Source: Cyanophora paradoxa CCMP329
Taxonomy: Eukaryota; Plantae; Glaucophyta
Reading direction: 5' to 3'
Assembly (NCBI GenBank): GCA_004431415.1
Contig: QPMI01000049.1
Coordinates: forward strand, 248,001-312,000
Length of the DNA: 64,000 nt
The notes under the pieces were generated by a model, which made no database searches, had not been told where the DNA came from, and saw only the letters and a list, made by a program, of their open reading frames with translations. Every line of letters starts with the position of its first letter. Within the stretch, counting starts at the first letter, position 1. A program made the position numbers and the translations under genes. Positions 1 to 64,000 of this stretch are shown here, piece by piece.

Positions 1-466
1 CGCGCGTGTGAACGTGGCGCGGGCGCGTGTGCAGACGGAGCCGAGCGCCACGATGCGGGTCAACGTGGACGCTGATGGCCGCTCGGTCGAGGCGTTCAGG
101 TGCCCGCCGCGGCCCGCCCCGCGCTCCGGATCCCGGCCCCGCCGCTCACGTGCACGCACGCCCTCGCCCGCCGTCCAGGCTCACGCTGCTCCCGTCCTGG
201 CGGGCGCTCGGTCGCGACCTCGCGCTGCGCGGCCGATGGGTGCCCGCCGCGCCGCGCCGCGCTCTGCGGCGCCGGCGCTCAACGGGGGCCCATCTCGGGC
301 GGCGGCATGCGCAGGCTGAGGGCGGGGCGCCGCTGCCCGGCCCGCCGGCGCTGCGGCTGCGCCTGGAGGTGGGCGAGGCGGCGGCGTCGGCGGCGGGCAA
401 GCGGCCGCCGTCTGCCGCCGAGCTGCGCGACGGCGCGTTCGAGCAGGCGCGTGGCCCGCGCGCGCA

Positions 467-516
<50 letters not shown>

Positions 517-3500
517 GAGGGAGGGATCCTGACACCGGAGCCGCAGGTGTCGAAGAGCCTGCGGAGCATGCCGCCCCCGCCCCGCCGCCGCGGCTGCAGC
601 CGCTGGCCCAGGCCTTCGCCGACTCGTCCGCGTCGGAGCGGCTGGCGCTCGTCGCCGCCGCCATCGCCGCCTCGGCGCTGGAGCCGGCCGCCGAGGGCGC
701 CGCGCCCTCGCCCGCGGCCGCCGCCCTCGAGGACGCCTTTGCCGGGCTCCGCATCGCCCAGGAGGCCACCGACCCGCCGGAGGAGGCGGGACCCGAGGAC
801 CGCGCGCCCCCTCGCCCTCGCACCGTGCGGCTCCCCGGCCCCCTCTCGAAGCTGCAGCTCGCCGCGCTGACGTACCCCCTTCGCAGAGGACGGGCAGCCG
901 CGCCGTGCGCACGCGCGCGAACGCTCGCGCGCGAGCCGAGCCGCCCCGCCGACCCGCGCGCGCCCCGCAGCGCTGGCGTACGCCGTCGTCGACCAGCGCG
1001 ACGCCATCCTGGCCCTCGTGGAGCGCACCGCGGCCGCCCTCGAGGCCCGCCCGCTCCCCGACGGGCGCCCGCAGCCGGCGCTCGCCGCCCTCGCCGCCCT
1101 CGCCGCCGTCCTGCGGGAAATGAAGCCAGAGCCGGGGGACGCCCCCTCGCCCCGGCCCCTCGGCGGCTCCCTCTTCGCGATCGAGGCGCTGGACGAGCCG
1201 CCCACGGAGACGCTCCCGCCCTGGACCGAGCCGTACGACGCGGAGGCGGAGGCGGAGAGCTGGCGGCTGCTGCGGGGGATGGAGGGGCGCCTCGAGGCGG
1301 CGCGGGCGGCCCCGGGCCCCGCGCAGCGCGCGGCGGCTGCCATCGATGCGGCCGGGCTCCTCTGCAGCGACGCCCTCCTCCTGTCCCCCTGGGTACGCTC
1401 CTTCGAGGGGCGCCTCTCCCTCCGCCGCGCCCTCGTCGTCATCCGCGAGGCATCGGGTACCTTTGCCCAGGTCCGCGCCGCCGCCGCGCCCCCCCCAGAT
1501 CAGATCTCATATCAGATCTGAGCAGGTGGCGCGCGTCGCGAACCACCTGCGGGCCGCCGCCATGCGCCGCCTCCGCGCGCTGTGCGCATCCTCCCCGCCC
1601 TCGCCGCCCTCGCCGCCGCCTCGCCGCTGTTAGCTAATGCGTACCCCCCGCAGGCACCGCTCCGAGGACGCGATCCGTGGGACGCTGGACGCGGTCGAGG
1701 CGCTCCGGTGCACCCCAGCGATCCCCCGCGCCGCCCTCCCCGCACGATCCGGCTGCCGCTTGCTGATGCAGTGGCACCCCACCCCGCCCCGCCCCGGCGC
1801 CGGCGCGCTCAGACCAAACATGTGCGCTCGGCCTTCGGCCTTTCGGCTCGGCTCTTATGGTTGGGGCTAACGGCGGGGAGTACGGCGCGCAGAAGCTACG
1901 CCGTACCCGACCTGCACGCGGTGCCCCTGGGAGCGGTCCTGGAGCTCCTGCAGCAGGCGCTGGCGGCCGCCCGCGGGCTGGCGACGGCGGGGCCGGCCCC
2001 CGGCGAGGCCGCCGGCCCCACGCTGCTCTGGGCCGAGGTCCTGATCGCGCTCGGCGGGCAGTACGTCATGGTCCGCGGCGCGATCGCGCCCGCAAAGATA
2101 AGAAGAGAGAGAGAAGTGGGACGCGGCGCCTGCCTGACCGTTTCCGGGCAGGACGGGCTGATGGAGGAGGGGGTACAGCCCCTCTTCGAGGCGTGGTCGC
2201 TGCTGCTGCGCTGCGGCCCCGCCGGCTGCCCCTCCCGCCTCGAGGCCCGCACCATCTCTCTCCTGACCGAGGCCCACGGCGCGCCGTACCCCCCCCCCCC
2301 CGCCCCCCCAAAGACCTCGTTTTCTTTCGCCTGATCGTGAAGATTCGTATCTTCTGCTGCTGCAGGATTCGAGCCGATGGCTTACCGCCTCGCGGAGCGG
2401 CTGTACTGGTACAAGGAAGGGTTACAGGACCTCCACGCCGAAGCCCGCGCCTGCGCCTCCCTCGGTGCGCGCTGTACCCCCCCCCTCCCCCTCCGCCCCA
2501 AGCCCCGGCTCCACTCTGACCGCCCCGCCCCGAAGCGCACTTGGCGATGGGGGCGGGCCGCCTTGCCAAGGGCCAGGGCTTCATCGACCGCATGTTCGAG
2601 ATCTACCGCGCCCTGCCCCCCGCCGAGCGGTCCGCCCGCCCAAATCAACATTCGGCCCCCGCGCCCCCCGCGCCCAACTGTACCCCCCACAGGGAGCGGG
2701 AGTCGATGGGATACAGGGCGGCCGAGCTCTCGATCATGCTGGCGCTCCGGTTTGCCCTTTCATTTTGAAAGCCTTTTCGATCCCGATGTCGGCCGTGAAT
2801 TTTAACCTGTCTCGCAGGGCGGGGGACTTCCGGGGGGTGTACGAGCACGCGCGCACCTGCTGCATCCTCGCCATCGCCCACTTCGACCGCGCCCAGTGTG
2901 TCCCCCCCTTGGGGCCGAGCGGGCGGGGCCGCCGCCGGCGCCGAGCGGCCGCCCTCGCTCTCGCAGCCCGCGGTCTGTACCCCCCAGCATGAGGAACTTG
3001 CGGTACCTCGCCGCGACGGGCGCCCCCCTCGACGTCCACCTCGAGTTCTTCAAGTTCTTCTTGTGCGCGTACCCCCCCCCCCGCGGCGTGAGTCACGCCG
3101 ACGGCGCCAGTCACGCGCGCACGGCAGGTACGTGTCGGCGGTGTGCGACCCGCACAGCCTGAGCTCGGCGACGATGCACGGCCTCTGCGCCGTGGCGGAG
3201 CTGCAGGCGCGGCTGGGCCTCTGGCGCCCGGCCTCCCGCCTCTTCGCCCTCGCCCTCGGCGCCGCCGCGCGGTACCCCGGGGCCTACCCCCCCGACCACC
3301 CCCGCATCCGCCGCCTCCGCGCCGCCATCGCCCTCTGCGAGAAGTTCGCAGGGCAAGCCCCGGGCCCCCATGGCCACGCCCCGCGGCCGCCCGATCAGGC
3401 CTCCGGATCCGGCGCCGGCGCCGGCGCCCCCAGGTCTAGGTCTGGACCAGATCTCGGGCCCGTGCCCAGCGGGCCGTCCCCCGGGCCCGGCTCTGGCTTC

Positions 3501-3530
3501 AGCTGGGATCCCGGAGTCCGACGGTCATGA
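1..3530 (+). CDS. Multi-exon hypothetical protein, alpha-helical/TPR-like C-terminus; 5' end probably outside the window
   Basis: Chain of short exons with GT/GC-AG introns (e.g. cag|ACGGAG at 34, TTCAG|gtgcc at 100). Spliced peptides include GDFRGVYEHARTCCILAIAHFDR and AVAELQARLGLWRPASRLFALALGAAARYPGAYPPDHPRIRRLRAAIALC; stop TGA at 3528-3530. Confidence 0.55.
468..515 (+). repeat. (CCG)16 trinucleotide microsatellite (poly-Pro if exonic)
   Basis: 16 perfect CCG units read directly. Confidence 0.95.
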
Positions 3531-3936
3531 TTCCGCAGCCGTCAGCATTCATGCTGGCCTGGCTAGTACTAGGTTTTATAATTAGCGCTGATCATGACGC
3601 GGAGCGAAGCTTAAGAAATCGATATCGATATCATATGCATAGTATATCATGTATCACGGCACTAGTGAACGTACTGCATGTGTTCGCGCATGCGCATTTC
3701 ATCGTCGACGTACGTCGACATCGACGTCGGTTCTAGATCTAAATCTCGGGAGCCGCTGTCAGCCCGCTGGGCCTTCGTTGTGTCGCAACGAACTCGGAAC
3801 TCACAGTCTCATGCAGTCAAAATCACTGGGGCGGAAATTAAAGGGGCTAAGTGAGGAGGCCTAGCTATAGGGTACCCCGGCCCGGATCGCGGCCCGCGCC
3901 GGCGCCGAATTCGAATTCTCGATCGCGGCCGCAAAG

Positions 3937-6366
3937 ATGCCCTCGACTGTATATCGACTTGCATCGAGTTCCGGGATGATCATGGACTTGATCGGAGTCC
4001 GCGTCTGTGTGGAGTTGACGCAAGAAGCGAGCCCTGAGGATCGCGCGAGGCGTCTCGCGGCCGTCGAAACCGCGCACAGCAGCGCCGAGGCGCTGCTCGG
4101 CGTTCTGAGCGGCGACGATGCGCAAAGCATTGCGGACGCGTGCTCGTGGAGGCGCCTCGGTGTCGCGGATCCCATCACGGGAGTACTAGTGCAAACTGAT
4201 CATCCGCGGGAACCGAGCGCGGCCATCTCCACGCTAGCAGAATGGGGCGGGTGCGTTCTTAGGTCTCGCGTACGGACACGCTCGCGACCGCACGCTGCGC
4301 GCAGATGGAAGGTTCTGCGCGACCGCTTCGTCGAGGGTCGCCCGAATCTGCGATGGCCGTCGAGGCCCTTTGAACTCGTGGTGTACAGAGCCAGCATTTC
4401 TTGGCCGGAAGTCATCCGCATCTGCGATTTGGGCATCATGCACCTCATGGTCAGCGCTTTGGGTGCAATAGCAATTGCCTGCCCTTCTCCTCTCGTGCTG
4501 ACGCTCTGCTCCCGCAGATCCTGGGAGGAGGCGCGCGCGTCTGGCGGCTTCTCCTGTCGGACGCGCCGCTGCTCGACGCGCTGTGCGCCGCGGCAAGCTC
4601 GAGCGCGTCAGCCGCGACTGGCGGTGCGGAGCTGCTGGCGATGCGGACGATGCAGTTGATTGCGGACGTGCTCGATATGTCGAGCGAAGTAAGGCCGCTC
4701 GAGTTCATATCGCCGACCGCTACGTATACGCCGATCTAGATCGTCGTTGACGTCAATTGCAAACTGCGCAGTTGCGGGACGAGCTCGCGCGGCGCGAGCT
4801 CTGGCGGCCGGCCGTCGAGTGGCTCCGTCGGGCGGGACCCGCCCTCGAGGACCCGATGCTGTACACTACCCGCGACTGTGCGCGCGAGCGCTGCTTTCGC
4901 TTCTCTAGATCTGTCGCCCACAATTGCAACATTAACATTAACATGCACACATCGATTGCTCGCAGCGCTCATGGGCCTCGGTGTATTCGCGCTCGAGCTG
5001 ACCCATGCGGCCGCCAGCACAGTCCGAAACTTCCTTCTTCACAACCAGGTCTGCCCCCAGCCGCTCCTCCGCAGCTTCGTCGCGCGCGCTTTTCACGGAA
5101 GCTCCGCTTCGCGATCGACTTCGCTCAGATGACGGAGCAGACTGCGCGAGCGCGCGACGACGCGTACTGCGCGATAAAGGACGACGAAAGTGCGCGCGTG
5201 CTTGCGACCTCTCGCTTATGATCCAGCTTGCGATTGCTTCTCAGCGTTCTTGTTTCTTTCGCGCGCCTCACTGCCCGTGCAGAGGATCCGGCATACGCCA
5301 GGACGCTCGCTCGCTGCCGCGGCGTGGTGGCGGGCGCCCTGGGCGCCGGGCTCGTCCCCGCTGCCGAGATCATTCTCTTTGCCCTCTTGCGCCGCATCGA
5401 CGACGCCGAAAAGTCCGTACCCGCGCGCCACGCTTCCCAAGGCCGCCTCTCGCGCTCCCCTGAAATGGCGCAGCGGCGCGCCCCGCGAATGGCCATGGAC
5501 GATCATAAAGCAGGAATCCCTCGAAGACGCGACCTTGCAGGTACTCGACTCGCTTTCGTGCGCGTACTCCTACCCCCCTCCCCCCCCCCTCCCCCTCCGC
5601 CTTACCCCCTAGGCTGGTTTAAAGATTGTTCTGAAGACGATATCGATGGGTGCGCAGCCTCTCTCAGCATCGGGACAGGTGTGCCATTCCTGGCAGCCAT
5701 TCCTGCCCTCGCCTTGCCAGCGTTCTCCGCCACATATCATCCCGCCCAGTTCGACCTTCAGTGCGTATCTTATACAAAATAATAATACTACCATCCAGAT
5801 TCGCCGATCGCGATCCACGTTGATCAGACGCCGCGCCCCGCAGCCGCGAAACCTGAGCCTCGTAATGAAATCGGCTGCCACAACTCTTCTGGTCTCGATG
5901 GGGGAGCTCCCTGTAAACGCCGTCAAGAAAGCAGGACGAGCGCTCCTCCGCGCGACTTTCCACGAAACCATGGCGCGTCCGATCCTCGCAGATCGATTAT
6001 CTAGAATTGGGGCTTTCTGACATCGATATCGCGACGTCGTCAGCCGAAAGGGTGTCTTCGCATCTGCGGGAACGCGAGCCGGCGGCGGCCCGGCTGCGTG
6101 CCGGAGGAGCCCACGCCCCAAGCCTTCTCCAAGTGCTCAGGCTGCAAGCAGGTCGGCCTAACCCGTCGCCAGGGCCCCCTCTGCCCATGCGGCCGACGCC
6201 GCCCCTTCAGGTGTGGTACTGCTCGGCGGAGTGCCAGAAGGCGGCGTGGAAGGAGCACAAGCCGCGCTGCCGGGAGCTCAGGCGGGCCTTCGACGAGGCC
6301 GAGGCGAAGCTCCAGGCCGCGGCCACCGAGGCGGCGGGAGGGGCTGCACATCAAACTACGGCTTGA
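3937..6366 (+). CDS. Multi-exon protein with C-terminal MYND-type zinc finger
   Basis: Last two exons splice (AAGCAG|gtcgg..ttcag|GTGTGG) to ICGN..GC..FSKCSGCKQ/VWYCSAECQKAAWKEHKPRC, the MYND signature. ATG at 3937, stop at 6364-6366. Confidence 0.8.
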
Positions 6367-6390
6367 CCGTCAAGATCCGGATCAGTCTCA

Positions 6391-6446
6391 CACCCCCGAC
6401 CCCCGCCCCCCCTCCCCCCCTCCCCCCCCCCCCCCTCCACCCCACC

Positions 6447-6483
<37 letters not shown>

Positions 6484-6751
6484 CCTCAAACCGGCCCCCC
6501 CCCCCTTCACCCCACCCCCCAGCGCCTCCGGAAAGGCCCGGACCCGGAGCGCCTCCAGAAGCCGCGGCAGCTGGCCAAGCGCTGGACTCTTTCTAATTAG
6601 AACACGTGAGCGGTTCGAGGCTTGCGTGGCCTCTGTGGGGGTGGGTGGGGAGGGGAGGGAGGGAGGGGGGTGGGGGAGAGGGGGGGGGAGGGGTAGGGGG
6701 GGGCAGGGAGGGGGAAGGAGGGGGAAGGGGGGGGGAGGGGGGGGGAGGGGG
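6391..6751. repeat. Low-complexity intergenic tract: C-runs with (CA)n near 6448-6478, then a G-run tract
   Basis: Direct reading; lies between the convergent MYND and SET genes. Confidence 0.85.
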
Positions 6752-6931
6752 ATGGCTAGCTAGCTAGTGAGGCAGAGGTCGAGTTTTCTCCGGGCCCTTA
6801 CCCCACCCTAGATTTCTGCCGCCCGACCCCAATGCGTACTCAATCACTCATAGCATAATAACTGAGTCACAAGCATAATATTAATTATATATAATTATGC
6901 GGGGGTCATCAGTCAAATTATTATTAATTAT

Positions 6932-8078
6932 CTAATCAGTCAAAATCACGTGCGGAGCGGAGAGGGGCCGCGCGAGGAGAGTCCGGTACTTGGCGGCGTC
7001 GCCGCCGTCGGCCCCCTCCGCAACGACGGTGGCGGCCAGGGCGCGCTGCAGCCGGGCCCGCGCCTCCTTGTGCCGCCCCGAGTGCTTGAGCAGCTGGTAC
7101 GCGTCGTACATCGCGCGCGCGACGGGCTGCGTGTCCAGCACGTTCTCCTCGGCCAGGAGCCGCGCGAGCGCGTCGGCCATCGCCGCGCCCTCCTCCGGCC
7201 GCCCCAGGTGCGCGTGCATCGGGATCGCCTCGTCCAGGCGGGCCGCCTCCGCCCGGCGGGCGTCGCTGGCCGCGAGGGCCTCCCCCTCCAGCGAGCACGC
7301 CGGACACTCGCAGAGGAAGCCGAACTGCTGCTGGAGGAAGGCGCGGCGGGCGGCGCGGGTCTGGTGCGACGCGGCGTAGTCCGTGCAGAGCTCCTCCCCC
7401 TCCCGCACGTCGCGAATTGTGTGGATCACTTCAACCTGTTACAAATTGAATTAGTTGAACAGCAGCAGCAGTTTTTAATTTCAAGCATATGCATTTTAAT
7501 TCAGAGCTCACCCCCTTCTCCTTGTTCCAGCTGTGGTGCACATTTGCGCAGCACGAGTGGTTGAAGCGGGCGGCCTGCAAGAACAGGCCAGACGTGCTGG
7601 CGCCCGCGCCGAGGGGCAGGGCGTTCGTGCGAAAAGTGCCGGACGCCGTCCGGGGCCGTCCCTCTCGCCAGCCGTTCTCGCGCAGATCGAAGAAGGCCGC
7701 GCGCTGGCGGTCGTCGAGCCGCTCGAGACCGCGCTCGATGTCCCGCGGGCCGGTCGCCACAATCAGCGGCGGGTCCTCGAGCAGCCGCTCCCCCGCCGCT
7801 ATGTCCCGCGTCGCCACCGCGCCGAGGCCCTTCCCCGGCACCGGCCGGATCGCGAAAGCCGGCGCCGCGGGCGCCCGGGGCGAGCTCTCTAGCACGCGGA
7901 CGTTGGCAGCTTGGACGCAGAGCAGCGCGCCGTCGATGAGGATGACTGGGATGCGCCCGCGCTGGCGGCAGTCGGCTGCGAGCTTGCTGTCTTCGGAGGG
8001 CAGGACCAGCCCGATCTTGCCGTTCTGTTCCGGCGAGCTGAGGCCGCGCAGCTGAACGACGCTACCCACGCACGCCAT
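6932..8078 (-). CDS. SET-domain lysine methyltransferase (SET5/SMYD-like) with C-terminal TPR-like helix; 2 exons
   Basis: GKGLGAVATRDIAAGE, RFNHSCCANV, GEELCTDY and post-SET FLCECPAC motifs. Intron 7436-7511 (GTGAG..ACAG) joins the frames. Confidence 0.9.
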
Positions 8079-8395
8079 AGCGACTTGCCGAAGTTGAGCT
8101 GCACAGCTGCCAGGCTGGCAAAGCACGCGCGCAAGTTACGTGTGACCATATGCATGGCCGGTAATTCAACAAGAAAAATTGTATTATTACTAATCATAAG
8201 AGTGTTCGATCGAAAATTCGCTCGAATCGTAAAAACCGCTTTCTTTACTTTTTGTTTCCGCCATCTTCCCTCCCTCCCTCTTCTCAAACCGCGGAGTCGG
8301 CGCGACTACGTACTCGTTGATTTGGTTCGGATACACAAACTGGCACGGGCTGGCGCCAACGTTCGCTGGCGCGGGGGACCGCGCCCGGGGCCCGC

Positions 8396-11332
8396 TCAGT
8401 GGGTGGCGAGGGGCCGGTACTGAGCGCGGGCGCGCGCGGGCCGACATTAGAGCCGCCGAGCTGGAGGCCGGGGCGAGGGCGGGGGAGGCTTCGCGCACCT
8501 TGATGCGCTTGGGCTCGACGTTGCCGAGGCGCTTCCGCCGGTCCGCCTCGTACTCGTCGAAGTTGCCTGCCCCGCCCCCGGCCCCGGGCCCCGGCCCCGC
8601 CTCAGGCCCCGTCTTCGAGAGGCCAAGGGCCCCTTCCGGCCCCTCCCGACGCTATGGAAGGCCAGGGCCAGGGGGGGGGGGGGGGGGGGGGGGGGAATGC
8701 GTACCCGGGTAGAAGACGACGTTGCCGTCGTCCTCGAAGGCCAAAATGTGCGTCGCGATGCGGTTCAGGAACCACCTGCGGGGCGTCAGCTGCGAGGCGT
8801 AGCGGGGCGGCGCCTTGCAGGCGGGGCGCGCGCGCCGGTCGTGGGAGATGATGAGGGCGCAGCCGCCGAAGCCCTCCAGCCTGCGGGCGGGCGGGCCGGC
8901 GGGCGTGCGGGCGGTCAGACGGAGGCTGGACGCGACGAGCGCCCTGTCATCAGCGCACCCGTCCTCGAGGGCGCGCAGCGTGTCGACGTCCAGGTCTGGG
9001 GGGAGGGGGTAGGGGCAGGGCGCCTCAGGTGAGCGCCTGAGCGGGAGGGGGGGCGGGGGGGTAGGAAGGGTTGAAGGACCGTTGGTGGGCTCGTCGAGCA
9101 TGAGGACGTTGCCGCCGCTCTTCAGCACGCGCGCCAGGTTCAGACTGCCCCAAAATGAGGGGGAGGAGCAGACGAAGAAGGGAGAGGCGGAAAGGAGGAG
9201 GGGAGGGCACCGGTTGCGCTCGCCGCCGGAGAGGACCCCGGCCTTCTTCTGCTGGTCCCCGCCCCGGAACCCGTACAGGCTGCAGTACGCCCGCGACTGG
9301 TAGAAGGGGGCGGGGTGAGGGCTGGGCTGAACGCGGTAAGAGGGGGTGGGGTGGGGGCTCACGTTGAGGGTGCGGGCGCCCAGCTTGATCTCGTCGTTCC
9401 CGCCCGAGATCGACTGCGGCGAAAGGTGAGCGCGGCGCGGGGGAAGGGAGAAGGGGGGTACGGTGCCCGCTCGCCTGCCAGACGGTCTCGTCGGCCTCCA
9501 GGCCCGTGCGCTGCTGGTCCACGTACCTGGGTGCCGGACGTTGGAAAAGATGGGGGGGGGGGGGGGGGGGGCGAGCGAGGGCCGGGGAGGGGTACAGCGC
9601 ACATGAGCTTGACGGTCTGGCCGATCTCGATGTCGCCCGAGTCGGGCTTGTCCAGTCCCGCGATCATCCTGGCGGCGGGGGGGGGAAGGGGAAGGGGGGT
9701 ACGCGTCGTGAGGAAGGGCGCGGGTCCGGTCGGGCGGAGGGTGGAAGGGGAGGCACTTGAAGAGCGTGGTCCTGCGCGGCGCAGGCGCCGGCGTCAACAC
9801 GGAACGAAAGAAACAGACAGGGCTGGGGGCAGGGGAGGGGGGAAAGAGGGGGCGCGGGGGTACGCACTTGCCGGCGCCGTTGCCTCCGATGATGCCGACG
9901 ATGCCGCCCTGCGCCGCGCCGCCCCCCGGGGCCTCAGAGACGGCGCCGGCCGCGCCCATCGCTCTACGCCTCTAGCTAGCCGCGAGGCGGAGCTTGCAGC
10001 CGGGCCGGGCCGCGGGGCCGATCCCGCGCCCAACGACCCCTCTCACGTAGCACAGGGTCAGGGGTACGGGGGCGCACGGAGGGGACGTCGAAGGTGACGC
10101 CCTCGTAGAGCAGCCGCTCCCCGAAGCTCTTCTGCGCCCCCCGGAGCCCAAAGGCCGCGCTCAAGAGAGAGAAGAGGGGAGGTGGGGAGGGGCCGGGGGG
10201 AGGGGGGCGTCTCCTTTTGAGGAGGGAGCGCAGTAGGGCGCTCCCCAGAGGCTCAGGGGGGGAGGAGGCGCGGGGGGGGAGCGCACGGAGACGCCCTCGA
10301 AGGAGATGACGCGGTCCCCGAGGCGCGGGCCCGGCGGGATGTCTGCGGGGCGGGGTCGGGGCTCCCGCGTCAGGGGAGCGGGGCGGGGCGGGGCGAGGGG
10401 AGGATGAGGGAGGAGCGAGGGAAGGAGGCGCAGCGACGGGGCGGCGAGGCGGGGCGAGCGAGGCGGGGAGGGGGGCGGCGGGGGCAGGTTTAGATGTACG
10501 ATGTAGAGCCGGCTCCGGGGGGCGGGGGGGGCGGGGGAGCGGCGGGGGGCGGCGGGGCGGGTGGCGGGCGCGGACAGATCTCGGCCTGCTGGACGCGCTC
10601 GTTGCCGTCCTCCTTGAGGAGCTCCTCGTAGCGGCTGATCCGCGCCTTGCTCTTCGCCTGCCGCGCCTGCGCGGCGCACGGGGCTCAAAAGGAGGGGGAG
10701 GAGGGGGAGGAGGGATGGGCGCGGCGCTCTTAATATCCTTTGAGATTATGCACGCGGTCCGGGGCGGGGCCGCCTCAGGCGTCGACGACGGAAGGGGAGG
10801 CGGCGGCAGGAGGGAGGGAGGGGCGAGGGCGCGACCGGCCACTCTAGGAAGCTAGCTGGCTAGCGAGGCCGCTTAAGGCGCAGGAGGAGGGGGCGGGGGG
10901 GCGGGCGGGCCTTGGGGGCCATGGAGATCCACTCGAGCTCGCGCTCGAGGGTCCGCTGCCGCTGCTTGTCGCCCTTCTCCTCCTGCGCCAGCCGCTTCGC
11001 CTTCTGGTCCAGCCACGAGCTGCCGCGGGCCGGAGCGGTGAGCGGCGGGGGGAGCGGAGGGAAGCTCTAGCTGTAGCTGAGCTTGGCTTGGGCTCCTGCT
11101 AGAGGCGATGCCGCCGCCCGCGGCGCGGCGCCCTCGCTTTGCACTCGTGCTCCTACTGCCCCGCCCTGCCCGGGCACGCCTGCCCGGGCTTCTATTGCCC
11201 TGCCTCTGCCCTTCTACTGCGAGCTCGGGCTCGAGCTCTAGGCTCAGCTCTAGCGCCCTCGCTTTGTACTCCTGCTTCTCCTGCCCCGCCCTGCGCCCGC
11301 ACCTGTAGTTGCCCTGCCAGGGGATGCCCTGC

Positions 11333-11370
<38 letters not shown>

Positions 11371-13438
11371 AAGGAAGTACCTGCGCCACCCCAAAGCTCA
11401 GGCGGAGTACGGCGGGGGCGGAGGAGCCGGGGCGGGGCCGGGGCGGGCCGGTCGTGGGTGATGGTGACGACGGTGCCCTTGAAGTCCTGCGGGGGGCGGG
11501 GGCGCGGGGCGCGGGGCGGGGCGCGGGGGGCGGGGGTGAGCATCGGGGCGAGATTTCCAGCGCCGAGGGCAGCGCGGGTGGGCGAGCGCGCTCGAGTTCC
11601 CCTCTTCTAGTCCTCTGCTGCTCTTCTAGAGCCGCTCTAGCGTTCGAGCACGCGGACCGCTCCTCCAGCGCTACCCTTCTTCTTCTAAGGGGGCGGCGGG
11701 GGAGGATGCGGACCTGGAGGAACTTCTCGAGCCACGCCACCGACTCCGCGTCTGGCGGGGGGGCGGGCCGTCAGGGGCGGGGCGCGAAGCTTGTCTCTCT
11801 GAGGAGGGGGGCCGGGGGCGGCACCGAGGTGGTTCGTTGGCTCGTCCAGCAGCAGCATGTCGTTGTTCTCCAGCAGCAGCCGGCACAGCGCAACGCGCCT
11901 GCGCATAGGAGGCGCTTAAGAATCTCAGCCACGAGCTGGAGCTCGGCTGGGGCGCAAGGATGGGTGCGTTAGCGCGCGCGCCTCTTCTCTCCTCCGGAGA
12001 TGACGCTCACGTCGGCGTCAGGCGGCGGGCAGCGCAGGGCCTGCGGGGGGGTGCGCTTAAGGGGTGGGGGAGGAGAGCGGGGGGGGGGGGGGGGGGTACA
12101 CTCGCCTCCATGGCCATCTCGAGGGTGCGGTCGATCTCCCACCCGTTCTTCGCCTCGATCTCGTCCTGGGGAGTACCGAGTGTTCGGGGCGGGAGGGGGA
12201 GAAGCCCGGGAGGGGTACGGTGCGCCGGCACCTGGAGACGAGCGAACTCGGACGAAACTTTCTCCATCTCCTCGTCGCTCATCGGCTCCCCCAGCTTCAG
12301 GCTCACCTCCTGGGAGACGGACGGGGGTACGAGAATTGAGGGAGGGGGTTCAGGCGTCGGCGGACGGGGGTACGCTCGCCTCGAAGCGGCGCAGGAGCGC
12401 CTTGACGTCCTCCACGGCCGGGAGGATGTTCTGCGGGGGGTATCGGATTCCATCTGGGTGGGAGAAGGAGAGCGGGGGGGGTACGGGACGGGACCTCGAG
12501 GACGGTCTTGCCGGCGGTGAGCTCGGGCTCCTGGGCGAGGTACCCGATCTTCGTGCCGGGGAGGGGCTTCGCCTGCGGGGGGTACGGTCGACCCGGGCCG
12601 GGGACCCGGAGCGAGGAGGGGGTACAGGCGCACCGTGCCCTGGACCTCATCGTCGAGGCCTGTAAAGGTCTCGCGGTCAGGCGGGCGCGGGGACGGGGAC
12701 GGGGCGGTCGCGGCGGGGCGGACCCGCCATGATCTGCACGAAAGTCGTAAGATCAGGCGGGACGGGACGCGGTGCGCGAGCCGGGCGGGCGGGCGGGCTC
12801 GCCTTCAGGAGCGTCGACTTGCCGCTGCCGTTCGAGCCGATGACGCCGATCTTGGCGCCCTGCGCGCGGTACCGCCCGTCAGGAGAGATCGAAAGAGCCC
12901 GGGCGGCCGCGGCGCGGCCGGAAGGGCGGGCGCACCGGGTAGAAGCAGAGGTTGATGTTCTTCAGCACATCCTTACCGCCCGGAAGCACCTTGGACATCT
13001 TGTACATCTGCGCGGCCGCGTTCACGCCGGATCGGAGCGCGAGGTCTACAAGGGCTCGCCTCGTAGATGTACTTCCGGCTCATCTCGGAGCCGCCGCCGC
13101 CACCGCCACCACCGCTCTGCGGCGAGGCGAAGGAAAGCTCGGGAATCGCCCCGCGAGGCGCCCGGCTCCCGCAGCTAAGCGCGACGTACGGCACGCTTGG
13201 CGGCCTTGCCCGAGACTTTCTTCGCCATGTGGATCGCTCCAGCGTTCTGCACCGTCCCGACGAGGGGAGACACGGCGAACGAGCGGCCAGTCGCCGCGGC
13301 CCCGCTAAAGAAGGCGGAACGGAGCGTGCGGCTAGCGATCGCCGGACGGGCGATCGCGGCCGTGCAACTGGCTCCAGACGCGACCTTCGGCGCGCCCGGG
13401 GCGAGCCGGGGCGCTGGGAGCGGAGCTACGAACGCCAT
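8396..13438 (-). CDS. ettA: Energy-dependent translational throttle EttA (ABC-F ATPase), nuclear-encoded with a plastid transit peptide; about 31 exons
   Basis: Spliced peptide includes [158 protein letters not shown] and [23 protein letters not shown]-terminus [11 protein letters not shown].. is Ala/Ser/Arg-rich. Confidence 0.95.
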
Positions 13439-13504
13439 CCCGATTCTTTGAGAACTGGTCGGCGAGGGTGTCGAACCCGGGCCATATTGGACCAAGAGAA
13501 GAAG
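13439..13504. promoter_or_regulatory. Putative bidirectional promoter, 66 nt between the ettA and TIMP-like start codons
   Basis: CAT at 13436-13438 and ATG at 13505-13507 are divergent. Confidence 0.55.
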
Positions 13505-14809
13505 ATGTGCGGTCCGCGCCTGCTCCTCGCCCTGCTGGTGGCAGCTTGCACCGCCCTTGCTCCGGGCGCGCAGGGCTGCTCCTGCTGTCCGCCCGCCCGC
13601 TCCGCGCGCGCGTGCCGTGCGCCCGGAATCAATCAGCTAAACCCGCATCGCGCAGTCGCTCCAGCGACGCTGACAGCCTCTTACTACGCTTCCTCGCACG
13701 TCTTTGTTGCGGACATCCTCGCCGCACGGCCCGCACCGCCGGACGCGACGGACCTGGACTTCGACGGTTCTCGCTATATTGATTTGGCGCCGAGCGGGCC
13801 GGGAAATGGCGCTGATGTCTGAGTACGCAGCGCGCGTGGTCGAGCTCTACAAGGGGCCTACGTCCCCCGCGCTCAAGGGCCGGCGCGTCACAGTGACGAC
13901 CTCCGCGAGCTCCGCCGCCTGCGGCGTCGAACTGAAGGTCCGCTAGCGCTCGCCTCGAGGAGAAGTCGATTCCGACGCCTGATCCTGATCCCCGCGCGCG
14001 CGCTCGCGCTCGCGCAGGCGGGGAAGCCGTACCTGCTCTCCGCGTCCGCCGCCTCGCCCTTCGTGTTCCGCGTCGAGCTGTGCCAGGTCAACGTGCCGGC
14101 GGAGTTCGTCTCGCCCTGCGGGTGGACGTGCGTCTAGATCCGAATCCCTGAAGCGAGTCCTCGCCTCACGATCACTCGCCCCTGCGCACGCGCAGGTACC
14201 TGCGGTCCCGGTGGGCCGCGGCCTGCAGATAGAATTCGGACCGGGTCTAGATCTGCTTTTCAGACCGACAAGCTTCCGCAGATCGGTGTGCAACGGGACC
14301 GCGGAGGAGTGCGGCTACTCGACGGACTCGGCCGCCTGCACCGCGCCGGGCTGCCTCCGCGCCTGCGCCGTCCTCCCGCCCGCCAACTGCGTTGCCGACC
14401 CCTGCGAGTGCGTCCCGCATTATGCCTTAGCGTCGGCTTCTGACTGACTTCTCTTGCTCTTCTTAGACAGGCGCAGGAGTGCCGGGATCCCGTTCCGACT
14501 CCGGCGGCGCCGGCGCCCTCGGATCTCGAGGGCGCGGCGGTGTGCGAGGGGAACCCCTGCGGGGCGTGCCGCGCCGAGCGCTACGGCCCGGCGCCGGCGC
14601 GGGCCCCGCTCTGCAGCGGGCAGTGGCTCGGCTGCCGCCTCGGCTCGGGACTGCTGGAGGCGCCGGCGCCCGGCGGCGGCCCCTTCTCCGCCTCCGCCCC
14701 GGCGCCCCGCCCGTCATCGACGTGCCCCCGGAGCCGTCGGCGCCCGCGGCCGCGGGGCCGGCCCGGGCCCTCGCTTAGCTATGTGCAGCTATGTGAGATT
14801 GCAAGTTGA
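13505..14809 (+). CDS. Secreted TIMP/NTR-like protein with Cys-rich C-terminal region
   Basis: Signal peptide MCGPRLLLALLVAACTALAPGAQG followed by CSC; then HVFVADI, YAARVVELYKG, TSASSAACGVEL, GKPYLL and RVELC, matching the TIMP N-domain pattern. Later exons are Cys-rich (CVADPC, CEGNPCGAC). Confidence 0.7.
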
Positions 14810-15055
14810 GCTCCTCCGCCGAACGTCAACCCCGGTATTATTCATCGACGTCGACCCTTGCTCGCGGAGCAAGGGTGGCCTTGGCTTGGCCCAGTGGCTC
14901 TCCCCCACCCCTCCCGCCTGGCCTTCTCTTTTCCTAGGGCCAGGGGTGCCCTGGAGCCAACGCCTGCAACCTGTGCATATGCGCGCGCGTGCATTTACAG
15001 TCCCTGTCTAAGACAGCAGCTCGAGTCCAGTAGCTATGGACCCCTCGAGGCCAGC

Positions 15056-17026
15056 TCATCGCCGGTCGCGCCCCGATCCGGAATCGCTGCGGGCCTTGGC
15101 GCGGATGGCCTCCAGCTTCTCCACTACCCCCTTCATGTCCTGCACGGTACCCCTCAAAAACGGGGGTGAGGGGGGGAAGGGGCGGTGCGGACCGCAAGGG
15201 GGTACGCGCTTGCGCCCTCCCTCCAGATTCGCCTGCACGGGGGCGAGTCGGCCGGCGCCCGGCCCGAAATCAATCATGAATCGAAGAGAAGGGGTACGGC
15301 GCACCCGGCGTTCACGGACATCTCTCGGAACCCCAGAAGGGTCGGCTCGCCGTCCTCGGGACGCCACGGCTGGCTGACGAGCCGAAGAGTGAGGAAAAGG
15401 GGAGGGAAAAGGGAAAAGGGAGGGGGGGGGGTAGGGGCGCACGCCATGGACGCGTACGCGATCGCCAGGGGGTACGTCAGCACGTACGCCATCGCTGTCC
15501 TGCGGCGTACCCCCGTCACACAGGCTCCGGGAAGAATCGCGTACCCCCGCACCGCACGACCCAGGTCTGGAAGCCTGCCGAAATCGAGTCCCCCGCCAGA
15601 AGGGCCCGCTCGAGGGCGTCGTCTCCTAGGAGGCCCAGGATCGCCGCCTGTACCCCTTGTCAGGGGGGCAATGCGGGCCTGTGAGGGGGGGTACCTTGCT
15701 CGCGAGGTAGAGTGCGGCCGAGGCGACGGGTACGGCGGCGCGCGCGACGGCCTTTCGCTTCCTGAAACGCTCCGCAAAGACCTCGGCCATTCCGATGCGG
15801 GACTGGCAGGGGTACATGGTTCGAGGGGGGTACGGGATTTGTGAAGCGGGGGTGGGGCGCACGGCGGGAAGGCGCGTCCAGTAGAGGAGCGTCTCGCCTG
15901 CGAGCGGGGAGTCCCGGCCGCTCTCCTGGGGTGCGGCGTCAGAATGCCGGAGCTATTTCGGGCGGCGGGAGGGGTACCACGAGGGCGAGGAGGCAGGTGA
16001 GCAGGTCGGCGTCGCGGGGGTCGGCGGGCAGCGGCGCGGGCCGCTCCAGCTCTCCGATGGCGGCGGCCACGTCCGCCCGGACCGGCGCGGCGCCCGCCTC
16101 GAGCCGCGAGCGCAGCTCTGCGCCCAGCGCCGCGCGGCGGGCCGCGAGCCGCGCCGCGGCCTCCCTCTCCGCCCCGCGCATGCCCTCCAGCCGGCCCCGC
16201 GCGATCGAAAGATCGATGGGGATGTCCGCCTCGGGGTCCCCCGCAGCCTCGGCCGCCCACGCGCCTTCCAGCTCCTGCTCTTGCGTGAGGAGCGCGCGGC
16301 GCGCGCGTGCGGCACGAGACGCGGCGCGGCGCACCCGCTCGAACTCGTCGAGTTGCATGCGCGAGACGGCGAAGTACGCGTCGAGGCAGCGGAAGCTCGT
16401 GGCGACTGCCCTGATCTCCTGCGGCGGCGGTCGTGAGCAAGTCAAGAAGCGGACGGCGGGCCGGGCGGCCGCGGCGGGGCGGGGGCGATGGGACGTGCCT
16501 GCGCGAGCTCGCCTGGCTTGCCGCTGAGAGCGGCTTCGCTGACGGCGATATGAGGACAAGCAGGATCCTGGTCCAAACCGACCGCAGCCGCCAGCGCCCC
16601 GTATTCCAAGTCCTTCTTCTCGATGACCTCGCCCCATCCCGAGACGCCGAGCTGCGTCGTCGACGGCTTCGTCGCTTCCGCTGCATCATCAGAGCGCTGT
16701 CCCGAGTCGCTGGCCATGGCCCGTGGCGCCGGCGTTCGTGCCGCGGCCGCGTCGCTGGCCCATGGCCATGGCGTACGCGTACGTCCCGCCGCCGCCGGCC
16801 GCCCGCATCGCAGCGCGGCACCTCGGGAGAAGCCTAGCCGCCGGCCGTCGCACTGGTTCGAATCGTACGAAAGGCCGGCGGCGCCGAATCGCCGAACAGC
16901 TGTCCGCCCCGCCCTAAGGTGCGGCCGCGGCGCGGGGCTGGAGACGTCGACCAGGGCGCAGGCGCGCCATTCGTTATGCAGGGCCGGCGGCCGCTGCGGC
17001 GGGGCTGCAGCGGCGACCTGGAACAT
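15056..17026 (-). CDS. Multi-exon hypothetical protein (coiled coil plus hydrophobic segments), possibly organelle-targeted
   Basis: ATG at 17026 (MFQVAAAAPP.., Ala/Arg-rich leader). Exons EIRAVATSFRCLDAYFAVSRMQLDEFERV.., AVARAAVPVASAALYLASK, TAMAYVLTYPLAIAYASMA and GTVQDMKGVVEKLEAIRAK..*. Confidence 0.6.
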
Positions 17027-17463
17027 CTTCAGAGCCCAGTACCCCCCAAGACCAGACTTGAGGGAGACTTCCAAGTTCGAATTCGAATTCGCAATTGCAA
17101 TTGAAATTTCCAAACTGCGCATGCCGGGCGCGTGCGCCGCCTTAGATTAGCACGGCGAGGGGCCAGCTCGAAGACTGTAGACTGTAGACTGGCCCATTAA
17201 TATTGTGCCGGCCCATCGACTCGGCGATATCATGGCATGCGGACTCCAGCGCGGCGTTAGCTGGGATCCGGGAAGGCCTACGTATACGACCTGAACTCCG
17301 GGAGATCCACTTAGCTTCATCCACTTCCAGAGGGCCTCGCATACGCCGCGGCGCTTCAATATTAATGATTTGCATGCCATGATGGATTCACTGACTCGTA
17401 CGCTGGGCCTGGGGCCCTCCTTCGATGAGAGCATATGTACAGAGAGTCGACAGTGTTTATAGC

Positions 17464-19209
17464 CTAGAATTGGGAGGCATAGCCGTAGGGGCCAGGGGCG
17501 GGAGCGGGGGCGGGGGACGCCGCGACCGGGCCGCCGAGAAAGAAGAAGAGGGCGAACGCGTTGGAGAGGATCTCGAGCGAGAATGAGGCGAGGAGGAGGG
17601 CCGGCGCCGAGGCGAGGGACACGGCCGCGTAGCGGCGCGCGAAGTCCCCGTACGCCCACGCGACCGAGACCTGGTCAGATCAGATCAGATCAGATCAGGT
17701 CAGATCTGATCGGATCGGATCAGATCAGATGAGGACGGACCACGGTGGCGATGACTGCGGCGAAAATGCGGCGGAGGGTCGCCTGGTCGGCGCGCCAGCC
17801 GCCGACCAGCACGCACGCGTTCACCGCGATGATCAGGACGGCCGCCAGGCGGACGAAGAGCACCGTCGGCTGCGGGTCGACCCCATCGGTCCGAAGCTAA
17901 GTTGATACTATAGAATACTAGGATAGATAGATAGATAGATAGAGTAAAAGGTACTAGCTATAGGATAAACTAAGACGCTAGGATAGAATTGGAAGGGCGG
18001 ACGGCGAGCGTGTAGAGGGGCTCTGCGGCCGTCCCGACGAAGCCCGGCATGGCGAACTTGGCGTACTCCACGGGCCAGAGCAGCGCCACGAGCTTGACCA
18101 GCATCCAGAGGGCCGGCTTCGCGACGAGGAACACGACCTGGCCCCAGCGTTGGTGGGGGGCGGAGGGGCGGGGGGTACGGTGCCGGCGGCGCACGGTGAA
18201 GATGTCCCAGGGGCGCTTGGCGGGGGCCTGGGGCTGCACGGGGGCCTGCCCCGACCAGTAGCGCCAGCCGAAGAAGGCGGACAGGAGGAGCGTGAGCACG
18301 TGCATGAACAGGAAGAGCGCCGGGCCTGCGCGGCGGGGCGCGTCAATGGAAGTCACTGGAAAGGGTGGGGTGGGGGGGTACCGAAGGCGAAGGGGGGGTT
18401 GTACTTGTGGTGGAAGAGGCCGTAGGCGACGACCGTGACGAGGGCGCTGCCCGCGGAGATGAGGCCCAGCAGCAGCCCGGCGGTCTGCGGCGCGGGCGGG
18501 CGCGCGGGCGGGCGGGCGGTGGTCTCTCAGAAAGTCCCGAGGATGGCGCTTTCGAGGGGGTTGCGCGGCGGAGCGCACGCGGCCGTCGCCGGCGCTCACG
18601 GCGCGGCGGAGCGAGATGTAGAGCAAGGCGACCACCGACACGACTGAGCGCGGCGCGGGAGCGCGGTCGGTCGCCAAGAAGGGGGGCAGGATCTAGAGGG
18701 AGCGCGGCAGGCACAGAGCGCGCTGCGGGGCGTGCACGCACGGGCGATGCCATAGAGTTGCACGTTCAGCTCGTTCACTGCTCCGACGGCCGGACCGCGG
18801 TCAGCTTGAGCGCAAAGGCAGCGATCTAGATCTAGATCGATATCTAGATCTAGAGCTAGCCTGACCGGTCGGGCGGCCGGGGCCGGGCCGCCAGGGCGCG
18901 TACGCGGCTCATTGAGGATTCGGACGCACGTGGATCCCCGATGTAAACCTTCTCGTCCAGCCCCGGCGTCACGAAGTTCTCCGCCCACCAGGGCGCCAGG
19001 AGGAACCAAGAGCCCAGCGCGAAGAACCTGCGATCGGAGGCGTCAGCCGTTGCTAACGGCAGCCGCGGCGGTTACTAACTGCCGTCGCAGCCGTTAGCCT
19101 AGGCCGACCGCGCCGGCGCGGGCAGGCCGCCTCTATACTTTGATCGGTTCGGCGTGACGCACGCGATAGGACTGCAAAACAGAAAGTACACGTCGAAGAG
19201 GGATGCCAT
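17464..19209 (-). CDS. Unknown multi-pass membrane protein, family member A
   Basis: Spliced MASLFDVYFLFCSPIA/WFFALGSWFLLAPWWAENFVTPGLDEKVYIGDP/../WRYWSGQAPVQPQAP../..GPYGYASQF*. Most intron positions are shared with member B. Confidence 0.8.
17676..17730. repeat. Intronic (CAGAT/ATCTG)n pentamer repeat
   Basis: cagatcagatcagatcagatcaggtcagatctgatcggatcggatcagatcagat fills most of one intron. Confidence 0.85.
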
Positions 19210-19308
19210 CTCGATTCGCAGATCCGAGCTCGACGCCGCGAGCTAAAGCTACTTGCGGCGAGACCAGAGGCTGTGTACCCCATTCGTAAGATTCCCCCTC
19301 CAGGAACG
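19210..19308. promoter_or_regulatory. Putative bidirectional promoter, 99 nt between the two paralogous membrane genes
   Basis: CAT at 19207-19209 and ATG at 19309-19311. Confidence 0.55.
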
Positions 19309-21006
19309 ATGGCCGCCCTGAGGTTCTCGCTCTTCGACGTCTTTTACTTCTTCCTGAACCCTTTCGGGTGCGCCGATCGAAAGCCCGGCCGGCGAACCCG
19401 CGGCGAACCGCGGGCGGTTCAAAGTCGGTGGCCTAACCGCCCGGCCCGACTCCGCGACTGCCCAGATGGTTCGTCCTCGGGAGCTGGGCCCTTCTCGCGC
19501 CGTACTGGGCGGAATCTTTCTTCGCCCCGGGCCTGGATTCGAAGGTCTACGAGAACGACCCGGTTCGTCGAGGACCTGGCCAGGGACGCTTCGAAACTGC
19601 CCTAGAGACACGATAGAGTCGCGTACGCGCAAATCGGAGGCACCCTGCGGCGTGCTAGGCCGGCGTCCGGCCGCCGGACCCGTTCGACCGGCCTCGCGTC
19701 ACGGAGTTCCCGCCACGGCCGGTCAACGGGCCCCGCCGGCTGATCGACGTCGCGTTCTCGAATGCGCAGCTCAATGAGTTCGTCGTCAAGCACTACGCGC
19801 TCGCCCGTGCGCGGCTCGCCTTCGGCCCTCGGTCTCGTCCGCCGCTGACGGGCACGCCCCGCCCCGCCCCGCAGTCCTCGTCGTTATCGTCGTCTTCACC
19901 GTGACCCTTCGCCGCGCCGCCGCCGCCGGCGACGCCCGCGTGCGTCCCGCCGTCCCGCCCGCTTCCGGCTCCCCGCCGACGAGCCCGCCCGCACGCCCGC
20001 CCTCAGACCACCTCGGCCCTCCTCGCCGCCGTCGGCGTGGCCAGCGCCGTCGCGACCGGCATCGTCTACGGCCTCTTCCACCGCTCGTACAACCCCTCCC
20101 TCGCCGTCGGTGAGCACGCGTACCCCCCCCGCCTCGATATAGTACCCCCCTAACCGCCCGCAGGCCCCTGCCTCGTGCTCTTCAACCTCGTCCTCCACGC
20201 CGCCCTCTCCGCCTTCTTCATCTGGCGCTACTGGAGCGGCCAGGCCCCCGTGCAGCCCCAGCCGGCCGGCTCCCGCCCCAACGACGTCTACACCGTGCGC
20301 CGTACCCCCCTTGGCCTTCCGCCCCCCCCCTTCCCCTTCTGACTGGGCGCCAGATCTTCTTCATCTACGTCAAGCCCGCCCTGTGCGCCTCGAGCTCGAG
20401 CTCCCCCCTCGTACCCCCCCCGGGCCGCCGCTCACCTGAGCCTGACGCGCCTCAGGTGGATGATCGTGAACGCGATCGCCCTCGTCTGGCCCCGGCAGGT
20501 CCTCCAGTGGGCCGTCCCGGCCTTCCTCGGCACCACCGCCGCCCCCATCTACGAGAACCCGGTACCCCATTTCCTCCCTCCGGCCCGATCCCCGCCGTTT
20601 TTGTTCTGAGCCCCGCACCTCCGCCACTGTACAGGCGACGATCTGCTACTTCCGCGTGGGATCGATCCTGGCGCTCGCGGCCTCGGCGTGCGTGCCCCTC
20701 GGCCTCGCCCGCGCCGACGCGGACACCACCCGCCGCTCCTTCGTCGCCAAGACCGCCTTCCTGGTGCCGTACCCCCTCTTCCCATCCGATTCGAATAATT
20801 CGAACGTTTGTACCCCTCAGATCGCGCTGATCTGGAACTACGGGAACATGCTGCGGCGGTACCCCGTGGCGTCGCTCGCCTCGGCGCCCGTCGTCGTGCT
20901 CGCCCTCCTCGTCGCCGACGCCCTCTCCAACGCCGCCCTCCTCCACGCCTCCGGCGCCTCCAAGTCCGCCCCCGCCGCCGGGCCCGCCCCCTACGCCTAC
21001 GCCTAG
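19309..21006 (+). CDS. Unknown multi-pass membrane protein, family member B
   Basis: Spliced MAALRFSLFDVFYFFLNPF/GWFVLGSWALLAPYWAESFFAPGLDSKVYENDP/LNEFVVKHYALA/../FFIWRYWSGQAPVQPQP../..GPAPYAYA*; clearly paralogous to member A. Confidence 0.8.
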
Positions 21007-21109
21007 GCGCCCCGGGCCCCCGCCCCGGCCCTGTAGTTGTGCGCTCTCCCTAGGACTGCGCCTTGAATCGAATCGGAACGATTTTTCGGTCGCTGCGGCG
21101 TGTGCAATT
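19880..21109 (+). repeat. 1.2-kb direct segmental duplication, copy 1 (copy 2 at 29582-30838)
   Basis: Near-identical exons, introns and 3' flank from GTCGTTATCGTCGTCTTCAC to GTGCAATT. Confidence 0.92.
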
Positions 21110-21308
21110 TGTCGCATGGCCCAGTGGCCCAGTGGCCCCTGGTGGGGCTGGTCGATTTTCTGTATACGTAGCTTGGTCGGCCGCGCATAGGCAAGGCCTT
21201 GCGCAGGCAGGCAAGCACAGTGCAGCCGCTTCAACAGTAAGAGCTAGCTAGAGCTCTCGAGCTCCGAGGCTCGCAGATCTATCTAAATATCGACTCCACA
21301 CGCTCTGA

Positions 21309-24300
21309 TCAGCCTTGGCGCGTCGCCTTGGCGCGAGCGGCGCCCAGGCTCTCGATCTTCTTCCGGGCCCAATCCTCCCCGCAGGCTGCCTTCGCGTCGT
21401 CCGCGAGCATCGCCACCTGCCGATCCGGCGTTCACCACTACAGCGCTAGAAAAGGCTTGGAATTCTCCGCATGCGCACCATCTCGTCGAGAGTTTCTTTC
21501 ACAGTCTCGAGAGTGTGCACAGCGTCGAGGTGGCGGCTGCTCTCCTTGTCCGGCACCACGTGCGGCAGCTTGTCGAGGAGCTGGTGGTGCATGGCGCGGG
21601 CCGGCCGCATGAGCAGCAGCGTGCCGTTGAGAGGAAGGCGGCAGATCACTTGGAACCTATGAATCAAATCGGCGGATTAGAAGGCGGCAGACCGGAGAGG
21701 GGAAAGTTTCAAGATCGAATATTGATGTGATATTAGGGACCGTATATCGAAGCGGGCGCACGCTGGATCTTCGGAGGTGAGGCCGAAGGTGGTGGCGAAC
21801 CAGTCTTGCACCGCCTTCGCGTCCCACAAGAGAACCTGCGGACGCGAACTCCAGGTCAGCTGTCAGCGTTGAGAGCTTGCAATTGAGGCCGATCCTGATT
21901 TTGATCAGGAGCTCGAGGTACAATTTTTGCGCACGGAGGCAGGATCGAGGGAAGAGGGGGCAGCCGAGCTCGAGGCCGCGCCAGCAGCGCTAGCTGCAGC
22001 ATGCGTATGGGTCGCACGCGCAGTGGCCGCACTGGCAGGGGCCGCTGCAGCGGTTGCCTCCGGTGCCGGCACTCCGCTGTACATCTCCTTAGTGTCGGAT
22101 GAGACGTCATGATCATCCACAGCAGAGGGGGCAGCCGGCTTTGAAGCTGCGGAATTTGCTACGCGGACGACTTCGACGTCGACGGGTGCGGGGGCTGGCG
22201 CTGCGGGCGTCACGGCATTGACAGCGGCTGCAGGGGCCGGGCGGCCTGAGCCTGGTGCAGACGGAGGTGCCGGCACGTCGTGGGCAGCACGGCGTGCACG
22301 TGGGGCCGTTGCCGAAGCCGCAGCTGCGGCTGCAGGTGTAGGGGCCGCGGGGGCGCCGGCCGTGTACATGTGCACAGAGCTCGAGGCAGGAGCAGTGGTA
22401 CGGGCATGATGGCCATGGGCGGCCGCGGTCGCAGGGCCCTTCTGCTTCTGCATGTCGGCAGCGTCGACGTCGGCGTCGCCGCTGCGCCCAACAATCGGAT
22501 ATCAGCTCGAATAATGGCTCGAGGTGCTGCCCTATAGCTAGGCGTGGCCCAAGGGCACCGGTGCTGGAGCGATCGGGACGCGCTAGCGCTGTCCTTGGCG
22601 GGATCGATCGCGAGCCTCTGCTTCTTGGCGGGCGAAGGCGGCGTGGCCGTCCCGCTGCTGCTTTGCCTGTATGCACAAATATGTGGTCAGATTCCCGAAA
22701 ATGCCCGAGCGATCGACGATTTTTAAGAGACCCGCACCTTGCCCATGCTGCAGTCTTTTGCTTTGCGCTTGAGGTACTCGGAATTTCCGATCGCGAGGGG
22801 CCATGGTCATCGGCTTCATCTTTCTGTCGTGGATTCCGAATTTGAGAGTTCTGATCTTGGTCACCAGCGTATGACGAGCGGTCTTCGTCAAGTTCGAGGT
22901 CCACTCTAGTCCTGCAAAATGCAAATCCAACGCTGCGCTTCACGATAACAATATATAAACAAGCGATGCTGCCCACCTCAATGTTGTGTGAGCGGGAGAC
23001 CCTGCAGCTGCAGACCGCCCCGCGCTGGCTGTGAATGCGGAGTGCTGCGGATCTCCGCTCCTGCATGACCCTCAGCCAGGATCGCGATTGCAATCAGGCC
23101 TGTCAAAAATATGTATCGCGGTTTCTCGACCTTGAGGCGGGATTAATATTTGAGGAGGAATCCGCAGCGGTCTTCTGCCTCTTAGCGGGAGGCGTCGCGG
23201 TTGCGGTGCCGGCCGCGGCCGCCGTCGCGGGCGCGGGCGCGGTCGGGTGGCTGGAGCTTCCATGGCCAGCAAAAGCGGCGCCTGCGCTGCGAACGTTGCG
23301 GTTCCGAGATGTAGAGTCCACCGGAAGCTGCGAATTCGAAACGACTCAGAAAATTACATCGCTGCAGTAAAAAGATCACAGTGCACGTGCTACTTACTGT
23401 TTCGTTTTGGATGAATTCCACGGTCCTCTTCAGAGCGGCCACCGTCTCCGTTCTCCAGCGGGGATCGTTGTTGCCGATCTTGAGGCGCTCCTTCTTTGGA
23501 GCCCCGAACAACTTTACGAACCAAGGCTCCTTAACGTAATCTGGTGAGCCGCCAGCGACAGTCAATAGAATTCGAAAATGTATCAGTACATTATATAATT
23601 AGCACATGTACGTATACATGTACCTTCTACTTTGAAGTGGATCTTCATGCGATAGATCGTTTTCCCATTCGGTCCAAACCAGGCGACGCGGCAGCGGTCG
23701 GTGAACCGCAGGGCTTCTTCCACCGATGCAAGAGGCGGAGAAACCATCTGCGCGCACAATTATTTAATTGTATCACGTTCGTGTACGTGTACGGCTCATG
23801 ACCATGATCATGACCTTTCGAGAGTCGAGATTGAATGCTGCGTAGAATTTGGCGTTGAGTTCAACCACGCATCCGGCTTCGCGAACGATAATCGTCTGCG
23901 GACGATAGACTCTTCAAATTTAAACAACAATCAGACACTTAAACATCCAGTTAATTAATATTGCACCCGGCCACGATCAAACAATAGCTCCCAGCGTCGC
24001 TTCTGGAGTGCTTCTGGATATCGACGTGATAAAATTAACAACATCGATATCAGCAAGAACGACATATATATCGCGGTTGTCCGAACGTTTACGCACCCGC
24101 TTCTGAGTCACAACCCAAGAACTTTCCCGCACCATTTCCGCCGGAATCCGTGAGATCGTGATCACCACCTTCCTCGCCATCCCCGTCGTCTCCGTCGTCC
24201 TCGTCGGCATCGCCGGACCGACGCCTCGTCTGGCCCGTACGCGTCTGTTTATTTGGAGCTCTAAGTAATTGTACAAATGGCCGGTAAACCGAAGTAAGGA

Positions 24301-27300
24301 GACGCAACCGGACATGGACGCGCCGGAGCTGGCGCAACGCCCATGTCGAAAAGGAACTTGCGGACGTGCCAGGCAATGATTTTCGGATCGGTCGCCTCGG
24401 GCAGAGCCAGCCCCCCTCGCTCGAGCTCCTTGTAGAACTTCTCGTGCGCGTAATCTGTGATCGCGAATTGGTCGATCGCGTACAAGCTACTCACGCATTT
24501 GTGCATGCGCAATTAATTAATATTGCAGGTCCCATATGCATGCGTATGGCCGAATACTAATGCGCACCTGAGACTGGAAAACTCATGGAGCTAACATTCA
24601 GAGCTGGTTTGTAGTTTTGAGCTATGTCGATGTGCCTGCACACGAGTATGTGCCGATCACGCATTCGAGCGGCCTTCTGCACGCGTATACGTACGACCAA
24701 TCAGCAGTCGCGATCGGCGCAACGAATTTCGTAATTAAACGTTACCGTACCTCAAGCGTGTCATGATCAGAGACACGCCGCGTAGTAAACCGGAAGTCCC
24801 TCCAGTCGAAGTACCCTGGAAAGCCCCGTACACCTCTCCGAATCCCTTTGATGGTGTCGCGGACGGGCTCTTCAGGCAGGAACACATCAGCTAACTTAGA
24901 GGACAATTTATACTCTTGAGCTTCAAGCATATAAAAATTAAGACCAACCGTACCTGCATCTGATTCGGATTCATCCTCACTGCCGTCGCTATCATGATCG
25001 ATGGATTCATTGCTGTCGCTCTCGTCCGGCCGTGGATCCTCATCGCCTTCTGTCTCTGTCGTCCTCGAGCTCGTTGCCTTCTCGCTGATGCCGGCGCCGT
25101 CCTTCATCGTGCTGTCGCTCTATCCAAATGAATGAGTGAATTATATATATATATCATAAAATCCGTCATCATAATCATGGTCAATTTAAATTTCACTGAA
25201 ATGCACCACAGCAGCACGCAAGTTTCGCTGGTACGCATATGCACCGCGGTCGAACAGGAAGCTGCGAATTGCGCTCTTCAATTTCTTTACATCTTTTGAT
25301 CCTGCGGTGTACTCCTCCAGCTGACCAGCCTCCAGATCGGTGTAGAACAGCTCGCTCTCGTACGCTGTGCTGTATGCTCGAGCTCAAGAAACCTCGACCG
25401 GGCCAACTAAAAAACAGCGCTCACAAGACCGGCCGAATTTCAAAGCTGTGTTGGGGATGCACTCCGTGTCGGGCTGGCTCTCCCGTCTGTCAAGCCACTG
25501 GCAGCAGATGATTACGCGATCGCGAGACCGGGCCGCTTCCTAGTTGCGCGACAGGGAAAAAGAGCCGATCAGAGTTGCATATACAATGTGTCAATCTCAA
25601 TCTCAATGCCGATAATAGGGATTAGAATTACGTATACCTCTTCATCGAGGGAAGTGGCAGACGTGAAAGCTTTCCCCCGCCAACCAACGATGCGACCACG
25701 CCAGAAGCGCTCTCTGTATTTGGTGACACCTCCCCACGAGCGACGAGCGCGTTTCTGCAACAATCGCATTGGGAAATGATAATGAAAGGAAATTGATCAT
25801 GCGCGTGCAAATGAACTGCATACTTTGCGATCGCGAGATGAAACGGCGCCGCGGGACAGTAAAAACTGCCGGACGGCCTTGTGCGCGTTGTATCCACAAC
25901 CTTTCTTCTTCGAATTCATGAACTGGGCAAACTCGCCGTTGTGCAGATCGATCATGAACGGGGCGTCTGCGTAAGCTGCAAAAAGCAAATTTCCAAGTAC
26001 GGCGTGTTATGAGAATGGAAGACTTCGAAGCTTTATGAATTCGAAATCCGATCTCCACCTTCTTTTGGGAAGTTCAGCATATCGTCGGGGATGTGCTCTT
26101 CGTACGGCCGGCTCTCCAGCTCATCCAGACGCTGACAGGAGAGGATGATCGCGTCTCGCATTCGGGCAGCCTCCTGACAGTGCGCGTGCACGTGGGAAAT
26201 AATCAGCGGATTGCGGAATCATCGAAAGAGACCGCACCAGAGGGTTTCGAGTGCGGGGCACGTAGAGCCCTTTCCCACGCCAGGGCTTAAACACGCCGTC
26301 GAAGTCGTCAGATTTGGCCCGGTAGTACACGCCGCGAGGAAGAGGCCTCGCTGGTGCTACTAGTACTCCGTCGACGTCGACGTCGGAAGTTGGAGAGTCT
26401 CCTTGATCATGACTGCCCTCCTCGTCAACATCGTCCGTCTCCGGCATGCGCACTTCGAAACCATGCATATGCATGTGGCCGTGGTTGTCCGCGTCCCGGG
26501 AGTCCGCTCCTCCCTTCGAGGCATGTGCACGAACGCGCTGCGCTTTGTGAGCCATCACGCCAGCGAAACCCGCGGCCGCACCCCCAGCTTGGTTCACCTT
26601 GAACGGCTGCGGGCTGGCGGGTAGAGCGCCGCGCTGCGTGAGGAAGTGGCGGACGGCGTCGCGCAGCTCTTTCGGATCCGAGAGGCCCTCTAGCTCGGGC
26701 GCGAGCTGCCCGTTCTCCAGGTCGATGTAGAAAGCCTCCTTCTTGTAGTCTGCACACATGCATGCATACATATGCATGCGCAAGGTTGATATCGATCACG
26801 CGGCGCACGCGTGCAATTTAACGCGAATTCCGCAAATAAGCGCACCCTCTAGGTCATCTGGGCAGCTCATGATCATCTCTGCTGCAGGGGATCCGGAGGG
26901 CGATCCCTTGTGCCGATCCACCCACTGGAGCGCGAGAAGGAGCCTGTCCCGCATGCAAGCGACCTCCTGAGCGTCCACGAAAATTTTATTAAACAACTCC
27001 TTTCATCAGAAAGCGACAATTCTATATCTAGTGAAATCTTATGCAAACAAAAATCGGACCTTCGCATCCGGCAATGAATTGGTGATGATGGTCAGCCCGC
27101 GCCACTTCAGCTCGCCGCGATACGAGCCCGACTCGGAGGCGCGATAATGGACGCCCAAAAATCCTGAATAGGAATTCGAGGCCCGCCAGCGCCGGCGCCC
27201 TCCCTGCCCCGAGCTTCGCTTAGGTTTCTCTGGATCCGAATCCTCGCGTTCTGCTCACGTTGCATTACACAGAATCGATGATCCGCACCGCAAACGATTG

Positions 27301-28440
27301 GCACCTGAGGCAGAAGATTCTTCATCGTCGAGAGCTCTTAATCGCTCCTCGCCCTCTGCGCGCGATGGCATGGCAGTCAATCAAAATTTTAAATGTTGGG
27401 GAATATTTCAGTCGCTATAATTCCATGTAGGCGATCGCGTGCCAGATTTCTGGTTGGCCGGCGGCGTGGCCTCGCCATTGGCCGGCACCGCCGGCGCCTG
27501 CGAATGTGCGAAATTCATGCGCATCCGAAATGCACGACCGATATCGATGCCGTTCGAATTATCCGAAGGGCAAACCGAGCTCGAGGACTTGGCTTCCAGG
27601 TCCTGATCTGCGCCAGAGATCGCTAGTTATAATGCAGGGACAACGAGGGGAGATTTTGATTACGCTTGACCACGGACCGCCGCGAGCAGCGGCCGCGGCG
27701 CCCGTGTTGAGCTCACGGTCACCATGGCCTTGGCCTTCGGACGAGCTAAATGGTCCGGATCCGGAGGCTCCGGCTCTGCCGTGTTGCGATCGCATCTGCA
27801 CTCGTTTGATTTCCGAAATATGAATTGGACTCTCAACAACGAACGCTTGAGCAAGCGATGAGACGGACCGTTTTAAAGACGCGGTGAAGAGCGCTAAATT
27901 TGTCCTTCGCACGTAGGACGGGCTGAGGCTTCGAGGCCGTTATCATAATTAGCACCAAGACCTCTGAAGACCGAACGTAAAAAAATGAACCGAGCTCGAA
28001 GACCCGGCTCTACTGTCGCCAAGAGACGTCGACGCGCCGGATATCGATTCGCACGGTTTCTGTCAATATTGAATAGTCAAGAGGATCGCAAGTTCTGTAC
28101 ATGTGTAAAATATAGCTGAAACGCACAGCAGTGGATCCGGAGCCCTCGGAGAACTCGAAGATATTCTGGGGAGGCTGCGCGAAGAGCGAGTCCGGGCTCC
28201 AGGTTCGTGCGTTGGATTCGATTTCGAAGTCGAAGTTGATGTCATTTGAATTCAAGCGGACGTCTAGATCTGGTGTCAAGCTGGACGTCGACGCGCGGAC
28301 GTGCGCATGCGCAGATCCGGCTGAAAGCCCTGGTAGACCGCCTGGCGTGGAGCTCGAGCCGCTTCGAGTTTCCCTATGCATGTCGAGCTCGATCGCGATC
28401 TGCCGCCTCTAGACCTCGACCTGCCGAGGCTGAGGGTCAT
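21309..28440 (-). CDS. Large multi-exon protein: five divergent AP2/ERF-like repeats, Ala/Pro-rich linker, SAM-like C-terminal domain; 5' end uncertain (27371 to 28440)
   Basis: Repeats: FLGVHYR..YRGELKWRG../EVACMRD; RGVYYR..KPWRGK../EAARMRD..LNFPKE; WGGVTKY..WRGK../EAARSRD..LKF; IKGIRRG..DWRD../KAARMRD..MSFPVSDY; and ..EEALRFTDRCRVAWFGPNGKT... C-terminal WDAKAVQDWFATTFG..LNGTLLLM; stop TGA at 21309-21311. Confidence 0.7.
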
Positions 28441-29372
28441 TTAATTTAATCTATAGCTATAATTATCAGCCGGGTTCGCACAAACTGCGGCGCATAAAAT
28501 GATCGCAACTGCGCTTGCTAAGTATTAAATTAATATTAATATTGCTTCCGCGCTCTAGACACCAGCTGCAGTACGGAGACGTACGTATACGCGCGAGTCG
28601 ACGCCGGCGCCGACGTTCACGTTCTGCGACGGACCGGAGTCCGACCGCGCAGTTAGCCGCGCAGTTAAGCTGCACTTCAGCCGCTTAATTAATTATTTAC
28701 AGCGCATCACAGTGCCAGATTATGTAATTAAGCTTTTCTTTCTTGTTGTACATGTTTTTGACCGGACTCCGGGACTTAATCGCCGGCGCGCGCCCTAGGC
28801 CTGCAGCTAGATCTCAAAACTTTGGGACCGCGCCGGTCATCTAGATCTCAAACTTGCGCGCGCGTGAGGTTAGTGCGTGCGCGTTAGAGCACGCTTTCTG
28901 AAGTAAGCGGTTCGGATTTAGCTTAAAGCTTGGAGCATGCTATCCGATGATCGTGCGCGTTAACGTTGAACTGGTATATATATACGAAGAACCGAGCTCG
29001 AGCCGAACCGCAAGCATTCGAATATTCATATATGCATTCTCCCGAAATTCGGCGCTCGCCGCCAGCGGGGCGGCGCCCGGCAGCCTTTTCTGCAAGTTCT
29101 TTGTTGCCTGTCCCGCGCGCCGTACAGGGTGCGCACCGGAATGTGCCCTCGCCGCTTCGAGTTCTTGACCGGACGTCGACGTCGACCGGACCGCACGCGC
29201 CGGCCGGTCGCCTCGGCGCTGCCGACCGCCGTGAGCGTGCGCCGCAACCGATCGATTTCGCGAAGGGCGCTGCAACCCGGACGCTGCGCTGGTCGAGACC
29301 TACAGCTGGGTACCGGTACACGAATCGCGCTGAACAGATCGAATACCCCCGCATATATATGAATGGAATATG

Positions 29373-29538
29373 AGCTCTGTACATGTGTCTTTTCTTTTTT
29401 ATTGTCGATTTTGGCTCTTTGTCTTATCTTTCTTCGTGCTCTTGTCTTAGTTATTTTGCTTTTTTGTCTTTATGCCCCCTGGGCAGCCCCCGCAGTGCTG
29501 GTGTCTAGAGACTGTGGCCGGTAATTCACCAAAAACAA
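29373..29538 (+). mobile_element. 5'-truncated non-LTR retroelement 3' end (T-rich body, ..CTGTGGCCGGTAATTCACC + A-rich tail)
   Basis: Same terminal motif as 31982-32027; candidate 6-bp TSD AATATG at 29367-29372 and 29539-29544. Confidence 0.6.
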
Positions 29539-29581
29539 AATATGGCAATATTAAATGTTGTGAAAATAATCGAAAAGAAAA

Positions 29582-30730
29582 GTCGTTATCGTCGTCTTCA
29601 CTGTTACCCTCCGCCGCGCCGCCGCCGCCGGCGACGCCCGCGTGCGTCCCGCCGTCCCGCCCGTCCCCGGCTCCCGGGTCCCCGCCGACGAGCCCGCCCG
29701 CCCGCCCGCGGCCGCCATCAGACCACCTCGGCCCTCCTCGCCGCCGTCGGCGTGGCGAGCGCCGTCGCGACCGGCATCGTCTACGGCCTCTTCCACCGCG
29801 CCTACAACCCCTCCCTCGCCGTCGGTGCGCACGCGTACCCCCCTCGCCTCGATATCGTACCCCCCGACCGCGCGCAGGCCCCTGCCTCGTGCTCTTCAAC
29901 CTCGTCCTCCACGCCGCCCTCTCCGCCTTCTTCATCTGGCGCTACTGGAGCGGCCAGGCCCCCGTGCAGCCCCAGCCGGCCGGCTCCCGCCCTAACGACA
30001 TCTACACCGTGCGCCCTACCCCCCTCGGCCTTCCGCCCCCCCCCCCCTCCTTCCCCTTCTGACTGGGCGCCAGATCTTCTTCATCTACGTCAAGCCCGCC
30101 CTGTGTGCCTCGAGCTCGAGCACCCCCCGTACCCCCCGCCGCTCACCTGAGCCTGACGCGCCTCAGGTGGATGATCGTGAACGCGATCGCCCTCGTCTGG
30201 CCCCGCCAGGTCCTCCAGTGGGCCGTCCCGGCCTTCCTCGGCACCACCGCCGCCCCCATCTACGAGAACCCGGTACCCCCTTTAATTTCCTCCCTCCCTC
30301 CCGATCCGCGCCGGTCCGTGCTGCTCTGAGCCCCGTACCCCCGACACGTGTACAGGCGACGATCTGCTACTTCCGCGTGGGATCGATCCTGGCGCTCGCG
30401 GCCTCGGCGTGCGTGCCCCTCGGCCTCGCCCGCGCTGACGCGGACACCACCCGCCGCTCCTTCGTCGCCAAGACCGCCTTCCTGGTGCCGTACCCCCTCT
30501 TCCCATCCGATTCGAATAATTCGAACGTTTGTACCCCTCAGATCGCGCTGATCTGGAACTACGGGAACATGCTGCGGCGGTACCCCGCGGCCTCGCTCGC
30601 CTCGGCGCCCGTCGTCGTGCTCGCCCTCCTCGTCGCCGACGCCCTGTCCAACGTCGCCCTCCTCCACGCCTCCGGCGCCTCCAAGTCCGCCCCCGCCGCC
30701 GCCGGGCCCGCCCCCTACGCCTACGCCTAG
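29582..30730 (+). pseudogene. 5'-truncated duplicate of membrane gene B (duplication continues to 30838)
   Basis: Starts mid-exon and lacks the first three exons, with an in-frame TAA just upstream. The retained exons are open, with few changes (RSY>RAY, DVY>DIY, PVA>PAA, NAA>NVA). Confidence 0.75.
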
Positions 30731-31981
30731 GCGCCCCGGGCCCCGGCCGCGGCCCGGCTCTGTAGTTGTGCGCTCTCCCTAGGACTGCGCCTTGAATCGA
30801 ATCGGAACGATTTGTCGGTCGCTGCGGCGTGTGCAATTCGTCCGCCCCTCCGGTCCGTCTCGAATCGAATCGATATCGAATCGGAACGCTTGCCTCGGCC
30901 CGCGGCCGGTGGCCGTCGCTTGCATCGGTCGCCGGGCCCCGGGGCCGCAGCACTAGCGCTGGCGTTGCCTTATATGCTCTTGGGGCCCCCGGGCCCCGCC
31001 CCGGACTAGCTATGTACAAGTATTTTATTTTCATGCTTATGTTGTTCTTGATCCCGGTACAAGTGATCTTTTAGATAATGGCGATACGTATACTATGATA
31101 TCTTAGCAGAAGATGATGAAAAAGGGCCTTGTTTTGAAGAATAGCTGGCCTGCCGAAGTGGCCCCCAGCGGTCCCACATGCTGTGGACAGGCTGTACATG
31201 TGCGTGTATATGTGCCGCCGCGGCCGGGCCGTGGCACCTGCGTCACGTGCACTGATCCCCGGGCCACCCCCTCCCCACTGGGCCACCCCCACCCCCTCTT
31301 CCCCCCTCTTTAATTTCCCCCGGCGTGGGTCCCGCCGGGGCCCACGGCCAGCTGTAGCTACAGCTCAGTGACTAGTACTTCCCCGAGTCCACCCGACCTT
31401 CAATTTAAGGCTTCACAGCTCTACGGGCCACGCACTGCGGCAGGGGCCAGACCCTGATCTCGAGCTCGAGCTCGAGGGCCCCTGGCCTGTTGCAATTGTG
31501 CATGCCAAATCAAACTTTTGAAATCAAGTTGCCATCATGGCATGCCATGATGACCATGACCAGCTGTCCCTTGAAGGAGTTGGATCCGACGATCCCCCGG
31601 GCCCCGGGTCCCAGCCTGGCCGCCGCACTGCGGCAGTGGCCGGGCCACCTGCACGGCCATGGCCACCATCATCAGCCTGACACCACGCGTACGTACGCAC
31701 TGGGGCCACTGGGCCAGGCCATGGGACCTATAGCTACAAGGCTGGCCCTCGGCCCGGCGGAAAACCATGGCTCCCCCACTCAGGCGAACCTCCCATATTG
31801 AGCGACCCATGGCCGGCACCTAGCTAGCACCCTCGGCTAGATAGATGACCGGTCGGAAGGGCACGTCACGTAGAACATTGATACATGTGCCGTGGTGTAT
31901 CAATGCGACGTCCACTTTTGCAAAAAAAAATGGCCCTCGGCCCGGCGGGTCAGCTGCCGAGTCAGTGCCGACGTCTTCTAG

Positions 31982-32027
31982 CGGGAGTAGACTAGAGGCT
32001 GTGGCCGGCAATTCACCAAAATAAAAA
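31982..32027 (+). mobile_element. 46-bp retroelement 3' stub with perfect 12-bp target-site duplication
   Basis: GACGTCTTCTAG (31970-31981) + CGGGAGTAGACTAGAGGCTGTGGCCGGCAATTCACCAAAATAAAAA + GACGTCTTCTAG (32028-32039). Confidence 0.85.
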
Positions 32028-33893
32028 GACGTCTTCTAGGCTGTTCTAGCCGCTGAGCGCTAGAATCGGCCTTGGGGAAAGGAGAGGCCCTTAGGTCTGT
32101 GCCTGTCCTGTCCGGGATTTCAAACTGCGATTCAGGGCAAAATTTTTGGACCTAGGTACCCGTTTTCGACCCTGGGGAGCACGATGGCCGAGGCGGTTTT
32201 CCTATGAGAGGTCTCTAATGGGCAGTAACAGCACCTCGAAAAGCACAGAAAAGCATTTTCCCGGAAAAAAGGAGAAAGCGCAAATCACATTGGTCGTCCG
32301 AGTCGAATTTTGAAAATTATTATTTTTAAGAGACCGCACCCCATTCGCTAGGAAATAGTTTCCAAATTAACGGAGCGCCACGTGGCCGGCCAGCAAATTT
32401 GTATGAGTCAGAGTCGTTGTGTGCCACGAGGTGGGATTTAAATATACTTGATGCGTTAGTTGAAAGATTATCAAAATAAACAATTTAGACAGAGCCTTAT
32501 TACTGCGAATTACATTCAAATGATTCATAGCTTATTATTAACCACCTCCAAAAAGCGCCGAAAGTCGTTTTCATTCAGCTGAGACGACCATGGCCAATGG
32601 GCCCCTCGGGGCCTGTGCTCGGTACAACTGCGGCCGATTGGGCCCCGCATCGATATCTGTACCCTTGCAGCACAATTCTGTACCCTCTCACTTGCCGAGT
32701 GGACCCCCCTATTTCTCCTCCCTCCTCCCCCGTAACCGCGCGCGGTTGCGGGCCCCCGTTTAAAAACAAAGACCTGCCACCATCACGCCTTGAAGCCCCA
32801 AGACCCAAGGCCACTCCTGCTCCGCAGGGACTCGCTTGTTCGAAGAGCTCGAGGATCGGACTCCTCGACGAGGAGCGGCTCAGGAGCCTCGAGCTCGGAG
32901 ATCGAGGCGAGAACTTTTGAAGAGGCAGCCTCAGGCAGGACGTCGCCGCGCGGTCGAGGCGGGCCGGGGCCCGGGGCCCGGGGGCCGGGGAATTAATTAT
33001 AACGACTCGGCGAATTCGAATGGCTCGAGCTCGCAAATGTGGGCTTTTTTTTAGATTGCCCATTGCCCCGCGGCCGTCGACGTACTACGGTACTGTCAGT
33101 GTACGTATACGCGTTGCGCCAACTTGCGCGGCCCGGCGGCCCGCGGCCGGGCGCGGGGCGCGCCGCGGCGGCGCGCGCCGTCCAGTGTGCGGGACGCACC
33201 GATCGCGCGAATTAGCCTAGTAGAGTGGAAGGACGAGAATGCAAATTGAGCAGTTACGTACGCGTGTACGCCGACTATACGGCGGGTTCTGACTCTAACT
33301 TCCGAAAAAAAGTTCTGAGGAGGTCATGATCAGCAAATATATATGGGGATTTCGGGAAGGGCACCTGCGGCGGCAGTGCGGCCCCGGCGCCGCGGCGGCA
33401 GGCCCCAATTTGGCCCCCAAACTTTAGGAACTTCGCCGAGTCGGAAAAAGACAGGGGATCGGAAGTGAATTTTCCCTTCAGCTTCCGAAGTTCCCCCAGC
33501 CTGGGGCCCAGTCTCCGGGGCCCCACTGGCAGCTGCAGGCCCCCAGCTGCAGGCTGCAGCCTGCGCATACAGTACTAAGCTGAGTATGCATGCAAGCGCA
33601 GGCTCACAGGCTAGAGTCACAGCGCAGCTAGTTCAAGTTCGCAAGCTTGGCCCCAGTGGCTCAAGTTCGCCCACTGTGCACAGTCACTGACTCCTGACAC
33701 TGAGCCATGTGACTCGAGTGAGTGTGCAGCCTGCGCAGCTGCGCAGCCTGCGCATGCGCGCGGCGGCGGCGCCGGCGCGGCGCCGTTTCGTGGGGCCAAA
33801 CGGCCGCGGCCGCGGCCGCACCGGGTACCGAGTACTACCGACCGGGCCGCTGGCCCGCGCTGGGTCAGCTCACATCGATATTACGACGATATA

Positions 33894-34111
33894 CCGTAAA
33901 ACACTTAAGTAATGCGCCGGTAAGTAATGCGTTTTTGGACCCGGACCCCCAGTACGGTTAATTATGCGCCCCCGAATTAATGCGTTTTGTGTCTTCTGGC
34001 AGCGATATTAATGCGCCCCCAAATTAATGCGTTTTGTCAGCGGAAAACGCATTATTTCGGGACCGCATTACTTATATAATTAAGTGCCCGCATTACTTAA
34101 GTGTTTTACGG
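33894..34111. mobile_element. MITE, Tc1/mariner (pogo-like), 218 bp
   Basis: Perfect 23-bp TIR CCGTAAAACACTTAAGTAATGCG, TA on both sides, internal TAATGCG repeats. Confidence 0.9.
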
Positions 34112-34301
34112 TATCATATATACCTATGCAGCGGTGCCACCGTGCCAGCGGCTATGCTAGCCTAGTAGACATTGCTAGTATACTAGTACCGTAGTACTAC
34201 GGTAGTAGAGTCTAAGTAGACTACTAGCCTAGTAGTAGTAGCTATAGTACTAGTACGTCGTCAATGACTCGTCAATGAGTCGTCATCATCGCGAGCTCGA
34301 G

Positions 34302-34505
34302 CACAGCTCGTTTTTTTTACCGGTCGACCCGACAGTGGGGCCGACACGGCCAAATATCCGGTTTCGTTAAATTCCCCTCGGGTTTTCGCAATTCGGAATT
34401 CCCCGGCTTTAGGCTTTAGCTAGTGCAATCTACCCGGTAGCATGCCGGCTACCCTTGCCCATACAACGGGCATGTCGAGTCGATTAGGAAAAACAACGAG
34501 CTGTG
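34302..34505. mobile_element. MITE with CAC..GTG termini (CMC/EnSpm-like), 204 bp
   Basis: TIR CACAGCTCGTT(T/G)TTTTT (16/17 match); AG on both sides as a candidate 2-bp TSD. Confidence 0.75.
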
Positions 34506-34942
34506 AGCTAGCTATAGAGTTTCCAACTGTCCAAAGTTTCCATTGTATGTGAATGGCCTGGCCAGCATGCATACCCCGGTCCCCGGGCCCCGGGGCCGGG
34601 CCCGGGGGGCCCCGGGCCGGCCGCCGAGTCGGCGCCGACCCGGCGCCGGCCGCGCCGCCCGCTGCAGCTGCCAGCTGGGGCCGCCGGCGCCCGGCGCCCG
34701 CCGCCCGGCGCCCGCCCGGGGGCCCGGCCGGGCCGCGCCCCGGGGCCCTGACCGTGCCGGCGCCCGAAAAGGCCCCGATTCCCCCGGGGGGCCCGAATCG
34801 CGAATCCCCGACGGCGCCCGATCGCGAATCGGGATTCGCGAATCGCGATTCGCGATTCGCGATCGCAACTTCAAAGGCTTAAGCTTCGCAAGCGGCCGCG
34901 CTCTAGATCTATATATAGTATCGGTATATCGCGGCGTACGTA

Positions 34943-35441
34943 CTGTAAACGTAGAAATTTTCGTCGAGACTTGATTTCGACAAAACCTGAAAATCGTGAC
35001 GAAAATATGATTCGACAGCATCATATTTTCGTCAGCCCCGCGAATCCTCCATTGACGTGTTACATGTACAAAATTTCAGTTCAAGATTATCAAATACCGT
35101 GTGGCACTATAATACCGCGCCCACTTAATTACCGCGGTACCAAATTACCGCGTCGAGAATTTGGTAAAACGCGGTAATTTGGTACCGCGGTAATTCGCTG
35201 CTGAGACGTCCCCCCATACAGTACCCCCCCGAATAACCGCCCCATACAAGCCTCAAGTTTTTTAAAACGCGGTGATTTGGTACCGCGGTATTTTGGCCAC
35301 CCTCGGGCCGGAGTTTCTAACGCGGTAATTTATGCCGCGGTAATTTAGTGCCACACGGTATTCGTCAAAGCGCTAGCGCTGGTCTGACGAATATAGACGA
35401 AATAAAGACGCTGTCGAAGCTTAAGATTCCTACGTTTACAG
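34943..35441. mobile_element. MITE, Tc1/mariner-like, hosting a nested MITE
   Basis: TIR CTGTAAACGTAG(A/G)AAT(T/C)TT (17/19 match), TA on both sides. Confidence 0.85.
35097..35358. mobile_element. Nested MITE, 262 bp, copy 1
   Basis: TIR CCGTGTGGCACTA(TAA/AAT)TACCGCG (21/23 match), TA TSD, internal TTACCGCGGTACCAAA repeats. Confidence 0.9.
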
Positions 35442-35498
35442 TACGTACTACCACTGTCTACCAGGTACGCGTACGGTGCGGCGTACCGCGGCGTACTA

Positions 35499-35760
35499 CC
35501 GTGTGGCACTAAATTACCGCGGCATAAATTACCGCGGTAAAAACTCCGGCCCGAGGGTGGCCAAAATACCGCGGTACCAAATTACCGCGTTTTAAAAAAC
35601 TTGAGGCTTGTATGGGGAGGTAATTGTGGGGGGTACTGTATGGAGCGAATTGGCTGCAGCATATTACCGCGGTACCAAATTACCGCGTTTTAACAAATTC
35701 TCGGCGCGGTAATTTGGTACCGCGGTAATTAAGTGGGCGCGGTATTATAGTGCCACACGG
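35499..35760. mobile_element. MITE, 262 bp, copy 2 in the opposite orientation
   Basis: Near reverse complement of 35097-35358, same length, TA TSD. Confidence 0.9.
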
Positions 35761-36440
35761 TACGGTACGCCCGGCGGCCGTAGGCCCGTAGTACGGTACC
35801 AGCGTTACGGCGGCGGCGTACCGCGGTCCGCGGCCGCTACCGCCGGGCCGGCGCCGGCGCCGGGCCGGCGCCGGCGGTACCAATTAATTGCAACGTTAAA
35901 ACGGCCGTACCGGTTAATTACTGGCCAGTATAACGATCGCGAACTCTGCGGAGTCTGCGACTCTGCGCGCAATTTAGATATCGATTGCAAGCTGGCGTAC
36001 CGTAGTACGCATTGCTGTTACTAATTATAAGTTGACCGTCGGACCGGACTCGGACGTTCAAACGTGATCCGCCGCCGGACCGCCGGGGCCCGGCCCGCCC
36101 GGGGCGCCGGGGGCGGTCACCGGTGCTTCGCCGAGCTCGACTCCGAGTCGACGACTCGACGTCGAAGACTGTCGAAGCCCGGGCGGCCGCATGCGCGCAG
36201 CGCAGCACAGCCGACTCGGCGAGCTCGAGGCCGCATGCGCGCAGCGCAGCGCAGCGCAGCAGCAGATGTGTACGTGTCCCAGCCTCAGGACCTGCAGCCG
36301 GCAGCCGTCCAGCGCTGTCAGGCCACGCACGGCGCGGGCGCGCGCCGCTCTAAATCGTAGGACGAAGCTGCAATTGTAGATCATTTGCAGCGCCCCCCGA
36401 GGCCTCCGGCCCGCCCCCCGTCCCCCGCCCCCGCCCCAGA

Positions 36441-39400
36441 ATGGCCCTCGAGCCTGCGGCGGTCGCTGGCTTCGCGGGGCTCGCGGCCGAGGCGTGGGCG
36501 GGGGGCGCTGCGCCCAAGGAGCCCGCCGCCTCTGACATGGAGATCGCGCGCCTTGAGCTGGCGGCGCTCTCGACGGCTCCCCGCAGCATCGCCTACTCGC
36601 ACCCGGCGATCGACCCGGCCCCGAGCGGCAGCCCCAGCGCGCGGCCCCGCCGCGGCACGCGCGCTGGCTCGCCCGGCCCCTCCCCCGCCGCGCACTCGGC
36701 CCCGCAGCCGCGCCTCTCCATCCGCGCGTCGTTCCGGGCCCGCCCCGAGGGCCCCGGGCTGTCCGCCGCACTCCCCTTCCTCCCCTCCGCCCTCCTCTCC
36801 TCGCTGCCCGGCCTCGCCCAGCTCGCCAGGGCCGCCCAGGGCGAGCGCGCCACCTCCGCCGCCTTCGAGGGCGCCGTCCTCCTCGTCGACGTGAGCCGTA
36901 CCCCCCCTCTCCTCCCCCCCCTCGCAAGGGGTCCCCTCTCTCACTCACTCCGCCGCCCTGGCGGGATACCCAGGTGAAGAACTTCTCCTCCCTGGCCCGG
37001 TCCCTCGTCTCGGCCCCAGACCGGGTACCCCGCTTCCTGCCCCTCTCCCGCACACGTACATGTACCCCTCCTCTGAGCTTGAGTGCGCAGCTGACGGCGA
37101 CGCTGAGGCGTTACTTTTCCATACTCGTCGCCTGCTTCCACGTCCACGGCGCCGAGGCGGGCCCCGCACTTTCAGATCAGATCAGATCAGATCGGATCAG
37201 ATCTGACCTGACCTGATCTGATCGCGCAGGTGTTGCAGTACGGAGGGGACGCCGTCCTGGCGTTTGTGCCCTGCCGCGCGGGGCGGCCCCTCGGGGCCGC
37301 CGCCGCCGCCGCCGTCCGCGCCGCCATCGAAGTCCGCGCCATCGCGTTCGAATCCGACGGGTTCCGTTTGGAGGCCCACCAGGGCATCGGTACGCCTTCC
37401 CAAAAAATTCAAACCGACTCTACCGGTACCCCCCGAGCGTCTCTTGTTCGCAGGCGTGGGGCAGGTGGACCAGTACCTCCTCCTAGCAGCCTCGGGCAAG
37501 GCGGCCACGCTCGTGTACGCCGGCGACGCCGTCGCGCAGGGTGCAGTACCCCCCTGAGACCGACCGCCCCCCCCCCCAAAAAAACCGCCTCTCACCGGTA
37601 CTCCGCGCCGCCGCAGCGTGCGAGGCGCAGGCGCTCTCCCGGGGTACCGAGGTCCTCCTGTCCCCGGAGGCCTCTACCCTCGTCCAGGGGATCTTCCCCG
37701 TCGAGCCGGTGTACCCCCAAGAGAGGCCGGATGGCTTCGCGGGGGCGGCCGCCCCGCCGGCGCGGACCGCGCATCGGCTGGATCCCGCCGCTTTCCAGGG
37801 CGCCGCCTCAGGCTCTTGGGTGCGGGAGCTCGAGCTTGAGCTTGATCATGAACTCAGGATCGCCGTTTTCTCTCCCGCGCCGATCTGATTGTTCGAATTC
37901 GCAGGCCGCCCGTCGCTCTAGATCTGGCTCGGGGAAGATGCCTCTCACCCTCACGAACCCTTGCTCGTGCGGGACGCCCCTTCCCGCCGGGGAGCGCCCC
38001 CCGGCGGCCCGCTTCCCCGCCCTCGTCCCCTACTCCGACGTGCTCCTCGCTCTCGCCCCGGGTACGTATACGTGCGCGCGCGCGCGCGCGCGACCCCGCG
38101 GCCGTTCCTTCGCTCTTCGCTCTGGATCGATTCGGAGCCGTCCAGGAGCGGCGGCGTGGGGTACAGCCGATGTGGGGGCCGTTCGTCCGGCCTTTGTCGT
38201 CTTCGGTACGGCCCGCGCCGCCCCGCGCTCGCCCCTCACTGACGCAGCGGGTCACACGCGCGCGCGCGCGCGCTCGGCAGCCGCCTTCCCGTGAGTCCCG
38301 CCCCCCCCTCCCCCACCGCACTTCGTTCGCCCTGGAACCCGCTTCGTTCGCAGGGAGCTGGACCTCTCGCGGCTCCAGCGGCTGGCCCAGCGGCTCGGCG
38401 GCTCGGGCTCCGACGGGGCCCTCGAGCGGAAGCAGGCCACCGCCCGCCACGCCGCCCGCTTTGGGCAGGCGCGCGCGCCCCGCTAAGATTCGATCCTTGG
38501 AGATTCGAATTCGAGCTAATTTTGATTTGCCCCGCGCGGATTCGAGCGCAGGTCGCGAGGGCGGTCCACCGCCTCGCCGCCGAGTGGGGCGGCCACTGCA
38601 ACAAGGCGAGACTAGATCTCCAAGATTCGATCCGATTCGATCCGGATTTGATCCGAGGCGTCGTCCCTCAGGTCTTCGCTGACGAGAAGGGAGCGTCCGC
38701 GCTCCTGGGCTTTGGGGTCGCCGGCTCGAGCCACGAGGACGGTGCGGGGATGCCGCCCGCGCATGCGCATGCGCAGCGAGACGGGAGCCTCAGAATATCT
38801 GAGATCTAGAGGGCGTGCCGTGCGCGGGGTACAGACGCGGAGCGCGCGGTGCGGGCCGCGCTGGCGCTGCAGCACTGGTTCGCCGAGGGGCGCGCCCCCT
38901 TCGCCTGCGGCGTGCGTACCCCCCTCTTTGATTAATTTTTCTCGGGCCTCTCCGCCGAGCCCCTGCTTCGTTCGCAGGTGGCGGGGGGTAGGGTCTTCGC
39001 GGGCGCTCTCGGCTCCGAGTGCCGCCAGGAGTTCGGCATGATCGGCGACGCGGTACCCCCGCCTCGTCTTCCCCCCCCCTTATCTTACGCTTCGCCCGCG
39101 CCGGGTACCCCCCAGGTGATCCTGGCGTCTCGTCTGATGTGCGCGGCTCGGGGCGAGGAGGAAGCCGGCAAGGCCACGGTTCGCTCCAACGCGCGGGGAC
39201 GGACGGCTATAAATAGGCTAGGGGGGAGGGGGGGGGGTTTCAGCCACCTCCCGCGGAGGCGGCTCGCACGCTCGTAAGCCTGCAACTCAGAGGGGATATG
39301 CGCTGCCGTGTCTAGATCTGCCCGCGGCCTCCCCCAGAGCGGAACCCGCCGCACAGCTACGCCTAGCCTGAAACGAAGACGTCTGGTTTGATGTTTATCG

Positions 39401-40910
39401 CTGCGGCGCGGCCGGGCGGGCAGGCGGCGCAGCGGACGCTGTGCGATGAGGCCGTCCGCGAGGCGGTCCTCTCCCTCGCCGCCTCCCGCGGTCCGTCCCG
39501 CCCCGCCCCGCCCCGCCCCGCCCCCCCCTCAAAATTCCGCCCCGCCCCGGCACGGACTCTCTACTGAGATCTAGAGCTGTTCCTCGAGAGAGGCCCGCCC
39601 CGAACCCTCGAGCTTAAGTTTGAGGCGCCATATCTGAAACTAAGCAACATTTAAAACATTTAATTGAGCTCAGCACTCCGCCCCGCTCGGACTCTCTCCT
39701 GAGAGTCCGTGAGAGGGCGTGCCGGTTTTCGCTCTGATTCGCCGCGCGCCGGCGCGCCCTCCGCAGGGCGGCGGCCGACGGTCGCCTTCGACGCGCTGGC
39801 GCCCGTCACGTGCAAGGGCTTCCCCCACCCCCTCCACGTGCGCGCGCCCGCTCACCCGAGCCCCGCCCGCTATGTTTGGCTTCGTTCGCAACCCGCGGTC
39901 GCCCGGCCGGCGGCCGCGGCCCGCCTCTCTGATCGCGGGCCGGGCGGGGGTACCGGTAGGTCTTTTGCCCGCGGGAGCGGGGCGAGGGCGAGGGGGCGAC
40001 GGCTTCGGAGGCGGACACGGCGAGCGACTCGGGCGCCGGCACGGGCCCCCGCCCCCCTCGGGCGCCGGCGCAGGCCGCCTCGGCCGCCTCTCCCGATCCG
40101 GACCGCGAGGCGCCGCGCACGCCAAAGACTCCCAAGACGCCGCGCTCGCCCTTGGGCGCGGGGGCGGCCGGCGCCGGCCGCGACTGCGACCCCGCGCCGC
40201 CTTCTCCGCCTCCGTGTCGGCCAAGGGCGGCTGCTTCGGGTTCAGGTTCAGCTTCCGCCGGCTGGGCCTGCACGCTCCCGCCCTCGTCGGCGCGCCCGGC
40301 CCCGTCTCATTGTCGAAGCTCCTCATCGATTCGCTTTCTAAGTAGCCTCGCAGGGCGGCGGGACGAGGTGGCGGCGGCGCGGCGGGCGCTGGCGGGCGCC
40401 GCGGCGGCGCGGCGCGGCCTCACGGTGGTCGTCGAGGCAGAGGCCGGGCTCGGTCCGCGCCCGGCCCCACCCGGCGGCCGCCCCTATAATAACTTCCTGT
40501 TTGAATTCACGGCTTGAACTGACTGACACGGCCTGATCCCTCCGCCGGCTTCGAATTCGATCCGCGGCAGGCAAGACCGCTCTGCTACAGGCGCGCCCGG
40601 CCCGGACCAACTCCCGCGCCCCGCGCCCCTCGCCGATCGCGACTGTCTGACCGGCGGCGCCGCCCGCCCGCCCGCCCGGCGCGCGCAGGAGGTGCAGCGG
40701 GAGTGCTTCCAGCGGGGGGTCACAGTCCTGCGCACCGCAGCCGAGGCGACCGAGGTAGGAACAAAACGAAACACGATTGCTGCTCGGCTCTGGATCTAGA
40801 TCTGTCGGACCGTTAACGCGGAGGATCGATGTCGCACTCGCTCTAGATCCGAGCTCTAGATCTTAAGGCCTCGCCCCGCGCGCTTCCTCCTGGGTCCGAC
40901 GGTCCCCGCG

Positions 40911-40948
<38 letters not shown>

Positions 40949-43900
40949 CCTGCACTAGGTATTCCTGGTCGCGCCTCGAATTCCTCCCAATCGATTTCCG
41001 GTGCGCAGGAGGCGACGCCGTTCTGGGCGCTGCGCCGCCTCGTCCGCTCCATCGCCGACGCCTCCAGGTGCCGCCCCGCCCCCCTTCTTTTCAGCTTGCT
41101 CTCAGCCGGACCGCCCCTTCCCCTCTTCTCCCCTGCAGCCGGGACGCGTTCTGCGGGCGGCTGGAGGGGCGCGGACTGCTCTCCCGCGACGACGCCTCCG
41201 AGCTCTGGTCCGGTCTCTTTGACGAGGTGCGCCCCGATCCGAGCGCGGCGGTTCTCTGGTCTATAATTAGCCATGGGAAGGGTGTGCGAGTGGACGGATT
41301 GGATTAGAACGCGGGTGCTAGAGCTGGGACGGGTCCTAGAATTAGAATCAGCTGATTCAAATTAGAATTAGATTGGATTGAAATGCGGAGGGGGGCCTGG
41401 ATCGGCCCTGCATCGGGGAGGAAAGTCCCCCACCCGGCCCAGCCTGCCCCGCGCCGGCCCGGCCGCGGCCGTCGGTCCGGTCGTGAACGCCGGGCGCGTC
41501 CCGCCGCGCAGGCGAAGAGCACTGCGGACTCTGAATCGGCGACCGACGCCGACGCCGCCGACGGCCGCGGCCGCGAGGTGCGTCGTCGCTCCGCGGGCGC
41601 CCCTCCGTGCGGAAGGAAGCTTAAGGAAGGGGTTCGATCGGCCTCGCCTCGTACCTGGCCTCGTACCTGCGTGCGCCAGCCGCCCGGGACGGTTAGAGTT
41701 GATAAAGGACACCCAGTGCAAGCAAGTCTTCGCGCCTCGAGGTCGAAAGATAGAAGGCCGCCGCTCCGCCCAGGAGCCCGCCTCGCGCTACGCGTCCTCA
41801 GTGACCGCCACCCCCCATAAGGCCCTCAACCCTTATCTCCGCCGCTCCGCGCGGAAGGAAGGAAGGGGTTCGATCGGCCTCGCGCAGCCCCAGCCGCGGC
41901 CGCAGTTGCCTCGAGCTCCGCCTACGGAGGAGGACGACGAGCCCGACCTGCCCGGCGGGCGCTTTGAGTTCGGCCGCCGCGGCAGCTACGAGGGCCGGCC
42001 CCGCCGCCTCTCCGCCTCCAGGCACTCCCTCCCCCCCTCCCCCCTTCACCTCCCCCCCCGTCTTACCCCGTACCCCCAGCTCGGCGTCGCACGAGAGCGG
42101 GGTGCTGGCCCCCGTCACGCGCATCCTCGGGCAGCTCGTGCGCCTCTCATTCGATCGATCCCGATCGCAATCGCGTTCGATCCCGAAAACGGCGACGCCG
42201 GCAGGTCCGAGCGCTCGAGGCGGAGCGGGCCCACGCGCCCGTCGGGGACCCGGACCCGCCGGAGGGCCGCGAGGGCCGCCCGCGCTCCCTCGAGCTCTGC
42301 CCCCCCGCCGCCGTGCGCCGTACCCCCCTCTGAGCCCCCCCGTCTTCGAATTTGACTGAGGCGCGCGGGCTGCGAACGAAGGTCGCCGTCTTCTGCGAGG
42401 ACGTCCAGTGGGTACGCCGATGTTTCGTTTTTGTCTCTACCCCCGGCCCCGTTCCCGGATGCGAAGCGAACGGACTGCGTTCCTGGCCAGCTCGACCCGT
42501 CCTCCTGGTTCGTCCTGCGGCAACTTCGCGACGCGTGCCCCCGCCTCGTGGTGCCGTACCCCACTTTGCACCTCTCTTTTCATCCGCTCTCCCAGTTCGC
42601 TTTTCTCACGAAGCTCTACCCCCAGCTGGTCTTCTCGCTCCGCATCCAGCCCGAGCGGGAGCCTCCCGTGCACGTCCTCGTCTTGCTGGGGTACATCGCC
42701 GAGGTGCGCTGACCCCCCCCCCTCAACCCCCTCCTCCCCCCCCCTCTTCTCCCCTCCCCGCCCCTTCTGATCGGTGCAGGCGTCCTCGCCCCTGGACGCG
42801 GCCGGGGCCGACCACGACGTCGACGTGAGCCCCGCTTGGCTCAGCTCATCTGAGCTCATCTGAACCCGAGCAGGCCCCGGACTCCGGGCGTACGGGGGTG
42901 CAAACGTCGCCGCGCGATCCGGGGGCCGCCTCGGCGCAGGGGGTATCGGGATCTTTCCTGCAGCTGGTCTCGGACGTCACGCCGCCCCCCACGAACCCGT
43001 TCACCAGCCCGACTCTGGGGGCGGCCCCCGCGCCGGACCACGGCCACCACCGCCCCGGCTCGCTCGCCCACATGCCCTCTCTGGATCTTGGGAGCGGCCG
43101 CGGCCGGCGGGCGGGGCCGGGCGGATCGGCCCCGCTCGTCCGGCTGGGCACCGACCCCCGGCGCCCCTTCGACGTACTCCACGTCCGCCTGGGGCCCCTG
43201 TCCCCCGCCGACTCGCTCGAGCTCCTCACGGTACCCCCCTCCTCTCATTCCCCCCCTCCCCCCCTTGACCTTCTTGAACCGACGCCGACGCTCGTCCCGG
43301 CAGAGCGTATCGAGCCGCGCCATGATCCAATGGAAGCAGGTCCGCGCGACCGGCCCCCCGGGGGGCCCAGCCCTCCGGAGTGTTCCGCGGCCGATCGGTC
43401 CTTTCCCCCCTCTCGTTCCCCCCCCCCCCCCCCCCCCCCCGCAGAGCGACGTGGACGTGGTGCTACAGAAGGCGGGCGGCGTACCCCTCTTCCTCGTCGA
43501 GATCGTCCGCGCCGCCTCCCAGGTGGGACCCGGCCCCCGGCCGCCGCTTCGAATCCAGGGCCGACCGGCCGGCTGATCTCGCGGCAGGCGGCTGGCGGGG
43601 GGCGGACGCGGCGCTCGAGCTCGATCCGGGCCTCCGTCGACGCCGACGTGCTCGTCCCCGACACGGTACCCCCCCTTCCCTCCCCCCCCTCCCCCCCCGC
43701 CGACGTTTGCCGGGGTACGTGTACAGGTCCAGCAGCTCCACCTGGCCAACTTCGACCGCCTTTCGCCCGGCGCCCAGCAGGTGCCCGTCCAGCCGGGGTG
43801 GGGGATGGGGGCGGGAGTCGGGAAGGGATGGATGCGCGTGGGCCGGGTTGCGCGCGGGCGGGCGCCGGCGGTCGCGCGCGGGGCCCACTGCCCAAGTTTT

Positions 43901-46900
43901 CAAGCTCCTCCTCCGCTCACTCTCCCGGCTCGCACTCCCGGGCGGCAGGTGGCGCGGGTGGCGTCCGTCGTCGACAGCAACTTCACCATCGAGGTCAGCC
44001 CAGATTCGGGCCCTGATGAGCTTCCTCTAGCATCGCTCTAAAGAAATCTAGAGCTTCGAATTCGAATTCGCGTGCTTTGAATTCGTCAGCCCCGATTCAC
44101 GGGCTTCGAATCCGTCTGGCATAGCTCTATAGGGAGCTAGGGACCGCCACGACGTTCCAGCAATATTCCCTGATGCCCGGGCCGGGAAAAGAAAGCTTGC
44201 TGACGGGGGGCGGGCAGGGGATCCGGCGGGCGGCACCGGAGGGACCCGACGCCGTGACCACCGCCTTCGTCATCTCCGCCTTCCTTCAGGTCCCCGCAGC
44301 CCCGCGGCCCCGCCCCCGCGTTTCAAGTTTCTAGCCTGCCTTACGGGCGCCGGGAGACTTGAGCTTATCATAATAGGGGCGCAACGCACGCAACGCGCAC
44401 GCAGCCGACGCACTCATTTCATGATCGATCATACGTGAATCTAGATCTTCGCCGCCTAGGTCTTTCTGAACGTAGCCATAGGTTATTATTCTCCAGCGCA
44501 AGCTTTTAAGCATTATAGCCTTTGCGTAGCGTAATTTGAGCCCGGGTGGCGCAGCTGCGGGGGGCGGGGGTGATCCAAGCGAACGGGGCGGGCGGGGGCT
44601 CCGCCGGCACCGACCTCGACGAGCAGGTGCGCCCCGCAGGGCCCGCGAGGCGGGGCCCGGGTCGGGGGCCCCTGTCTAGCGCTGTCTAGCGGTCCAAGCG
44701 GGGCCGGCGCCCCGCCGGCGCCTCCGACCGAGCTGAGCGTTTCATTGCGGGCAGGTGGACCCGGCGGGGTTCGAGGAGGAGGACTTCGGGGCGTGGCCGA
44801 TCGTCACCGAGCCCTTCAACTTTCGCAACAGCACCTACAAGGCCCGCCCAGATCTAGATCTAGAGCAGAGCCTTAACGCCGGCTGCCTTTGATTGACAAG
44901 GGCCACAAACACCCGCTTACAAGCACCTTAGTCACACGCTGCTTTTATAATGCGAAGCACCTACAAGGCCCGCCCCGCTCGCCCCGCGCTCTAGATCTAG
45001 AGCGGAGCATATATATGTAGATCTAGATACACGCTGCCTTTGATTTATGGCCCTTGATTTTTTTTTGATTTTTGCACCTGCCCGCCCGCCCCGCGTTAGC
45101 TTCAATATTTTAGTGCATGCCGCCTTCAACTTCTTCGACTAATGTATGCTGGCTACGACTTCTCTGACTCGGTCGCGCAGGACGCGATCTACGGGAGCAT
45201 CCCCGAGCAGCAGCGGCGCGAGGCGCGCCGCGCCGCCCCGCCCCATCCCCGCCGGCGCCCGCCCGCCCGCCCCGCGACCTGGGCCTAGGCCTAGGCCTAG
45301 GCCGCCTGGCCCAGATCTAGTTTCGCGCACCGCGGCCGTCGCTTGCTTGGGCCGTCGTTCCGCCCCTGACGCCCCGCCCCCCGCCCCCCGCCCCCCGCCG
45401 CAGGTGCACGGGCGGCACGCGGCGTGGCTCGAGTCGGACCCGCGCCGCGCCCTCTCCGAGTCCGCCGGCCTCGCGTGCGCAGTTGTACACGTACCCCGGC
45501 AGCCTCTATACCCTCCGGGGCCTCGACATGTACCACCCTAGGCCTCGGCCTTGGAGCCGCGAGCTAGTTATAGACGCCTCGATATCATCCTCGAGCTCGG
45601 CCCTGGCCTTCCTCCGGATCATATGACCTGGGTTCGGCAGGCTGCACTGGGCGCGGGCGGGGGAGCCGCTGCGCGCCCTCCCGCACCTGGAGCGGGCCGG
45701 CCGCCGCGCCTACGAGACCCTCTCCCTCTCCCAGGTGCCCGGGGGTGATCGAGAAGCTAAGCTAGAGTCCTCGAACGAATCTCTGAGATCCGATAAGTTT
45801 CAGCTTAGAGCTTGTCTTAGTAAACTCAGCTTAGAGCTTGTCCAGTGTCTAAACTAAACTAAACCGATGGCATCTAACAATCTGCTCTGCAGGCGCGGAC
45901 GATGATGGCGGGGGCGGGGGCGGCCGTGGAGATGCTGGGCCTCGCCGGCCCCGGGGCCCGCTTCCTTCCCCCCGAGCTCCGCGCCGCCGCCCCGGTCCCG
46001 CTCCGCGGCCCGCCCCGCGCCGCCCCGGCCCCGGCCCCGGCGCCCCCGAGCGACGCCGACGACGAAGCCGACGGTCCCGAGGCCGACCGGTGCGCGCGGC
46101 GGGCGCGCCCTAGGCAACAACAAAAACCCAAAGCAGACGGGAACCGTGCTGCTCTGCTAACTATATGTAACCAGGTGGAGCGCGGGGGGCTCCATCTCGG
46201 GATCGAGCGCGTGCTGGAGGGCGGTCCCCGCGGAGGAGGCGGAGCGGTGGCGGCTGGCGCGCCTCGCGGCCCTGCGCACGTGGGCATTCGCCGAGTTCCG
46301 CCTGGGGCGCCACTCCGCCGCCTCCGACCTCGCCGTGCGCCCCGTCCAGTCGGAGCTCTAGCCTCTAGATATAAGAGCTTATACTTGCTATAATTGATAA
46401 TCTCCTTGCTATAGCTATAGCTCCTTGGTATTCAGCTCTGGCCGTTGCTCTTAGTTCCGCCTCCAAGGCTCGCGATCGGCCGCCGCCCCGCCGCCTCCGA
46501 CCCGATCGCGAGTCGGAGCTCTGGATCTAATTAGATCTAATTATAAGAGCTTATAGCTGTGAATAATCTCCTTGCCCCGAGTTCCTTTAGTTAGCTCTAG
46601 ATTCAGTCGTTGCGCCGCGATCGCTCGCTTTACTTTCGCCGCAATTGATGTCGACATCGCTCACGTTCCGGCGCTATGCTCCCTCGCCGCGCAGACGCTG
46701 TGCCTGGAGAACTTGGGAGAGGCGCTGCCCACCCCGACATCCGCGGGGCCCATCGCCGGCCTCCGTGCGCTCGTATAATCGAATCACTCAAAGCCCACTG
46801 ACCGCGAAGAGCTCAAATCTAACATAAAACCGAATCTTCCTTGCGCTTACGCTGAATCTTAAGCGTAGCTTGGCTCTCTTGTTGAGCCTAGTACTAGTAC

Positions 46901-49900
46901 AGCTATATGTAGCTCCCATAGTGTGCTCCGCCCTATTACAACCCTCGGCCGCTCACTCGCTCGATCTCGCTCTCGCACTCGCGCGGGGGCGCGCAGGGCT
47001 GGCGGCGCGGATGCTGCGGGTGGCGCGCATGGACCCCGACCGGCCCCGCCTCTCCCTCCAGGTCCCCGGCCCGCCCCGCCTTCGAAACTCGAAACTCGCT
47101 CCGCCCCACGGACAATTCAAAGACATTCGAAACTTTGACGTTCGGACAAAGACGCTCGCGATCGAGAGCGAAGCTAAAGGCCGCAGATGCAGACGCGCCG
47201 CGAAGACTCTAGCTAGATCTAGATCTCTAGAGATCTATACTCTAGATCGCGCCGCGAAGACTCTAGAGATATCTCAGAGTCGCGCGTCTAACCCGGGGCC
47301 CTCCCCCTGGGCGCAGGCGTGCGCGCGGCGGGAGGCGCCGTTCGCGGCGGCGGTGGAGGATACGGTCGCCATCGACTGCCTCATCCTCCTCGTCCGCATC
47401 GCCGCCGTCGTCCAGGTCCCCACGCCCTCCCCTCCCCTCCACCCCGCCCCGCCCCGCCCCGCCCCGCCCCCGGGCCCGCGCTCCAATCGGACAGAGTTAG
47501 CTTGCTCGCCGTCGAGCCCTGTTAACCACTACTAGTTGTACGTGCGTGTTTAGTAGATCTCCTTGTGGTATCCCGGCGCCAGCGCCAGCCAGCCCGCCGC
47601 CCGCCCTCGTTTCTATCTGTTCAAATTCGCCGCTCGCCGCTCGCCCCCTCCAGCTGCAGCCGTCTGACGCGGCCGCCGGTCCGACCTGTCCGAGCGCAGG
47701 AGATCGCCAGCGCGCGGTCGAGCACCTACTTCCTCGGGGGCTTCGCCGCCGCCCGCGCCGCCGAGCTCGCCATCACCCGGTCACCCCGCCCCCCCAGCCT
47801 CCCCCTCCCCTATCGATTTTAATACGCGCCCCCTCCGATCGGGCTCGCGTGCAGGGAGCTTCGGTGGCCGGCGGAGGCCTTCACGCGGGCGCGCGCCCTC
47901 AGCCACTTCGCCGCCGCCCTCGCCGGTACCCCCGCCCCGCCCGCCCCGCCCCGCCCCTCCCCTCCCCGCCCCGCCCCGCCCCAACGCAAAACCGCTTCGA
48001 TTTAAGAACTATTAAGACGCGCATAAGAACTATTAAGACGCGCACGCGCGCTTCGTACACGATGCTTGTGATTCTCCAGCTAGGACGGCGGCTCGAGTAC
48101 TAGTTCTGGCTCTGACCGCGGTCTCAGTGCTGGGGCTGAGGTCGCGCTCGGAGGCGTTTCTGGACGCGGCGACGCGGCTGGCGGACAGCGTCGACGACAA
48201 CGCGGCCCGCGCATCCGTCCTCGCCGTGCGAACCCCATCCGGACCGAAGAGCGCATTTTCCGGGAACTGACAGACGCCCCGGACCAAAATTAAACCCTAA
48301 CCCAAGAAACTGAGAAGCTTGAGAAATATAGATAGAATAGGCATGCGCACGCGAACTGGAACTTCAATTAGTTGGATTCGAGCCCGAGTGCCACGCCTTG
48401 CGTTGGCTGCTCATATGAGGCGGGGCTGGCGGTGCTGGCGCCGCGAGAATCACTAAGCCACTTAAGAGAATCAGACAAAATAAGCATGCGCACTCGAACT
48501 CGAGTGCCATAGTGCCTTGCGTTGGCTGAGGCGGTCTGGCGCGGCGCAGGTGCGGAGCTTCGGCGCGTGCGGCCGGGGCCGCTTTCACGAGGGCATCGCC
48601 CACTTCGAGGAGGGTCCGCCCCGTTCCCCCCCCCCCTCCCCCCCCTCCCCCCCCCCCCCCCCCCCGACCCCGCGCCGGAAGGCACGCGGCGGCTCGGCAT
48701 CTCGGCCACCCTGGACGTCATGGTCGAGACGGTGCCGTACCCCCCTCTTCCTCCCCCCCCCTCAGCCCCGCTGACTTCGGTCGGGCGCCAGTCGGCGTGG
48801 GTGGGAGTCGCCTATCTGCTGGTGGTGCGCCCATGGAAGAGATTAGTTAGAATCTAATAAAAGATGACCTTAAGAAGCCACCTAAAGACCGCTACCTGAT
48901 TCACGAGCTCGCAGGGCCGCTTCTACGAGGCGGACGAGAAGGCGCGATCCCTCTCCACCTTCCTCTCCCGCGCCGGCTACCGCGGCCAGGGTTCGCCCCG
49001 CCCCGCTCGACCCTATATATCACGCCCGCCCTATCAACCCGGCCCCGACCGGGCCTTCTCCCTCCGACGCCGAGCGCAGCGCCGCTGCTGTGCGCGGTGG
49101 TGAGCGGCTTCAGCGCACTGTTCACGGGACAGGTGCCCCTCCTCCCCCCTCCTCCCCTCCCCCCCCCCCCCCCCCTTCCACCCCCAAGCTCCGGCGCCTG
49201 GTCCTTCGTCGCCCCGCCGACGCCCCGCCCCGGCCCGCCCCTGACTTCGCCTTGTCTCCAAGCGAGCTTTGGAGACCCTTGAAGCCTTAAAGAGTCTCTA
49301 TAAACCCTCGAAGCAGCCTCCTTCCCCCGACCCCGTCGCGCCCCTCCCCGCCCCTTGCCCCACACCCGCCGACACCCCCGCAGCTCGTGAAGCTCCAGGT
49401 CATCCTCGACAACGTACCCCAGGTCCGCTGGCTATTTTTAGGCCCCAGGCCTAGGCCTCGGCCTTTTCAAGCTTCAGCTTTCGAGCTCGAGCTCAGGCCC
49501 CGCCCCGCTCACGCGCCGCGGCCCGCAGGAGCAGCCCGGGGGCCTGGACGGGGAGCTGGGCCCCGGGGGCCACGGGGCGCCCCTGCTGACCCTCCTCCGC
49601 CGCATGCTCCGCGGCCTCGCCCGCTGGCGCACCCAGGTGCCCGAGCTTCTGCGAAAGATGGTTAGAAGATTCGATCCGGCGCCGTAAAGATTGTACATAA
49701 GATCTAGATTCAATCGAAGAAACGCATGCCGCTGCGCACATAAAATATCGACCCGGCGCCCCGCGTCGCGATCGCGGCCGACGCCGCCGCGCGATCGCAG
49801 GGCGACCCGAGCGACGCCCTCACGGTCGCCCGCCTCACCGCCGACGGTGAGTCACGCGCGGTCGGTGGTTCCATGGGCCAGCGGCCACGTCGGAGCGTGA

Positions 49901-50885
49901 TCGTGATCGTGATCGTGATCGTGATCGCCGCAGCGTGGCCGACGAACATGGGGACCATGTGGCGGCACGTGCTCCTCATGTTCTGCTGCCTCGAGGCGCG
50001 CCCGCCCAATCTCACCTGCGCTCATCTGGGCTCACCCGAGCGGCAGGTCGCCGTCTGGAGCGCGCGGCAGGCGCGCGAGCGGCTCCGGCAGCTGGAGGAG
50101 CAGGCACGGGCGGGCGGGGAGTGGCGCGCGCCGCGGCCCGGCCTCTGGTCCCGCCTCTGCAGCGCGCTCCTCGGCCTCGGCCTCGGCGGGGGCGGCGGGG
50201 GCGGCGGGGAGACCCCCTCGTCTTCTTGGGGCCATGGGCGCGGCCTGTTATTCGTCCCCGCGACCGTGACGCCCTCGCGGCCGGGCTCGGGCCTGGGAGC
50301 GGGCCCCGCGCCCCCGCCCAGCCTGGAGCAGCGCCTCGCCCGCGCCCGCGCCCTCTCCGCCGAGGCAGATGCCCTCGCCCTCCGCCTCTGCAAGGCGCGA
50401 ACTCGAATTTCCGACTGATTTCGAGCCCGCGTTTCCTCCTGACGGCCGCGACAGCTCCTGGAGGCGGTGCAGCGGCGGCGCATGCCGTCCCTGCGGCCCT
50501 TCTGCCGCTTGGCGTGCGCGGACGCCCCGGGGCGCGGCGCGCGGGGCGGGAACGCCTCGCGCCGCCTCGCCTCCTTCCGCGAGGCCCGCCGCGGGTTCGA
50601 GGAGGGCGGCCTGGCGCCTTCGCGGCGCTCGCCTGCGCCCGGGCCGCCGCCGCCGACCCGGACCCGGCGTCGGCCGCCGAGGCCGCCGCCGCCGCCGCGC
50701 GCCTCGCGAAGGAGACCGGCATGCGGCTGCCGTTCCTGGAGCGCCTGGCCTCGGCGCACCCCGGCACCGGGGCCTCCGGCCGCGGCGGCCTGGCGTCCCT
50801 CACCCTCGCCAAAATGGAGCGCCAGCACATCGACGCTGCGGCGGCGGCAACCGCCGCCCCCGCTTTCGTGCCGATGTGGGTGTAG
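36441..50885 (+). CDS. Soluble adenylate cyclase (ADCY10/sAC)-like protein: two class III cyclase domains, STAND P-loop NTPase, TPR-like C-terminus; many exons
   Basis: C1: FEGAVLLVD/VKNFSSL, VLQYGGDAVLAF, LEAHQGIGVG. C2: FADEKG..LLGFG, GRVFAGALGSECRQEFGMIGDA/VILASRLM. Walker A EAEAGL/GKT, Walker B VFCEDVQW, then AGGVPLFLVEI; stop TAG at 50883-50885. Confidence 0.88.
37173..37222. repeat. Intronic (CAGAT)n..(CTGAY)n pentamer repeat
   Basis: cagatcagatcagatcagatcggatcagatctgacctgacctgatctgat directly before cgcgcag. Confidence 0.85.
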
Positions 50886-50905
50886 TGCTCGTGATCAGGA
50901 GTCAG

Positions 50906-51103
50906 CCTCTACTATCGCTCAGTTGCTGCCGTCCTCTTCATTCGCTCTCGTTCGTTCTCTGCGTTCTCGCGATCGTGTACGTATACCTTGTCGTGATCCC
51001 TAGGCTCCATATGTCTTGCGACTTCTTTGATTTGTGATTGCTTTGTTGCCTTTTAATATTACTACCTACGGGGGTTCGCCCTACCGTAGTCTCTCAAAAA
51101 TAA
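50906..51103 (+). mobile_element. Candidate retroposed 3' fragment (pyrimidine-rich body, terminal hairpin, A-rich tail) just after the cyclase stop
   Basis: Hairpin CTACGG-GGG-TTCG-CCC-TA-CCGTAG then CTCTCAAAAATAA; AGTCAG at 50900-50905 and 51104-51109. Confidence 0.4.
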
Positions 51104-51656
51104 AGTCAGTGGAAATGTTACAATATTCATGATTAGCTGCGTATACATTAATTTATCATGTGATCATAACCAGTGTGCAAATTAAAATCATGATGAAGTA
51201 GAGCGGGGCGAAGCTTTATATTAAATAATTACTAAGTTAAGTAGCTTCAGGCTTGCCATTCGTTCCCGCGACGTGTTTGTGAGTTCGAGTCTATGTCTCT
51301 CTAAGCCACTGGGCCAGTCAGAAACCAGTTCGTCCGACGGTCAAGTTTGTCTATATGAGCGAACCCATCCTCATCCTTCCCTGATGGAGCCTCGGTGAGG
51401 GATTTGAACATAAAAAGCATCATGCGAATCGCAAGTTCCTAATGAATGAATGTTCGAAGGCGAACTTTGCCCATGTCTACCTAGAGCTCGAAATGTCTGC
51501 GGAGGTTTTCGAGGAAACAGGAAGGGTGGGGAACGAGGTTGAGCCTCGGAGGCATGGCCCATTGGGGGGAAGTTGAAGAAGGAAGGGGCCGATGGGAGGC
51601 CTATGGGGAATTCGGAGGGGCCTACTTGGGAAAGTCGACGGGCCGAGTTTTTACAG

Positions 51657-54404
51657 CTAGAGGGGGGACGCAAGGCCGCCGAGCTCGTCTGCAGAGTGGG
51701 AGGGGTACGTGTGCGCAAGGACGGCGTCACCCGCCAGCGGCTCGTCCAGCGGCCAGCCGGGGACGTCCGCAGCGTCCGCGTCCTCCGATTCGAAACCCGA
51801 CGGGTCCACTTCCGCGCGGTACGACTCCAATCTGCGCGCAGGGCGCGATCAAGACGAGATCGGGCGGGGGTACATCGCAGCACGGTCGGGGTCGGGCGCA
51901 CATCCTCGGCCGCGCAGGGACGGGTACGAGCTCCCAATCCTTCGTGCCGTCTTAGAAGGGGGGGGGGAAGAAGGCCGGGGGTACGGGGCACCTGGTCCTT
52001 GAGGTCTGCGGAGCATTCGTCTAGGGCCAAGTCGTGTGTACCCTCGAATTCGCCCGAGCTGCCCTCTACCCCCACGCACTTCGACAGGCTACCCAGCGCC
52101 ATGATCTTGCCGTACGCCGTGGGGTAGAACCTCATCCTGGGGGGGAAGGCGTCGGCAGGGGGAGAGAGGGGTACGGGGGCGTGGCCGCGGGGGAGGGGTA
52201 CGGCTTCGTTGTGGAGGGGCAGCCGTGGAAGGCCTTTTTGAAGAGGTTCAAGTTGAGGAGGAAGCGCTGCGCGGCGCACCCGGGCTCGAATCCCTCGGGG
52301 TCCGGGCGGGGGCGGGCGGGGGCAAGGCGCCAGTACGCACCTGCGTTGGCTGCTCCCCGCAAGCGCCTGCGCCGACAGCCGGCTCAGCGCGGGGAGGGGG
52401 AAGAAGAGGGAGGGGGGTACGCACTTCCGCGAAGTGTGTCGCCCGTCTTAAAGGTTGACGATGAGAGGTCCACGCAGTTCCTGTACCCCAATCGAATGGG
52501 AAGAGCGGGAGCGGAGCAACGAAGATAAAGACGTACCCGTACTGTTTCGCGTTCCTGCGGGCGCCGGCGAAGGTCAGCTGCGGTAAAGGACGAGAGCTCT
52601 CCCCCAGCCGGAGAAGGCGGCTGTGAGAGAGCGAACGAAGCGAGGGGGGTACGCACACTGCGGAGTGAATGCGCATGGCGGTGTCGAAAACGAAGTGCGT
52701 GTGCATGTCGTGCAGGTCCTTGCAGTCGTCGGTCACCTGAGCGGCGAGTGCGTTGGAGAGCTCAGACCCGAGCGATTCGGAAGGGGTCTACCCCCCATGG
52801 GCTCGAGGGGGGGCGTACCGTGATTTTGGTCGAAGCGTCGCTCCACTTCCAGCACATTTTTCGGTTCGCCATGAGCCGAATCGCGTACGCCTGCGGGACG
52901 GGGAGGGGGGGGGGAAGGCGGATTGTGAATCCGATGGGGAGGGGGGTAGAGGGAGAAGCTACCTTGGGCTTGATGTCCCCGTTGGCACACAATTCGGCGT
53001 GACTCACCGGCCGATCCTGTTGGGGGGGGAGGGGGGGGGGAAGAAGGGGGGGGGGGGGGGCGGCAGTGAGGCGCCGGAAAGAGGAAGAAACGGAGTGGGG
53101 GGAAAGAAAGGGGGGAGAGCGGGGGTGGGAAGGGCGCGTGGGGTCGCACCCCCCACACTTGAACCTCAGGCTGCACGCGGGATTAGGGGGGTACAGAGTC
53201 TTCGGGCGCGGGGGGTACCAGCTGCAGGCCCTCGCCGTTCTTCTCGATCTTCACCGAGTCGCCCTCGACGCCCTTCGTGTCGACCGTGAAACTCTGCGCG
53301 CCCGGGTTCGAGCCCCGAGAGGGGATTAAAATGGCCGGCTCGGCGGCTTGCCTCCTGGCCGTTCGGCTCGACGTCCACTGGAACCTGTCGGGAGGGGGGC
53401 TGAGCGGGGAAGGGGGGGGGGGGGGGGGGTGGGAGGGAAGGGAAGGGGAGGGGAGGGAGGGGGGGGAGGGGAGGGAGTGGAAGCTGAAGGGGAGGGGGGG
53501 GGCACCTTTCCAGGGTAGTGCTGCTGGAATACCTGCGGGGGTACGCGGCGCGGCGCGCTCAAGAGCAGCTCGGGGGTACGGGCGGTGGCCAAGATACGCA
53601 CCTCCCTGCCGTGCCGCAGTACCCGTACCGTAATGTCCCTAAGGCGCTCGGCGCAGCAGTCCGTCCGCTGCGCCCGAAAGAGCCTCAGGATCGGCCCCGG
53701 GGGCGGGCCGGGGCGGCCTGGCAGCAAGGAACGCGGCCCACGTTGAAGATTTTGATGTGGTCGAGCTTGAAGCGGTCCTGCAGGTTGACCTGCCACCCTG
53801 CGGGCCGCATCGGCGGGGCGGGGGGCGCGCGGGGCGGGGCGCACAGGGCTTCTTGTCCCACGCATCCGATGTCCACTCCCGGTCCGCCGAGTGGTTCTGA
53901 GGCGCCGAAGCTCCATGAGTAAGAGCTTCGGAGGCGGCGGGTTAGATGGTGAGAAGCAGGCGCGCACCCCTCCCGTCACTCCGTCTGCGCCGCGGGAGTT
54001 CGGCTCAAGATCAGCGACTCGCTTAGACGCTCCGGCCGAGGCCCAGCACGAGCGGCGGGCCAGGGCGCCAGCGCACCGACGGCGCGGTACGGGTTGCTGT
54101 CGAGGCCGTCCGCTAAGTAGGCCGAACTGGCGCTGGTCGGTTTGCGCAGCGCCACATTGTCTGCGGGGCGACGGCTTTCAATGTTCGGCGGCGGCGGAAG
54201 AGGAGGAGGCGGAGGAGGAGGCGACAGTGGCAGCGGCGTCAAGGCCACGCACTCGACCTGCGGGCAGAAAGGCGTCAGCGCGTCCGGCCGCCGACGTCGA
54301 CGCGGCCTAGGCCTTAGCTATCCGACCGTGGCGTCGCCCCGAGGCCGCGCCGACGCGCGCTCTACGATGAAAAGCATGCATTGCTCTCTATTGGTACCCT
54401 GCAT
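51657..54404 (-). CDS. F-type lectin (FTP/F5-8 type C-like) domain plus ricin-B-like lectin region; 5' end uncertain
   Basis: NVALRKPTSASS..PYRAV/DG..KP/WWQVNLQ..IKIFN/RTDCCAERLRDI; later RKMCWKW, RNCVDL and SKCVGV..LALDEC..DQ/DW (QxW). Confidence 0.75.
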
Positions 54405-55208
54405 GTCCGCCTCTGGCGCCGCGGAATAAAGCTCGGCTAGCGTACGAAGCCCCGGCCCCGGGGCGCTCTCACGCACATTGTAGCGGTTCAGCTGCGCTAG
54501 GCAGCCGCCCGCGAACGCCGCGGTCGCGGTGACGGAGAGGTGCCGCAGGCCTAGGGCGTTTTGGTGAGTGTACCCGTCTCGCTGCTTCGCAGCCTTCGCA
54601 GCCCTCGCTTGTTGGCGCTGCGGCGCACGGCGCTGCAGCGCTGAGTTTGGACCTTCGACGTCGGACCTTCGCCCTTCCCCGCACGCGCGCGCGCCCGGCT
54701 CGATCCGACGGTCACAGTGTGCGAGCGCATGCGCAGAAACCGAAACCGCGGAAATTACAGTAAATGAACTTAACAAATTCCACTGCGACTGATCATATGA
54801 GCTACTAACACTAGTACTGTACAGCGCGCTGAGGGGCGCGGGCCTGGCGCCCTAGACGCCGGACTCGCGACGGGCCTCTAGGGTCTTGCGGACCCACGCC
54901 ACCTGCGCGCGGCCCGGCCGGTTACTAAAAGTCGCTGGCTGGAAATCAAGAAGGGGCCCGGGGGCCCTACTAGGCCACGCGGGGCCTAGGCTGGAGTGGG
55001 CGCCCCGACCCGGCGGGCAAACGCGTACGGCGGGGCCGTGCGCCCCTACCCCTGAATGGGGCTGGCCGCTGGCGGCGCCGGGCGGAAGGGGGCGGGTCTA
55101 CTAGGCTAGGGACGGGAGGCCTGCCGGCGGGGATGGCGGGCTGGGCGGCGGCGGCCTCATCGATATCGCGCTGGATCTATAGCTAGATCGCGCGCGGGGC
55201 AGGGAGAT

Positions 55209-57044
55209 CTAGAGGTGGATCGGAGCCTGGGCCTGTCTGCGCGAGGGCGAAGCGCCGGCGGGCGGGCGGGCCGAGCCGGGCGGCGACGGCCGCGGGAGCC
55301 TTTGGAAGAGACGCCCCGGGGCGCCTCGGATGGGCCGAGGGGAGGAGGGGGGGAGGGGGGGAGGGGGGGTGTGTGGATAGAAGAAGGAGGGTTGGGGCAC
55401 CGGTGCCCGAACCACATGGACGAGGGGGGAGTTCTAAAGGGAGAAGGGGGTTGAGAGGGGGGGGGAGGAGGGGGGGGGTACCTGGGCAAGGGAGACGCCG
55501 AGCATGGCTGCAGCGACGGAGACCGAGCGCCACGTCACGCGCGCCCCCGCCCGCTCCAGCGCTGCCCGCCCGTCAGGCCACATGTACAAAGCGCGCTTAG
55601 GCTTCTAGATACAGAGCGCGCTGAGCTTAGATTTGCCTCTGGGTTCGCGAAAGGCCGCACTGAGAACTCGTGCGCCCTAAAGCTATGCTCGAGTGTGTAT
55701 ATGCTAAATACTTAAGCTCAGCTAAGTTCGCGGGGGCCGGCGGTGGCGCGCGCTCACCGCTCCGCTGGCGCGTCTCTCGGTTGCGCATCTCGAGCAGGCG
55801 CAGCTGCACCGCCTGCGCGCGCGCGCGAGGGCGGCGTGAGATCCAGGGGCGGTCGAAGGAAGGGAGCGGGGCGGTGCGCGCGTCCAGGGCGTGCGAGATG
55901 CGCGTGGTGGACTCGGCTGCGGCGCCCAGGTCCCGCGGCGCTGCGCATGCGCGTGCGCGCGTCGGCGAGGGAGCTTTAGACGGCTCATGATCACTGAGTT
56001 CGGGCCGCGCACGCGTGCGCCCCGCGGGCGGCTTGGAAGGGTCCGTGACCTACAGAGGGAGGGAAGGCGTGTGAGGGGCGCATAGCGGCGAGCCGGAAGC
56101 GGGCTGCACGAACGTCGATGGAAAAGAGGACAAGCTTCGTCTGGAAGTGGCTCATCTGCGAGGCGGGCGGGCGAAGGTGAGCGGGGCGCGCGCGCTGGCC
56201 GCAGACGGCCGATCCGTGAGCCTTGCCAATGACCTTGTTTCCGAAGCAGAACTTGTACGGGGCTAGCGTAGAGATGCGCGCGGGCTCGTCGCCTCGGAGC
56301 GAAGGCGCGGCGATGCGGGCGGGCGGGCGAGGGGGCGGAGGCGGACCTGTCATCGTTGCGCGGAACTTGACTTCGCCCTCCCGCAAGTGCTCCTTCGGCG
56401 AGTTCGCGTAAACTTGGCCCCCGTGCGCATCCGTGACCTGCCGGGCGCGGCGCGCGGCGCGGTGAGCCGCTGCGAAGGAAGAGATCAAATCTGGCGCGCG
56501 CGAACCGAGAAGTCGATGTCGAGGTCGCTGGCGAGGGAAAGAGCGACGCACGAGGTTATGCATCGTCACGGAAGAAGATTCGCGCGCCCCGAAGGGGCGC
56601 GGCGCGGCTCTGAGACTGGCGGGAGATGGGAGAAGTGGGGCCGACTAAGGTGCGCGGGCGCCGCGGTGGCGGCGCGGGGCGCCCGGCAGCATCTATCGAA
56701 AGCGCGCTCTACGCCCGAACCCAGCAGCGAACGCGCGCAGCCGCCGCGAGGCGAAGGAGGGAGCGGCCGTCGCGCGAGCTCGAGGCCCCGGGAAATGCGC
56801 CCGCGCCAGCGCGGGGCGCGCCGTCGCTGACGCACCCTCCTTTGAGCACAACAAACACCGTGTGAACGTCGAACCCTGCCGCGACGTCTTCGTAAACACA
56901 GGCCTGCGAAAAGTTCAAAATTCGACCACGGGGGCGACGCGGGCCGACGCAAACCTCCGCGCTGGGTCTTATGTAGAAGGCGTGGGTCTCCTCGTGGGCC
57001 GCGGCGACGGCGCAGAGCAGAAGGAGGGCAGCGAGGGTCTTCAT
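55209..57044 (-). CDS. p24/emp24/TMED family cargo receptor (signal peptide, GOLD domain, coiled coil, TM); 3' end approximate
   Basis: MKTLAALLLLCAVAAA..ACVYEDV..FVVLKGG/..VTDAHGGQVY..GEVKFRA..YKFCF.N/MSHFQTKLVLFSI/..QLRLLEMRNRETRQ/..RVTWRSVSVAAAMLGVSLAQ. Confidence 0.85.
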
Positions 57045-57086
57045 CCTTGAGGGGTACAAGTGCAGAATTTGGCCGAGACCAGAGCG
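57045..57086. promoter_or_regulatory. Putative bidirectional promoter, 42 nt between start codons
   Basis: CAT at 57042-57044 and ATG at 57087-57089. Confidence 0.45.
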
Positions 57087-58098
57087 ATGCTTCACGCGCC
57101 GCTCCCGCCCCCAGGCGGATTCCCGATCCCCATGCAAGCAATGCCCTGGCCCGACCAGTCGCTCGCGTCCGCCCAGCTTTCCCGTCCCGCAACGCACCGA
57201 ATAAGCTGACGCCCCTCTTTTGCGCAGCCACGAGTTGGAGAACCTGCGTCAGAGGCTGCAGATCGCCGAGAAGGAGCGTGACGAGGCGAGGCGAGAGCGC
57301 GACGAGGCCCGGAGAGAGCGGGACGATGCGCTGCGCCGGCTGGAGGCGCAGGACGCCGGAAGGAGGTCATCGGCGAGCTCCGCTCCGCGTGTCCTCGAGT
57401 TTGGGGTCCACGCGAGCCCGGCCGCTGCCAGGGATGCACTCTGCGTTCTGACGCGTGCCGATCCGCGCAGTCGAATGCGGCGCTGGCTGCGGCGCTCGCG
57501 AAGGCGGCGGCGCACGCATTGAGGGATCGCGTGGTGCCCGTTGCGGCTCCGGCGGCCGCCTCCTCGGGCGCGGGGGCGGCCCACGCACCGGCAGCTCGCA
57601 CAGCCCCGCCCGCGGCGGCCGCCGCGTCGGGCCCGCCCCCAGAGCGGAATCCGATTGCCGCGCTCCTCGCTTCGGCGCCCGCCCCGCCCCAGCGCCCCCG
57701 CCGGCCGCTGCCGGCGCCCTCCTGCCCCGCCCTCGGCCTCCTCCCGGTGCCCTCCGGGCAGGCCCCGCACCCGCGGCCCCCGACCCTCGCCCAGTCCCTT
57801 CTCTCCGACCCCGCCCTCCTGCAGCGCCTACCCCCCAGTCGGGTACGCGAATCCGCCCCCCGCCCCCCCCCCCCCCCTCCCGCGCGGGCCGAGCCCGGTA
57901 CCCCCCGCAGAGACGGGCCCCAAGACGAGCCCGGCGCCCCACGAGCTGCCGTTCGTGGACGGCGTCTTCGTACCCCCGCCCCCGGCGGCCCCCGCGGCGG
58001 AGAAGGCCGCGGCGGCGCCGCGGCGGGGCCAGCTCGGGGACGGGGGTACGCTGGACAAGGCGACCGTCTCCACGCTGCTATCCTTCATCCGCAAGTAG
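57087..58098 (+). CDS. Small hypothetical protein, coiled coil plus Pro/Ala-rich region
   Basis: MLHAPLPPPGGFPIPMQAMPWPDQSLA/HELENLRQRLQIAEKERDEARRERDEARRERDDALRRL../..LDKATVSTLLSFIRK*; the first intron GC|gtccg..gcag|C keeps frame. Confidence 0.65.
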
Positions 58099-58572
58099 GG
58101 CCGGCCGGCCGCCTGCTCGGCCGGATGCTTATGCCGCAGAGTCTCGCCGCTCGATCGCCCTCGCGGCTTGTACCCGTGTTACGTTCCGTTGGAAATTGAT
58201 CGTGTCGAATGCCAGATTTTGGCGGGCCCAGGCCCCCAGGCCCAGAGCGCTTGAGCTAGCCTAGTAGCTTGAGCTTGTGGGGCGGCCGGGCTTCTCGGGC
58301 TTGTTAGTCGACAGCAGCCCGCAAAGCTGCCGCTGCGCTCAAGCAGGCCCAACGGCCGCGCCAGCCCCCGTCTCATACGCATTCGCCCCACCCCGCCCTC
58401 CTTCAAGGCTTCCAGGCCCGTGAACTTCACCCTAGTCCCGGCCACGCATGCACCCCACGTCGGACCAGAGCTCTTCTGCACTGCAGCGCTTCGCCTGGGA
58501 GACCGTGCATTCAATACATCGAAGGCAGCACCTCAAGCCCAGCGCAGCGCGGGCCGGGCCGGGCCGGGCAAG

Positions 58573-60251
58573 CTAGAAGCGCCAGAGGCGGACGCGCTTG
58601 TCCAGGCCGGCGGTGGCCAGCAGCGGGGGCTGCAGCGCTGCGAGAGTGTGAGATCGAATCGTCTGATCGAATCGCGGGATCGAATCTCGGCGGACGCACC
58701 GGGGGGGCTAAAGTCCATCGAGACGATCTCGCCATCGTGGGCGCGGGGTACGGAGGCGACCAGCCGCGCCTCTGCGGCCGTACCCTGCTCCGCGATCGCG
58801 AAAACCTGGAGGCCCGTACCCGTCCCGAGGGCCACGAGCGAGCCGTCGGCGCTGAGCGCGCAGCGCCGCGCCGCCTCCACCAGCGGCGAGGCGAGCAGGA
58901 GCCTCGGGTCCTCTCCGACCTGCGCGGATCGAATCTCGGATCAGATTCTAATCCGAATTTGAATTTGAATTTGAAAACATTTGATCCCGCTCGCCTCGTA
59001 GCGGACGGCGATGTTCCAGAGGCGCCAGGTCTTGTCTTTGGAGCACGTGACCGCGCGGCGCCCGTCAGCGGAGAAACAGACGGCGTAGATTCCTCCCTTG
59101 TGGCCCCGGAGCGACATGACGTGCTTCTTCGACGACTGGTAGGCCCCCTTGCCGAGCCCGACGAGGTGCACGAAGCAGTCGCTGCGGCGAAAGCGCGCTC
59201 AGCCCCGGACCGGGAGCCCTCGGAAGCGGTGCGGCGCGTCGGGAAGCTGACCTAGACCACGTGGCAGCGGCGAAGAAGCGACCGCAGGCGGAGCTCGCGA
59301 GGCCGTAGACCTCCATGCTGTTTATCTTGAAGCGTTCCAGCAGACCGCCGGCCCCGCCGTAGATGCTCACCTGAGTTCCCGTCAGCGGCATCGATATCTC
59401 CGCGCCGGCGGCGGGCCGGGCGCCGCACCTCGTCCACGGCGAGCGTGATGAAGTACGACGCGTCACCCACGCGTCTGTGGAACATCTGGCGCGCGGATCG
59501 GCGGCGCGCGGGGCGGGCGGCGCGGCGCGGCGCGGCGCGGCGGCGGGCTGAGCGGCGCACCTGCGACGCCTCGATCTTGGATTCGCACGAGAACTCCGCG
59601 GTCTGCTTCCCGATCACGGCGTCCGAAACGCCGTACGACGCGACCTTCTTCTTCACGCCGTACGCGACGGCGACGGACCGCCCGTCCGTGTTGAAGGCGA
59701 CGCCTGCGCGCGTGGGAGCGTGCGAGTCAGAAGCCGCCAACGCGCGCGGACGGTGGGGCGCGGGGGGGCGGCGCGTGCATGTCGGCTGGTCGAGGTCAAG
59801 GGCCTGGCGCGTCATCTTGACCTCTGCCTTCGCATCCGCTGCGACGCCTCCAACGGAGTAGAGGCGAAGGAAGCGGTCGCTGGAGGCCGTGGCGAGCGTC
59901 GACCCGTCGGGGCTCCATGAGAACCCGACGACCTTCGAAGCCGTCAGCAGGCCGAACCATTGGGCGCGCAGCGCTCTCATCCACCTCGTCGGTGTGCCCT
60001 TTCAGCGTGGCAGCTAGCGATTCGATTTTCTCCTCCTTCTTGGGAGCCCTTGCCTCCTTTTTCGCTGGCTGAAGCTTAGCTGGTGCAGCCGGCGCGGCCG
60101 GCTCGGGCTCCGGCGTCGGCTCCGGCGTCGCCGGCTTGCGGGAGAAGAACACCAGCAGGAGCGTCACGACCATGACCGCGGCGACTGCGCCGGCGATGGC
60201 CTGGGCCGACGCGCCCTCGAGCAGGCCGACCAGGCCGTGGCTGTCGCTCAT
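58573..60251 (-). CDS. TBL2: Transducin beta-like protein 2 (TBL2)-like WD40 protein with N-terminal TM anchor
   Basis: TM AIAGAVAAVMVVTLLLVFF; LKGHTDE/VVGFSWSPDGSTLATASSDRFLRLY; LRGHKGGIYAVCFSADGRRAVTCSKDKTWRLWNIAVRYE/VGEDP; AHDGEI..LATAGLDKRVRLW*. Confidence 0.85.
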
Positions 60252-60485
60252 TCTCCCGCGCGCACCTCGCTCCCCGCTCCGCGCGCGTCTACAGGTGCCG
60301 AAGGCCGCAAGCTACGTATACGCTCTGAAGTGAAGTGAGCCACGGTACCAGTGTACCCCAAGCAGGCCGCCGAAACTGTACCCAGTTCCTTCGTTCACCT
60401 CACTACAGCCGGCGAATCGGAGCCGCCGTTTCCTGCGCGAGTCGCATGGTTCGAATTCCCGCGCGCGGCGCGGCCGGCGGCCCGG

Positions 60486-61200
60486 CGCCGCGCATGATGG
60501 CAATCATGGCATGCATGCAAGACTCCGCAAGTTTCCGACACCTCTAAATTATATTAATATTCCGAGCTCCGATTCCTCCGAAGCCTCCGAGCCGGCCGCG
60601 GTGGGCGTCGCTGGGCGAGCCAGGGCGACCCCCGGCCCCCGGGCCCGGCCGCCGGGCCGGGCGCCGCGGGCGAGTCGGCGTCCCGGACTCCCGGGTCCCA
60701 GGCGCGGCCGCGGCCGGCGCGCGCCGACGTAGACGGCGGTGCGCCGCCCGGGCCCGCGGGCCGGGCCGCGCAGGCCTAGGCCAGCAGCACGTGCACGGCA
60801 GGCGTCGGCAGCCCTGCAACAGCAGCATTTCTTGATCTAGTCACCGGGCCGTGCCGCGCGGCATTATCGGCGGCATATGCAAGACTCCGCAAGCACGCAA
60901 GACTCCGCAACTTGGCAAGTTTCCGACTCCTCTAAATTGATATTCCGAGCCGGTGGGCCCGGGCGGCCCCGGCCGCGGCCGCGGCCGCGCCGGCGGCGGG
61001 GAGTCCCGGCGGGGGAGTCCGCCCGGCCGGCGCCGGCGGGTCCCGCGCGCGGACGCGGCGCGGCCCGGCGCGCGCCGATGTCGACGGCGGTGGCCATGCA
61101 TATGGCCATATGCATGGGCCGCCCGCGGCCGCGGCCATGGGCGGCAGGCTGAGGCTGAGCTAGGGTTGCCGTGTCCGGCCGCGGATCCATGGACTGCTTA
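60486..61200. repeat. Diverged tandem duplication, unit about 360 bp
   Basis: ATGCAAGACTCCGCAAG..TTTCCGAC..CTCTAAATT..ATTCCGAGC at 60515 and 60877; CGGCGCGCGCCGAYGT.GACGGCGGTG near 60715 and 61067. Confidence 0.75.
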
Positions 61201-62798
61201 AGCTGGTTAAGCTTTGGGCGTTGCTTCTCTCCTTCTGCGTGCAGCTCACGACCTTCGTTCGCAGGGCCGCTCCGTGCTCTGCAGCGGCGGCCTCGTCGAC
61301 GCCATCGCCGCCTGCGGCCACCCCCCGTGCGAACGAAGCGAAGCGAAGCGAGGCTCCGCTGAGCTTCGTTCGCAGCTCCCTGCGCTTCGAGGAGGCCGCT
61401 TCGGTTCGGGAGGAGGGGTACGACGGCCCCGCCCGCGCCCGGCGGCCCTCCTCGCGGCGGCCCAGGCTAGCCCCGTGAGCGCAACGCGAGCAACGTGATC
61501 GGCGTCCCCCCTTTCTCTCTCTCCCTTGCGGTTTGGGGCCGCAGGGAGGGGGGGCCTCCCGTAGGGGAGCGGGGGCTCAAGCCTTCCCTCAGCTCGGAGA
61601 GGACGAGCGCGGCCCCGCGCCGAGTCGGGCGCGTCAGGGGGCGGGGAGGGGCGCCCCTGGGCGCCCCCGGCCCGCCCCATTGGCAGCGCGCCTCGCCGAC
61701 GTGCGGCTGCCCGCGCCGCCCGCGCAGGCTGCACCTGTGCCTCGCGGGGGACTTTGAGGCGGCCGCGGGCCAGCTCGAGGCCGCCGATGCGAGCGAAGCC
61801 CGCCCCCGCCGCCCTCCGCTGGCGGGGCGGCGGGCGCCTTCGCAGCGGAGCGGGCGCTGCAGTCGGTGGCCGTGCCCGAGGCGCGCCAGACCCTCGCCGA
61901 GATGGTTCGCCCGCGGGGCGGGGCGCCGAGGGGCCGGCGCAGGGCGCCGCCGGGTCGCTGAGAAGACGGCGCAGGTGCTGACGATCGACGCGCTAGCGCT
62001 GGCGGGGCCCGGCGTGCCCCCCCTCCCGGAGGCCCTCAAGCAAGACGCCCTGCAGCTCGCCGGCGCCCGCACCCGAAAGGTGCGAACGAGGTCTCTTAGA
62101 AGCTGGAGAAGCTTATGCTGGCGGGGCAGCGCCCGCCGGCGCTCCCGCGAGCTCGCCTCGTGCACGCCCGGCCCGTCCCCCCCGTCGAGACGACGACCTC
62201 CTGCTGCCTCCTCCGCCTCCTCTCCGTCCGCGCCCCGCCCCCTCTCTCTCCCCCCTAAACTCGGCCTTCGTTCGCAGGGCCGCTTCGTTCGCAGGGCCGC
62301 CTCGGGGAGGCGGAGGACCTGGCCCGACGCTCGCTCGCGCTCATGTCGCGCGTCGGCGGCCCGCGCGGCGGCCTGTATGTCGCCCGCTGGCGCAGGGCTC
62401 GGGCTCTAGAAGGCCTCGCACGCACCCCGCTGACACCGCTGGGTACGACTGACGGGGTTGTAAGCGCGGAAACCCCCAGAAGGGCCGCCCCCGGCCCCGC
62501 TGACGAGAAGGGCCCCCTCCCGGCCCCTGTGCGCACCAGGGCCGTCCCCCGGCCTCGCCGAGTCGCTCAGCACAAGGGCCTGCCCCCGGCCCCGCTGATG
62601 ACAAGGGCCGCCCCGCCCACCCCTCCCCTCCCCTCCCCCCGCCCGCCGGCCCTCGTCCCCGCGGTCCCCCGTACCCCCGCGGGCCCTCCGGGTCCCCGCC
62701 GGCCGCATTCGGCGATGGGTACCCCCCGTCCCATCGGCGCCAATGCGGTTTTCCGGGGTCCGAGAGGGCGGCGGGGGGGGGGGGGGTACGCAAAGTGA
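61189..62798 (+). CDS. Poorly resolved hypothetical or degenerate TPR-like gene with Pro-rich end
   Basis: Exon-like pieces LHLCLAGDFEAAAGQLEAA and GRLGEAEDLARRSLALMSRV between cag/gt boundaries; no clean full model. Confidence 0.35.
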
Positions 62799-62967
62799 GC
62801 GCCGCCGGAGGCGAGAAGGGCGCGGTCGCCTAGTATCGAAGTACAATAAGCTGAAGGCAGTTCGCTAGCCGTTGAACCATGCTCAGTATAACTACTAGTA
62901 CTAGTACTCGCACCATACTACTCAATTCGATATCCTATACTTTTCGACAAGAAACAAAAAGGAGAAA

Positions 62968-64000
62968 CTAGCTGTGGCTCCCCAACACGAATGCCCAACA
63001 AAGACAAGCCGAAAACCGAGCAATGGATGCAGGCGAATCGGAATCACGTCGTTTAGATGTGATGGAACAGAGTCGACACGGCTTGAAGGAGGCTCTTTGC
63101 TGCCACGATGGCAGCATCCCCATCCGGCACCAGCTTCTTTTCGTATACCTTCCATACATCATAGTCAGCGGATTCAAAGAACGTTTGCAAAACCAAGAAA
63201 AGAAGAAGCCACTCACGTATGCCGCGATGGCCCCCATCACACACACATCGAGCTTCCGATTGAGATTCCGATCAGATTTTTTGCGATTCTCCTCGTTCGT
63301 CACCATCATCTGCAGCATAGCTTCCAACACATCTACGAGGGCGTCCCCCCGCTTGCCAGAGAAAGCGGAACGCAGCTTCTTGGACCAAAAGACTGGGCGG
63401 TTCAGCGGCAGAGATGGCGGAGCGCCAGCTGCGTCCGACTGCGAATCCGGCTTGCCTTGATCAGCAGAATCGCCCGCAGACTGCACATCATCGCAATATC
63501 AATCCCAAACGTTTTGCAAGCGATAGAAAAGAGATACCTTGACTAGGAGGCCTTCGTCATGCGAAGAGCTGAATTCGAACAGCCTTTGACGGCCGTACCG
63601 CGACGGGGTCTCCGGCGTGCTCGATGTCGCGGGCTTCCGGCGAGGTGTGATGTTCAGAGAAAACCGCGAGTATACTTGCTGGTGTACTGCAGATCCCTTG
63701 CGCATGCCCTGCAGCTGGAGGGAGGATGTCGAGCCCTTCACTCCGAAGTCGTGGGCTCCACGGATGCCTGCGCGCGACGGCATGCTCAGCCTCAGCCAGA
63801 CCGAGCAATCTATCCGAAGATTCTCACCGTGCGACACGATCGTCGGCAAAGCGCTGGAGACAAAGCTCGGGGTAACCGCCGCAAAACTCGAGACCGCACC
63901 CCGTGCACGGTCCTGCTGCATAATCTGCGAGTCAAGGTGTATAATCAGAGCACAGCAGCAGCATTGCGGCAACGGCAAGCCCAGGGAGACGGCCGGACGG
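62968..64000 (-). CDS. Partial hypothetical protein (lower GC, long exons) with a hydrophobic segment; continues beyond the window
   Basis: ORFs 63499-63978 and 62968-63486 can be joined by AAG|gtatc..tgcag; KKLRSAFSGKRGDALVDVLEAML..VCVMGAIAAYVSGFFFSWF. Confidence 0.45.

What the first reader, a model, noticed from the sequence alone, without database searches (positions are those of the whole stretch)
21309..28440. One gene with five divergent AP2-like repeats, each with a conserved ~45-aa extension, plus a SAM-like tail
Seen: the scattered minus-strand ORFs splice into one frame containing five modules. Each has G(V/I)..WR(G/D)..(E/K)AARxRD..(N/S/K)F..(D/A)Y, and repeats 1-4 then have xExFYxxLExGxL..D..(V/I)RxFLxxxG (e.g. 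DYKKEAFYIDLENGQL..DPKELRDAVRHFLTQRGA; AYESELFYTDLEAGQL..DVKKLKSAIRSFLFDRGA; DYAHEKFYKELERGGL..DPKIIAWHVRKFLFDMGV). Acidic linkers separate the modules and NLS-like PAKRQK/PAKKQR motifs follow. Established: AP2/ERF domains have (Y/F)RGV..EEAARAYD..NFP, plant AP2 factors carry one or two, and SAM domains oligomerise. Inference: a new multivalent, possibly polymerising DNA-binding family; I do not recognise the extension or the AP2x5+SAM architecture.
Basis: partly seen in the sequence, partly recalled or inferred. Interest (0 to 1): 0.8.

Follow-up and report, generated by a model that had tools for sequence, protein, structure and literature searches.

The report
Algal four-to-five-module AP2-like regulator gene
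A heavily spliced gene of the freshwater alga Cyanophora paradoxa, broken up in the published annotation, encodes about 1,350 residues holding four clearly repeated three-exon modules (plus a doubtful fifth) that look like plant-type AP2 DNA-binding domains, each capped by a small helical domain; neither the AP2 and SAM identities nor expression could be tested here.

Summary
The repeat architecture is real. On the minus strand, 25 GT-AG exons (27371 to 21309) join into one stop-free frame of about 1,351 codons. Mean intron length is about 85 nt, as published for Cyanophora paradoxa.

Modules 1-4 are significantly alike. They share two intron places: phase 0 before the E-A-A-R-x-R-D helix and phase 1 before the extension. 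Module 5 shares only the second intron place and loose motifs, and it scores like shuffled sequence.

The roughly 45-residue extension is encoded by its own exon. It folds with confidence (pLDDT 88) as a three-helix unit with no fold match.

AP2 and SAM identity rest on motif reading only. 

The only database counterpart is an 80-residue fragment from the published annotation (g14821.t1), whose predicted intron breaks my frame.

This scan had already noted paralogues with the same layout elsewhere in this genome, including a six-module gene with a SAM tail. This locus is a further member of an apparently undescribed glaucophyte family, not a first sighting.

The parts
21309..27371 (-). Proposed gene: 25 exons, about 1,351 codons. 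Exons (high-low): 27371-27305, 27250-27060, 26966-26846, 26749-26238, 26173-26059, 25975-25824, 25754-25638, 25539-25425, 25364-25210, 25119-24954, 24890-24751, 24676-24568, 24454-24309, 24244-24097, 24013-23967, 23895-23815, 23747-23624, 23540-23398, 23327-23131, 22911-22738, 22666-22559, 22481-21935, 21835-21741, 21656-21479, 21416-21309.
   Evidence: All junctions are GT-AG. The joined frame has no stop, against 30 and 41 stops in the other frames. Exon GC is 0.61 and intron GC 0.45. Introns are 54-113 nt (one of 219), mean about 85 nt, against the published mean of 86 bp.
26610..27179 (-). Module 1: sheet-like half 27179-27060, helix exon 26966-26846, extension 26749-26610.
   Evidence: Alignments A1-A3 and A7. 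Revising the acceptor to 26967 puts the intron at the same place and phase as in modules 2-4.
25824..26363 (-). Module 2: sheet-like half 26363-26238, helix exon 26173-26059 (ends in L-N-F-P), extension 25975-25824.
   Evidence: Helix exon against that of module 3: tblastn E 2.5e-8. Of all modules it has the spacing closest to AP2/ERF, by my own reading.
25210..25754 (-). Module 3: sheet-like half 25754-25638, preceded by a K-K-R-A-R-R basic stretch; helix exon 25539-25425; extension 25364-25210.
   Evidence: Extension against that of module 1: E 1.4e-9, z 20.
24309..24888 (-). Module 4: sheet-like half 24888-24751, helix exon 24676-24568, extension 24454-24309.
   Evidence: Extension against that of module 1: E 1.8e-6. 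Helix exon against that of module 2: E 0.002.
23398..23895 (-). Doubtful module 5: 23895-23815, 23747-23624, 23540-23398.
   Evidence: It shares only the phase-1 intron before D-Y and loose motifs (E-E-A-L-R, H-F, D-Y). Pairwise z is below 3, and it scores 3-4 bits against the profile of modules 1-4, the same as shuffles.
21935..23327 (-). Low-complexity linker region (exons 19-22): Ala/Pro/Ser-rich, with two NLS-like motifs near 23192-23172 and 22633-22615. Exon 20 (22911-22738) could be skipped without changing the frame.
   Evidence: Translations. Exon 20 has a low GC3 of 0.44, and no database model holds exon 20 or exon 22.
21309..21835 (-). C-terminal helical tail read as SAM-like (exons 23-25). 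An alternative stop at 21448-21446 applies if intron 24 is retained.
   Evidence: Motif reading only (W-x3-V-x2-W-F, then N-G-T-L-L-L). Pfam and Atlas searches of the pieces were blank. Exon 25 has GC3 0.86.
26352..26775 (-). Published gene model tig00000194_g14821.t1 (P0001, 80 aa). It starts inside my intron 3 and uses a 169-nt intron (26581-26413) that shifts the frame to a stop.
   Evidence: The coordinates are inferred by laying the P0001 sequence.

Best explanation
This is one nuclear protein-coding gene of Cyanophora paradoxa. It belongs to a lineage-specific family of modular regulators.

A three-exon cassette was duplicated in tandem to give four clear modules and possibly a decayed or unrelated fifth. 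The cassette is: a basic arm plus a sheet-like half; then the E-A-A-R-x-R-D helix running to an N-F-P-like end; then a three-helix cap.

Inferred steps:
- Each module core is a very diverged AP2/ERF-type DNA-binding domain.
- The three-helix cap stabilises or extends that core.
- The acidic linkers and Ala/Pro-rich stretches are flexible spacers or effector regions.
- Basic motifs import the protein into the nucleus.
- The C-terminal helical tail mediates self-association.
- Together these would let the protein bind several DNA sites at once and perhaps oligomerise on chromatin.

Shown here: the splice-consistent frame, the repeat homology of modules 1-4, the shared intron places, and the confident three-helix fold of the cap. 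AP2 identity, SAM identity, DNA binding, oligomerisation and expression are inferred, not shown.
For: - One open frame runs through 25 GT-AG exons, while the other two frames hold 30 and 41 stops.
- Intron sizes match the published mean for this genome.
- Modules 1-4 are mutually significant.
- Intron place and phase are identical in modules 1-4 before the helix, and in all five modules before the extension.
- The extension folds alone at pLDDT 88.4, pTM 0.64, as three helices.
- In module 2, the distance from R-G-V to E-A-A-R (about 33 residues) and the closing L-N-F-P agree with the AP2/ERF consensus as I know it. This is my own knowledge, not a tool result.
- The organism is confirmed by the EukProt name of the one database hit.
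- Earlier scan notes report paralogues with the same layout. These are leads only.
Against: - No exon piece matches Pfam AP2 or SAM at E up to 1.
- Profiles of the half-domains and single exons find no AP2 structure in the PDB.
- The sheet-like half alone folds at only pLDDT 51.
- Atlas feature searches gave nothing for the tail and only weak TonB-like fragments for exon 17.
- Module 5 is not statistically related to modules 1-4.
- The published model g14821.t1 uses an intron with a good donor (GTGCGG) that would end translation after module 1.
- There is no RNA evidence.
- Exons 1 and 20 have low GC3.
Confidence: 0.55

Rival explanations
1. The gene and its repeats are real, but the module is not an AP2-type DNA binder. 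It would be a glaucophyte-specific repeat of another fold, for example a protein-protein or RNA-binding unit, and the likeness to AP2 motifs would be coincidence.
For: All sequence and profile tests for AP2 on the pieces were blank. The W-L-G-T-F strand motif of AP2 is absent. The half-domain model is of low confidence. The only confident structure is helical.
Against: Each domain is split by an intron, so blank half-domain searches have little weight. The order sheet-like half, then helix, then N-F-P end, and its spacing, fit AP2. Basic arms precede the cores and NLS-like motifs are present. Earlier scan notes on paralogues report AP2-like predicted folds, unchecked here.
Confidence: 0.25
2. 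The locus is not one functional gene. It would be two or more genes, or a transcript that is normally truncated after module 1, as in the published model. The long joined frame would then be a relic or only a rare isoform.
For: The only database protein here is an 80-residue model whose 169-nt intron shifts the frame to a stop. No models holding exon 20 or exon 22 were found within the length ranges searched. There is no transcript evidence.
Against: A frame of 1,326-1,351 codons with no stop, kept across 24 splice junctions, is very unlikely without selection. Exon 4 stays open for 170 codons across the disputed intron. The authors themselves state that these Augustus models need manual curation. 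The model starts inside an intron, which suggests an ab initio call without junction hints.
Confidence: 0.15
3. The gene is cargo or a remnant of a mobile or recently inserted segment, not an old host regulator. It sits in a low-GC island between two 1.25-kb direct repeats.
For: The direct repeats 19880-21113 and 29582-30842 are 93% identical. GC is 47-60% in the gene against about 70% in the flanks and a genome mean of 67.6%. Earlier scan notes link AP2-like domains to Fanzor2 elements in this genome; these are leads only.
Against: The repeats have no TG..CA ends and no target-site duplication. There is no transposase, integrase or reverse transcriptase signal in the interval. Twenty-four introns argue against a retroelement. 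No other copy of the interval lies in the window.
Confidence: 0.05

Closest known systems
Plant AP2/ERF superfamily (Pfam PF00847), AP2 subfamily with two tandem domains
   Same: The order of elements is the same: basic start with G-V, a sheet-like stretch, an E-A-A-R-type helix, and an N-F-P-like end. Module 2 has similar spacing. The domains are arranged in tandem within one nuclear-looking protein.
   Different: There is no profile match on any piece. The W-L-G-T-F strand motif is missing, A-Y-D is replaced by (M/S)-R-D, and W-R-G is invariant instead. There are four to five copies, each followed by its own three-helix exon. The fold was not verified here.
ApiAP2 proteins of apicomplexans and relatives (one to several AP2 domains in long low-complexity proteins)
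   Same: Several diverged AP2-like domains are spread along a long protein rich in low-complexity linkers, and the family is expanded in one lineage.
   Different: ApiAP2 domains are found by Pfam AP2, and these are not. No ACDC domain was hit. A per-module helical cap and a SAM-like tail are not, to my knowledge, ApiAP2 features.
SAM/Pointed-domain transcription factors (TEL/Yan, LEAFY N-terminal domain, polyhomeotic)
   Same: If the tail is a SAM domain, it would pair a sequence-specific DNA binder with a head-to-tail polymerising module.
   Different: Those factors pair SAM with ETS, LEAFY or other DNA-binding domains, not with AP2-like ones. Here the SAM assignment rests on a few motif positions only.
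Arm-binding (AP2-like) domain plus 'SAM-like' helical core-binding domain of lambda-type tyrosine integrases
   Same: A sheet-plus-helix DNA binder is followed directly by a helical domain.
   Different: There is no catalytic recombinase domain and no Pfam hit to the integrase N-terminal families on any extension exon. The cap is only about 45 residues. This is a resemblance from memory, not a test.
Paralogues noted earlier in this scan in the same genome (six-module plus SAM gene; six-module plus HMG gene; three-module giant gene)
   Same: The same alga, the same kind of intron-conserved AP2-like modules, and in some a SAM-like C-terminus.
   Different: Module number and the added domains differ.

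Membership tests
AP2/ERF domain (PF00847) | Match to the family profile over the domain of about 60 residues | tested here: inconclusive
   No hit at E up to 1 on any stop-free piece. Every domain is cut by an intron, so only halves could be scanned, and the joined model was not searched.
AP2/ERF domain (PF00847) | Three-stranded antiparallel sheet packed against a C-terminal helix | tested here: inconclusive
   The sheet-like half of module 2, folded with 4 aligned rows, gave strands at 6-8, 12-17 and 20-22 but pLDDT 50.7. The whole module could not be folded.
AP2/ERF domain (PF00847) | Hallmark motifs and spacing (R-G-V start, E-E-A-A-R-A-Y-D helix, L-N-F-P end) | tested here: inconclusive
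   From reading: R-G-V, E-A-A-R-M-R-D and L-N-F-P are present in module 2 with AP2-like spacing. The other modules fit less well, and W-L-G-T-F is absent in all. The consensus is taken from my own knowledge.
AP2/ERF domain (PF00847) | Similarity to solved AP2 structures by sequence | tested here: not met
   Profiles of the helix exons and of the sheet-like halves, and the single exons 5 and 17, found no AP2 chain at E up to 10. These were half-domains only.
AP2/ERF domain (PF00847) | Sequence-specific DNA binding | not testable with these tools
   This needs DAP-seq, protein-binding microarrays or EMSA with recombinant modules.
SAM domain (PF00536, PF07647, PF02198) | Match to a SAM profile | tested here: inconclusive
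   There was no family at E up to 1 on the two pieces 21680-21862 and 21449-21676, and the Atlas feature search of exon 24 gave no usable hit. An intron splits the domain.
SAM domain (PF00536, PF07647, PF02198) | Five-helix bundle | not tested
SAM domain (PF00536, PF07647, PF02198) | Self-association or polymerisation | not testable with these tools
   This needs SEC-MALS, analytical ultracentrifugation or a two-hybrid assay of the tail.
ApiAP2 with ACDC domain | Pfam AP2 plus the AP2-coincident C-terminal domain | tested here: not met
   Neither family was hit on any piece.
Cyanophora AP2-like module family of earlier scan notes | Intron-conserved module repeated in tandem, with an optional SAM-like tail, in this alga | tested here: met
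   The architecture and shared intron phases are shown here. Direct sequence comparison with the paralogues was not possible.

The most novel reading that the evidence does not exclude
Glaucophytes may have evolved their own combinatorial DNA-reading system. A three-exon cassette encoding an AP2-derived core plus a three-helix cap would be shuffled and duplicated to build arrays of four to six readers. These arrays would be joined to SAM, HMG or chromodomain effectors. In function the system would resemble zinc-finger arrays, but it would be built from a sheet-type domain, and the cap would be a new fold element that sets the spacing or cooperativity between neighbouring readers.
Probability: 0.2. 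Interest if true: 0.75.

Novelty: new variant of a known kind. Interest (0 to 1): 0.45.

Why it matters
If the modules are AP2-type DNA binders, this family shows that tandem arrays of four to six such domains arose independently in the third, little-studied branch of the plant supergroup. Each domain would carry an added helical cap, and the whole array would be joined to a self-association tail. That bears on how AP2 domains became the main regulators in plants and apicomplexans, and it would offer a natural multivalent DNA-binding scaffold.

There is also a practical point. The published Cyanophora annotation misses this gene almost entirely, so surveys of transcription factors in this model alga probably under-count such proteins.

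Tried and rejected
- **Pfam on 20 stop-free pieces:** nothing relevant.
- **Word-indexed protein search:** exon 4 (94-298 aa), exon 20 inside its 326-aa open stretch (179-570 aa) and exon 22 (109-346 aa) all came back blank. The length limits mean that a long model of this gene or of paralogues could not be reached.
- **Full HMMER pass with exon 4 over 1.84 billion proteins:** only the 80-aa annotation fragment. It was not on record in the contig index.
- **Metagenome and viral scans:** patterns from the extension and the helix exon found no relatives.
- **PDB:** half-domain profiles and single exons found no AP2.
- **Phage tblastn with exon 5:** chance hits only.
- **Atlas feature searches:** nothing for exon 24, and weak TonB-like fragments for exon 17, which I take as chance.
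- **Fold searches with the extension model:** Foldseek best E 4, VIA best Z 3.7, Atlas generic helical pieces.
- **Mixed alignment of exon 4 with the other halves:** misaligned and not used.
- **LTR reading of the flanking repeats:** rejected, since they have no TG..CA ends and no target duplication, and the gene is full of introns.
- **Joined spliced protein:** It was joined only inside local scripts, to count stops and to test module 5 against a profile of modules 1-4.
Full report
**What is there**

The interval lies in a dip of G+C, at 47-60% against about 70% in the flanks. It holds no long ORF on either strand. Reading the three minus-strand frames against the sequence, I could join the coding-looking stretches through canonical GT-AG introns.

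A script working from coordinates alone confirmed the model:
- Every junction is GT-AG.
- The phases fit.
- The frame is open from the ATG at 27371 onwards.

I made two revisions.
- Moving the acceptor of intron 2 to 26967 gives a CAG acceptor and a 93-nt intron. It also places the intron directly before the helix motif, as in modules 2-4.
Its donor GTGCGC lies at 21478, the intron is 62 nt, and the exon spans 21416-21309 with GC3 0.86.

The model then has 25 exons and about 1,351 codons. The joined frame has no stop, while the other two frames have 30 and 41. Exon G+C is 0.61 and intron G+C 0.45. Introns measure 54-113 nt (one of 219), with a mean of about 85.

**Organism and annotation**

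One HMMER pass with exon 4 over 1.84 billion proteins gave a single hit. It is an 80-residue protein, 100% identical to the first 55 residues of the exon. The hit is EukProt EP00741, Cyanophora paradoxa, model tig00000194_g14821.t1. This confirms the organism named in earlier scan notes.

That model starts inside my intron 3. It then uses a 169-nt GT-AG intron (26581-26413) that shifts the frame into a stop. The rest of exon 4 is in no database protein.

The genome paper (PMC6704402) states that:
- the genes were predicted with BRAKER1/Augustus;
- there is a mean of 9.2 introns per gene, with a mean length of 86 bp;
- such structures are hard for predictors and the models need manual curation.

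My intron sizes fit this genome, and a fragmentary published model is no surprise. Still, the disputed intron has a good donor. Without RNA data I cannot exclude that it is used.

**The repeats**

I aligned the three exon classes separately by reference. Shuffle tests and tblastn within the window show that modules 1-4 are homologous:
- extension exons: z 3-20, E down to 1.4e-9;
- helix exons: z 4-18, E down to 2.5e-8;
- sheet-like halves: weakly alike, with G, G, W and R invariant.

Modules 1-4 share a phase-0 intron directly before the (E/K)-(A/V)-A-(R/C)-x-R-D helix. All five modules share a phase-1 intron before the Y that opens the extension. This is the footprint of tandem duplication of a three-exon cassette.

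Module 5 has the second intron and loose motifs only. Pairwise z is below 3. Against a local profile of whole modules 1-4 it scores 3-4 bits, the same as 2,000 shuffles. I therefore count four certain modules and one doubtful.

No further copy lies elsewhere in the 64-kb window.

**The extension**

Folded alone with the five-row alignment, the extension of module 1 gives pLDDT 88.4 and pTM 0.64. It has three helices, at residues 5-11, 16-19 and 25-38. It is a compact helical unit encoded by its own exon. Fold searches found nothing specific:
- Foldseek: best E 4;
- VIA-align: best Z 3.7;
- Atlas: generic helical pieces.

For 46 residues this shows neither novelty nor kinship.

**AP2 and SAM**

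Every putative domain is cut by an intron, so only halves have a reference. I left out any search or fold of the joined protein.

The halves gave nothing:
- no Pfam family at E up to 1;
- no AP2 chain in the PDB with profiles or single exons;
- a low-confidence model of the sheet-like half, pLDDT 51, with three short strands;
- no usable Atlas hit for exon 24, the main exon of the tail;
- weak TonB-like fragments for exon 17, which I take as chance.

What remains is reading against consensus patterns that I know from memory.
- In module 2, R-G-V lies about 33 residues before E-A-A-R-M-R-D and the module core ends in L-N-F-P. This fits the AP2/ERF consensus, but the W-L-G-T-F strand motif is absent.
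- In the tail, W-x3-V-x2-W-F followed by N-G-T-L-L-L fits the first and third helices of SAM domains.

These are leads, not tests. I put the AP2 fold at roughly 60% and the SAM fold at roughly 40%.

**Relatives**

None was found outside this locus, but the searches were weak.
- The word-indexed search is limited by length.
- The pattern scans of metagenome and viral contigs found no confirmed match.
- The single full HMMER pass used only exon 4.

No paper in the held library contains both 'AP2 domain' and 'sterile alpha motif'. Searches on Cyanophora or glaucophyte AP2 factors gave nothing on such proteins.

Earlier notes of this scan describe paralogues on other pieces of the same genome:
- a six-module gene with a SAM tail;
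- a six-module gene with an HMG box;
- a three-module giant gene.

The scan has therefore found this family before. I could not obtain those sequences, so I did not check those notes beyond the shared architecture.

**Expression**

**Surroundings**

The gene lies between two direct copies of a 1.25-kb stretch, 19880-21113 and 29582-30842, which are 93% identical. They have no TG..CA ends and no target duplication. They look like a partial duplicate of a neighbouring GC-rich gene rather than terminal repeats of an element.

**Verdict**

This is a real and probably intact gene, missed by the annotation. It encodes a modular protein with four clear AP2-like-plus-cap modules, linkers, NLS-like motifs and a helical tail.

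It most likely works as a multivalent nuclear DNA-binding regulator (confidence 0.55). Its fold assignments, binding and expression remain to be shown.

Noticed in passing
window 19880-21113 and 29582-30842 (also 18187-18611, inverted, about 74%): A 1.25-kb direct repeat, 93% identical and about 9.71 kb apart, brackets the whole gene. It has no TG..CA ends and no target-site duplication, and looks like a partial duplicate of a GC-rich plus-strand gene.
   Followed up: partly
window 26352-26775, minus strand: The published model tig00000194_g14821.t1 (80 aa) starts inside an intron and ends through a frame-shifting 169-nt intron. The published proteome therefore lacks this roughly 1,350-residue protein.
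   Followed up: yes
window 23500-26000: G+C falls to 47-55% over the gene, against about 70% in the flanks and the published genome mean of 67.6%. GC3 of the exons is only 0.44-0.86.
   Followed up: partly
window 24953-24891, minus strand (intron 10): This 63-nt intron is in frame and free of stops, so retaining it would add 21 residues to the acidic linker instead of breaking the protein.
   Followed up: no
window 22911-22738, minus strand (exon 20): The exon is 174 nt long, a multiple of three, and lies between two phase-2 junctions, so it could be skipped without changing the frame. Its GC3 is low (0.44), and the intron before it is unusually long (219 nt) and may hide another small exon.
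   Followed up: no
window 27411-28408, minus strand: Ser-rich, coding-looking stop-free stretches lie upstream of the ATG at 27371, some with plausible GT-AG links between them.
   Followed up: partly
window 25830-25740, minus strand (junction of exons 6 and 7): The strongest classical NLS-like stretch (K-K-R-A-R-R) lies directly before the core of module 3, and a G-R-R-R-W-R stretch lies before module 1. These basic arms sit where AP2 domains have their N-terminal arm.
   Followed up: no
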